A stretch of DNA of 63,926 nt, counting the filler, from Intoshia linei (lineage: Eukaryota; Animalia; Orthonectida): the NCBI GenBank assembly GCA_001642005.1. It is 5 parts of 5 records of this genome, joined end to end, with 100 filler letters (N's around TTAATTAATTAA, not from the genome) between each part and the next. Parts side by side here need not be neighbours in the genome. Positions count along the whole stretch, not along the records: positions 62,633 to 63,926 come from LWCA01002686.1; 4 more parts are not named here. One strand, 5' to 3'. Shown in pieces: positions 1 through 63,926 of this stretch; position 1 is the stretch's first letter; every line of letters starts with the position of its first letter. Below the pieces are notes generated by a model. That model was not told the origin of the DNA and did not search any database. It was given only the letters and a program-made list of their open reading frames with translations. Position numbers and translations under genes: made by a program.

Positions 1-428
1 ATACACATTTGTCCATATTTCGTAAAAATAAAAAAATAACGCACTTACAGTAAACATTTTAAGATATAATGATTTATAATAAAGTTATAATAAAAACGAC
101 ATTACTTATGAAACGACCTAATACATTGTGGGATAAGTTTATAAGATTTTAAAATCATAAACATTATCATAAATAGCAAACCCAAAAAAGTTCATTTTCA
201 CAATCAAAACCACAAATTACTCTTTTTTTAAACAACTAAAATAGTTCTAGAATTTTAAAAAAATGCAGTTTATACTGTCATATCCAGTTAACACACATAA
301 AAAATTCAATCTTTCAATTTTTGGACCTTAAATTTACTATAAAATTACTATTAATTCGTTCCTCGTTAACACTATTCGTTTTTGGAAACTCCTGTTATAT
401 GCAAATTTTTTATATATTTAAAATTTAG

Positions 429-3400
429 CATTGAAAAAAATTTCAAAAATTAAACCCAATACGTTATTTTCAGATGTTGAAAAAAATGAATGGAAATTTC
501 AAAATTTAATTGGCACGGGAGGATTTGGTCAAATTTATACAAGTAAATTTTATGTACAGTTAAGGTTCGATTCATACGATTAATTTGTCATGATAAGACC
601 GTTGTGGTCGAATTCGGGTTATTTGAAGTATTTTATATCAGCTTGACCAGTTTTCTCTAGCAATGTTCAAATATATTATTTTTTTTTTTGTTAACACGCC
701 ACATTGTATATTTTGTTTATCAAGTATTCTGAGGGACAAAATGTTCTACAAACATGTACCTTTGCAAAGACAGATTTGTAAATCAGAATTTAGATATTTT
801 TTAACAAATTTTTAATCACTGATCAATAAGATGTTTCTAATTTACACTATAAATATGTTTAAATTTATAGTTTAATTTTTTTTTTAGTTTCATGTTGTAA
901 TTCCAATAAATATGAACGAGATGAATGTGCTATAAAAATTGTAAGTTTTTAATGAATGTGATACAGATGTGATGGAATATGAACTCTTTAATTAAACTTA
1001 ATCAACACTATGCCAAGAATTTATATAGGACATTATATATAAATGTAGGCTTAATTAATAATGAATAATGCAATGTTTCTCAATCGTAGTCCAAAATAAA
1101 AATTCGTCAGCGGAAAATCTTTTGAGTTAATGAGTTAAATCTGAGTAGAAGAATTATAATTCTTATAATTATCACTCGTGGGGAACCCATATAATTTTTC
1201 GTTTTATTCAGTGTTGATAATAATTTTTATAAGTAAAATATTTTTATAAAAATCTAAATTTTTCCAAGAATATCAAAATATTGTGTGGAAAAGGTCCCAG
1301 GTCAACGTGAAGGTTCAGAATATCTGTTTTGTGTGATATGAAGTACATAATTGGATTAATTTTATTTTATACTAGGAACCATCAATTAATGGAACATTAT
1401 TTTGCGAAATGTATTGTTATATGCATCTTAAAAAATCAAAAATTAATAGTTTTATATTATGCGCATAAATTTGTTAAAATTAAATTTTAGTTATTCAATG
1501 GCTTTTAAAAATAAATGAAAATTATTTACCTTTGCCACGATTAATTTCTGCTGGAACTTGTGACATTGAAAATATTATTTACAGGTTATTTACATTACAT
1601 TTAACCTTTACGCTAATCTTTATTGAATAAAATTCAATGTTTGTTTATGTGTATGTGTGTTACAGTTTATTTAAAAAATTAACAGTCTTAGAATTTAAAA
1701 AAAATAATTTCTAATACCGGTTTTCTGGTGATGTTTATATCTGTTTTATTTTCCGAAATGTACTCCTTCAGGTTCAAAAACCCAATTTTCCCTTTTTTTT
1801 AAAAATAAATTCGGCCCTAAAATTTAAAAAAACATAAAATATGGTATATAAATATTAATAAAATAATATATATATAATCTCAGCCTCATAAAATGAAATG
1901 TTTATATTCAAACACCAAATTAAAAATTTGTTTTAAAAATTAAAGAGTCCTAGGATTTTTTACAACATAGATTCTTGAATAGTTTTTAAAATCAAGCATT
2001 ATCATAAATGGCAACATCAAAAATTTTCACAATAATGCGGCCCGCCACGTATCTGAGTTTGACATGGCTGCATAAAAGCAACAAAACCATATAATCAAAA
2101 AAATATTCATGATATTTTTTTCGATTGCACCTGTGGGTGTTAGCACTCCGATTAAGAAACTCTGATCTAAGTGCATTTGGTGCATATTTGATAATAAAAA
2201 ATAGTGCGGTGACTATTTTACAAAGTCCGTTGAAAAGCAGTTTCTGGAAACTTGTCCCGACCTGTGAAGAGGTGGCTAATGTACGTAATAATATGCTATA
2301 ATAATTTAGATTCATCATAATTCAAAGATTCGGTATTAGTTTAGAAAAATATATGGAAGAAAAATATAAGAATAAATTACCTGTCGGCGTTGCTGCTGAT
2401 ATTATAGTTAAAATGGTTTTTTTAAATTGTGAAATATTGAAATTTAATATACGATATTCTAAGATTACTGCACTTCAATTTATGCATGAAAACGATTACG
2501 CGCATGGAGATGTTAAAGCCCTCAACATTCTATTCGGGAATAATGATCCAAATAAAGTAATTGATATTAATTTTAATAAGTATACTCGAATATTTATTGT
2601 GTATCATTGTATCTTAACTCGGACTGGGTGCGGACCACAGTTAAAAAATTTCAATTTAGCTATTTACTTAAATTTGATTTTTATATCGGTCCTGAATCAG
2701 GAACTCTTGTGAATCAGTGCTACATCATTACATTCTCTATTCATAGAGTCTACTGTATATTGGTTAATGTGTTGTAAATTTGTTCATTATTTACGCATTA
2801 ACAATTATTATTATTAGTAATTAACATATGAGCTGGGAGTGACATGTCAGTTGGTAGAAATAGGATATATGGCTCTAATATTATATGATTCATGAAAATA
2901 TATTTTCTGATATCTTATCGATCATACTTTATTATATATTTCACTAATTTATTAATATAGGTATATCTTATTGATTTTGGAATTGCACAACGATTTATAT
3001 TAAATAATGAATTTATAAGTTATAACCCTAATAAGAAAAACAAACACAATGGTACATTGATGTTTACTAGCTGTGATATGCATGAAGGAGCAGGTATATA
3101 TTATTTACTTTATTTTATTATTATTATTACTACTATATATACTTCATTTTATTCAATTTAATTGATAATGAAATTGTCCAACAGTTATTTTTTATACGAC
3201 TGATATAATATCCAGAATAGCGTGAAACGTATATATTTTTATTCAAAAATATTGGATAAACAATAACTCAAAATAAAACTGAATTTTTTCTTAGTTAATT
3301 TGGATATTTATGATACACTTTACTAACGTTGAACCGAACTAAAATGTTTTATGATGTATCTATAATTACTAATATGTTCGATTTTGCTTTGTTGAAACTT

Positions 3401-5967
3401 AGTACTAATGATGTAACGTTTTCAGGCACCGGAATCGAAAATTCATTTTTTCATTAAAAACCAACGATTCCAACTCTAACGTAATACCATTACAATATTA
3501 ATAGTAATAATGGCCCAATGTATTGGGCCATCTCGTCTATGTTGAAAAATATTAATGTATTGAAAGTACATGGATATTAATGTGTCTCAAAAAAAATGAG
3601 TATTTTTAGGCAAAGTTTCGCCTTATTTACATTGTTAATTTATTTACTCAATTTCCAAAAATTATATTATATATTAAATTATAAAATCTTACTTAAAAAT
3701 GCATAGCAATTTTTCTTAAAATGACGCCAAAATAAAAATATAATCCATAAAATCCAAATTTTTGTGATTCTGTAGTAGTATCACTAAAAAATGTTTGCCA
3801 TCATTGGTTTACACTAAGGGTCCTTATCCTCGTGTTCACGATAAAATTGAAGTTTTTATGAAAAAAAATTCATTGGTGTTGTTTAATTTATTGCAATGTA
3901 AACTATGCATTCTTGCAGATAATTTAAAATTAAAAATTATTTAAAAATTGTCTCAGAATTTTGAATTTTCTTGTTTTTTCAAATTTTTTTAACGGATATA
4001 TCGAAATTCATTATGTGTATATGTAATGAAAAGGTTTTAATGATCTATATATGCTCATTAAGCATATATAAATAAAAAATTCAAACTAAAAAAATAGACC
4101 TAAAATTTATAATAACATAATTGAGTGCTGACCGCCGGGTTTAAAATGAGAGTTAACGTGTAATGCAACACGAAAAATATTATACTGAAAATGACTTTTC
4201 TATCTTTTAATATGATGATCACCCTAATGCAGGGGTCGACGACCAGTGTCCTGCGGACCAAAAGTGGCCCACAGAATAATTTTCGCGCCCCTTTGAGTAA
4301 ATGTGTACATTATTTATTTTTCAATTTTTAAACACTTTTCTACTATAATTGTTTATTTCTCTTCAGTTAAAATTGAAATTTATCCTGTGTAAAAATTGTA
4401 AAAAACAGGCTCATATAATTTTTTGTCGAATAAAGTGGCCCACGAAACGCAATATGTTGCAGACCCTGCCCAATGCTTATAATATAGTAAGCCTTATATC
4501 ATGTAAGATTAAAATGGCTCAATATTGTGAATTTATACGTTTACTTAAAAATTAAATACGGTAATTACCATTATTGAAAAGAATACAAATTTAAGTGAAT
4601 TTAAATGTCGGGCCTCATAAAATTCAATTCCGGTGTAGATTGATGCTACTGTCGTATATCATAAAATTTAGATCCTACTCCTCGAGGAGATTTGGAATCG
4701 TTGGGATACAATTTGGTTTATTGGATTTGCGGTAGTTTACCTTGGTCAAACCTAAAAAATGGCGATTTAGTTTGGGAAAAAAAATTAAAGTTTAAACTTT
4801 TAAAATGTATATATTCTGATTTAGATGGCGGAAATTTATCGATATTGAAACATCTGAAACTGGTAATAATTTTTACATTTAAAATTCAAATCATTTATTA
4901 ATAAATCATTATTAAAATGTAGTCAAAAATTTTAAATTTGAATTATGATCCTTACTTACATTACATTCACTCAACCTAGCTGTATTAGCTAAAAAAACCT
5001 AAATTTTCTATCATTATTAATCTAATTACTAATTAATTAATTAATTATTTTTGAAAAATGTCTATTTTACATACCAGGATATATATTTTAACCCCCGTTT
5101 TCAATACTAAAGAAGTTTTTTTAACTTTGAAGGTAAATGAAGTTATTAATGAATAAATTAGTGTATAGCACAGGTGGGAAAGCATTTACTGTTCGAAGGC
5201 CGCACTAATGTCCCCAAAAAATTTAATAAAGCCGCACCTTCTAAATAAAATTTAAATAATTTCATCAGTACAAACCCACAAAGGGTGAATAATTTTATTC
5301 TAAAGGAGGTGAATGATACATTTTTATCATATTCCATTCAATTTAGTTAAATATTACGAGAAAATGCTAAAACTTTTTAACTCTTAAGGAAAAATCCCAT
5401 TTTACCAAACTTTTAGATTAAAAATCCCTTTATCTCATCCCAAAAGAAAAAACTTAATTTTACTATCACTTCATGAAAAAAGCCGCTTTTATCAATATTT
5501 TTTTGAAAAATCCCATTTTACTAAAAATTAATATTTAAAAAATAATATAATAAATAAAATTGCTTAGAAGGCCACACTTTCCCACCTCTGGTGTATAGTA
5601 ACCAATTTATAAAAATATAACATTTTTATACTGTAGAATTAATAAAACCAATAAAAAAATACATGAACATTGTGTATAAATTGAAATATGATGAATTTCC
5701 TAATTATACAAATTTGAGAAAATTGTTTAAACCTTTTATTGGCACCATTTCAAATGTAAATTTCAATACAAAAATAAAGAAAGAAAAAATACCATTAAGC
5801 ACAATGAATGCGAAATCACAACCAAATAAGAAAATTAAATCGAATGGTAATAAGTATAAACCTGTAAAGGTCAACAAAGGATATGTTCGATTTATTAGTA
5901 ATTTTTATTAATTGTATTAATTAATGTATATATTTAGAATCTAAGGACAATGTTAATATTGACTAAA
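429..5967 (+). CDS. VRK1: Vaccinia-related (VRK, CK1 group) Ser/Thr kinase, about 10-11 exons; 5' end probably upstream of the window
   Basis: Hand-spliced exons: [24 protein letters not shown] (429-542); CAIKI|[15 protein letters not shown] (~888-940, ~1376-1448); [10 protein letters not shown] (~1491-1584); [13 protein letters not shown] (~2310-2415); [10 protein letters not shown] (~2464-2556); VYLIDFGIA...[15 protein letters not shown] (~2961-3092); [24 protein letters not shown] (~4672-4790); [23 protein letters not shown] (~5637 onward). These match VRK family motifs. The stop is uncertain (5911, or ~5967 via one more short intron). Confidence 0.9.
4230..4468. mobile_element. hAT-type MITE in a VRK intron
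   Basis: Ends CAGGGGTC and GACCCTG, subterminal GTGGCCC motifs, near-duplicated flanks CCCTAATG/CCCAATG. Confidence 0.6.
5169..5590. mobile_element. hAT MITE with a perfect 8-bp TSD
   Basis: GTGTATAG|CACAGGTGGGAAAG ... CTTTCCCACCTCTG|GTGTATAG. Confidence 0.9.
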
Positions 5968-6831
5968 AAATATTTATTAAATTTTATTTTTATTCTCCAA
6001 ATTTCGTTGTTATATTTTCTTTAAATTTTAAAGAGTTAATACAAAGCTGGCCAAACAGTTTAACCTGGAATTTAATGGTTTTATTAAACATTGGTCGCAT
6101 TTCACTCAGTATAATATTCTATTATTGAATTGATATATTTCTGTTGTTTTACGTTAGGTAATTCAATCCTTCAAACCATTTTGGGTGTTTTAACATGTAT
6201 TAATTGGTAAATTTAATTTCATCGTGATTTCGATTAATCGGCATTTTTAATTAAAAATGCACTTGTGTCAAATCGAAGAAAATTGAATGACAAAGCTTTT
6301 AATAAAAAATATTAAAAATGATAATTTTCTCTGAAATCAGCCATTAAACATGAAGGATGTTTTATATAAATCCATTGCCACCTTTTACGATACTAACTAA
6401 AGTAACTTTACAAATCCCAAACAATTACCAATTTTAAGCAAACCCTAATATGAGATTTTTCAATTAAATCTACTAAAAAATCCGTATATTTTCAATTACT
6501 TTAAAGTTCTATAAATAGAATTAAAATCCAATTATAATCGAAACACCATAAATTATACTTTAATAAAGTTTGTTACAAGAAAATAAGTTAATATTCATGC
6601 AAATTTATTTTTATATACGAAAAAATATAATATCCACAAAATGCATGTTTTCTAAGAGAAAATGTGAAGAGATTTTTACGATTAGTAAAAAAATCATTTA
6701 AAATCATGATGGTAATCTCGCACTTGAAGGCTCCAAGCCGAATAAGTAAATTTCGCGCTCACCTAGGATATGCGAGAATAACGCAAATTTGTATCTGAAT
6801 TAAACTCTAGAATTTTTAAAACAATTTTATA

Positions 6832-7708
6832 ATGAAGATAAAAATAAAATTTAATAAAACACTACACCATATCGATGATATTGAGCCAACGTGTACATTA
6901 AACGAATTGAAAATCCAGATAATGAAATGTATCGGATGTGATTCAGTCGATTTAAAATTACGTTTCAACTATCCTCCAACATTACTAGATACATCTGATA
7001 ATTTCCAAGGCAAAGGAGACCAAAAAACGGTAACAGATTATGATTTACAACAAGGAGATGTAATACACGTAGATATTTTGAAACCTCTAGAAGAATTGGA
7101 CTTGTCACGGTGTTTAAAAATCGAAAAGGTTGCCGCCGATAATTCTTGTCTTTTCAATTCCATTTGTATTCTAATTCCAGGCGAATCTCGAACACCTAGT
7201 CAACTTCGTACCATTATATCAGAGTATATACAAATGAACCCAGATGTATACACAATGTTAGTATTGGGTAAATCTATAGACGACTATTGCGATTGGATCA
7301 ATTTAGGCAATAGTTGGGGTGGATATATAGAATTATCCATTTTTTCAAAATTATACCGTTGCCAATTTGTAGTTTTTGATACACACACCGTCCAGGCTAT
7401 TCGATTAGGGGACTATGAAGAAGTTGCATATTTAAACTATAACGGGATCCATTATAATCCAATAGTCTTAAATACTGGAAAAAGCAAGACAACAATTTTC
7501 AAAGTTGATAATGAATCAATATTCAATCAAGCTCAACAACTCACAATTGACCAAAACAGCCAAGTTGCCACAAAAAAAATTAAATGTAACCCCATCTTAT
7601 AAAAATAATCTCAATTTAGGCTCCGTTTGTCAAGTCATTTTAAATAGTCAATTTGAAGCGAAAGACCATTCGAATAAAACCAACCATTATGCATATGAAG
7701 AAGTTTAA
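6832..7708 (+). CDS. YOD1: OTU1/YOD1 deubiquitinase (UBX/ubiquitin-like domain, OTU domain, C2H2 zinc finger); exons 6832-7585 and 7620-7708
   Basis: Catalytic motifs ADNSCLF, SWGGYIELSI and YNGIHY. A 34-nt GT..AG intron (7586-7619) joins the two track ORFs to give IKCSVCQVILNSQFEAKDHSNKTNHYAYEEV*, the typical OTU1 C-terminal zinc finger. Confidence 0.93.
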
Positions 7709-7714
7709 TTAAAG

Positions 7715-8275
7715 TTAATATTTTAAATTGATATTATTTCTTCTGTAAAAACTGTTCTTTAACATTTTAGTTCTACCGTATTGCGGATTCACCATATCGT
7801 CTACATTGACAATTACCCCAAGTTTCCACCCATAAGACCACGAATTTAACAATGGATATTTATATCTGTTTTCGGGTAGACTGTTTGATCTAACCTTTAA
7901 GTACTTGTTTCGTCCTTTTTTTGTACTTTGACTATTCAACAATGCTTTAACACTGGGTTCAATATTGTACATGTCTGGAATTTTGAATTTAGATAACGAA
8001 AGTCCACTGTAATGATCATTGTTATTTTTTTTCTTTTTAGCATCTGCTGATATTTGGGGCAGTTTTTCGTGTTCTGAAAAAGGTGCGTATGTCAATATTC
8101 TTTTACGGTAAATCTTGAAAAATATGGAAATGTATACATTATATAATTCATTATATACCTCATATTGACCGCCAGACCTATACTGTGGTTTGTTTTTAAA
8201 CCATTCAATCCGCAAAAAATTGTCTTTCTCAATTTGGTGACACAAAGATTGGCTTGTGTTGACTGTCTTACTCAT
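7715..8275 (-). CDS. ATP6V1FNB/SPMIP1 (DUF4722)-like ciliary or sperm microtubule inner protein; probable in-frame 45-nt intron at 8114-8158
   Basis: N-terminal QIEKDNFLRIEW and C-terminal GRNKYLKVRSNSLPENRYKYPLLNSWSYGWKLG...YGRTKMLKNSFYRRN resemble this family as I recall it. The AT-rich segment GTATATAAT...TTTTTCAAG is an in-frame intron candidate. Confidence 0.65.
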   Translation of the reverse strand: MSKTVNTSQSLCHQIEKDNFLRIEWFKNKPQYRSGGQYEVYNELYNVYISIFFKIYRKRILTYAPFSEHEKLPQISADAKKKKNNNDHYSGLSLSKFKIPDMYNIEPSVKALLNSQSTKKGRNKYLKVRSNSLPENRYKYPLLNSWSYGWKLGVIVNVDDMVNPQYGRTKMLKNSFYRRNNINLKY

Positions 8276-8354
8276 TGTATCACTGTCAATATTGATAATG
8301 TTAAAATTTATTTAAAACTATATAATTGCATACATTTGAAATAATTAGAATGAT

Positions 8355-11300
8355 TTATTTTTTGACTCTTTCAATTCAATGATTCGATTAAAAACAATCT
8401 AAAAAATAATAACAATAATATTAAATACAATACTTTTTCATTTTGTGTATCAGGGTCTACAACAAAATAACCGATTCGCATAAATTGAAATCTTTCACCG
8501 ATCTCTGCGTGCTTAATCAAGTTTTTAGGGTAAAGGCATTCGGTGAAAATAGTTAAGGAATTCTAAAATGTAGGTTACAAAAATAAAAATGTCAATTTAT
8601 TACCTCGTTACATTTTTTTAAACCTTCATTGGACAGATCGGGGATTTTATCATTAAAGAGGTTTGAATAGAAACGGCAGGTTACTTTTTGACAATCAGAG
8701 TTAATCCAATGGATAAAGCATTTTGGTTTATTGGTTGACGTTAATTTTTCTAATTTGCATATAATTATTTTTTCGCTGTTTATCTAAAATTAAAATGATA
8801 ATTTAAAAAAAAATCGACTGAATTTTGAAAATATTTTGACTTTCATACTTTTCAAATCAAAAAATAAATGTGACCGGTCAGTGTTTATAAAATCTGGTGA
8901 CCTTTGACCAATACTTATTGTATCTACCACTAAGAATTATTGTTTACGCATGTAATTTATTAAGTCTCCATGGGAAAATGGAATCTTTTAAACACCACTT
9001 ATATTCTGTGCTATGATACGTTACTTGCTCAATATTTGTCGGTATTAAAACGAGATTAGAATTCATTAATCCTACTGACTGGGTAAGAGAACCTCTTCTA
9101 TAGTCTTTACTGGGGTTATTCTAAAATTAATTCAATATTTAAATAACAATTGGAAATACCTCATAAAAATCATCTTGGTCTATATAAAATTCTGGAGTTA
9201 ATTTAAATATATTATTTTTCATTGAATTGACAGGTATTAATGATACTTCATTTGGATCATTTTCAGTGTACCAAGATGTTGCTTCTTTATAATTAGTTAT
9301 TTTTATTTTTAATGGATTTATCACAACCATTAATCTAAATATGAATTAAATTCCAAATACAAACAACAAACAATTTGAATTTTATCAACAATACGTTTAT
9401 TTTTTTTTTGGTTGGGCAATTTTATAATAAATTTTCTTAGTTTAATTAATGGAAGTATCATCAAATTATCAATTCCTATTTTTTTAATTTATTGACACAA
9501 AAATATATATTATTATAATTATTTATGTATATCTGTTATAGCGGAAAACAAAAAATAATAAAGACATTTTTCATTTTATTGTTGTAATTGTAATTATATT
9601 ATTTTGTACTATTCAACATGAAAATTAAAAAACCGTTCAACTTTTATACATAACAAATATCGAAATACTAAAATTGTGACATTGAGAGGTCTGACTATTT
9701 AAAATGACCCCTCGACTTATAATTTATCCTGTGAACCCTTATAAACCTTGAGAAGAACCGTCTCAAATGATTACAATTTCTATATTGAAAATCGCTAATA
9801 TGACTAATTCAGTATTTAAAAAGGTACCTAGGACATTCTGCATCTAACACGATTCGAGTGCAATGGTTTAACATTTTGACATCAATTGTATTTTCTGCCA
9901 TAGTAATACCAACCTAAATAGACAAATTATAGAACATAAATGACAACTTGCGAATTAAAAATTTAACAAAAACTTTTTTAGCAATTATACCAATTTACTA
10001 GAAAATATTTAATATTTTTAACTAGTAATAATACCGTGTCAAATTTACCCATTTTTCTAACATTTTATTTCGAATTAAAGTATTTATATGGATAATATTG
10101 TGATAATTTCGGGTCGATTAACAATATCTCAAGCAGCGATTGAACTTTAAATATCTGTAAAACAATTGTAAGTAATTGACAGGGAGAAAATAATCAATAT
10201 CAAAGTGTTTAAAATTGTATATATCAAATGTACATACCAAATTAACAAAGTTCAAAATAGCTTGTGGTGGTACACCTCTTCTCCTGAGAGCACTGAGTGT
10301 AAATAATCTAGGATCATCCCAATCTGCGACAATACCTTTATCAATTAATTTTTTAATTTTTCGCTTTGATAAAACTGTATATTCAATATTTAATCTGGAA
10401 TATTCCCATTGCACGGGACAGTAAATTCCAACAGCATTGCATAACCAATAATATGAAGGCCGTCTAAAGTATTTAATTTAAAAGTTATCGGTGAGATTTC
10501 TCAAAATGCTTGTACTTTCGACCCCGTTGATATGCCATTTTTGAATGCATAAATTTACATTACAAGAAATCAAAATTACTACAATCCCAAATTGGATACT
10601 TGGAGGGAAAACTGTTTTGTAAAGAGTTTTACTTAATGTATAAATAAAAAATCATTGAAATCAATAAACATTTGTAGTGTTTGTTAAATTCGTTTTTAAG
10701 GTTTTATTAGAAATTAACCTGTTTTGAAATTCTTTAGTACACATGGAATGTGTAATATTTTCAATTGAATCACATAAGCAATGGGCGTAATCGTAGGTTG
10801 GATAAATACACCTACATTTTAAGTTAATGTGACAAATATTTCGATTTTAAATATATTTTTGTACACGTAAAATTGTTCATCTTGGAAATAATTTGTTTGT
10901 AAAAAAATATCAGCTAAACATTTGTTTAACTGTACGGCATATTTCATTGGAAATATTTGATTTTTTTAAATAATGACTTTCAATTCACTTTAAGAACAAA
11001 GTGATAGATAAGAGTAAATTATTTAATCAATTCTCAAGTATCAAAGTTTAAATATATACCATTGATTTTTGGATTTAGGGTGATAAAAATATATTATACG
11101 ATACGCAACTGGATCAACTTTTCCATCTTTCATGGTATGTTTTAATCTTAAACATATTTCACCTTCCAGGAATTTTCCATTTCGCATATCCTAAATAGCA
11201 AAATTAAGTTTTCATTTTTGGCACACAAATTTTTGAAAATTTTACTCAGTAGTAATACTAGGAATAATTTAAAATAACTTAAATTTCTTCTTAATGGGAA

Positions 11301-14300
11301 ATACACATACCAGTGGTTCTAGAATCTAGACGTAGAGCAGCAGAATTTTTTTTAAAATTGAACTAACATAAAAAATACTGTAGTAACGAAAAATATCTAC
11401 CCTAATGACTTTAATTGAACCAATGACAAAACAAAATTTCAAAGTCGTTGAAGAAAGAAGACAATAGACCACATAAATGTAAACAAAATATGCGTCAAAT
11501 AGTCAAATTTCAACTTTAATATAATAATTTGAAATGTATGGCAGTTTTCTCGCGCAACTTGTGTCAATACAAACTAAAAATCAACAATGCTATTTTATAT
11601 TGACGCACCTATCAAGGCTTTTATGGATTCCACGTCACAATTAAAAAATATTATAACCACAACTATACTCCCTTGCAGCAATTTTGCATTGATATAAACC
11701 AATCTAAACTACATGCTATGTTTTTCAATTTTCTATATATTAAACGATTTGGCAAGATCTTTCATTGGCAAAAAAAGTCGTAGAAATTGAAGTTTTTAAT
11801 TATTTTGTTACTTTGAACGGGCACCAATTTTGCAAAACTATCGAAAACATAATAAACTCGGATTTCCCGATAAATAATTGTTTTTAAACTGTTTTCATTA
11901 TAGCAAATGACACTGTCAAATAATATTACAAAATTAATAGATAAAGATTTGAAGGATGGTATCGAAAAGGTAAATATCGCAAAAACCCGCAATATTTCCC
12001 TTAGAACAATTTATAACATTTCAAATGAATAAAGATCAATCAAATCAAAGCGAATTACAACTTTAAAAAAAGAAAGAGTTCAAAAAGCAATTAAAAAGTC
12101 TGCTGATGGGGTGCAAAAATCTGGAAGGGTTGTTACATCAACATCCGTTGCTGCTCGTATGCGATGTTCTCCTTTAAGAGCAACTATTTGACGGGCCCTT
12201 AATGATAGCGATTTGAAGTATCGACGTTCATTGCAAAAACTGACATTGACTGATGCACAAAATAATGGCCGCCTAAATTTTGTACGCTACCTTTTTTTAA
12301 TAGGGTTGATATCGATAAAATTGTATTTTCGGATGAATGTAGATTTTATTTAGATGGAAGTGATAATCTCATGTCGTGGAAACCATTACAACTCCAAAAA
12401 CGAGCATTTTAAGGTAAATCCATAATGATTTTGGTTGTTTAACATCTTGCGGGAAAGTTGTGATTAGGAAATTGAACCATACTGTTAATAGCGATTCTTA
12501 TAAAAAAATTTAATTTGAAGATGTATTTACTCAACTAAGTAACATAGTTCCTGGCTTTGTCTTTCAACAATATAATGCTAGACCTCATGTGATCAAAAAA
12601 ACAAGGGAAAGATTTGCTGCTGTATCAATAAAATTAATAGATTGGTCTCCTTATATATCCCCAATAGAAAATCTATGGTTAATTATAAAGAATTAGCTAT
12701 ATGATGGTTCACAATTTAATTCGAAAATGCATGTATGGCAGAAAATATCTCATATTGTCCAGGAAATAATTTTAAAGGAAAAAAGGCATAATTATAAGGC
12801 TACATAAATCATTTAATTCAAAATGATTATTAAATATACGAGGTTATGATGAATAATGGAAAGTTGATAGATGTATAGAATATAATATATATTTAATATA
12901 TCAATAAATAATTATATTTATTGTTTTGCAAAATTGTTGAGACTTTCATATCTACATTGAAAAATGAAAAATGTAAATTTCTACGATTTAATTCGGCCCA
13001 TTTTTTTATTTTTTTTAGTCTACGATAGATCTTGCTTCGCTGATTAATATATAAAAAATTCAGACACTTAGAGTATCACTGAGACTAGTTTCTAATAATT
13101 GCAAAATTGCTGCGAGGGAGTCTAGTTAAAACCTTCAAAAATATTTATCCTTTTAAAACTTTAAACAATTCGATCGCTCTCAGACACGGTTAAATTTTTA
13201 AATAAATTACTTATTTATACTATTTTTTTAGTAAACAAAAAGTATACATTAACATTTGAAGATTATAACAATGACGTAATGGTTCATTTAATATTTAATT
13301 ATAAGTAACTAGAACAGGATTCAATGACATGTTAATGATTAAATTTGCATTAAAAACAAGACTATTAATAAATCAAAATAAACATGGCATTCACACTTAT
13401 CCCATTCGCGCTCGCGCATATTTGAAACTCTACTACTCACAGCGGATCAAAAATAACCCCAAATAATGAATGGGAAATAGGTAAAAAGAATAAAATTGTT
13501 AGTCATAAATTTTTTGAGCTATAAACAGAAGTAATACAATTATGAAATATATCAGGATGGCGCGTGGGACGCATGTGGTCCACCAGATCAAACAGTGCGG
13601 CCTGTAAAATTTAGGAATATATTTTGAAAAGTATTGACTTACAGAAATATCATCATTACCACATTATCTAGCATTAATTTAATTTTTTTAGAAATAATTC
13701 TGTCTTTCTGAACTAATTATTCTCAACTTCGTACTTTTTGCAATTTACAATAATAATTCTCATTTTTGTACTATTATGACTTTATAAAATACTAATTATA
13801 TTTTTAATTGCCGTAATATTCATATCATGATACTCGTAATAATTTGTTGATTATTGTGATATTTTGACTTATTTTTTGCCTTTGGACTATATTTTTTAAT
13901 ATTGCGGCCCGCGAAATTTGTAAAGTTTATTTTTTGGCTCTCACGCGTCATATGTTTGCACCATCCTGACATATATTATGGGTGTATTCTTTACAAATAC
14001 AAAAATTTGGTCCTGGTTTAAGAGAATATTCTTAAATCCAACCATTTTTACTAAAAATCAACTTTAACAAAACATGAATGGAAAAATCCATAACGGCATA
14101 TTATAGAAAATTTATAAAACTATAGAAAAGTAATACTTAATTTGTGATTTGTATTTTTATACCAAACTTAACAAATTACTATTTTTTGGAGTGGAATATT
14201 TTCAGCTTTTATGAAATAGTTTGTAATTTTATAAATTCACAGTAAACCATACAATACATAAATAATAATATAAGTGGATTTTTAGTAAAAATGGTTGGAT

Positions 14301-17029
14301 TTAAGTAGACGTTCGTTTAAAATCATAATGCATAAAACATACTTGAAATAATTTAAGTGATTCATAAATTGGTCTATCTCGCCACGGACTAAAATTCTTG
14401 TTATTCATACCTTGAGTTTCTTCAGCTTTTTGGTGACAAATATATGCACATTTCTTTTTAATTAAAAGTACCGCATATTCATACAACTTTTCAAAATTAT
14501 CTGAGGCATGTGTAACCTTATACGGTTCAAACCCTAAATTTAAAGTAAAACGAATATACACTACGAGAAAAGTGAAAACCCAGTGCAGTATAAATATCAA
14601 TACAGTATCGGATCTAGGGCAGGGCGATCTCATCCTGATAAATGTGGCCTAAATTTTTTATATATCCCATCCTATTGTGTTTATTATTATTAACATTATA
14701 CCAGTGATTCTTAACTCGTGCGCCGCAAAGATATTTAAGTTTATTTTATAAAAAAGTTTATAAATTAGTTTCAAACTTTTACATTGACAATTCTCTAATT
14801 AACGTTTTTTAATGTACTATTGAATATAACAATATATTTATATCCAATAATATCAATACATTTCATCATACATTAAAAGTTCTTAACTAAATTTAAATTA
14901 ACCAAATAAAAGTATTTTTTCATTATTTGAACAATTTCGAATATCGATGTGCTTTTTCTTATCAAAATTTTTTTTATGTATTTCACAAGTACGCCCTGAA
15001 GTAAAAAAGGTTAAGCACTGCATTGTACGTATATTGTGTTTATTAATATATGTAGGTATATATATGTACACCACTAATGTCATTTATTTAATTATTTATA
15101 AATTTGCAAGATCCTCGATTGTATACTATTTTATTTAATAATAAAAGTGAAAAATGAATAATTAATTTGGACCGGTCTACCTTTTACAGGACTACTTCTA
15201 TCTATAAAATTTTTGGCGCATTTCGACTTTAACAAAGCACTAAACAATGTCTCGTGAACATACCCAACCATTTAACAATACTAAAAATTTCATCAACAAA
15301 TCGCTTTTCTTCTTTACACGGATTTGTATCATCATATCTCAAATAACAGTGCCCATTTGTGTGCTATATAAAATAGATTAAATACTCAATTAAAAATTAG
15401 ATTAAAACCTTGGCATACGAAAAATTTAAATTGATGGCTTTAGCGTGGCCAATATGAAGTAAACCATTTGGCTCAGGAGGAAATCGTGTTATAACCTAAA
15501 CCTTGTAAAAATAATAATTAAAAAACGAATAACCTTTCCACCGGTAGCATTTAAGTGATCCTTCATTAGTCCATCTGTAAATAGTGTTTTGATGTACCCA
15601 GACGTAAATTCGTTTCCTCCAGGCTTATGAAAATGCGCCGCTTCACCACCAACATCGAATTCAATCAAAAGACTATCCTTTGACACTAAAATGTAAACTA
15701 TTAACAAAGGTTGATTGAAAAATGTAAAATAATTTCAACGCTTGTCTAAGATTTTAGTCAATTTTTATTTTAATCTGGGTCAAATCTACATGTCACCAAA
15801 TTTTTCAAAATTTACGATATTTAAATTATTAAAAAAATATATAGAGAAACTCGTTCCTGTTATTAATAGTTAGATTGTATGCTCTACAAAAACAAGTTAG
15901 ACAACAATAAAATTAAATACCAATTTTAACATTATTTGACTTTTGCTCTTTGACGTTTTTTTCTTTCAACTATTTACATTATTAGAATAAAAACTGTATT
16001 TTAAAAAATAAATATTATAAAAATGAATCACTTCATCATCGTTAATAGGTCCATACATGACAATAATCTATAATAAATATTACATCAAAAAGACACATTA
16101 ACCTTGTCCATGAGCAAATCTTTGACAATATCAAAATCACAAAATCTATACCTTTTTTTAACTTCACCTAGAAATATAATCATTGATATATTAATATAAC
16201 ACAGTGAATTGATTAATTAATATAAAAAATAATTTAATTGACATACCGACCAAAACTGGTATTTTAAGTGATGAACGTTTAGTATCGAAAACGTGGCAAT
16301 TTTTTTTTAATAAATCTACAACCTAAATAATAGTTCTTTCAACGCGGTTAAAATAAGTTACACAAATTTCCAATACTCTGAAAGAGGGCACTTGTTTTCT
16401 ACCAGCCAATTGATCAAATTCGCAAACAATAAACTCTTTTTTGTTTTTAACGATATTTCTAATATAAGAAATGGCTCCTAAAATTATATTAAATTATTAA
16501 AAATGTCATTTTTAACGAATATAAAGCATGGTTTAATGCAGTAGTCGCCAAACCTTGTCAATAAAAACAGTGTTCATTGAACACCTGTGTACCCCTATGT
16601 TCGACAGTGTTGGTATATTATTATAAATTAAATAATAATAACAATTATCTGTCGATATATTAAAAAGGGAAATAATTATAATTCAAAAAATTTATTTCAT
16701 TACTATTACTTAATATTATTAGATTAACAATTGTAAATAATCGTGGATCCATGAAAAATTAAAATTTGAAAAGTGGTTGTAACGACCTTCCATAATCTCA
16801 AATTTTTTCATTCCCAAGGTAAATATATCTAACTTTTGTAACCTCATTTAAATTAAAAATTTCTATTAATATTGAAACCTCTTAATTGCGTTTCATTTGA
16901 AATATTTCTATTTACAATATATTCAAATAATCGATGTCTATGTTCATTAATATTATCTAACGAAGATTCCAAAATTTTAACAATTAAATTATTAAACAAG
17001 GCAAATTTCCACATTGAAATGACAATTAA
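8355..17029 (-). CDS. QARS1: Glutaminyl-tRNA synthetase, eukaryotic type, about 20 exons
   Basis: Exons encode [10 protein letters not shown] (~15530-15690), [25 protein letters not shown] (HIGH motif), [120 protein letters not shown] and the terminal [14 protein letters not shown] (stop 8355-8357). Exons of the eukaryotic N-terminal appended domain lie at ~15920-17029. Confidence 0.95.
11666..13122 (+). mobile_element. Decayed Tc1-like transposon in a GlnRS intron
   Basis: TIRs TACTCCCTTGCAGCAATTTTGCA and TGCAAAATTGCTGCGAGGGAGTC flanked by TA. Broken transposase motifs [24 protein letters not shown] and [12 protein letters not shown]. Confidence 0.85.
13553..13968. mobile_element. hAT MITE
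   Basis: TIR CAGGATGG/CCATCCTG, TSD AAATATAT/ACATATAT, subterminal GCGGCC motifs. Confidence 0.75.
14031..14305. mobile_element. MITE with ~29-bp perfect inverted termini
   Basis: CTTAAATCCAACCATTTTTACTAAAAATC and GATTTTTAGTAAAAATGGTTGGATTTAAG. A second left end lies at ~36810. Confidence 0.75.
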
Positions 17030-17089
17030 CTATAATGTAATTTTATAATTAATTAATTATAAAAATGCAACTAAAAACAAAAGTTCAAC

Positions 17090-18419
17090 CTTTTTATTTC
17101 CTATTTTTATTATTGGACACAAAGCATCCAAAGAAAGTTTTGACATCTCAGAAACATTATCAAAAGTATATATAAATCCATCCTTGGATGATTTTTTTGT
17201 TGTAAATTTTGTAAAATTTGTATTCTAAATAATTGTAAATTAAATAAAATAAAATTATTATTAGCAATTATAAATTGTAAATATTTCGTGTTTCAAAATT
17301 ATGAAATAGTTTTTTAAGAGATTAAACTCAGTGTTTTCAAAGGGATTCACATTATATAAAAGGAGCTCACCGCTAAATTAATGTATTATTTCAGTAATTT
17401 ATTTACTACAGTAAACTCTTTTGAGTTGTTCTTATAGAGAGAGTTAAACATTAATTTAGTGCATAATGAAAATGTGAGTACATTAGTGCAGAAAATTTAC
17501 TAAATTATGGAAATATTAAAAACTGTTCTTATAGACAGAGATTATAGATGAATCCTATTATTTCGATATATAACCGTGTAGAATTGTTACAATTTTGTGT
17601 TGTAGTTGTACCATAATAATATGTATTAAATTTCAAAAATATTTTAGAAATTAGAGGAAAAAAATTGTCTAATTAAGTGATTAATATTTAAATTATCTTT
17701 AATAATTAAAGTATATAACATAATAAATAATTTTTAAATTTTTTCTAAGATGTTTATTCCTTTGAGAAATATTGATTTAAATTATAAAAATAAAAAATAT
17801 TTGAAAAAAAATATACCTGTGAAATAGACGAAAAATATGCTTGAATATCAGCAATATCAAAATCATCAATGTTAAAAACAACCCAATTTCGTTCGATAAA
17901 CTTGATATGTGATTTGGTAAAAGGTTTTAAAATACTCTTTGCAATAATTAAATAATCTTTCAACACGTGTAGATTTTTAGAAATCGTCTAATTAAAATAA
18001 TAAAAATTTAAATGTAATAATAGCCATTATATAAAAATGCCAAAAAAAAAACTACGTAAAATTAAAACTAAAAAATTAGATCAGTAATGATAAAACAATT
18101 TTCAATATTTCTAATGTCACAATTTCCCACTAAAAATTCGTGGTACTGATAAACTGGTAAAATAATCTGGAATGTCACGTATCGGCTTAAAGTTACTCTA
18201 AAAATAACCTTTAACCGTGACTCGTCATTATTGAATTCAATCTTGGCAAAAAGTATTTCGTTTTTTTCCGTAAAACAAGACACATTATCAACAGTTCCAA
18301 ATTTTTGAAAATAGTGTTTAATTTGTGCTAATTAATAAAAAATTAATTCATAAATATTTTTAATTGATACCCTCAGTAGTTTCAGGATTAAAACAACCCA
18401 CAAGAATAATTTTATTCAT
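17090..18419 (-). CDS. Four exons encoding one clear and one degenerate RRM-like domain; either the N-terminus of the GlnRS transcript or a separate adjacent gene
   Basis: Spliced reading: MNKIILVGCFNPETTE|AQIKHYFQKFGTVDNVSCFTEKNEILFAKIEFNNDESRLK|TISKNLHVLKDYLII...DIADIQAYFSSISQ|NTNF...KIGNKK. It has RNP2-like IILVGCF, helix TTEAQIKHYFQKFG and RNP1-like FAKIEF. All junctions are GT-AG and in phase. Confidence 0.65.
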
Positions 18420-18528
18420 AGTAATAAGTATTTTTATATTTAGTCAAAAATATTTATACGGAAATATATGGCGATAAATAATTTTGTATACAAAATTTAA
18501 TTTGAATTTTACTTTAGTAATAAAAAAA
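18420..18528. promoter_or_regulatory. Putative 109-bp bidirectional promoter between the RRM/GlnRS and ABCB7 start codons
   Basis: Head-to-head ATGs at 18419 (-) and 18529 (+). The only GC-containing patch is CGGAAATATATGGCG; assigning it to particular factors would be speculative. Confidence 0.5.
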
Positions 18529-21500
18529 ATGTTAAAATATTTTAATATTAGGCCTCTTTTAAATAATTATATCAAGTATAAGTATCAAACTGGTTTTGTA
18601 TGTTTCTAAATGTCTTTAAAATTAAATTATACTAAAATCATATTAATCCTATCGAATTAATTAATTTTTCTAGAAACTGAAATGCTCTCTATCCCGTTCT
18701 AATCAATCAGGTTTTAGAATTATCTAAATTTCAATTTCTCAATCATTACAATTTGAATCTTATCTATTTATCACAATCTAGGTAAAACAACTAAAATTAC
18801 TTCTAATCAGATAATACGAAATATGCTTAAATCGGTATGGCCCCATGATAATAAAAGTCACAAAATCAAAGTTGTTATTTCTGTCATGCTTTTAGCATCT
18901 TCAAAGGTTTACATTGATTATTTTTATTTTTAAACTTATTCATTTTATCAAGTAGGCTCTCAATGTATGCGTTCCTTTCATTTACAAGCACTTGATTGAT
19001 TCGTTTAATTGCTCTACTGATAATGGATTGTTATCATTTTTATCAACCTTTGATTTTGTCAGTCTAACTACAGCAATTATTTTACTATGTACTATAATTA
19101 CTATTATATTAATTAACAAAAAATTACGAATCTGTTTTCAATTTTGTTTTGATATTCAAAAAAATAAAATTAAAAATGTACGAAATATAAAATATTACCT
19201 GTCTTGAAAATTTTTCAATTGGCGCATTATATTTAATTTAATTTTTATTTATTTTAAATTTAAAATGTAGATTAATGTCTTATTTTACTCTTTTGAATAA
19301 ACAATTTGATAATTGTAATAGTGAAACTGATACATTTAGAATGTAGTATAACAATTTTAATAATTAATTTTAATGAGATATTAAAAAAAACATGTGGAAC
19401 TATTTGTTACATTCATAAGTTACCTTCTCAACACTTTTTTACCGCAATTTTGAAATTCAAGTAAACAGGTAATATTCATTAGATTTGATTTATATTTTAT
19501 AAGATTAATTTGTTTTTGTACAATTGAGGGTAAATTTGATTTTTTTATATGTTTACTTGTATAAATTTGTATATCATTAATATAGTTGGGTTAACTCGTA
19601 TATCTGCGTCAGTTTTGAATGAATTGCGTAGTGCTTTATTTTCAACCGTATCTCAAAACTCACTACGAACTTTATCCAGGAAAATGTTTCTGCATTTACA
19701 TTCACTAGATCTGTCATTTCACCTTGAAAATAAAACTGCTGCATTGACTAGAGTTGTAGATCGTGGTACAAGGTATGTGATAGTTTATTTTAATAATTTT
19801 TTTCAGAGGACTTGCGTTTGCATTAAATGCACTAGTTTTCAATATATTTCCAACAATTTTTGAAGTTTCACTTGTTACGTTCATTTTGGTATGTTTATTT
19901 TAAATTTTTATTGTTAACAAAGTATTTAATGATTTTATCAAGTCCATAATTTTCAATATTAAATATTAAATTAAATTATGAGGATCGTTGTAAACAGGGA
20001 TGCACACTGCATACCAATTTACGATGATTTGTAGGCCAGTAAAAATTTTCATCGTATACAAAAAATTTAAATTAATTAGTCGATAATTTAATTTAACTCG
20101 ATCAAGTTTTATCCTTACTTTTTTACATTTGCGTAAACATGTATACTAAAAATTGTGCAGAACTGCTGCAAGCAGGCCAAAATGCGCTCAAAATTATACA
20201 TGTTTAATTTTAATACATCAGTTTTAGTATTACAAATTCAATTACAAATATTCATGTGTTGCCTTAAGTTTTGTTTCCTGTTACGCCATTTTTACGTTAC
20301 TAACTACAGCATGGAGGTAATTTCATAAATACAGTCAATCTTGTTCAATATGAACATGAGGTACCAAATTTTATTAGTTTTCATATTATCGTGGTAAGTG
20401 AACAATGAAAAAGATATAGAAAAAACAATTGCAGTTCAAATTAAATTAATTTAAAAAATAAAAAAATGTTCATTATGTGTGATATTCATGTTGAACAGGG
20501 TTGCTGTATATAAGATTTAGAAGAAAATTAAGTTAGTCCATTTAAAGTACAATTTTATTGTACGGTTATATAATATACATTTTTTTATTTTGTTTAGAAC
20601 AAAATTTCGACTTAAGATGAATGAAGCGGATCAAAAATCAGGTGAAACTGTTATTGATTCCTTAATAAACTTTGAGACTGTCAAGGTTATTATTTTTCTT
20701 AAAACATATAAAAGAAGAAGAAGGGCACAATACGCCCGTCACATACCCAAACTTTTGAATTGCATCGACTCTATATATTTATTGATTTTATAATTTTCGT
20801 CAAAATTATTGTCCAATTATATTAATCATTTAAGACAGAGATTTCTGAGGTGGGCATAGCTATGGGATGATGCTATTAGGATCCATGACAATTGTTTAAA
20901 TTTGAAGATTATTGGGAACTTAAGGACGAAAAATATTATTTTTATGTTTTGAAATGTAAAATTTATAATGAATACGACAATTAATGCCTTGATCACAAAA
21001 CTTCCTTTCAGAACCACCCTTAGAGGAGTTAAAAAAATTCTGACAAAATGTATTTGTTTGAAGATGAAGAATATTATATGATCTGATTGTAATGAAAATG
21101 GTATTTCGCGTCACCTACTTTCACGACCATTGATTTAAAGCATGTAGAAATTATTTGTAGAGTTTTCAGATTTATATATTGCAAATGGGATCCACAACAT
21201 AAACGTTTTACTCTTTGTTTAGTGGGAAATCGAATCCTATTAACCATTTATAGAGATTTTTAAATTATATTCATATTTATAAAAATTATTTACAAACAAT
21301 AAAAAAAAATATTTTTTTTGTTTTTGTTAAAAACGAAAATTTGTTTTAAGGTGAATCTTAAATTCCAAATTTTTAGGCCTTATTCCAAATTCTAAAAGGG
21401 CCTGACATCAGTGATGTCACATCACTAAATGAACTTGAAAAGATGCTGTAAATGGCTTTTTTGTTCCAATTTGTAAATTTTTACTGTTCTGTTGTTAGTG

Positions 21501-23064
21501 TAGCGTAAATAAAACATTTTGAGAAGCAATCTATTCTAAGATACATGCATCTAATTTATAATCGATATTATAAGTTGTTTCATTGAACAAAATCAGTCCT
21601 GGTCCAGGACTCCTGGTAAATATTATTAATATTTATTTTGTAGTATTTCAACAATGAAAATCACGAAGCTAACAAAAATGACAAACATTTGGCTGAATAC
21701 GAGAAACAAACTATATATTCATACTCTAGTTTGTCATTTTTAAATGGAGGACAAGGATTTATTGTTAGTGTGGGAATGATTACACTTATGTGCATGGTGG
21801 CCACTGAAATTACAAATGGTTATATTTTGATGCTATACATGCACCCTTAAAATGAGTCGGTGTACCATTTATTACACCAACAGGCTTAATTTTATAACTA
21901 TCTAAATTCGATAAATCTATTTAGGTAACATGTCTGTGGGAGATTTAGTTCTAGTAAATAGCTTATTATTTCAATTAGCAATACCGCTAAGTTTTTTGGG
22001 TTCAGTGTACCGAGACCTTAAACAGAGTTTGGTAGATATGGACAAAATGTTTAAACTTCTTTATTTAACACCGGCGATTCAAGTAATTGTTTAATTAATA
22101 ATTTGACTTGGTAAATCTAGGACAAACCTGGAATGCCTCATTTATTAATGGAAAGAAATATGCCACCATCAGTTCAATTTGACAATGTTTCGTTTTCTTA
22201 TAATGATAAAGAACTACTATTTGACAAATTAAACTTTACAATCAAGTCTGGAGAAAAAGTAGCATTTATGGGAACTAGTGGCTCAGGGTAACTTTTAAGC
22301 GAGCTATTAACTATAAACTTCTATACTATATAGTAAATCCACAATTTTGCGCCTACTTTATCGGTTTTACGATCCATCTGACGGTAAAATTTTAATAAAT
22401 GACAAAAACATAAAAGATGTGTCTTTGTCTAGCTTACGCAAGATTATAGGAATTGTTCCTCAGGTAATTTCAAATTTTGTGAACATGTTTGAAATGATTT
22501 TAGGATGTAGTTTTATTCCAGGATACTATTTTATACAATATACTGTACGGAAATATGCATGCTTCTTTTGATGATGTTATTAGAGCGACTAAAATTGCAA
22601 ACATTTACGATTCTATACTTAGTTGGCCCGATGGTTTTAAGACTAGGGTAGGACAAAGAGGACTGCAATTATCTGGTAAGAACACTATGTAATTTTAAAA
22701 CGAATAATTATCTAAAATTTCAGGTGGAGAAAGGCAACGTATTGCGATAGCTCGCACAATTTTAAAAAATCCAAATATTATCGGTTTTGATGAAGCCACT
22801 TCTAGTGTAGATACAATAACTGAAACGGTTTTATAATTTTATAGAAAATTTTTTATTTTATAATAGAAAATTAAACGTGCTTTAAACGAATTTTCCTCAT
22901 CTCGAACAGCTATTTATATTGCACACCGACTTTCAACTATACGGAATGTAGATAATATTTTTATACTTGAAAATGGAAATATCATTGAACAAGGTCCACC
23001 AAATTTTATAAAAGAAAACAAAATATTTCAAAATTATACCAATAAAACAAATACAAATACCTAA
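18529..23064 (+). CDS. ABCB7: Mitochondrial ABC half-transporter ABCB7/ATM1 (Fe-S cluster export), about 15 exons
   Basis: Exons: [18 protein letters not shown]; [11 protein letters not shown]; [13 protein letters not shown]; [29 protein letters not shown]; [24 protein letters not shown]|YFNNE; [28 protein letters not shown]; Walker A GTSGSG|KST; signature LS|GGERQR; DEATSSVD; IAHRLST. Stop at 23062-23064. Confidence 0.95.
20332..20506. mobile_element. TA-flanked Tc1/mariner-type MITE in an ABCB7 intron
   Basis: TA|CAGTCAATCTTGTTCAATATGAA and TTCATGTTGAACAGGGTTGCTG|TA. Confidence 0.65.
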
Positions 23065-23328
23065 CTTTAAAATTTTATAAATACAACATACATTATAATT
23101 AGGGCAAGCAAAAGTCAGAAAAGTTAAAATTTGATATGTTAAATAGTTTAACATTTCCAGCATGATGGCACCAATATCGTCAATATTAATTGGCTAATTA
23201 AAATTTTATAAAGTTAAAATTTTTTCCAAATGTTAGAATTTTTTTTAAAAGTTAATGAAGTTAGATTTTGAAATATTCAATTTTATTACATGTGCATTGT
23301 TTTTAAATTTTAATCTAATAATCAGTTA

Positions 23329-24289
23329 ATGCTTAAATTTCCAAAGTCGAGACAAGAAAAAATTAATAATATTTTAAGAATATTTCTAAATGAATTTAAA
23401 ATGAAGGACGGCAGTTTAATTTGTATCAAATGCAATTGTGATGTCTCATTTGAAAAATTATATTATGTGCAGAGTCATAGGTCGTCTGTTAAACACAAAT
23501 CATTAACTTTGAATGATACTACTTCAATCCGTAAATATTGTAAATTAAAAAGTAATTTTGTCATTGACATAGTAGAACTTTTTGCCTCGGTAGACATACC
23601 CTTATACAAGTTAAACAACAAAAAGTTAAAGGAATTTTTTACCAACAAGGGCAAATCGTTACCATCTGAAAACAATTGTGGTAAAATCGACCAGGTATAT
23701 TTGAAGGAAATTGAAAAGATAAAATCGTGTTGTAAAGATGAATTAATATTTATGATGGATGAAACCGATTTAAACGATGTTAAATATATAAATATAATTG
23801 TGGGTACTTTGAAAAACCCCCAAAATTTAATGCTGTTTGACTGTGAAATGATTAATACAAACATGAATGGTTAAATTGTTCTACATAATGTGGACGACAT
23901 TGCCAAATCTTTAAATATAAAGAGGAAAAATTTTTTTTATTCGTACTAATTATGCACGGTAATTTTAATTTTTTTATCAATTGCAAATATATATAATATC
24001 AATACATCGATCACATCACAATTGAAAATGCTGTATCCAAATTTATTCAATGTTACTTGCATAAGCCATCTAATGCATAACTGTTGCATGAAGCTTCGAC
24101 AGAAATATACAATTGTTGACAAACTCATTAGCAGCATAAAATTTCTTACATTAAAGAATAAATCGCTCTGCGAATTGTTTTATGACATTGGTTATCCACC
24201 CAGACCGGTGATTACAAGGTGGGGTACTTGGCTTAAAGCCAGTGTTTACTATATCAACAAATTTGAATTGGTAAAAAAAATTGTAGATG
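23329..24289 (+). mobile_element. Degenerate CGGBP1-like/hAT-related transposase (zinc finger plus DDE), truncated by an assembly gap
   Basis: LICIKCNCDV...QSHRSSVKH zinc finger, FASVDIPLYKL, MMDET, VTCISHLMH and PPRPVITRWGTWLKA. Intronless, with stops and frameshifts. Confidence 0.8.
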
Positions 24290-25548
24290 NNNNNNNNNNN
24301 NNNNNNNNNNNNNNNNNNNNNNNNNNNNNNNNNTTAATTAATTAANNNNNNNNNNNNNNNNNNNNNNNNNNNNNNNNNNNNNNNNNNNNTCCTTTGTATA
24401 AAATAATATTAATGATATTATTACGGTAACTAGGAGACAAATTTCCCTCTATCCTTCAGAATATACATTTTGCAATTCGGTCTATTATTTAAAAATAAAA
24501 CCTAGCAGAAATTTTTTTAAAACTGTAAAAATGTTGTTCTGTGTAATACTGTATTATAAAAAAAACTAACAATAGATAAATAAACTTTTCCAATTTCTAA
24601 TATAAATGTAATATCATGCACGCAATTTATAATAAACAAATTGTCTCGAATATTCCCGAGCGATCTACATATATAGATTAAATATGAGTATATCAATGAT
24701 GAAAAGCCCATGTTTTGTTACTTAAAGTTAAACTAAAGTGGCCAGATATACGTATTTTGGCAAAAGTACATATTTTTTTAAGTTAAAAATACGTACTCGA
24801 TAATTTCTATGTAAACGTAAAAATTTTACTGTATAAATTTGTATAGAAAGATGTTTACGTTTTATTTGAAATAAACTTTCTCAATTGTAATTAAATTAAA
24901 AGCACACTTTATCGATATTTTTCAATTTCAAATTTAATTAGTAAATAATTATTTCAAAATAGTCAAAAAAATTCTTCTGATTTTTATAAATGTATACTAA
25001 ATAACCATGATTTATGTCTAAAAATTATATCTAATGATAAATACTAATGTAATATAAATGTATAAATAAATATTAATTTAAATTCAATTTTGAGTCGAAA
25101 TTTTAAATTTTATTTCATTTTGGTTTCTAAGTAACTAGTACATATTTAGACTAAATAAAGTGGCCAGAAAAAATACGTACTATCAATTTTAGTTTATTTG
25201 GTGTTAAATGTAAAGCTCAAACTACTTACCTATGATGACGAATAAGAATTTTATATTTTATTAAGTCTTATATACAATTGAACATTTTTTGGTGTATGTT
25301 ACAGTTTAATTAGCAATCCTAGAATTTAAAACAACCAAATTCCCAATACAGTTTTTTGAGTCATGTTTTATCGCAAATTTTATATTCAGAAATTGAATCC
25401 TTCAGTGTCAAAAACCCAAATTAAATTTTTTAAAAAAAAATGGGTTCTAGAATTTTATAAAATATTAGCTTGACTGTTATGTACTTCGTACAAACAGCAT
25501 TCTAGCTATGTCAAGGGCAAACGTTTTTAATTTTAACAAAAAAATAAA

Positions 25549-26446
25549 TCCTTACTTATATAAAGTAAAATGGTTTAAAATGTATGTCTGTTTATTTATT
25601 TGTTTTAGTTTATTTAATAAAGTAAGGGGAGTCGAGTTTTACAAATTCCATATTTTTATAACAGTTTTTCCAGAGTGATGTTTTATCGCAAATTTCAATT
25701 TCAGAAATTGAGTCCTTTAAGGTTAAAAACCCAATTGTCCTTTTTTTAAATTCAAACTCGTAATAGAATTATAAAAAATACACATTCTAATAAAAATTTT
25801 AAATTCATCAAATTATGATAATTTTCAATTTCAAAATCTTATATCTTCACGGCCAAAATCGCAAATTACCATTTTTTGTAAAAATTAAGAAAGTCTTATA
25901 ATGTTATACAACATAAATTCTGGAATGGTTTTTAAATTCATAAGCATTATAATAAATGGTAACCTAAGAAAATGTAATTTTCATAGTCAAAAACCCACAT
26001 GACCCTTTTTTTAAAAATGAAAACAGCCCTAAAATTTAAAAATTTTTTAATCTGATTAAGTCTTCATGTGACGCCTTCATGGTCAAAAAAACACTTTAGT
26101 ATTCTTCTTTTTTTATTTGGAAACAATTCTATTAAAACAAAAAATCTGAAATAATTAAAGGTGGTACAATTAAAAAAAAGATTATACTGATACAGGTTAT
26201 TCCAGTAAATACATTTTAACCCCAGAAATCTACGCATTCCCAGTATCGTGGGATAGATATAGTTTTTTTCAAAACTCAGCTATTTAAAATTTTATTTTCT
26301 AAAATGTATATTATTTATGACGATTTTTTAGGATTGTAAATATATTGAATTGATTTTAAAATTATACTCATTTTTTAGAAAATTATTATCAATTTAAAAG
26401 TCGACCTCGGCAGAGTTTTGTACTAAGTATATAACTGTCAAGCTAG
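25549..26446 (+). mobile_element. Non-autonomous Helitron-like element with internal ~130-bp degenerate tandem units
   Basis: 5' end A|TCCTTACTTATATAAAG, 3' end ...CTGTCAAGCTAG|T, no TSD. Shares internal units (AAAACCCAATTGTCCTTTTTTT..TAGAATTTAAAAAA) with many other copies in the window. Confidence 0.65.
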
Positions 26447-27561
26447 TAATCATACACAGTTATAGTTAGTGAGACTTTTCGCGACTTTAAAATACCTGGA
26501 AAATTTAACAGCACCTTCTAGAAATCCGATCCTACTAGTTTTAATATGCAATTTATCTGCATCTGGATGATAAAACAAAATTTTTTGTTCCGGCTATAAA
26601 TTTAAAGATTAGAATGAATTGCCTAGAATTAATTAGTGGTGACTGACCACTAGTCACACAATTTATAATCATTTTCATATACCAAGAGCGCTAAATATCG
26701 CGTGTTTCTATTTTGAATTTAAAATAATGAATACAACTAAACTTGGAAACCCACATAACATATAGATACGGCCATTAAAGTAATATTTTTTTAACAAAGT
26801 TAAGTTTTAATTTTTATATAAAATATTTAATTACGAACCTTTAAATTGACGGACCCACTTCAAAACTACATTTTAATGAAAACTTAGGTGAACATAAACA
26901 AAATATTTCCTAGTTATTTTAAACCTAGAATTTTTGTACGTAGTACATTACAGTCAACCTAGTTAATTTATAAAAAATAAAAAAAATGTATATAAGCATT
27001 CAATAAATATTTATCTCATTCTTGACAATACAGCCCAGTAAACGACATATGCATGAAAAGTTATGATATAATCGAGGTTAGATGCATTTAAATTAAATTT
27101 TAATACATTTTTTAGGTGGATCGAAATAGTTGTATACAGTGAAGAAATCTTTGGACAGTAATTTTGTATATAAATAAATTAAATATTAAACTGAATTTTG
27201 ACTTTTTCACTTTTGGGGTGTTCCATCAATGGTATTCTACAATGATTAATAATTACTTGTGTGAGTTCTTTGCACATGTATGGTGCAAAAACGGAAATTT
27301 TCACCAATTCTGATTTGATAAATTTCATTTGAGTAACTATGTAAATTATCAAACTTTAGCTAAATATTTATTATTTTACTTCTTAATTAATGTTGATTAC
27401 AAAGGATAAATCATAAATTATAACAACGTACGTCAATTTACAAATTTACATTTTACGAAAATACAAATTTAGTTTTCAATATTTAATTTTGTACTATGAC
27501 AATTTAATAATGTTTCATATATGAATATATTTTTACGAATAAAGTTTACTAAGTATTACTT

Positions 27562-27880
27562 AATTTCACATAAAAATGTTATGATGATATATTGTAGCTA
27601 TGTTTTGAGTGGTCTTGTGTTGATCTTCATGTTTGAGTGTTCACTTTGCATCTTTAAATTCAATTATACCTCATTTATTTTTGTTTTTAGAGAAAATTTA
27701 TATCAATGAAAAATGATAATTTTTAAAAAATTATAACAACTTTAAACATCGATAAAATAAAAAGTAAACGAGGTAGAATTGAATTTAAAAATGCAAAGTG
27801 AACACTCAAACATGAAGATCAACACAAGACCACTCCAAACATAGCTACAATATATCATCATAACATTTTTGTATGAAATT
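27562..27880. repeat. Foldback element: ~120-bp near-perfect inverted arms (27562-27682 and 27759-27880)
   Basis: TGTTATGATGATATATTGTAGCTATGTTTTGAGTGGTCTTGTGTTGATCTTCATGTTTGAGTGTTCACTTTGCAT recurs as its reverse complement with few mismatches. Confidence 0.9.
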
Positions 27881-28129
27881 TTTAAAATGGCAAGCGACTA
27901 GGCAAAAAATTCTCTAAAATCTTTTTTTTTCAGTGTAGCCATAAAACTGTCATACGCGACTTTATCCGTTCCTGCATGTAGCGATACTATCGGTAACCAA
28001 ATATATCGCTAATCGTGTAGCTACGAGAATTGCCAGAAAATGAAATAATAAGAAGATAACTTATTTGTATTTTAAATTATAAATTGATCTAATAAACAAT
28101 TCAACAATTTTTTAATTGTTAAACAAAAC

Positions 28130-28650
28130 TTAGATACACGTCACACTGCACCTTAAAATTTCCAATAATATTTCCATAAAATAAAATAACAACAGTTTTT
28201 GCCGGGGGGTTCGCAAACATAATTTCAACCTTCCAAACTGAAATCTTATGGGTCAAAAACCCCAATTATTCTTTTTTTTGAAAATCAAACAAGTTGAAGA
28301 ATTTAAAAAAATATAAACGCTGATACAGATTTTAAAAATCATAAACATTAACATATAATCATAAATTTAAATTTAAAATAATTATATCTTCAGGACCAAA
28401 ACCACAAATTACCCTTATTTGTTTAATGAAAACACAATAGAATTTCAAAAAAAATTTAGGTGCTACAGGTGTATGCTGTTAACACACACAGAAAATTTCA
28501 ATCCAAATAAGTGACAACTTCACGGTCAAAAAAGCATTTTAGTATTCATATTTTTTTTTTGAAATATTTTATTATTTTTTAAGTATAATAAAAATGTGCT
28601 TTCGGCAGAGCTAAGTTCTGTTTGTACGTAGTACATAACAGTCAACCTAG
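28130..28650 (+). mobile_element. Helitron-like family copy (3' part)
   Basis: Ends TTTGTACGTAGTACATAACAGTCAACCTAG|T, a TGTAC-GTA-GTACA mini hairpin just before CTAG. Internal units are shared with 44726-45810 and 57250-57690. Confidence 0.7.
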
Positions 28651-29124
28651 TTAAATATACTTATACTGCAGTGGTTATTACGTTTTTATTAAAAATAGTT
28701 TGTGAAAATAAGAGTCATGTACGCTATACTCGGTTTTATTCATTCATTTTTTTATTATTATGGATTAATTTAAAAATTTTTCGATTTATGTGATATTTAA
28801 AAAAAATTTATTTAAAATTCTTTAATTTATATAAATTAGGGTGTTGAAGCTAAAGTTAAAGAGTTGTTGCTGGAATAAATACATTTGCGATTCTAATTTT
28901 TAAATATAATTGCCTATAAAATTATAAAATTCAATTTAATGTGATGAATATATTTTAAAAATTGTTGATATATTTTGAATAAATGTTTTTTATATATTGT
29001 AAAACACTTATATATAGGGATACTTTATGGAAAAATAAGGACTATTCTGGGTTGATTAAATATTATTTATATATAGTAGCGTTTATTTTAATTTAAAATG
29101 GTACATATCTTGCTATATTGACGA

Positions 29125-29374
29125 TGTACAGTTCACTTATATACTTGGTCGTTATAATCAATGTATTGAATACAAACCGTGTTCTGCATACTCACGAATT
29201 TTTAAATTTATGGCAGTCGTGTTTTGACATGACATCGTATATGGATTATTTAAATGGTAAGTAATATAAAACGTATACATTACTGTACATTTAATGATTA
29301 ATATAATATTAGATTCGATACTAAAATTAAAATTTAGCGGTAAAATATGGGGGAATCAAGCATACGCAATATAG
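29125..29374 (+). CDS. Possible small two-exon gene of unknown function
   Basis: MYSSLIYLVVIINVLNTNRVLHTHEFLNLWQSCFDMTSYMDYLN ends at a consensus G|GTAAGT donor. An acceptor at ~29312 continues DSILKLKFSGKIWGNQAYAI*. No homology recognised. Confidence 0.25.
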
Positions 29375-30848
29375 ACCTATATATTACGCACAAGCATGTT
29401 GTTTCCACGGTAATATAGTGCAATCATTCATATTTTAGATAATTTGGATTATTTTTCACTACATTATATACCATGTTGTTCTCAGATATTTTACTTTACC
29501 TAACTAATAACTAAAACGTAGTTCAAATCAATTTTACAAATAAGAATAGTAAATTCTCGAACATTTTTTGGGGCACTAGTCACTTTTTTCACTAAAATTA
29601 AAATTAAACTATTACTATGGTTACTGCATTAATTAAACGACATATATGACGATGAATTATCTACGAATATTATTTATTAAGCGACCCTGAGAATATATTA
29701 GAAACAAGATGATATTCGTAATATTAACATTTATTTGTTTATAAGAATGTAAATTTATTAAATATCTCCCAATTGACACTAGAGCCAAACCTAATATGCT
29801 TCGAAAAATCTTTGTAAATCAAAAAGAGCCCCTAGCAATCTCTCCAAACATTTGGACTATACAGTTTATATTTGAGACACAAAACGGTTGAATGACATAA
29901 AAATATAATATTTTTAAATGAAAAAATTTTGGAAAATGAGATTTTTTAGGGGTAAGTTTGTTTTTATTTGATATTTAGTGGTCACTTTTAGAAATAAATA
30001 TAATTTATATTAGTACAGTGTTATTATAACCTTTAAAATGGTCGTCACTTTTTGGAGGTGGTCATCTATACAAAGTGGTCAGTGACCACTAATCACTTTT
30101 CGAGCATCTACTCTAGAGTATATATTAAAGTAGGTTTTTAATATAAATCTGAATATTAATTTTTTTTTTGGAAAAAAAATACATGAATACTAAAATGTTT
30201 TTTTGACCGTGAAGTCGTCACTTATTCGGATTGAAATTTTTTGTGTGTGTTAACATGATACAACTATACTACCTGTAAATTTTTTAAATTCTAGGGATGT
30301 TTTTATTAAAAAAATGGTAATCTGTGGTTTTGACCCTGAAGATATATTTTTTTTAAATTTAAATTTATGATAATAGTAATGATTAAATCATAAAAATAAA
30401 CTTACTACAACATATAATAACCTTAGTAACGAATCAAGAGATTATCAAATATTAATTATATTGTAACCCGTAATTAATATTAAACTTTAAACAAAGACCT
30501 TGGTCTACGACATTACTACATATTAATTACTCTCAAATTACAATAGAAAAATATTTTGATAAACCGCCACATTTATTAAACGAAAACAATCTATGCACGA
30601 TGCCACCAAAATGTTGGATTGAGGAAGCAGAACAATTTATTGAATTGATATCAACCGAAAAAATTGATGATACAAAAAAATTACTTGCTAAAAAATGCTC
30701 AAAAACTTAATGGGAGCAAAAGCAAGAATGATACTTAAACGAAAGAAANNNNNNNNNNNNNNNNNNNNNNNNNNNNNNNNNNNNNNNNNNNNTTAATTAA
30801 TTAANNNNNNNNNNNNNNNNNNNNNNNNNNNNNNNNNNNNNNNNNNNN

Positions 30849-31400
30849 AAAAGTATGAAAAATAAGGAATTTAATAGTACAAAATGTGAATTTTCACGAG
30901 GATTTAAAAAAGAAATGGAATTAAATCTTACAAGTTATGTGGTGAGTCTGGAGGTGCTGATATTAAAGCTGCTAATCAATTTGTCAGTGATTTTAAATAG
31001 ATTATTTTCCAAGAAAATTTAACAAAAACACAAATTTACAATATGGATGAAACCGGCCTAGAATGGCGTAAAATGTCTAAAAATACATTATCGAATTTAT
31101 TCGAGAGAAAGAAAATGAAAATGGGCAAAAAATGTAGTAAGGAGAGGATTACCATTTGCTGCACTTCTAATATGGATGGAACTGATAAACAAAAATTAAT
31201 GGTTTTTGGTAAAAGCAAAATGCTAAGAAGTTTTAAAGGGTATGATCCACCTGTATATTATACTTCATCTAAATCGAGTTTGGTTTGTAGAGATATCATC
31301 ATTGATTGGTTTTATAATCACTTTGTACCTAACTCTAGGGCTCATTGTAGAAACTCTCTAAACTGGACAACCCTAAAATTAATGCATTATTTAGTCATTT
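30849..31400 (+). mobile_element. pogo/Tigger (CENP-B-like DDE_1) transposase fragment
   Basis: QIYNMDETGLEWR, KERITICCTSNMDGTDKQKLMVFGKSK and IDWFYNHFVP. Confidence 0.88.
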
Positions 31401-31830
31401 AATAATAAATCGAGCTAAAGCGGCTGTCAACCAACTTGGATTAAACAATGCTTTGATTCAAATATGTACATATTTATCTCTGTTAGATCTGATAGAAATA
31501 GCTCAAGAATCGTCATTTAACATAGAAAGGACCTATATTGTATAATGTAATTTGTCCTTTGATTCGGATCCCTACAGCATAAAGGATTATATTAAGAAAC
31601 GTCTATCGAAAAACGACATATATGCCATTATGAATAATTTAGATTCAAACAAATCCCCAATATTATATCATTCTTTAAGGAATGCTCCTTCTACATATGT
31701 CAGCGTAGAAATAAGTTTTAGTCTGTTAAAAAAATGGTAACTAAACAGAGACCATTAACACCTGAAAATATCAAAAAATATATAATTTTGTATCACAACA
31801 ATAAATACTCTATTAATTATCTATTTGCAT
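31400..31830 (+). mobile_element. C-terminal fragment of a CGGBP1-like/hAT-related transposase
   Basis: DPYSIKDYIKKRLSKNDI and LRNAPSTYVSVEISFSLLKK (an SVERSFS-type motif), followed by frameshifted RPLTPENIKKYIILYHN. Confidence 0.65.
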
Positions 31831-33353
31831 AGTCTAATTTTTTTTATTTAAATTAATATTTGGTATATTGAATATATCTGAATATTGAGTATGAAGGACA
31901 TTCTTGAAGGTAAACAATAGAAAGTTATTTTTTTAGAGAAAAAAATTTTCAGTGGTTTCGCTGGTAAAAAGTTTATTTGAAATTTTTAATTTGGTGTGGA
32001 CAAATTAACACACAAACAAAAGAAAACAGAAAAAAATTTTTTGACACAACTGAAACGTTTTGCTTTCTAAATCAATTTATATAATTACATATATATGTAT
32101 ATCAATACCCGTTGGGCATATATTATTATTAATTAATGATGTTTATTTTATATTATATTTATTCCATAACTAGCGTAACAATTTTATTATAAGTTTTTTT
32201 AAAACAATATTGTTGATATTGAAGCAAAATTACTTTAAAATTTTAACAAATGATTGTTTTTTCCATGATTAATTATTTTTTAAAAGGGTAACGTGGGGTT
32301 TTTATGATGAAAATAAATTTTTTGAGGTTGCCATATATGGTAATGTTTATAATTTTAAAAAAAAACTCAGAATTTATATTCTATTATATATACAATTTTA
32401 GGAGACATACATTTTTAACTAAATTATTTTATCCTTATTATTCAAGTGCTAAAATTTTAAATATCGAAATCTTTTATTTCACTTCTAATTGTTCTTATTA
32501 ATGTTAAATCAAGATTCTGATAATCCTAATTTTAAAGTCAAAAATGTAAAAAAAAATTTCGTCGAACTTTCAAAAATGATGTGGTACGTACTTTTTAAAA
32601 CAAACTGTATTATATCGTTAAAATGGTTTAGAATTAAAAAAGTTAAGAGCCCATTTTAGAACGAAAATGGTTTATCTACTGGCGCTATTATGTAACATGC
32701 CAACTTTCACGGCAGGCTCCGATACATGCATTCAAATTTAACCCATACATATTGATTATATTTTCACTGAACATTAAAGTCTGTTTATATAAAAATTTTT
32801 AATCTAATAATCATAATTGTACATTCCACAAATTAATAACGAAATGAAACTATCGATTTTACCTTAACCATTTTTTAATAAATTTCATATTTATAATTTT
32901 ATAAAATATTGATTTTTTAAAACACATTAATACAATGTGTAAAATAGAGTAATATGAAATTTAAGATCTTTTCGATGTTTTCAATCGATTTAAATAAACT
33001 ATTTAGTCTGATGGAAGGGAAACAAAATCCGATAAAGTATGTATAATGATTAATGATATAAAATATTAATTAGTTGCTAAATCTGATTGTGGAACAAAGC
33101 TATACAGAATCATTGGTATACAATTATCCATTGAAATCAAGTGTTAATCAGATTACAGCTTAGATTTATCATAATATATTATATCAATATATAGATATCT
33201 AGAACGAATTGGAAAACGAGAAAAAGAGTAATTGCTTAAAGCATTTATGACCTCTGTGGCTAATAAATCGAGACATTGTTAAATTTACTCAAATGTTAAA
33301 GTATAGTACATTAATTTAAAGTGAGAATTTAATTTTAATTTTACTTTTACTAA

Positions 33354-34224
33354 ATGAAAATGAGCCTTTTATCTTGTTGTATCCCTTTCAGAGCCATATC
33401 TCATCAATGTATAATTTATTGCATAATTATGATAAATGTGCTAATTAGACGCAAACAATGAATTGAGTCCTGTTATAACAAAGGTTTCAAGCATTGAGAA
33501 CGTTTCAATGGAAGATAAAAACACGGTTCAAGACTATTCCTCCGTGAAAGAAATTAAAATAATTCAACATAATGAATTGTCCAAAATAACTATTCGATAC
33601 AGTTTATCCGATCCATTGGGCATTAATTTCTATTTAAGAGGCGATCAGGTAATTATTTAAAAGCATTATGAAAGTTAACTATACATGCAGCTCTACGTTC
33701 TGAACATAGCAATCGGTGGATCCGTTGATTATGATGGTCGATTATTTCAAAATGATAAAATATTAAAAATTAATAATCACATTATAAAAAAAGATGACCT
33801 TGATGATTGTTACAAGTACATGCTGTCCAATGCAGAAGAAGTTGTATTTATCATTGTAAGGTAAACCACATTAAATTATTCAAATAATAATGTTTAGACA
33901 AAACAAAAACTTTGATTCATTTTTTGTGGGTAATATCGTAAAAATCGATACTAAGGAAACACCAGTATTGGGGTTATTTTTTTCTCAATTTGGGAATACC
34001 AAACAAATTTATGTCTCAAAAAAAGTAATAATATAATTACAGAATTATAAACTAAAATTTAGTCATCAAATTGCAAATTAAATAATGTTCATGTTGGAGA
34101 TATTGTGACAACAATAAACTCTGTGGATATAAAAAATATAAATCTTTGGCATTTTTTTGTAAAAATTTCAATGATAAAAGAAAGACTGGAATTAATATTT
34201 AACCACCCAACGGCAATACCTTAA
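33354..34224 (+). CDS. Small protein with two divergent PDZ domains, 5 exons
   Basis: MKMSLLSCCIPF...SDPLGINFYLRGDQ|LYVLNIAIGGSVDYDGRLFQNDKILKINN...VVFIIVR|...PVLGLFFSQFGNTKQIYVSKK|...VHVGDIVTTINSVDI...HPTAIP*. Four short GT-AG introns, all in phase. Confidence 0.8.
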
Positions 34225-34250
34225 TTTTTTACACATTAAATATTATAAAA

Positions 34251-35557
34251 CTATTTTTTATTTTTCTTTAACAAATACTTTGCAGCCTTTTCTTCGTTCT
34301 TCTCAAATGCAATGTACACATTAAAGGCGTTGTCATAAGTGAAATTACCATTGTCCTCAAGCTAAATTGGTTAAAATATAACAAAACAAAAAAGTTTTTC
34401 AATGCAAGGTATATATGAGCATATATAACAAGGTATCCAGGACCCTCGAAATTAAAAATTCCAGTAATTTAAGACATTTTAACGACGTCACCCATTTGTA
34501 TAAGTCTATTAACAAAAATTTATAGGTATTAATTCTCATCATGTAATGGACTCGGTGCATTCCAATTTGGGAGGTGTTCGAACATCGTATTTACCCTTTT
34601 AATTGCTTCTTTATCTTTTTGAGTAATTTCAATGTGTAATTGAGGGGTCTGTTGAGTTTCATTGGTGTCAGCATTTAACATTTCAATAAATGCGTCTTCG
34701 TTATTTTTGATGCTCTAAAAATAAATTAAAAGTAATTTTCCAATCCTCACGTTTAACAAATCAGGATTCTGAACCTGCATTTTGCTCAAAATTGTGTTTA
34801 ACAAATGAGGGTCTGCTTTAACAACATTTTTGATATCTTTGAAAATATCCTTGGATTTTAATTGTTCCTCAAACGATTTCGTACTTTCGTCTTCTTCTTT
34901 GATTTCGGCAATGTTCATTTCAACTAAAATCAAAATGTAACGATTGGAATTTTTTTTACCGTCATCATCTTGACCCATTTCATTTGTCTAAAATCAATTT
35001 CACATAAATTACAATATTCGTACTGCTAATAGAATTGAAACTGCAGATGCCAAATCCCCGTCAGTGTTCACTATTGCTCGAATGCAATGGTTTCTCGGAA
35101 AACCCATATCCTGTAATTGTTTTATGCTTTCTTCATATTTTTCTGGAGTGGGTGTTTCTATTACTTTAGCATCCTTTTCTTCTTTAGGCTCTGGTTTTGA
35201 TTCCTCTTTATCTACTCGTACTTCTTTTTCAACTTCTGTCTCTTCTTTTTTGGCGGAAGGTATTCTAGCCTAAAAAGTTTTATATATAAATTATATTTTT
35301 ACCGTTTTAGGACACAAAACAACAATATACGCATTTTCTTTTAGACCATAACTATTCAGAGTATCTTCATTGTTCATAATTTTACCCTTATAGATTAGTT
35401 TTACACTGATGTATCGATCTCCTCGCGATTCTTCCAATTGCTTTTTTAAATTTTCAACCTAGTGTTGTTTGTTGATATTAAAAAAATCTACCTTCATGTT
35501 CTCATTCACTTCCATTTGGAACATTTTCTCGTGTAAAGGTCTGCACTCGATAATCAT
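34251..35557 (-). CDS. RAD23: RAD23-like ubiquitin shuttle (UBL, UBA, STI1/XPC-binding, UBA), 7 exons
   Basis: UBL KLIYKGKIMNNEDTLNSYGLKENAYIVV; UBA1 IKQLQDMGFPRNHCIRAI; STI1 DPHLLNTILSKMQVQNPDLLN|SIKNNEDAFIEMLN; UBA2 IEITQKDKEAIKR|LEDNGNF...VYIAFEKNEEKAAKYLL. Confidence 0.9.
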
Positions 35558-35652
35558 TTTAAAACAGTTAATAATTTTATAATTTGATAGTGAAATGAAG
35601 TTATTTTAAAATTTATTTTAATTTCAAATTTGGTTATACATTGGGATAGCGA

Positions 35653-38600
35653 CTACATTGTCACCTTGTACATTCTCGATCGTATAGAATTGTAATCGCT
35701 CATTTGCTCGATTGGACCAAGACCCACATATGCTGGACATTTGTCGTAGATATATTTCATACATACCCGTTTTAACTCTTCTGCGTCCACAGCCTAAATT
35801 TTTTAATATACATTAAATAAGCAGTTTGTAAACATCAATTCTTTGACAAATTTCGTGCATATTGGCTCTGCGACTGTAGCATAACAATTGTCTAAAGTAC
35901 TGATTTATTTGGAATAGATTAGAAAAATAATTAAACTACCGTCCAATTTCTTCACAAATCGCGGTAGTTCCATCTAAACTAAGAGCTAAATTTGTCTTTA
36001 AAATATTTTTAGCTCGTTGAACTTCAAAATCTGTAACTGTTGAACATAATTTCATCCTATAATTTAAGTTTAAAAAAAAATAAATGTAGTATACCATTCA
36101 TCCAATATTATTGTTTCCATGCAAGATATGTGGTCCTTGTCACAAACAAAGTAAATTCCCCTAAAATTAAGTAAATTTTTTAATTTATAATTTTTAATAC
36201 AGTACAGTATAGTACTGTATTATATAAAAAAGTCCTGATAAAAGCTTTGTTCCAATATCAGTTTTTCAAAACCCGAAAAAGCCAATAGTGCGATAAGGGA
36301 GTAGATAATTCTGAAAATGTTGAATAAGTAACACATCAAAAAAATTAATCCAGATCACATCAAATTAAAACACAAAATTACCACAATCCAGTGTTACTGT
36401 AACAAGTATTGAATGATTGAAAACTGTAACCAACATTTTGAGAATCGCAATATTTAGCAATATTAGAAGCAGGTGATTGTTGAAATCCTCCTTGTGTGCA
36501 GTCCCAACAACCTACTAGAGCACTGGCAATCATTAGAGTGATACTGTCCGACGGTTCCCAACCACCGCTTTGCACCGCCAAGGCCATATGTGCCAGCGGC
36601 ATATTATCATCTCTGTGTCTAATTTCACTTCCTGTAAATCTACATGGAAGTCTTTCAGGAATAACACTTTCGTAATGACAAGTCAATTTTCCCAAATTTT
36701 GTTCAGCTAATTTGTGCAATTCGTCGTGATTTATACCTACATAAAAATATTATTTACATGTTAATTTTAATTGCTAAATAATAATTAATAATTGCTTAAT
36801 AAGAATATTCTTAAATCAAACCATTTTTACTAAAAATCAAAATTTATCAACCATTAAATTCCATAAGTTTACATTATAGAAAATGTATAAATTATGTAAT
36901 CTGAGTTCTACGAATAGACATGGATAACCCACCACAGAAAATAATATTTCAATTGATACACTAGTCGCAGGTATTGATAATTTAATTATTTCTGCGATAT
37001 TCCAGGCATTAATGGAAAAACAAATCAGATTGGCAAAATAAATAGTTTTTAAAAATAAGCTTATTCTTAAAAGTATTGAGTTTTGAAACTCAGTACAAGT
37101 AAAACTCAGTACTTATTAAATAACAGTACTCAGTAAAACGCAGTGCTTTTTACAAAAGTTGAACAGTGTTCAATGAACACACTACCCGATACCCTCCTCA
37201 AATTGGGTTCAATTAATTAATTTAGAGCAAAATTTATTCTGCTTTTTAGCAGTTATGAACTTGAATATTTCAAATAGAACAGCCACGTTAAACTCAAATA
37301 CGTGACAAGCCGTATTATAAATTTTTTTGTAACATCACCTTTGGAAATCATTCTAATAAGAATCGAAATAATTGTTTAATACACAATATGTATTTAAAAG
37401 TGACGCCAACCAGATAATAATAGACGTTATAAATTCAATATACAATAACTAACATTTTTTAAATAAATTTATGCTCTTGGGGCTATAATAGATTTTGTTA
37501 ATAGTTATTTCATACAGATATAAAAAAACTATTTTTTCAATGTTATCCTACTATCGTGGTAAGCATCATAGCCTATGACAGTACCTCATATTTTTTATTT
37601 TACACGTTGTTCACCGTCAAAAAAGTTTGAGAACCACTGATTTAAACAATGAACTAAAAACTAGCTTGTTAACACAATAATAAATACTTTATTTATACCC
37701 AGTTTTACCGTATATGAGATATTTTCGTCATTTAATGCAGTGGTTTCCAAATAGGGGTCTACAGAGTCTGAGGGGGAGCAGATTTAAGAAAAATTTAAAA
37801 TTAAATTAGAATCGTTAACATTAATCTGATTTAGTGTTTGATATTTAATATATTCTTGAAATTCGGATAAATTTTAGATTCTAATTATAATTTAAATGTT
37901 ATTAACCCTTACGAGACAATAACACGTATATAAACAAAAAAAAAAATCATAAATTTAAAATTGTTTCTATACTTAACCCTAGTAACTAGGGTTAACTTGT
38001 CATCTATATTAAAGTATGATTTATAACGAAAATAAAACAAGTAATATTAAAAGAACATTTTTTTAATCGCTGTTATAATAATATAATAAACATATTCACT
38101 ATTTTGTACTAATTGATCTCCTCTAAAAATATTTGTATACTGTTAAGGGGTCGACAATATATTTTTTTGGGAACCACTCAGTTAATGTGTTTCTTTAAAT
38201 TTTTTTCGTTAATTTTATAAATGAGAATAATTGCTCACATACCCATGTTGAGACAAATACAGCTACTATTTTAATTACGAATTTTATCTGATTATTAAAT
38301 GATTTCGAAAAGTTCGAATAAAATTTAAACATGAAAATTTCGTTAAATATATTTTTGAGTTATTTTTTGAATTTAATTATAACTTCAAAACGTCCATCTT
38401 TGACACCCATTAGGATTACATATTTGTATAGTTCAATATCTTAACTATCAAAGTCAGACATTTTAAATTTTTCATTTAGACGTGATATAAATTTTGCGTT
38501 GAATATTTTAGCAGACTGTATAAGTCGCAATCGAGAAAAAAATCGTAAATATGTTTTAAATTCAAGCGGCCATGGTTTTTTCAATCTTTGAAAAATTTGT

Positions 38601-41600
38601 TCGATCAGTGATGCTAAGATTATTCAAAAAATAATACATATTAACGTCGTCGGTTACGAAGTAAAATTGGCAAGTTTTTTCTTCGTTATTATAATTTTAT
38701 CCTGGAAATTTTTTAAAATGGTTTTATTATATATTTTAGCATATCATTCTATTCATATAGATCAATGACCACCAAACTACGACAAATAATTGAATTTAAA
38801 TGAATATCCGACACGCGAATTACTAATCTATTACAAAATACACCGATATATCCTAAAAATTATCATATATCATCGACTTAGATTTTAAATATATACTATC
38901 GACTTGTCATTTCTAGATCATGAGAAACTTATTAATTTATTAACTTAAACTTTAAATCGTAATTTAAAATACTCTCATGTATATTTTCCATTTAACCCGC
39001 GAATATTTTTTAGTAACTCCTGCCCCCATGTCAAAAAGTTTGGTGGCCACTGATATAGATGTCACATGGTATTAATATGGGTTTATCGATAAAAAAAGTT
39101 TCATTTTTCGTACCAGTGTAATGATAAATTATTCAATTTGGAATAATTCCGGGAATTCCCAAAAAAAATTGAGACATACCTGTATTTGATTTATGTTTGT
39201 TATTACTATGAAAATATGATTATATTATAATATTTAAAATTTACCATTTCAAAAATCCCACCACTAATAAATTTAATGAAAAATACCATTTCAAGCCCTC
39301 ATGGAAAAATTGTCTTAAACCGATATTCTTTTCAAAAATCCGATTTTACGAAATCTTATAAAAAAAATCCACTTCATCAAACCACAAATAAAACAAAAAA
39401 AAATATAAAAATTATTAGTAAAGCCCTTAATGGAAAAATTTCCTTTTTCCAATATTTTTTTTAAAAACCTCTTATTCCAACCACAAATTACTGACGCTTA
39501 AGCGAATTATCCTCTTTTCCAATATTATTTTGAAAAATATTAGGAGTTATTACGAACTGGAACGCTATCATCAAGATTATTAAAATTAAAGGAAGCCCTT
39601 GTGACCGTTCAACCTACGTCAACATAAAATAAAAGAAATTTCTCTACTGCTTCTAATGTCGTTACAAAACGTAGAACGCGTTTAAAAAACGAATCTATCA
39701 ATATTATGTGTTTTGAAAAACTTTTTCAACAATATAAAATAAATAATTTTTTTTCTAATTAAATTTAAAAATACACCCTTTTAACTGGTCATGTATATTA
39801 ACAATGTGTTTATTAAACCCATTGTTACGATTGACTCTTCTAATTCGTCTAATCAAGAGGGCTTCATAGAAAAAAGCATAGTGTCTTTGTAGCCCTATAC
39901 TGTGTCTACTCTGAAAAATTTCTCACGCCAAGTCTCTGTGGCGGTATACATGTATTCCTCTTGAAATTGATGATTTAATAATTCATACAAAATAATTTAA
40001 ATAACCTCCGGCCGCCGCTAAAACAACACGAGGGGCTTTGTAATGTGTTCCAATTATATCTAACAAATCCTTTTTGGTGATTGACCTAATGTAAATGAAT
40101 ATATACTGTAAAGCTTCAATTTAACCAAAACATTTTAAATGTACTTTATATAATTAATTTTCGCAAAAAGCAAAAAAAAACACCGTTACTTAATTTAAAA
40201 TTTAAATAAACATGAAAAATAGTTAATTAAAAAAATTGTTGGTTTATACATTGTCAATTAAAACTCGAATATATTCAATAAATATGGTCATATTTTGTAT
40301 ACTTAATATTTTTTGTTGGTCCAAGAATCGTATATCCCAAAGAAGTTCCTTGAAATGCTGTAGCGTGAAGTTGATCAAATAAAACTTCTTGAGCGTTCAT
40401 ATCAATTTCCTACAAGTCAAATAAGATTAAATAAAAATCAAAACATACCTCAACCTCTCTTAAAATAACCCCTCTTTCTCGTTCAATCTCATTATGTCCT
40501 AATACACTATTTGTAACAATATCTGTTAAAATTTCGAGAGCTAAATATATTATTAAAAAGAGTACAAGATAGGAATAGAATATTTACAGATCAGTAGTTC
40601 ATTTTATATTTATTTCTATGTTGGTAAAATTTACCCGAAATGCTTTTAAAGTGCAGAGTCCGTTAATTATTGATAAAAATTATTGTTTATTTTGTAAAAT
40701 ATACTGAATATTAGGGTGTTGCTTTTTAATTAAAATAACCATTTAATTTTTCATTTTAAGCTACAAAAATTTTTTATATCCATAAAATACATTTACCCCC
40801 TGAAATGTAATTATTGAAATTCATACGAAAATGTTAAGATAAATATAACTTTATATTATGTATAATAAGCTTTGGTTCAGTTTCTATGTTGTAAGTCATT
40901 TAATGAGTTTACAGTGTTTTATGAACCATTTTATTGTTTTTGAAATGAAATTATAGTTTATTTATTTTGGTTTTTAGTGATGTTTGAAATCCTCATAATT
41001 AACCCCAAAAAATGTAGATAAAGTTTAATTGAATATTTTAAATGTTCCTGATCTATAAATAGGTTTTATCACAAAATAGATAAACTAGTCAAATTGATGA
41101 ATAAAACCTTTTGGTATATCTTTTGAAAAACATTTGGCATAATAAACAGTTTGTTCTCTAAAAAAATAAAAAGAATAAAAAAAATTTCAATTTTAAACCT
41201 GCTAGTATATGCATTCAATTGAGCACCCATATTTTCAACTTCAAGTTCCAATTGTTCGGATGTTCGATTTGTTGTACCCTACACATTTTGTAATGAATTA
41301 AATCGTTGGATTAAAATTAAAACGATGACAAGATAAAGTTAAGCGATTGACACATGTTGATCCGAGAAATGTAAAAATTTGCAAATATTTCATATAGTTA
41401 TGCACATTTTTTGTATTTTGATGGTTATATTAATTAGTGGGTTAATTAGAATATTTAAAAAAAAGAGACCCACAAATCTTGTAGTTAAAACGTACGACAA
41501 TACGATAATTTTAGAAGCACTGTACTGTTATAATAAATTATTTTACATTTAAATTTTAAAAACATAAATTACTTTGAAAGCCATGTGTTCCAGAAAATGA

Positions 41601-41915
41601 CAAGTTCCATTATTCTCAGAATTTTCAAATCTACTCCCGACGTCAATATATAGTCCAATCTACCATTAAATTGAGTTACATTTTAAATGTAATACCGTTG
41701 AAGTCGGCAAGCCATAGTCTTCGGAAGCAACTCTAAGTCCGTTTTCTAATTTTGATACTTTGGTTTCTGGGTAGTTTATTGTAACTGTTTTTTTTGGTTG
41801 GGTAGTTAGACATCGGGAAACTGAATTCGATAGGTTGTTATACTAAAATAGTGGTTAGAACTAGTTTTAAGCAAATTATATGCACCTTTAACTTTGAACA
41901 AAATGTCCTCAACAT
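35653..41915 (-). CDS. PMPCB: Mitochondrial processing peptidase beta subunit (M16B family; beta-MPP/core 1)
   Basis: Presequence [10 protein letters not shown]; [18 protein letters not shown]; intact HxxEH motif in [12 protein letters not shown]|GT; [16 protein letters not shown]|REQTVYYAK; [14 protein letters not shown]; [13 protein letters not shown]; [13 protein letters not shown]; [14 protein letters not shown]; [14 protein letters not shown]; [14 protein letters not shown]. Confidence 0.95.
37738..38179. mobile_element. hAT MITE in a PMPCB intron
   Basis: CAGTGGTTTCCAAA and TTTGGGAACCACTC, TSD ATTTAATG/AGTTAATG. Confidence 0.75.
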
Positions 41916-42937
41916 TGTAGTAATTTGTAATCAACTTTATTGTTAAAGTTTATTTTTACAGGTTTCAAGTTTTTTAAGAAACGCAATTGAATAGTGAATA
42001 CAATTGATAATCTTGGATTGCACAAAGTGTTGGCACTGGAAATTCAAATATTCATAAATTTTTTTAACTATATGGTCAACATTTCTGCCAGGTCAATTGA
42101 TGACACTTTGTTTTATTTAATATCTTCAGGACGGTACATAAAAATGGAGGATTTTAAAAACTATCCAAGAGTTTATGTTTAAAAAAATTTTAGGACATAT
42201 TTCATTTTTAAAATAAAGTGTAATTTAGGGTTTTGACCATGAAGGTATGCGTTTCTAAGGCTGAGATTATTGTGTTTTTGACCCTAAAAGACTCAAATTT
42301 TGAAACATAAAAATAGATACAAACACGTCCTGGGATGAACTGTATTAGAAATTGGGTTTTATTAAATCCTGCGACTGTCAATTTTTTCAATAAATGGTTA
42401 CACACACTAACACATATAGACATCCATTTTTATATAAGTAAAGGATTTGAGATAAATTTGACCAATATTATATTAATTATCAATAATTTAAAATAATGCT
42501 TTAAAAATAAATGTTTGTATTTATGATTTATCTATATATATAAAAATGACAATAACAACGTTGTATTACTTTTAGTACTTCGTTTTTTTAGTTTTAATTT
42601 AAATTTTAAACAAAATGTTTTGAAAATGAGAATAAAAAATTGCGTAGTAATGAAAAAAATTTCGAAGGAATGAATTATATAGGTTTTCACTCATATATAC
42701 TAATACATATAGATTCTATAAATATATTATAGAAGATTGTATATATACAATTTTAGTTAATCTTTATTTTAAAAACAATATTGTTTCACAGTTCCATAGA
42801 CATTAAATCGAAATTTGAAATATCTAAATTTATTATATTACAATAAGTTTCTTGTATACTAATGTTACACTAATACTACTACTCACATTGTAGTAGGTCG
42901 TACTTTTTAGGGAACAACTATTATACTGTAATGATTC

Positions 42938-45900
42938 TTAAAATTTACTCTTGGTCTCTGCAATTTTCTCTATAAACGTATCTATTGAAGGTATTATACA
43001 GTTGGCATATTTTTTAGCATTTAAGTAATACTTTGAAAGTTTAAACTCTTCTTTTGATAATATGAATTTATTATTATAGGTCTAATAAAATATAAAAATT
43101 AATAAAAATAGTATTTTCGAGTATTCATTATTATGTCCGTGAAATACTACATATATAATAATATTAATATAATTAATATTATAATATAGGCAACTAATTG
43201 CAACTTTTTCTGTTTTTTTTTTCAACTTTTCAAAAAAATTAAAAATCATGTACTGAGTATATTGTACCCCCTCACAAAAAAACTTATTAAATATCATTAC
43301 TAACTATTTTAAACAATGCAGAATACTGATTAGGCATTTTTCATAGTATTAATTAATTGTTTAACTGTTAAATTTTAACATAACATAATTATGTCTCTTT
43401 ATTTGTATTTAGAGGTTATTAATAAATAAATTTTTATATACAAAAAGAATTTTCAACTGCGGTTAGACGTCTAATTATTTGAAGATACCAATTAACTCGT
43501 GTTTATTTGACTCAGTGTGGTCCAAACACATGGCGAGCAATAATTTTACAAATTTACATTTACAAAAATTTCATCGAGCCCACCACCCCTACCCAAAAGT
43601 TGCATCTCTGGTTTGTTAGGTTCGGCACTGGCCCTAATCATAATATATGATCCATAAATAAGTTAGAGTTGCCAAATTGGCCGATATGGACCATGTCCTG
43701 ACTCTATCAAAAAACTGGGATCCATTATTGATATTTATTAAATATTATTGAATCCACTATAGAAAAAACTGGCCGATAGTTTTGATTTTGAATTGAAAAA
43801 TTTTAATTCTGTTGACATTATCTTGGAATTGTTCAATAATACACAATGATTATGATTAATGAACATAATATACACAAATATTGATCCCATCGTATATTGC
43901 TTAGGCTAGCGGTGGTCAAACTTTTCAGGTACCCCTGTACAAGTAAAAAAATTAGAGCCACACATTGAAAAAAATTTTATAGAAAAATTTTAAAAGTATC
44001 TCGAACTTTGTCGAACAATTATAGGCGTCCTCACGGATATAATTTTATAATTATTTTTAATCTTTTTTTAAAGTTTTTATAAATTATACATTAAAATGAG
44101 TATCATTAAATATGAAACAATTTTGCCAATTTTGAATATTTGAGACACTAACAATGTCAGATTCTAATGAGTCACCAAAATATATTGCCTAAATTTACAT
44201 GTTAATATAATAAAATAATTACAAATTTAAATTAATATTTGATATACAACGGGACCTACTAGGGACAGATTAAGCGGAACTCATTTTGGAAAGGTGGTCC
44301 GCTTTATAGCAACTGTTCTATGATGTTTTTAGGTTTTTTATCCATATAAACATAGATATCTATACAATTGAATCTTTAACAATATATTTACATGGTAACG
44401 CTTTACATTTTATTTAGATTTTCAGTGCATATGGGCCGCTTTTTTTGGTCGAAAGTCTAGTTTTTGCCTGGATACAATTAATTTTATATTAAAGAACTGA
44501 CAATAATGAAAATGTATATATTTTTTAAAAGGTGGTCCCTTTTTTTATAACTGGTACATGGTCCGCTTAATTTGTCGCCACTGTATTGTCAATTAACAAA
44601 TTAATACATTACTCTGTTATTTTTGTTAATGCCCATCATTTCATTCAAATAATTTATACTTCCTTTAAATACTAATTTTGAAGATTGATTTGATTTCACA
44701 ACTAAAATATTTATCAATATATGAATCTTTACTTATATAATATGCTTTGTTTGTCAGTGTGTGTTATCGTTTATTTCAATAACTATCAGTCTTAGAATTT
44801 TATAAAGTCCACATTATATTACAGTTTTTGCCGGAGTGAAAGTAAAATAAATTTTAACCTCCTAAACTCACATCTTACTAATCAAAAAGCCCAATTGTCC
44901 TTTTTTTGAAAATCAAATGAGTTGGAGAATTTAAAAAAATATACACTCTGATACTGATTTTAAAATCATCAATATTATCATAAATTTAAATTTAAAAAAT
45001 ATATCTTCACGATAAAAACCACAAATTACTCTTTTTTTTAATTAAAACAGCCCTAGAATTTAAAAAAATTTACAGGTGGTACAGTTGTATTCTGTTAACA
45101 CACACAAACGGTAGACGAGTGAGTGAGTGAGTGACTGTCTTATGTAAGTCTTCACGGTCAAAGAATCATTTTAGTATTCATATTTTTTTTTTAAATTATT
45201 TTATTAAAACAAAAAATGTGAAATAATTAACGGTCCGAAAATTGAAAAAAAGAGAAGATTAATGTGATAGAGCTTATGCCAGTTAATATAAATACAAAAT
45301 TTGAACCCCAAAAATCTACATATTCCCAATAAAAAATAATTTTTAATATATTTTCAACCATTATTTATAAAATATTTCAATTAAAATAAAAATTGAAAAT
45401 GTAAATATTGATCCTACAATTTCAAAATAAAGGGCATTGAACGTCTACAAATTTCCAATAAAGAAATATGGGTGAAAATCTGTATAATTCATTTCTTCGG
45501 ATTTTTTTCATTGCTACGCAATTTTTAAATATCAAATTATCATTTACAAAACATTTTGTTTAAATTTTAAATTAAAACTACAATAACAAATTACTAAAAG
45601 TAATACAACTTTGAACGTGTGTGTTTCTGGGGCTGAGTTATACGATAATGTTAATGATTTTAAAACGAGTACCAGAATTTATGTTTTATTAAATTTTTAA
45701 GCTGATTTTATTATTAAACAAAAGGGGAAATTGAGTTTTTGACTTCTGAAGGACTAAAATTATTCATGAGCTAGGTGTTGTTTGTATGTAGTACATACCC
45801 ATCAACCTAGTATTATTATATTCATTGAATATATAAAGACTTTTATATCAATTTTGCCTATATGTTTCGATACAATTTTAAAAATTGTATATCTGTAACA

Positions 45901-47801
45901 TCTGTAATCAAAAGTAAAAACATACAAAAAAATCCCTTTCACCAACTAAAGACAGTGCTAGAAGATCCTCGAAATGGTCGCTAAAAATTCAAAAATAAAG
46001 CCATGTACGCTATCAATTTAGCTGGGTTCCTAAAAACCTTTTTGGTACATAGACTCCATTATTTTATTAACAAAAATAAATTAATTCGAGCAGTGGTTCT
46101 TAACCTTTTTAAACGTATGGCTCCAAAAATTGATTATGCACCTCTGGATAAATACCACTGGATTAGAGCAATCAATACACAAATAATCAAAAAACAGAAA
46201 TAATTACATCTATGATCAATCTTTGTATCTTTAGGCACACTAAAAAATTTTCTTTTATAACATTGTATTACCACTATATCAAATAACTTTTCCCATACTT
46301 GTCTTTCACTAAAGTATACATTTCAATAATTTATTACAGTTTAGTAATAATTCAACAAATCAACATAGGAATGGGTGTTATTACTAATACTATTTGTTAG
46401 AATATTAGTAACATTACCCAAAAATATAATCTAACGCAGCAACACACCAATCTTCATAAGCGGCTGTGATTATACTTAGAGAGCAACCCAATTTTTTTAA
46501 TTTTTTTAGTGTTTCAATAGTTTTGTTCTTGCATTTTTTCAATATTTTGAAAACATTTTTGGTGGAATATTTTAAGTAGGATTCTAAAGTAATCATATCA
46601 ATTTTAAATTGAACAAAATAATCGAAATTGTGTTTACGAGTTACGCATTGTGGTTATTGATTCAACCGGTCCAAATTAAGAGTAGAAATTATTAGAATAA
46701 TGTATATATTAATAATCAATATCTAATAATGATTATTTATATATATAATAATAATAATATTCATGTTAAAATTAATTTTTACATAACACATTGTATACAT
46801 TATAATGAGTCTAATAATATCTTAAAATTTTTGTTGCGTCTTATTGTTTGTAGAAGGTCAATAACTATTTTCTTAAATTTGCATTTTTTTAGATAATTTA
46901 CATAAAAATGCTGAAAATAACTACAGTACATGTAACTTTAAAATTACCTCTATAGACACTGTTCATCATTGATAAAAAATGGCTTTTTAATAGATGGCCA
47001 TTAGGAACTTCTCCCTAAATAAAAAATTAAGTACAATTTGAAGAATGTTTTGATGTATTTATTGTTTGAATCAGACATGAAGTCGTTGAATAAACTTGAT
47101 AGATACGAAACGCTGTAGTGTACCTTATCAATATAAGTTTGCGTCATTAATGCAAATACAGGTACCAATACTATTTCAAAAGGTGAGTGAATGTATTCCC
47201 AATCTAAAATATGAAAGTAATGTTAAAATTAATAGCGTTAATTACATTGAAAGTGTCAAAAACGTGCATATTTGATAATGATAATTATAACGGTATTTAT
47301 CGTTAGAGGACAATTATAATTAAAGTAACTTATTAAAGAATGAAAATTTACCGGTCTGATTTTCTTCGGTAATTTGATAATTTTTATTTTTTTTTAGTCC
47401 ACAATACCTAATTCAATTTTATTTTAAAAACAAAATAGACAAAATTACGATTGGATTACACCACTTTCTCCAATTTGTAATATATGAGCATCTGAATAAG
47501 AAAAAACCAAACCGTATGAACTAAATGTAAATATCATTTACATTTTAATCATTTTCCACAATTTGGATTCAACTAAAATTACTGAAATGTTTTTCTTTCC
47601 TCTTTTGATAGATTTTGCATATCGTTATAACGATAAGGGTCCAACTTTTTCAACACTTGTATTGCGAACATTACAATGTTCTAATTTTAAAATGATATAC
47701 CATGTTAATATCATTATTACGTCTTCTAATTCATCGTATATGAATTCGGCCAAGGTGTAGTCTAGATCGAAAGAAAAGTGTTTTATTTTTTCGTACAACA
47801 T
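42938..47801 (-). CDS. NT5DC1: 5'-nucleotidase domain protein (HAD superfamily, cN-II/NT5DC1-like)
   Basis: Motif I FSFDLDYTLAEF (exon 1); YGLVFSYSDAHILQIGESGVI; motif II LKKLGCSLSIITAAYEDWCVAALDYIFG; WEKLFDIVVIQCYKRKFF; VFKGSINYL (~44612-44702); motif IV AIYFGDSLESDI (~44090-44189); last exon KKYANCIIPSIDTF...SKF* (42938-43081). Confidence 0.85.
44726..45810 (+). mobile_element. Helitron-like family copy in an NT5DC intron
   Basis: 5' end A|TCTTTACTTATATAAT, 3' end TTGTATGTAGTACATACCCATCAACCTAG|T, with the shared internal units. Confidence 0.7.
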
Positions 47802-47989
47802 TAAATTAATTTAATTTTAACTTTGAAATTTTGTTTAAACAGTCATTTTGTATTTATTTAATGTTTTATATAACGGATTATTAGTATTTGAAAACCTTCC
47901 AAATAATTAATTTTACTTTACTAGATTATACGTTGGATAAATTAATAAATACAATACTTTATCAGTATATCAAAAATTATACTGATGAT

Positions 47990-50900
47990 TATAATTTTAT
48001 TTGTATATAGAGTATAATCCTCTTATTGTGATCATTAATCTGGCCATTATTAACGGTATTATTAACAGTCTTCTTGGGTGCTGGAAAAGTTAGATGCAAT
48101 TATAATTGTAATAATTTAAACTAGCAGTAGAAATAAGAAAATTAGCAGTAGATTTAAAAAATTGCCAGTAACATTTAGCACAAATTGACAGTAATATTGC
48201 TGATTTTTACTTTTTCTAAAAATTAACGGTAATAATTATGTTAATGGAGTATACGTCAATTTGTACAGTTTTTTTTGTAATTTTTTACATAAATTTTTTT
48301 TAACCTAACCTTTTTTTAACCAAACCAAGGTTTTGAAGATTTTTTTTATTATAGTTGTTTACAATAATGATTATTATTCATTTCTAATTAGACCATATTA
48401 AAAGAAAACAAAATGAATAGCAATAATGATATTTTTGAGGCTATTGCGTATAATCACCAATTTAATTTTAAATCTATACTAAATTTTTATAAAAATAATT
48501 TTTTTAAATTGACGCTGCTATGAGTGTTTCGCACCCCTAAAAGGTACTTTTAGTAATTTATAGGATTGATATATTTTAAGGCGTATATAATTAATGTGGC
48601 TTGGAAAAGGTTAATTGACTATTTATTTTCGTAAATCATTTAATATCGTATAATTTAGATAAGGCTTCTTAAACTAGGGGTCGCAAGAAAATTTATTAAC
48701 ATTATTGTTTTTTTAAACCTGAAGTAAAAAATTTAAATGTATCTATAAATAAATTTTAATTTAAATTTTCATAAATTATCACTCATTTGAATATCCCGTT
48801 TGTCATTTACAAAATTTAAATGATTACTCTATTACGTTATCTATAAAAACGTTAATATATCAATGAAAACATTGGCTAATAAAACAAACAACCGAAAAAG
48901 CATTTTATCAATTCAAAATAATGAAAATCAATATCTGTGTGTAGTATGCAATGAAATTTTAGCAAACAAAAGTATGAAGCCCTCAAGACTAAAAAGACTT
49001 TTCACCGATAGTAAATGGCTTACTCGTTTTGGTAATATAATACGATGATAATAAAAAATTTTCTTGTTGGTACACCTGTGTTTCAAACGACGATTTTTGC
49101 TTTTTAAATGATTCTAATTTTCTTTCAAAAAATTCAATAGGTTTATCAGCGTACATAGCATGTTTTAAAATTCTATTTAAACAGAAATCATTAGATATTT
49201 TTTGGCTTTTAATGGAGAAAGAATTTCCATCTCTATCAAAAATAGCTATAACGATTCTTTTTCCGTTTTTTACCACTTAAGTATGTGAATCAGCCTTTTC
49301 AAATATGCCGCAATAAAGACAAAATATCGTTCTCTTCTTAAGGATATAGAAATGGTTCTAAAATCAACAGTCACAAACCTTAAGCCTAAATTTAATTTAT
49401 TATGTAATAAGCAACAAATTACGTACATATGTATCATTAAAATCTATATAATTATTTTTATTTTATTGANACTGGGGGTGAATGCTGAAAAAAGTTTGAG
49501 AAGCACTAATTTAAATTATATAAACATTAGATTCTAATTAAACAAAAATATTAAGGTGAAGTAAGATGGGAGTTGTACCTATGTAAATTTGTAGAATTAA
49601 AAAATGTGGAGTTTAGTTAATTAACATTTAAAAATACATACCTTTAACAAACTGATGTATGAAAAGAATTGGTTGAGTGTCCTTGTCGTTGTCATACATT
49701 GTGGACTCTATAGGAAAATTTTCGAAATTTCGAAAGCATTTACTTTTTCTAATTTTATTATTGTAACTACTAAAATAAACTAAATTTAACACAAAAAAAA
49801 TAATAAACCCATGTGATTCATATGGACAAAGTAATTTATCAATTGAGTATTGGTGAACAAATGTATAGTTTGTCATTAAATGAGCCTATTAGAAATTATT
49901 ATACAGACCAACTCGGCAAAAGTATATAACATATAATATACACTATAACAACCGTATCAAACTAGCGATCCGGGGTCGCATGCAGCCCTTTTCAAAATAA
50001 AGTACGGCCCGCTGCGACTTCGTACATGTATAAAATGAATTGTTTATCATCATTTGCAAACCTAAACTGCGAGAAGACCATATTTAATGATATCAATTGT
50101 ACGATTAAAATCATGCTTATTAATTAATAATAATTAAAAATTAATTCTAAATTTGTAAAAATATGTGCAAGTCATATCAAACTAAACTTCTAATTTTATC
50201 ATTCCAACATTAATTTGAAAAAATCAATATTGTGCAATGGATATAAATCCAATAAAACAATGGCCGCTCAAACTACTAACATATTCGATTTCGATTATCT
50301 GTTTGACCTCACTTTCAATACACACTTTGTATTTGACAATGATCTCGACTCATAGTATAATGGTTTCAAAAGATGATGATACAAAATTTTATGATGCGGT
50401 CCACCTATAAATTTTAAAAATAATGCGGCCCGTCACGTATTTGAGTTTGACATGGCTACTCCATAATTATTATATATAGTCAGACCTCTCAATACCGCCA
50501 TAAATATCGAAAACCCAAAACGGCGGTATTAAGAGGTCTGACTGTATTTGTTTTTGCACGTTGCAAAAACGGTTTTGCAATTTGTTTTCTAAAAGGGTGT
50601 GCTCTGTATTTTTCTCTTTTATACCTTGATCCCGTTAAAATTATATTCCCTATAAAAATAAAATAAATATCCACGTATTTTTCTAGAAATTAAGCCTCTT
50701 ATTTGAATCAGTAGATATAAAATTATTAATTTTATTTATTCCTCTATATTTGCTGGTTTTTAATTTTTAAATGTTTTACTAGGCGGTTTAAATGGTTTTA
50801 AAACATTTTTTCTGAATTTTGCATCATGCATTTATCATCCACATACCAAACTGCAAAATTTCATATCATTAATTATATTAACATACTCGCCATTTATAGT

Positions 50901-53900
50901 ATTCTAGTAGAAGGTAGCGTTGGACTCCATTTTCATGTAGAAGTTTAAAACTTAAATATTTCCAGTATATAATATTTTTAATATTAAATTTAGTAAAAAT
51001 GTCCACGATAAATTTGGAACACTTGGAAAAGGTCATTTTTTTCATCTTCTAAATATAAATAAATTTACTTTACCAATGAGGCATGTGTTACAGAGTACCT
51101 ACCAAGTATACCCCAAAAAAATGTTTCACAAAATCCATATTTATTATAAATTTTTCTTAAAAACAAAAAACTGTACTTTAATTATTAAAAAGGGTATACG
51201 TTTATTTTCGGGACAGTCTAAAATTTTTGGTGAATCAATACATATAGAAATTTTAATTTATTTAGGGATATCTGTAAAATAAAAAATAAATGACCACCTC
51301 CAATTCTTTTTGCATTTCAAGCATGTCAATGGGATCTAAATGACAATAAAAACAATAATTTTGACAATGACAATGACAATAAATTTTTTAAACAAACCAG
51401 TATATTTATTGCGTTGTATTGGGGAATTATCATTTTGAGAATAGTGGTTTTCTACATTTGTGTTGAAACTTTCCATAGATAAAAAAATAGTATTAAGTAT
51501 TTCGCAAATAAAATATATATTTTTTATAATCTGATTGAAATCTATATTGATAAACTAAAACCATATAAAACTATTATTTTAAAATTTAGAAACCGGAAAT
51601 TCATCATTTGTAAAACTAAATGATGGATTAGGTTTTAATGGTTTGCTTGAAAGTAGTAAAAATATGTATGCATGCCAAAGCTGATCATGTATGTCATTTG
51701 AATCTGTTGGACAACTATACATATAATTAACACATACACATTCTAACCTTATATTATATTTTTCTCCAAAAGCCAAAAGATCAACATTTGTGGTAAGAGG
51801 AATGCATACAAGTCGAGCAAAAACGGAAATTTGAAAAGATATAATTCGAATGTTATTGCACATTAAAGGACGAACTGCATTAATTCCATGTATACAATCA
51901 AAGTGTAACAAAATTTTTTCTCGAAAGACCAGACTAATATATATTATTATTGACATATTAACACAACATACTCATATATTAATATATATAATATTAACGA
52001 TCGGGCATGTTATCGAGTATTTGCGATTTCAGAAATTACATAAACAATGTTTGAATATAACATAAAATAGTGATGAAAAATTTTTTTTGGTATCATGTGT
52101 AAACTTCACAAATTGTAACCTAAAGTTGTTACCAATGACAAAATTTGAAACACTTTACTACTTATTTTTTATTCACGGTTTAAAGTCGTTTAAAAGTATA
52201 AATACGTTAGCTATAACTAAATCTAAAATGTTAAGTGAAAACCAGAGCCATTTTAAGGCATGGGCAATATGGGCTGTAGCCCAGGGCCACTCATTAAAAA
52301 AGGCCTCAAATTAATAAAAGTAATTTACATTTATATCTTAGAAAGAGGCGCCCAATTTCAATATAAACCTCATTTGAATGCGCTCCTCCTTAATGTCAAT
52401 TGAGAATGATATCAGTTTTGATAATATCATATCTGATCTCATTCAGAAAAAGTGAGAAAACAACATTTGTAAAGAATTGTCAAAAATTTTTTGTGACTGC
52501 ATGGTGCATATTTTCAAATGAAAAAGTAAACTTGTAAAGTAAAAAATAAACCAGAAACCTACATAATATCTTTTAATGCTTTTATTAATACTCAATGAAA
52601 TAAGACTCTAAGTCTCCAACCAACCGTATGCCCCGTTTTCTAAAAAGGGGCCTTAAATTTTTTTTATAGCTTTGCTCCACATGGTTTTTCGCTTTGTTTA
52701 AAACTTTAAAGGGCCTCCGGCCCTTTTCTTAGTCCAGGGCCACGAAGTGGCTTAAGACGGCTCTAATGAGAACATGGCATTCAACATAAAATCACGGTTG
52801 ATCTAAATAACTATCATAATTCACTATTTCCTCGCATAAAGCTCAGTTTTAATTTTTCTAATTTTAACATAATAGTAACTAAATGTTATGTTACTAATAA
52901 CTTAATACACTTATTGAATTACATATATTAATATTGTATAGATCAGGGCTTCTCAAACTAGGGGTCGCAAGAAAATTTATTAACATTGTTGTTTTTTTAA
53001 ACTTAAAGTAAAAAACTTTAATTTAAATTTAAATTTTCATAAATTATCACTCATTTGAATATCCCGTTTGTCATTTACAAAATTTAAATAATTACTCCAT
53101 CACTAAAACTCATCTATAAAAACGTTAATATATCAATGAAAACATTGGCTAATAAAACAAAAAACCGAAAAAGGAGATACAGTAAATCCTTTTTACAATA
53201 CGGATTTACAACATCAATTCAAAATAATGAAGATCAACCTGTTTTGTATAGTATGTAATGAAATTTTAGCAAACGAAAGTATGAAGCCCTCAAAACTAAA
53301 AAAACATTTGAAGTCAAAGCATGCTATGTACGCTGATAAACCTATTGAATTTTTTAAAATTAGAATCATTTGAAAAGCAAAAATCGTCGTTTGAAACACA
53401 GGTGTACTAACAAGAAAAATTTTTATTAGCATATTATGAAGCATCGTATTATATTGCCAAAACGAGTAAGCCATTTACTATCGGTGAAGAATTTACTTTA
53501 CCATTAGCGATTAGAATAAATGAGATTATTTTCGGACAAAGTTACGCTAACCAATTAAAAAAAATTCCACTTTCAAATGACACTATTGAAGAAGGATTGC
53601 ACATATCAGCAAAAATCAGTTGGATCAACTCACTGAGAGGGTTCAAATTCGAAATTTGCAATTCAGTTGGACGAATCAACTGATATTAAAAATATGGTAA
53701 TAAGTTTCAATAAATTAAGTAATAAAAATATTACTTTTAGTATTCGTTGTTGTTGTTTTAATTTGTCTTATAATAACAGCTTTCGTGAAGATTTATTATT
53801 CTGCAGATCGTTAAATGATTACACGACGGGAGAGGCAATTTTTCTAAAAGTTGATGAATTTTTCAATGAGTTCGGTCTTAAATGGAATAATTGCATCGGT

Positions 53901-55538
53901 ATTTGTACTGATGGTTCAGCTGCAATGAGTGGTAGACTGAATGGATTTTATTCTAAAGTTAGATCAACGTGTATTAATCCTATTAATTTTACTTATTGCA
54001 TGATTCACCGAGAAGCGCTCGTCTCTAAAAAAATTTCAGAGGATTTGAATTCTGTTTTACTAGACTCAACTAAAATCATTAATTTTATAAAACTCGCGCG
54101 CTTAATACGCGACTTTTTGCAAATTTATGGCTTTCAAGAGGAAGAGCGTAAAAATGTCTATTAATGTTAAAAAGTGAACTTATTCTATTTTTGTCGGAAA
54201 ATAACCAACTTAGGAAAATTTTTTCAAAACACAAATTGGATGTGCAAATTATATTAATTGTCAGATTTATTTGAAAAATTAAATGAATTGAATATTTCAC
54301 TTCAAGGAGACCATACTAATATTTTTAAATTAAAATCTAATTTTATGGGCTTTATAAAATTAATATATATGTTAATTAAGTATTAATTTATATAATTAAT
54401 ATTATGGAAAAATAAAATTGAAAAAAATCAATATGAAATTTTTTTTAAGACAGCAAATATTGCTGATAATGCATTGAATATAGATTCTATCAAGGTTGTA
54501 ATTATTGAACACTTATAGAACTTACAAACCAACTTCACAAAATATTTTTTACCGGAATTAAACAATAATACATTTAATTGTATACAAAGTCCATTTTTCG
54601 ATGAAATCAGTCACGTTGATCACTTAGAATTAGAGGTACAAGAAGAATTTCCATCTCTATCAAAAATAGCTATAACGATTCTTCTTCCGTTTTCTACCAC
54701 TTGACCGCAATAAAGACAAAATATCCAGTCTTAAAGATATAGAAATGGTTCTAAAACCAACAATCACAAACATTAAGCCTCAATTTAATTTATTATGTAA
54801 AAAGCAACAATTACGTACATATCATTAAAATGTACATAATTATTTTTAGTTAATTATAAGCGTTATTTTCATGTCTTTATTTCCAATCATTGTGTGTACA
54901 TTTTTAGGCTACCAACTTAGTAATTTTTTTAATAACATGTATATTATTTTGATGAACAGGGGTCGTGAGTTAAAAAATGTGAGAAGCCCTGGTATCAATG
55001 GTATACCCACGCAATTTTTTCAAATGCCCTAACATACAAATCTATTTATTTAAAGTTATTACCTTTGACCATCATAAATAGAAATGAAAAGTACATAATT
55101 GATGTTTTTTTGTCTAAACTAATAATTATAAAGTTAAAATAATCATACTAGATCATGTGAAAATGGCAATTTTGAGCAAAATAAAATTAGACCAGATGTA
55201 TTTTTAGAGTTTTCCATGTCTTGAACGTCACTATTTATGAAAAACAAGGTTGACACTAAAAATTTCATTACATTATTAAAATTGTAAATTTTGATCATCT
55301 ACCCAAATCTTGACCTTCCAATAACACTTGATCGCATGATATTTGTTTATTGGAATGTAATCTTACACTTACGCCGAATCCACTAAATGTAGATTATACA
55401 AGTTATGATTACAATGATATTATACTTGTGCCGTGAATAGATCCCATCTGACGACAATTTTTCTAGTCTTATTTTAAATTCTACAAGGGCATCGAAATAA
55501 GGAGGTGTTAGTTTGTGTTGAGAGATGTTGGATACCAT
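47990..55538 (-). CDS. Uncharacterised multi-exon gene or genes; the N-terminal part has a C2-like beta-strand pattern
   Basis: In-phase 5' exons: MVSNISQHKLTPPYFDALVEFKIRLEKL..|NGFGVSVRL..|VSTLFF..LPFSHDL|FRQKNINYVLFISIYDGQ. Further exon-like ORFs at ~51579-51935, 50770-50850, 49640-49885 and ~47990-48085. Connectivity and the 3' end are uncertain. Confidence 0.4.
48661..49508 (+). mobile_element. Internally deleted and partly inverted derivative of the hAT-Buster element at 52944-54991
   Basis: Shares the left end (GGCTTCT..AAACTAGGGGTCGCAAGAAAATTTATTAAC). Right TIR AGTTTGAGAAGCACT. TSD ATTTAGAT/ATTTAAAT. Confidence 0.85.
50477..50544. mobile_element. 68-bp miniature TIR element (hairpin)
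   Basis: TAGTCAGACCTCTCAATACCGCC, a 22-nt spacer, then GGCGGTATTAAGAGGTCTGACTG, TA-flanked. A solo TIR copy lies at ~9682-9697. Confidence 0.8.
52243..52765. mobile_element. hAT (Tip100-like) MITE
   Basis: CAGAGCCATTTTAAG and CTTAAGACGGCTCTA, GGGCC subterminal motifs, flanks GTGAAAAC/ATGAGAAC. Confidence 0.65.
52944..54991 (+). mobile_element. hAT transposon of the Buster/Charlie (ZBED5/SCAND3-like) type with a pseudogenised transposase
   Basis: TIRs CAGGGCTTCTCA and TGAGAAGCCCTG; degenerate 8-bp TSD GTATAGAT/GTATCAAT. Motifs: BED finger CNEILANESMKPSKLKKHLKSKH, KPFTIGEE, IPLSNDT, QLDESTD, GICTDGSAAMSG and YCMIHREAL. Confidence 0.93.
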
Positions 55539-56714
55539 TTTTTAAAAATTTCAAGATTTTAAATTAAATACTTTATAAAAAACTGAATTTTCATGTTTTA
55601 AATAAATTCAAATGTTTGTCATAGTTATTTGTATAATGGATTAGTGTAATAATTCATTACTAATGAATAATGTGGATTATGTTTGTGTTCCATTATCTAA
55701 AAATAATAGTGATTTATTATTAATGATCCACATTCAATGTTGTAGTTAATTAGACTTGGAAATGAATTCTATAAAAATATTTATTTGCATTGATTTTATT
55801 TTAAAAGATAAATACCTTCTGATTGTTACTTATTACTAGGGTGATTTTTTTTTAGCATATAAAAACAAAAAAATTTAACTTACAAATCAAATTTATTTAA
55901 CTTTATTAACTTTTGGGAAAAAAAATTCACGTAGTGTTTTTTTCGTTGAATTGTTTTCTGAACAGTGATGAAATCTCTTATTCGCCATAATAATAATATT
56001 TCTGGGGCCTTGTCGGCTGTAGCACCATTATATAAATTTTAAAACATAATTGTATTGCCATTATTAGATAGTTTTGTTGTGAAATGCCCGTCTTATGTCC
56101 GTAAATATTTAATTCAGGGTTTCATAACCTTTTTTAAATTTAGTATCCCGTTAGTCATATCCACTATTTCTAATACATCTGTAAAAAATAGAAAAGTGGT
56201 CCACTAGATGCAAAAGGTTTTCGATCCCAAATTTAAGTCGTAATAAAGATGTATAAAATGTACATTATTTGTTGATATAAAAATAAATAATAAGTTTATT
56301 TACTACAATCATGCATAAAATAAAAGTACAAAACTAAACGAAATTGTATAAAACAAAATTAATGTTTGAAAATATAATTTAACTTTTAAAAATAAAATTT
56401 AACTTTTGACAAATATTATTTAACTTTATCAACTTAATCAAATTTTAATTATGCAATTAATACACGTAAAATTATTATCATTGTGATTGTAATTTGATGC
56501 GTATGAACATATCAAAATTTGCCCTAGTTAAAAAATAATCGCTTTACTTATTACATAGTTTATAGTACTGTATAATAAATTACGCACTGTAGAATCTATG
56601 TCCCGAGGTCAAAAATATGGTTAGTTCGGAAAAAAACACATATGTTATGTGTTATATGATGTTATTTGAATATTTACATAATTTATTAAAAATATAATCT
56701 TAATTATAATTTAA

Positions 56715-58356
56715 CTAGGTTGACTGTTATGTACGACGTACAAACGTCACCTAGCTCTACCGAAGGCACATTTTTATTCTACCAAAAAAATAAATTCATG
56801 TTGAAAATCTAACTTAAAAATTCTATTATTCACTATTATCAATCCTTAACAGCGGCGGATCCAAGAGGCTAGTTAATGGGGTGCGAGCAATATATTTAAC
56901 TACGCCAAAGGCAAAAAATTTTTTAGGACGTCTAATTTAATATCAAGGCGTCTAGTTTGATTTCTAGTCTTGGAGCGTCTCTTTTAATTTCACTTAAAAG
57001 TTTATTTATTGTAGATGTAGATGTGCATGTAAAAAAAAGCATCAAATCACATGATCAATTGTTCATGTCATGTTACGCGCCATCTATATTGTTTTAATAA
57101 ATTAAAGCATTTTTCAGTTATTTTACAAAACATTAATTAAAAATTTAGGGGTGGAACTGCACCTTCTGCATCCCCTTGAATACGCCTCTGCTTAAAACGA
57201 GTGGTTCCTAAATAATAAATAAAAATATTTCTTTTATTTTAAAATATTTGGGAAAAAAAATATATGAATACTAAAATGCTTTTATGACCGTGAAGTCGTC
57301 ACTTATTCGGATTAAAATTTTTTGTGTGTGTTAACAGGGTACAACTGTACCACATGTAAATTTTTTTAAATTCTAGGGCGGTTTTATTAAAAAAAAAGTA
57401 ATTTGTGGTTTTGGCCCTGAAGATATAATTTTTTTAAATTTAAAGTTATGATAATGTTTATGATTTTAAAATCTGTATCAGCGTATATATTTTTTTAAAT
57501 TCTCCAACTTGTTTGATTTTTTAAAAAAAAGGACAATTGGGGTTTTTGATTTGTAAGATGTAAGTTTGGGAGGTTGAAATTTATCTTATTATACGTCCCG
57601 GAAAAAACTGTAATTGAAATGTGCACTTTATAAAATTCTAAGACTAATAGTTATTAAAATAAAGTAGAACACACACACCTTACTTACATATACAGGGTGA
57701 TTGGTAAGTAACGCCCGATTTTGATTTTAAAAACTTTGGGGTTTGAAAACTTAAAGTTTTTCCTATTAAATTAATTTAATTAATTTTCTTATCTTGATAG
57801 CGTGAAAGTATGGGGACATGGTTAAAACAAGAAAGATAACAAGTGAATGGTTAAATGAAAAGTTTGGCGAAAGGTGGATTAGCCGTCGCGGCTTCATCGA
57901 ATGGCCACCCAGATCTTCAGATCTTAGTACATGTGACTTCTTCTTATGGGGCTTTTTGGAGGAATGTGTTTACAGGAGGAACCCAAGAAGCATTGAAGTA
58001 TTGAAAAACACAATCACAACGGAGATTTCAGCAATCAATGCTAATATTTGTCAAACAGTGTGCCGCTCAGTGACTGATCGTTTGCGACGTTGCCTGGTAG
58101 TTGAAGGTCGGCAGTTCGAGCATTCGAGTCAAACAGACTGAGGTTCGTTCTTAAAACTTTTCATTTATTCTTTGTTATTGTTAAATACATTCTTAATCAA
58201 TTATATTATACACTTTTATTCGTCTTTGTATTATTTGTCTTTGTATAACTTTCTTAGAATCTGAAATCTGACGTTTTGCCGCATTATGTGCAATTTAAAA
58301 TCGGGCGTTATGTACCAATCACCCTGTATAATTATAATTACCTATATAAGTAAGGA
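56715..58356 (-). mobile_element. Helitron-like copy interrupted by a hAT-type MITE (56850-57190) and a Tc1/mariner element
   Basis: 3' end (read on +) CTAGGTTGACTGTTATGTACGACGTACAAA at 56715; family body at 57250-57690; 5' end (read on +) TATAAGTAAGGA at 58345-58356. Confidence 0.6.
57693..58326 (+). mobile_element. Internally deleted Tc1/mariner element retaining the transposase C-terminus
   Basis: TIRs CAGGGTGATTGGTAAGTAACGCCCGATTTT and AAAATCGGGCGTTATGTACCAATCACCCTG with TA TSD. ORF contains WISRRGFIEWPPRSSDLSTCDFFLWGFL. Confidence 0.92.
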
Positions 58357-60576
58357 TATCACGTGCAAATTTTTTATTGTTGTTGATTTTAACATGAACA
58401 TAAATATATATCAAAAATAATTTGACTACATATATCCTATGATAATAATACATATGGACATTAAAGTGTCAATTTATTTTTTCTAGTAACATTTTGCATG
58501 ACGCTTAGCATACGTTCGTATTCGTTTTCAAAATAAATAAGAATGATGTTGCACTTCTTATTTAGTGAATCTAAATTTCTTACGAATGAAAATGTCATAA
58601 AAAGAATACTTTCAGTAAAATTCAACCACGACATTAAACCTTAAAATTTTACATTAAATCAAATTTTTGAAGTATATGCAAAATCAGTGTTTTATCACTA
58701 CAACACAACATCCCTCCAAAGAAAAATCCCAAAAATCCCTCCCAAAAAATTTGGCTATGGTAAATTTGAATATTCTAAATTTTAAAACTAAATAAGAGCA
58801 TTATAGCACGTCTGAACCCTCAAAAATTTTAAATCCGTATTATAAAGAAGATAAAACGAAACATAAAACTACAGAATAAACTGTTAAACCACACCCAAAG
58901 AAAACAATCAATTGGAGACGTATGGCAAAGATAATTTTATTGCACATTTTCACAGTGATAGTTACAGTGAAGCTGAAGATATAAAACCTACAAAATTAAG
59001 ATCTTGTGACAAAACAAATATTTCCTTACATGGAGATTTACGTAATAGTTTTTATAGCACCGGTTAAGATTCTCTGCTCTATATAATATTATATATATAA
59101 CTATGTATTAGGACATGAATTCTTAACCTGGGCTGCCGGCACCCCAGGGGATGAGTTAGAATTAAGTGACGGGATAATTTAATTTTTTTAAATTATAAAA
59201 TATATTCATTAATTTAAAAATTTTCCCATTAATAATAAAAATTGTCTTTTAAATTTACAAATATTTAACATAATTTATTGTTAATAAGGTTACAAAATTA
59301 TTTGAAATATAGACTGATATCTTCTTTTTTTTTTTGATGTGATTCCTCACTGGTTTTTTTGAATTTTAGATATACTTCAAGGTCCAAATTATAAATGATA
59401 TCAGCTGTTATGCAGTGCTTAGAATCAACTTATTGTTTCATTATTTGATAGGATTTTTGAGAGGTAATATCTGTTTAAAAATTAATTGTTTCAATTTCTT
59501 TAATATTATGGATTTATTTATAATATCAGATTAATTTATCGCTAAGTTTAAAATCATTTATCTATTTTTTAGCAATTTTTCTATCCGAATCGCCTCCAGC
59601 AATTTTTTTTGTTTTAATGAAATTTCAGATTTTTGAAAACATGGTCCGCTTCTTATTAAATTTTATTATGAAATTTTTATTTCTTGCATAGTCACACAAG
59701 TCATTTATATATAAAAACGTAAGAGTAATCAAAATCTTGAAATTTTTTAAAAAGTGGTCGGTTTTTCACAACTGGATCATACAATAATGTAGAAAAAATT
59801 TTGGCATCTATAATTGTATTGTTTGAACTTTTAATTGTATTATTAGAATTTGTAATCACATTGTTTGAATTTGTAATTATATTATTAAAATGCACTGTAA
59901 ACCACCTACTAACAAAACAAATAAAATTTTTAAAAGATAATATTAAAAAATTTTGTCTTTTGTACTACAACAAATAATACACTTTTCCATATATTATAAT
60001 TAGGTTTTAAAATTTATATAATGAGGTGATACAACCGACAAGACCTCATAACTATTATTATTACGGCGAATAATAGATTTCATCACTGTTCAAAAAAAAA
60101 TTAAACGAAAAAAACATTATTACGTGAATTTTTTTTACAAAACTTAATAAAGTTAAATAAATTTGATTTTTAAGTTGAATTTTTTTTATAGATTAAAAAA
60201 AAATCGCCTAATTATAATACGTTATCCTTATATATAAAGGTATATGTGTTAAAATTTGACCTTAATGTTAAAATATGTATAATAATTAATGAATCAAAAT
60301 TGTGAATAAAAAATACATATTTAATGAAATTCTGTAATATCTGATCTTGATATGTTCTATGGTCAATTGGATTTAATTAAAAAATTAGAATATAGTACAA
60401 ACAACAATTACACTGACATAGTTATACTGTCCAATGGTCATTATAAGGTAGAAAATGGACTAATTAATAAAAATTTCAAATAAAATAAGATTTAAAAGTA
60501 TAAATATAATTTCATTCACCAAATAATACATTAATTTACTTTACAATTTGCTTTTTATACAAATCGATAGAACAAA

Positions 60577-60969
60577 ATGATTCGAAATTATAAAATAATC
60601 ATCTATTTTATTTATTTTATTCACTGTACAACAGCATCATCAATAAAAGGTAAATATATGTATTATATATATATACAAATAAGGTAATCGACTTGCAGAA
60701 AAGGGTATCAATAATATTCTTGAACAATTTGACTCCGTAAATAATAGAGCAGATGGAATTGCCCCAAACAATATGAATAATGACCAGATGCATCAGAATG
60801 ATCATCAGGGAAACAACTTTGGTCCTCAAAACATAAATAATAACCACAATTTTAAGAATAACGATTGTTATCATCAAAATGATTCCAATAACAACGGATA
60901 TAATGATTTTGATCCAAACAATATGAATAATGACCAGATGCATCAGAATGATCATCAGGGAAACAACTT
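60577..60969 (+). CDS. Secreted Asn/Asp/Gln/His-rich tandem-repeat protein, 3' end lost in a gap; exons 60577-60649 and 60684 to the gap
   Basis: Signal-like MIRNYKIIIYFIYFIHCTTASS, a 34-nt phase-1 intron, then PNNMNNDQMHQNDHQGNN repeated identically at a 150-nt period. Confidence 0.75.
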
Positions 60970-61239
60970 NNNNNNNNNNNNNNNNNNNNNNNNNNNNNNN
61001 NNNNNNNNNNNNNTTAATTAATTAANNNNNNNNNNNNNNNNNNNNNNNNNNNNNNNNNNNNNNNNNNNNAAATTAAAAAAATGGGATAATAATTGTTTTT
61101 AAAATTTTTTACGCAAATGTTAAAAAAAAATTAAGATGAAATAATTCACTTTAAAGTAAAAAGTAATGTGATATGACGGTTCCACACAACAACCTGAAAC
61201 AAATTTGGAAACCACTCTTTTAAAGGATTGATAATAGTT

Positions 61240-61564
61240 AATAGTAGGATTTTTAAGTTAGATTTTCAACGTGAATTTATTTTTTTGGTATAATAAAAGA
61301 GTGCTCTCGGCAAAGCTAGTTTATTTATATATTTCAACATGCAAAAATTGAAATTTTTATTTTTAATAGACTAAATAGTAAAAAAAATTACATGTCATAG
61401 CTTATAATTTTTACCCTTTTACATGTATGTTGAACCATGGCGACTCTCCGACTCGGTCTACTCGGGCAAAGCTCGAGTTGATATTTTTATATTTTTGATA
61501 TAATAAAAGAGTGCCCTCGGCAAAGCTAGGTGCTGTTTGTACATAGTACAAAACAGCCAAGCTA
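61240..61564 (+). mobile_element. Helitron-like 3' end with a duplicated subterminal motif
   Basis: TAATAAAAGAGTGCYCTCGGCAAAGCTAG occurs at ~61291 and ~61501. Ends TGTACATAGTACAAAACAGCCAAGCTAG|T. Confidence 0.55.
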
Positions 61565-62029
61565 GTTAAAATATAATAAGGCTCTAAAATTATTGCTTAG
61601 GTTGCATATTTTTAAAAATGATTTTGCTCGCTATATACAGCCTCGAATAAGGCTTACTGTTTTAGAACTTCACTTTAATATTAATAAACTTCTTGGAGCA
61701 CATGTATTTGCATTTCTATTTTGATAATGTTAGATTCGGGCTTTAAATCTACAAGATTTTTCGAATTTCAGATTCAATAGCTTTATCTTTCCTTAATATA
61801 TTACATATTAAAGTCAGCTGGTGCAAAATTTTTTACAAATCTTTATTACAAAATTTCAGCACATATGAGCTGTTTTGGAAACAATTTAAAGCAAAAGCAG
61901 TAATAAGACAATCCTTTGTAGAAACATTTGAATGAAATATTGAAACCAACAAGCAAGTTATTGTACCTCTTTGTTATGGCAAGATAGCAGTATTAGCAGT
62001 CACAAAAAAACAAATTTTAGCAGTTATTA

Positions 62030-62532
62030 CTAGCGAGACTAAAAAATGAACCGTTTGTAAAAAATATTCTGACTGGTGATGAAAAATGGATACATTGTGA
62101 TAAAACTAAATTGAAAAAACAATAGCTATATTCTCAGGAATCACCGATATTGGCTCCAAAGTTAAACTTTATGGTGAAAAGGTAATGATGAGTATTTGGT
62201 TGGATATGAAAGGCATAGTTGATTATGAATATCTTAAAAGTAAAGAAACTATTAATGCGGAAAAGTATTGCGAACAATTGGATAAATTGACCCATGCAAT
62301 TTACCGTAAAAGACCTCAAATGTTCTCTAAAGGTAATATTATTTTGTTACACGACAATGCTAGACCTCATACTACTATAAAGACTAGAAAAACATTTAAT
62401 GGATTTTAATTATGAGGTATTAGATCACCTACCATATTTTCCAGACATTGCTCCTTCCGACTATCACTTTTTTAGGTCGATGAGTAACCATTACCATGGA
62501 AAAAAATATGATTTAATTGAGCATTTAAAATC
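62030..62532 (+). pseudogene. Mariner (Mos1/Hsmar-type) transposase pseudogene, cut by a gap
   Basis: ILTGDEKWIH, KVMMSIWLDMKGIVDYE, ILLHDNARPH and HLPYFPDIAPSDYHFFRSM, with frameshifts. Confidence 0.92.
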
Positions 62533-63332
62533 NNNNNNNNNNNNNNNNNNNNNNNNNNNNNNNNNNNNNNNNNNNNTTAATTAATTAANNNNNNNNNNNN
62601 NNNNNNNNNNNNNNNNNNNNNNNNNNNNNNNNTCATTATTTGCTTTGTAGCATGGTTCTATGTGATATCAATTTTAAATTTAGTATTATTACTTATTAAA
62701 AGTATACTTATATCAAATTGAATATCAAATTGAATGTTACCAATTAATTTAATAAATTAAACTTCTAGAATTTAAAAAAATATCAATTCTGTTGCTCGTT
62801 TTAAATTCAATAACATTGTCGTTAATCTCAGCCTTAGCAAATATTATATTTATTGTCAAAACACCAAATTATCCATTTTTTTAAAAATAAAAAAATTACT
62901 ACAAGTGTATAAAACATAAATTCTAGAATAATTTTTACAATCATAAGCATTATCATAAATACGAATCTCAATAAAGTGTTTTTTCACGATTAAAACTAAG
63001 ATTGCGTTTTTATATAATTGAAAATAGACCTAAAATTTTAACAAGTAGTAAAGCTCATGCAGCTATATCTACTTAATACACACAAAAAATTTTAATATCA
63101 GGAAGTGATTTATTTTATAAAAAAAATTAATTTGTGTGTTTAATTCTGAAGAGCCAATTACTGTATATTAAATGTTTATTAAAAAATTATATTAGATGTT
63201 GTCATCGTATAAATTCCGTCACTTTCACTTTTTAAAATAAACGGTAACAAACACACAAAGATATTATATTTAATATAGGTAAAGTATTTGTACTAATGAA
63301 ACGGTTCCATATCTATTATTGAATCGAAATAC

Positions 63333-63885
63333 CTTTACACATCATTAATGAAGAAATCCATAAACAACCCTTCATATTACAATCTTGATCATTAATAATA
63401 CCGTTGCATGATTCTGAATATAATGTCATCAATAAAGTATTATTTATATTTAATTGCACTAATTACCTTCACAGTAAATATATGCATCGTTCCATTTGCA
63501 ATTATTGATCTGACAATCTGCTGCATTAGTAAACATGTAGCACGCTTCTAAATTCACGGTAACGTACATATTTTATAAATGTAAAATATTAAGGAAAAAT
63601 CTACAAATATTATGCTTCATATTAAATTACCTGAGCAAAATAGGGCTCCATAACTCCACTGACATTCTTTCATCATACATTCATCATAATTTGTAACAGT
63701 TTCACATCTTTCTAAATATAATTTAATATTTTCTAATAATAATTATTATATTGGAGTAATATTTTTATTATAATTATATTTATTATAATACATTTAAAAA
63801 TAACCATAACAATAATTGGAAGCCTCATTCCACTTACAGTTCGATGTCAAACAATCCGGTTCTTGATTAAACCGGTAGCATGGTT
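63333..63885 (-). CDS. Cys-rich modular protein with at least 4 symmetric 81-nt exons, each a C-x8-C-x4-C-x-W-x6-C module; 5' end beyond the window, terminal exon uncertain
   Basis: Exons 63805-63885, 63631-63711, 63467-63547 and 63333-63413, all AG|...G|GT phase 1. Peptides EPCYRFNQEPDCLTSNCKWNEASNYCY, ERCETVTNYDECMMKECQWSYGALFCS, EACYMFTNAADCQINNCKWNDAYIYCE and ESCNGIINDQDCNMKGCLWISSLMMCK. Confidence 0.88.
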
Positions 63886-63926
63886 CTGATTAATTAAAAG
63901 TGTTTAAATGATTTAAATTAAATTAA

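What the first reader, a model, noticed from the sequence alone, without database searches (positions are those of the whole stretch)
63333..63885. One-exon-one-module gene: 81-nt phase-1 cassettes each encoding a 27-aa four-Cys/Trp domain
Seen: four consecutive exons, each exactly 81 nt and phase 1-1, separated by 53-93-nt introns. Each encodes E-x-C-x8-C-x4-C-x-W-x6-C-x, while most other positions differ between modules. The ORF track misses it entirely. Established: symmetric phase-1 exons are typical of shuffled extracellular modules, and any of them can be skipped without a frameshift. Inference: a fixed disulfide scaffold with variable loops, probably secreted or surface-exposed, diversified by exon duplication and possibly combinatorial splicing. 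This is reminiscent of schistosome micro-exon genes and ciliate Cys-repeat surface antigens. I cannot assign it to a named domain.
Basis: partly seen in the sequence, partly recalled or inferred. Interest (0 to 1): 0.85.

Follow-up and report, generated by a model that had tools for sequence, protein, structure and literature searches.

The report
Spliced array of mini-PSI cysteine modules
This is a real, transcribed and spliced piece of an orthonectid (Intoshia linei-like) gene in which each 81-base exon encodes one 27-residue, four-cysteine knot resembling the front half of a plexin/semaphorin PSI domain; the module family is undescribed and almost without relatives, but its biological role is still inferred.

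Summary
There are four 81-nt phase 1-1 exons (63885-63805, 63711-63631, 63547-63467, 63413-63333), with introns of 93, 83 and 53 nt. Each encodes E-x-C-x8-C-x4-C-x-W-x6-C-x. A fifth such exon starts at 62657 after a 675-nt intron and is cut by the piece edge.

Contigs of three 2024 runs lack the introns and join the exons at exactly these GT..AG sites; the 2016 DNA run does not.

A module profile run against 1.84 billion proteins found one true relative. It is a partial hypothetical protein of Intoshia linei, with a signal peptide and five modules, each on its own 81-nt phase-1 exon. Its contig is 92.5% identical to the window over 292 nt.

No Pfam family reaches threshold (PSI: E 0.016, one module). 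The AlphaFold model (pLDDT 90.6) matches almost only PSI domains and trypanosome VSG C-terminal domains among 48,161 solved chains, at low Z (up to 3.9).

Best reading: a lineage-specific secreted array of alternating type-1 and type-2 mini-PSI knots, lying in a higher-order tandem repeat.

Exon skipping is hinted at by an A-to-fifth-exon junction in three runs, but a paralogous unit could explain that junction equally well. The function is not shown.

The parts
63886..63926 (-). 3' end of the intron upstream of exon A (12% GC), ending in CAG
   Evidence: There is no RNA-contig depth in bin 63909-63926.
63805..63885 (-). Exon A: 81 nt, phase 1-1, type-1 module (starts EPCYR)
   Evidence: The junction 63805|63711 is seen in X3, X4 and X5. 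Pfam PSI scores E 0.016. The model has pLDDT 90.6.
63712..63804 (-). Intron, 93 nt, GT..AG, 7.5% GC
   Evidence: It is skipped exactly in the RNA contigs.
63631..63711 (-). Exon B: 81 nt, phase 1-1, type-2 module (starts ERCET)
   Evidence: Two sequence forms are present in both DNA and RNA. The model has pLDDT 83.9.
63548..63630 (-). Intron, 83 nt, GT..AG
63467..63547 (-). Exon C: 81 nt, phase 1-1, type-1 module
63414..63466 (-). Intron, 53 nt, GT..AG
63333..63413 (-). Exon D: 81 nt, phase 1-1, type-2 module
62658..63332 (-). Long intron, 675 nt, GT..AG. Its 3' 267 nt (62658-62924) belong to the 292-nt stretch that is 92.5% identical to the intron in front of module 5 of the Intoshia linei gene. 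It holds two short dispersed repeats.
   Evidence: It is skipped in the RNA contigs, and a 226-nt contig leaves no room for an extra exon.
62633..62657 (-). First 25 nt of a fifth module exon (EPCYKANN..., type 1), cut by the piece edge
   Evidence: Its first 8 residues are identical to the start of module 5 of P0001. It is joined to exon D, and in other contigs to exon A.

Best explanation
The piece is an internal part of a lineage-specific gene of an orthonectid (Intoshia linei or a very close relative). The gene encodes a secreted chain of 27-residue knots joined head to tail. Each knot is encoded by its own 81-nt phase 1-1 exon. Its predicted fold is a short helix plus a beta-hairpin around the invariant Trp. 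By analogy with the PSI domain, whose N-terminal core it resembles, two disulfides should hold it together (Cys1-Cys3 and Cys2-Cys4; inferred). Two module classes alternate (type 1, type 2), so the older repeat is a 54-residue di-module. In the genome the exons lie in a higher-order tandem unit of about 1.5 kb: four closely spaced exons, a long intron, and a fifth exon. Because every exon is symmetric, unequal crossing-over or exon skipping changes the number of knots without breaking the reading frame. Shown: the exon structure, the splicing, transcription, the single relative, the fold prediction and the repeat arrangement. Inferred: secretion, the disulfide pairing, and the role. I take the role to be an extracellular structural, coat or adhesive protein of the parasite, not an enzyme or a signalling receptor.
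For: Exon geometry, motif and shuffle control. Exact junctions in intron-free contigs of X3, X4 and X5, and none in the DNA run X1. The profile search of 1.84 billion proteins gave one true relative, P0001 (E 7.9e-28), named as a hypothetical protein of Intoshia linei. P0001 has a hydrophobic N-terminal exon ending in phase 1 and five modules, each on an 81-nt AG/GT-bounded exon. The window is 92.5% identical over 292 nt to that contig. The introns fit the I. linei median of 57 bp (PMC6543705). Fold: pLDDT 90.6 and 83.9. In a search of 48,161 chains, 12 of the 14 with Z>=2 are PSI domains (best: plexin A2 PSI2, Z 3.9, rmsd 1.6 over 30 residues) and one is a VSG C-terminal domain. The type-2 model gives VSG C-terminal domains (Z 4.5, 3.8) and PSI (Z 3.2). 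Pfam PSI E 0.016 and the ESM Atlas nearest cluster, PSI in 29% of members, point the same way. Two module classes. A DNA contig links exon A's upstream flank, through 237 nt, to another copy of the long-intron end plus fifth-exon start.
Against: No Pfam family reaches its threshold, and the other eight modules give no PSI hit. All structural Z scores are below 5, in the range the tool itself calls common, and AlphaFold may be drawn towards PSI from its training. The signal peptide is on another contig; that the window continues that gene, as opposed to a sister unit, is not shown. The two copies of the long-intron end share only some variants. The kind of runs X3-X5 is not on record; I infer RNA from the absence of introns. 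Nothing tests localisation, disulfides or function.
Confidence: 0.72

Rival explanations
1. Diversity generator. The symmetric cassettes are used combinatorially (exon skipping or choice), and together with very variable alleles or copies they produce many coat-protein variants at the parasite-host interface.
For: A junction joins exon A directly to the fifth exon, skipping B, C and D. It occurs in all three RNA-like runs at depths 1648/51/13, against 3537/69/22 for D to fifth exon. One contig joins a type-2 exon ending LMICN directly to exon A, although DNA places a fifth-type exon upstream of A. Of the 9 variant sites in the exons, 7 change the residue and none touches Cys or Trp. Variant density in exons is about the same as in non-exon sequence (my count from the variant table).
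Against: Only 25 nt lie on the far side of the skipping junction, and units with other exon content exist, so consecutive exons of a paralogous unit would look the same. Exon A-like sequence is carried by six contigs. Contigs cannot give isoform ratios. Exons C and D together carry only one variant. Seven replacements to two silent changes is near the neutral expectation.
Confidence: 0.2
2. Fragment of an ordinary PSI-domain receptor gene (plexin, semaphorin, integrin beta, MET-like or attractin-like).
For: PSI is the best Pfam, structural and Atlas lead.
Against: The modules have 27 residues and 4 Cys, against about 50 residues and 8 Cys. They score below the Pfam cut-off (16 vs 23.1 bits). 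There are nine in tandem with nothing between them. The relative P0001 has no Sema, IPT or integrin domain. The profile search of 1.84 billion proteins returned no plexin or semaphorin.
Confidence: 0.03
3. Polyprotein precursor that is cut into single 27-residue disulfide-rich peptides (toxin-, defensin- or pheromone-like).
For: A signal peptide is followed by many small knots of equal size. Contig depth is very high in one run.
Against: There are no linker or dibasic processing sites between modules; the modules abut directly. No toxin or defensin family was hit.
Confidence: 0.04
4. Not a functional gene: a chance pattern or a decayed repeat.
For: None beyond the lack of annotation on this short contig.
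Against: 0 of 2000 shuffles give even one motif. All frames are open, the splice sites are intact, and the spliced form is present in three runs.
Confidence: 0.01

Closest known systems
PSI domain (plexin-semaphorin-integrin; Pfam PF01437)
   Same: Extracellular, small and disulfide-rich. It has the same order Cys ... Cys ... Cys-x-Trp ... Cys. The predicted helix-plus-hairpin superposes on the first ~30 residues of PSI domains of plexins A2/A4/C1, semaphorins 2b/4D/6A, RON and MET (rmsd 1.2-1.8 A, Z 2.2-3.9). The four Cys that are kept correspond, by my reading of the known PSI pairing (1-4, 3-6; from memory, not tested), to the two disulfides that lie inside that half.
   Different: Half the length (27 vs ~50 residues), 4 instead of 8 Cys, and no C-x-W-C doublet. 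The loop before C-x-W is shorter. The score is below the Pfam threshold. The modules stand in uninterrupted tandem arrays, not as single spacers between Sema/IPT or integrin domains.
C-terminal domain of Trypanosoma brucei variant surface glycoproteins (2jwg, 2jwh, 5m4t, 1xu6)
   Same: About 30-40 residues and disulfide-rich (four Cys, from memory), with a D-C-x4-C-K-W motif. It gives a weak profile hit (E 0.66) and structural matches (Z 2.3 for module A, Z 4.5 and 3.8 for module B).
   Different: The scores are not significant. The spacing after Trp differs. VSG has one or two such domains next to a GPI anchor, not an array. The top score for module B includes an artefactual helix translated from intron sequence. 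Common descent between a kinetoplastid and a spiralian is unlikely.
Modular extracellular proteins built from phase 1-1 exons (EGF, LDL-receptor class A and similar)
   Same: One module per symmetric phase-1 exon behind a phase-1 signal-peptide exon. The module number is free to change by duplication or skipping.
   Different: The module is smaller, is a different fold family and is confined to one lineage. The modules here are not mixed with other domain types.
Schistosome micro-exon genes
   Same: A parasite gene, probably secreted, made of many short symmetric exons, with possible isoform variety.
   Different: From my own knowledge, micro-exon genes have exons of about 6-36 nt that do not each encode a folded Cys module. 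No sequence relation was found.

Membership tests
PSI domain (PF01437) | Score at or above Pfam's gathering threshold (23.1 bits) | tested here: not met
   The best of nine modules scores 16 bits (E 0.016). The other eight give no PSI hit. Whole P0001 gives none.
PSI domain (PF01437) | About 50 residues with eight conserved Cys, including the C-x-W-C doublet | tested here: not met
   27 residues with four Cys. C-x-W is followed by a non-Cys residue in all nine modules.
PSI domain (PF01437) | Fold: short helix and small antiparallel sheet, cross-linked by disulfides | tested here: inconclusive
   The predicted model superposes on the N-terminal ~30 residues of many PSI domains, and almost nothing else matches. 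But Z is at most 3.9, and this is a prediction compared with solved structures.
PSI domain (PF01437) | Disulfide pairing 1-4, 2-8, 3-6, 5-7 | not testable with these tools
The pairing Cys1-Cys3 / Cys2-Cys4 is inferred by analogy only.
VSG C-terminal domain | Significant sequence or structure match to solved VSG C-terminal domains | tested here: inconclusive
   Profile E 0.66 over 12 residues. Z 2.3 for module A, and Z 4.5/3.8 for a module B model that has an artefactual flank.
Trefoil (PF00088) | Score at or above the gathering threshold (21 bits) with the six-Cys pattern | tested here: not met
   Three modules reach E 0.012 or worse. There are four Cys only. No trefoil structure appears in the fold searches.
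Orthonectid 27-residue module family (this gene and OAF66235.1) | E-x-C-x8-C-x4-C-x-W-x6-C-x on an 81-nt phase 1-1 exon, with types 1 and 2 alternating | tested here: met
   All nine complete modules meet it: four in the window and five in L001.

The most novel reading that the evidence does not exclude
The array is a variable coat of the orthonectid at its interface with the host. A tandem genomic array of cassette exons, very divergent alleles or copies, and in-frame exon skipping together generate many versions of a chain of mini-PSI knots. The knots resemble the VSG C-terminal domain by convergence. This would be a metazoan parasite using cassette-exon choice for surface variation.
Probability: 0.12. 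Interest if true: 0.8.

Novelty: new variant of a known kind. Interest (0 to 1): 0.5.

Why it matters
Orthonectids are among the most reduced animals and their parasite-host biology is almost unknown at the molecular level. This is an abundantly transcribed, probably secreted gene with a single annotated relative among billions of proteins. It is built from a minimal two-disulfide version of the PSI fold. It shows how a half-domain can become an independent, exon-sized building block. It also gives a concrete candidate for the parasite's extracellular coat or matrix. Finally, it marks a locus that short-read assembly has broken and left unannotated. If the non-consecutive junctions prove to be true exon skipping, it would also be a simple natural system for cassette-based protein length or surface variation.

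Tried and rejected
- Pfam scans of each exon-bearing open stretch, of all nine modules and of P0001 gave only sub-threshold PSI, Trefoil, DUF1540 and CXCR4_N hits.
- PDB sequence searches with two profiles and one module gave nothing significant: VSG E 0.66, a Gla protein E 1.1.
- The word-based protein search with P0001 found only P0001 itself. With a nine-module alignment it found nothing. That tool is blind to proteins outside its length window.
- Rfam gave only a chance mir-360 hit: 19 bits against a cut-off of 60.
- The repeat finder shows no DNA-level repeats among the exons. They are only about 50-60% alike, so the duplications are old.
- A counterpart of P0001's annotated 38-residue spacer exon was sought in the 675-nt intron and not found. 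RNA joins D to the fifth exon directly.
- An overlap between the end of L001 and the start of the piece was sought. Only AT-rich, low-complexity similarity was found.
- Literature searches found no description of this gene or module.
Exons were used one by one by reference, and the database protein P0001 was used as given.

Full report
**Observation.** The feature lies on the minus strand of the piece 62633-63926, which is 23% GC.

- A pattern scan finds exactly four segments of the form AG|A(79 nt)G|GT: 63885-63805 (A), 63711-63631 (B), 63547-63467 (C) and 63413-63333 (D). Each is 81 nt.
- Each segment begins with two bases that complete a G|AA Glu codon and ends with the first base of the next one, so each is phase 1-1.
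- The introns are 93, 83 and 53 nt. They start GTTATT, GTAATT and GTAATT and end TAG, TAG and CAG.
- All four exons encode E-x-C-x8-C-x4-C-x-W-x6-C-x. Glu, the four Cys and the Trp are invariant, and mean column identity is about 51%.
- The Cys/Trp pattern occurs four times in the six-frame translation and never in 2000 shuffles of the piece.
- Exons are 28-40% GC and introns 7-20%.
- At the DNA level the exons are only moderately alike, and the repeat finder reports no repeat among them, so the duplications are old.
- After a 675-nt GT..AG interval, a fifth exon of the same kind begins at 62657 (EPCYKANN...). It is cut by the edge of the piece.

**Transcription and splicing.** One DNA run of 2016 (X1) covers the whole piece, introns included.

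- Three runs of 2024 (X3, X4, X5; kind not on record) have no depth in the three short introns and hold contigs that join 63413|63467, 63547|63631, 63711|63805 and 62657|63333. All these junctions read CT..AC on the plus strand, which is GT..AG on the gene's strand.
- X1 has none of these joined forms. I therefore take X3-X5 to be RNA-derived and the gene model to be confirmed to the base.
- A 226-nt contig runs from B through C and D into the fifth exon and leaves no room for an extra exon inside the 675-nt intron.

**Relatives and source.** A profile of the four modules was run against 1.84 billion cluster representatives. It returned two proteins.

- P0001 (E 7.9e-28, five matched stretches) is OAF66235.1, "hypothetical protein A3Q56_06048, partial [Intoshia linei]".
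- P0002 is a metagenomic protein with a different 55-residue repeat. It shares only the D-C-x4-C-x-W-N-x5-C core.
- P0001 starts with a hydrophobic signal-peptide-like segment and then has four modules, a 38-residue Cys-poor stretch and a fifth module beginning EPCYKANN.
- On its contig (L001, LWCA01000995.1) every module is again one 81-nt exon bounded by AG and GT in phase 1. The first exon also ends in phase 1.
- Window 62633-62924 (the end of the long intron plus the fifth-exon start) is 92.5% identical to L001 13369-13648, the same position in front of P0001's fifth module.
- The window therefore comes from I. linei or something very close to it. The intron sizes fit that genome's reported median of 57 bp (PMC6543705).
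- Word-based searches with P0001 and with a nine-module alignment found nothing else, and no paper describes the gene.

**Repeat architecture.** The nine modules fall into two classes that alternate along both loci.

- Type 1 (A, C, m1, m3, m5) shares 10-15 of 27 residues within the class.
- Type 2 (B, D, m2, m4) shares 9-17 of 27 residues within the class.
- Between the classes the modules share 6-12 of 27 residues.
- A 764-nt DNA contig of X1 links 63749-63926 (exon A and its upstream flank), through 237 other bases, to a copy of 62633-62996 that is about 91% identical.
- Upstream of exon A there is therefore another "long-intron end plus fifth-type exon". This means a higher-order tandem unit of about 1.5 kb, which also explains why the assembly broke here.
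- That copy and the L001 copy share a 12-nt deletion and two substitutions but differ elsewhere. Whether the window directly continues the P0001 gene or belongs to a sister unit is therefore open.

**Non-consecutive junctions.**

- In all three RNA-like runs one contig joins 63805 (the end of A) straight to 62657 (the start of the fifth exon), skipping B, C and D. Its depths are 1648/51/13, against 3537/69/22 for the D-to-fifth-exon junction.
- One X3 contig continues upstream of exon A with 16 bases that encode ...LMICN. This is the ending of a type-2 exon like m4, but it differs from L001's m4 at 3 of 16 bases. It is not the fifth-type exon that DNA places upstream of A.
- These junctions may be exon skipping. 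They may also be consecutive exons of other units in the array. Six different contigs carry A-like sequence, so other units are transcribed.
- Contigs cannot settle this question.

**Variation.**

- DNA shows two forms of the exon B region, each at half depth (7.9 and 8.1), and both forms are in the RNA.
- Across the four exons nine sites vary. Seven change the residue and two are silent. None touches Cys or Trp.
- By my count from the variant table, variant density in exons (about 2.8%) is like that in the surrounding non-exon sequence (about 2.6%). Exons C and D together carry only one variant.
- The numbers are too small to separate relaxed from diversifying selection.

**What the module is.**

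- No Pfam family passes its threshold. PSI reaches E 0.016 (16 bits, cut-off 23.1) for module A only. Trefoil reaches E 0.012 or worse for three modules.
- AlphaFold2 on module A with the nine-module alignment gives pLDDT 90.6, with a short helix and a two-stranded hairpin. Module B gives the same elements with pLDDT 83.9, plus an artefactual helix from the intron-encoded flank.
- Foldseek finds nothing significant, but its best rows are plexins and semaphorins (TM 0.75 by query, rmsd 1.1-1.2 A).
- An exhaustive alignment to 48,161 solved chains leaves only 14 with Z>=2. Twelve are PSI domains, matched over their first ~30 residues (plexin A2 PSI2 653-684: Z 3.9, rmsd 1.6, 30 aligned). One is a trypanosome VSG C-terminal domain and one is Cachd1.
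- For module B the VSG C-terminal domains lead (Z 4.5, 3.8), followed by PSI (Z 3.2).
- The PDB profile search's only hit is the motif EKDCKSPDCKWE of a VSG C-terminal domain (E 0.66).
- The ESM Atlas puts P0001 nearest to a cluster in which 29% of members carry PSI (score 0.75, a lead only).
- These leads are individually weak but agree. The module is best described as a mini-PSI: the N-terminal core with two internal disulfides, without the second half. The disulfide pairing is my inference from the known PSI pattern and was not tested.
- It is not a PSI family member by length, Cys count or score.

**Mechanism.**

- I read the product as a secreted, rod-like or beaded chain of rigid two-disulfide knots with variable loops.
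- It is made at a high level in at least one sample. That sample carries a different organism label but holds the same transcripts, so it may be infected host tissue; this is an inference.
- The phase-1 exon-per-module layout and the tandem 1.5-kb genomic unit make the number of knots easy to change.
- An extracellular structural, coat or adhesive role is the most economical reading.
- A role in surface variation is possible but not shown.

**Limits.**

Exons were used singly by reference, and P0001 was used as deposited.
- Run identities are coded.
- Contigs cannot give isoform proportions.

Noticed in passing
window 62797-62834 and 62908-62960: Two short segments inside the 675-nt intron are covered by many different contigs, with unrelated loose ends on both sides, in all four runs including the RNA-like ones. 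They look like copies of short dispersed repeats (possibly miniature transposon remnants) that are also transcribed elsewhere.
   Followed up: no
window 63636-63778: The DNA run holds two 143-nt contigs at depths 7.9 and 8.1 that differ at 8 positions (about 5.6%). Both exon B forms are expressed. This is either very divergent alleles or two near-identical units.
   Followed up: partly
L001 11463-11576: The annotated protein P0001 includes a 114-nt phase 1-1 exon encoding a 38-residue Cys-poor spacer between modules 4 and 5, with good splice sites. The window unit has no counterpart, and its RNA joins D directly to the fifth exon. The spacer may be unit-specific or a prediction artefact.
   Followed up: partly
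P0002 (JGI metagenome protein, 276 aa): This is a five-fold 55-residue repeat of unknown organism with no Pfam family. It shares the core D-C-x4-C-R-W-N-x5-C with the orthonectid type-1 modules. It is possibly another PSI-core derivative.
   Followed up: no
L001 1050-2174 and 4777-6407: The neighbours of the I. linei gene on its contig are a WD40/PROPPIN-like gene and a 413-residue gene without any Pfam hit, both on the opposite strand.
   Followed up: no
window 63197-63250 (-): A weak Rfam match to mir-360 (19 bits against a gathering score of 60, E 0.62). I take it as chance in AT-rich intron sequence.
   Followed up: no
window 63805-63885: Exon A-like sequence has much higher summed contig depth than exons C and D in the RNA-like runs (19,520 against 3,537 in X3) and is carried by six contigs. 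Most of that depth carries two changes at 63823 and 63825. Several units with A-like exons seem to be transcribed.
   Followed up: partly
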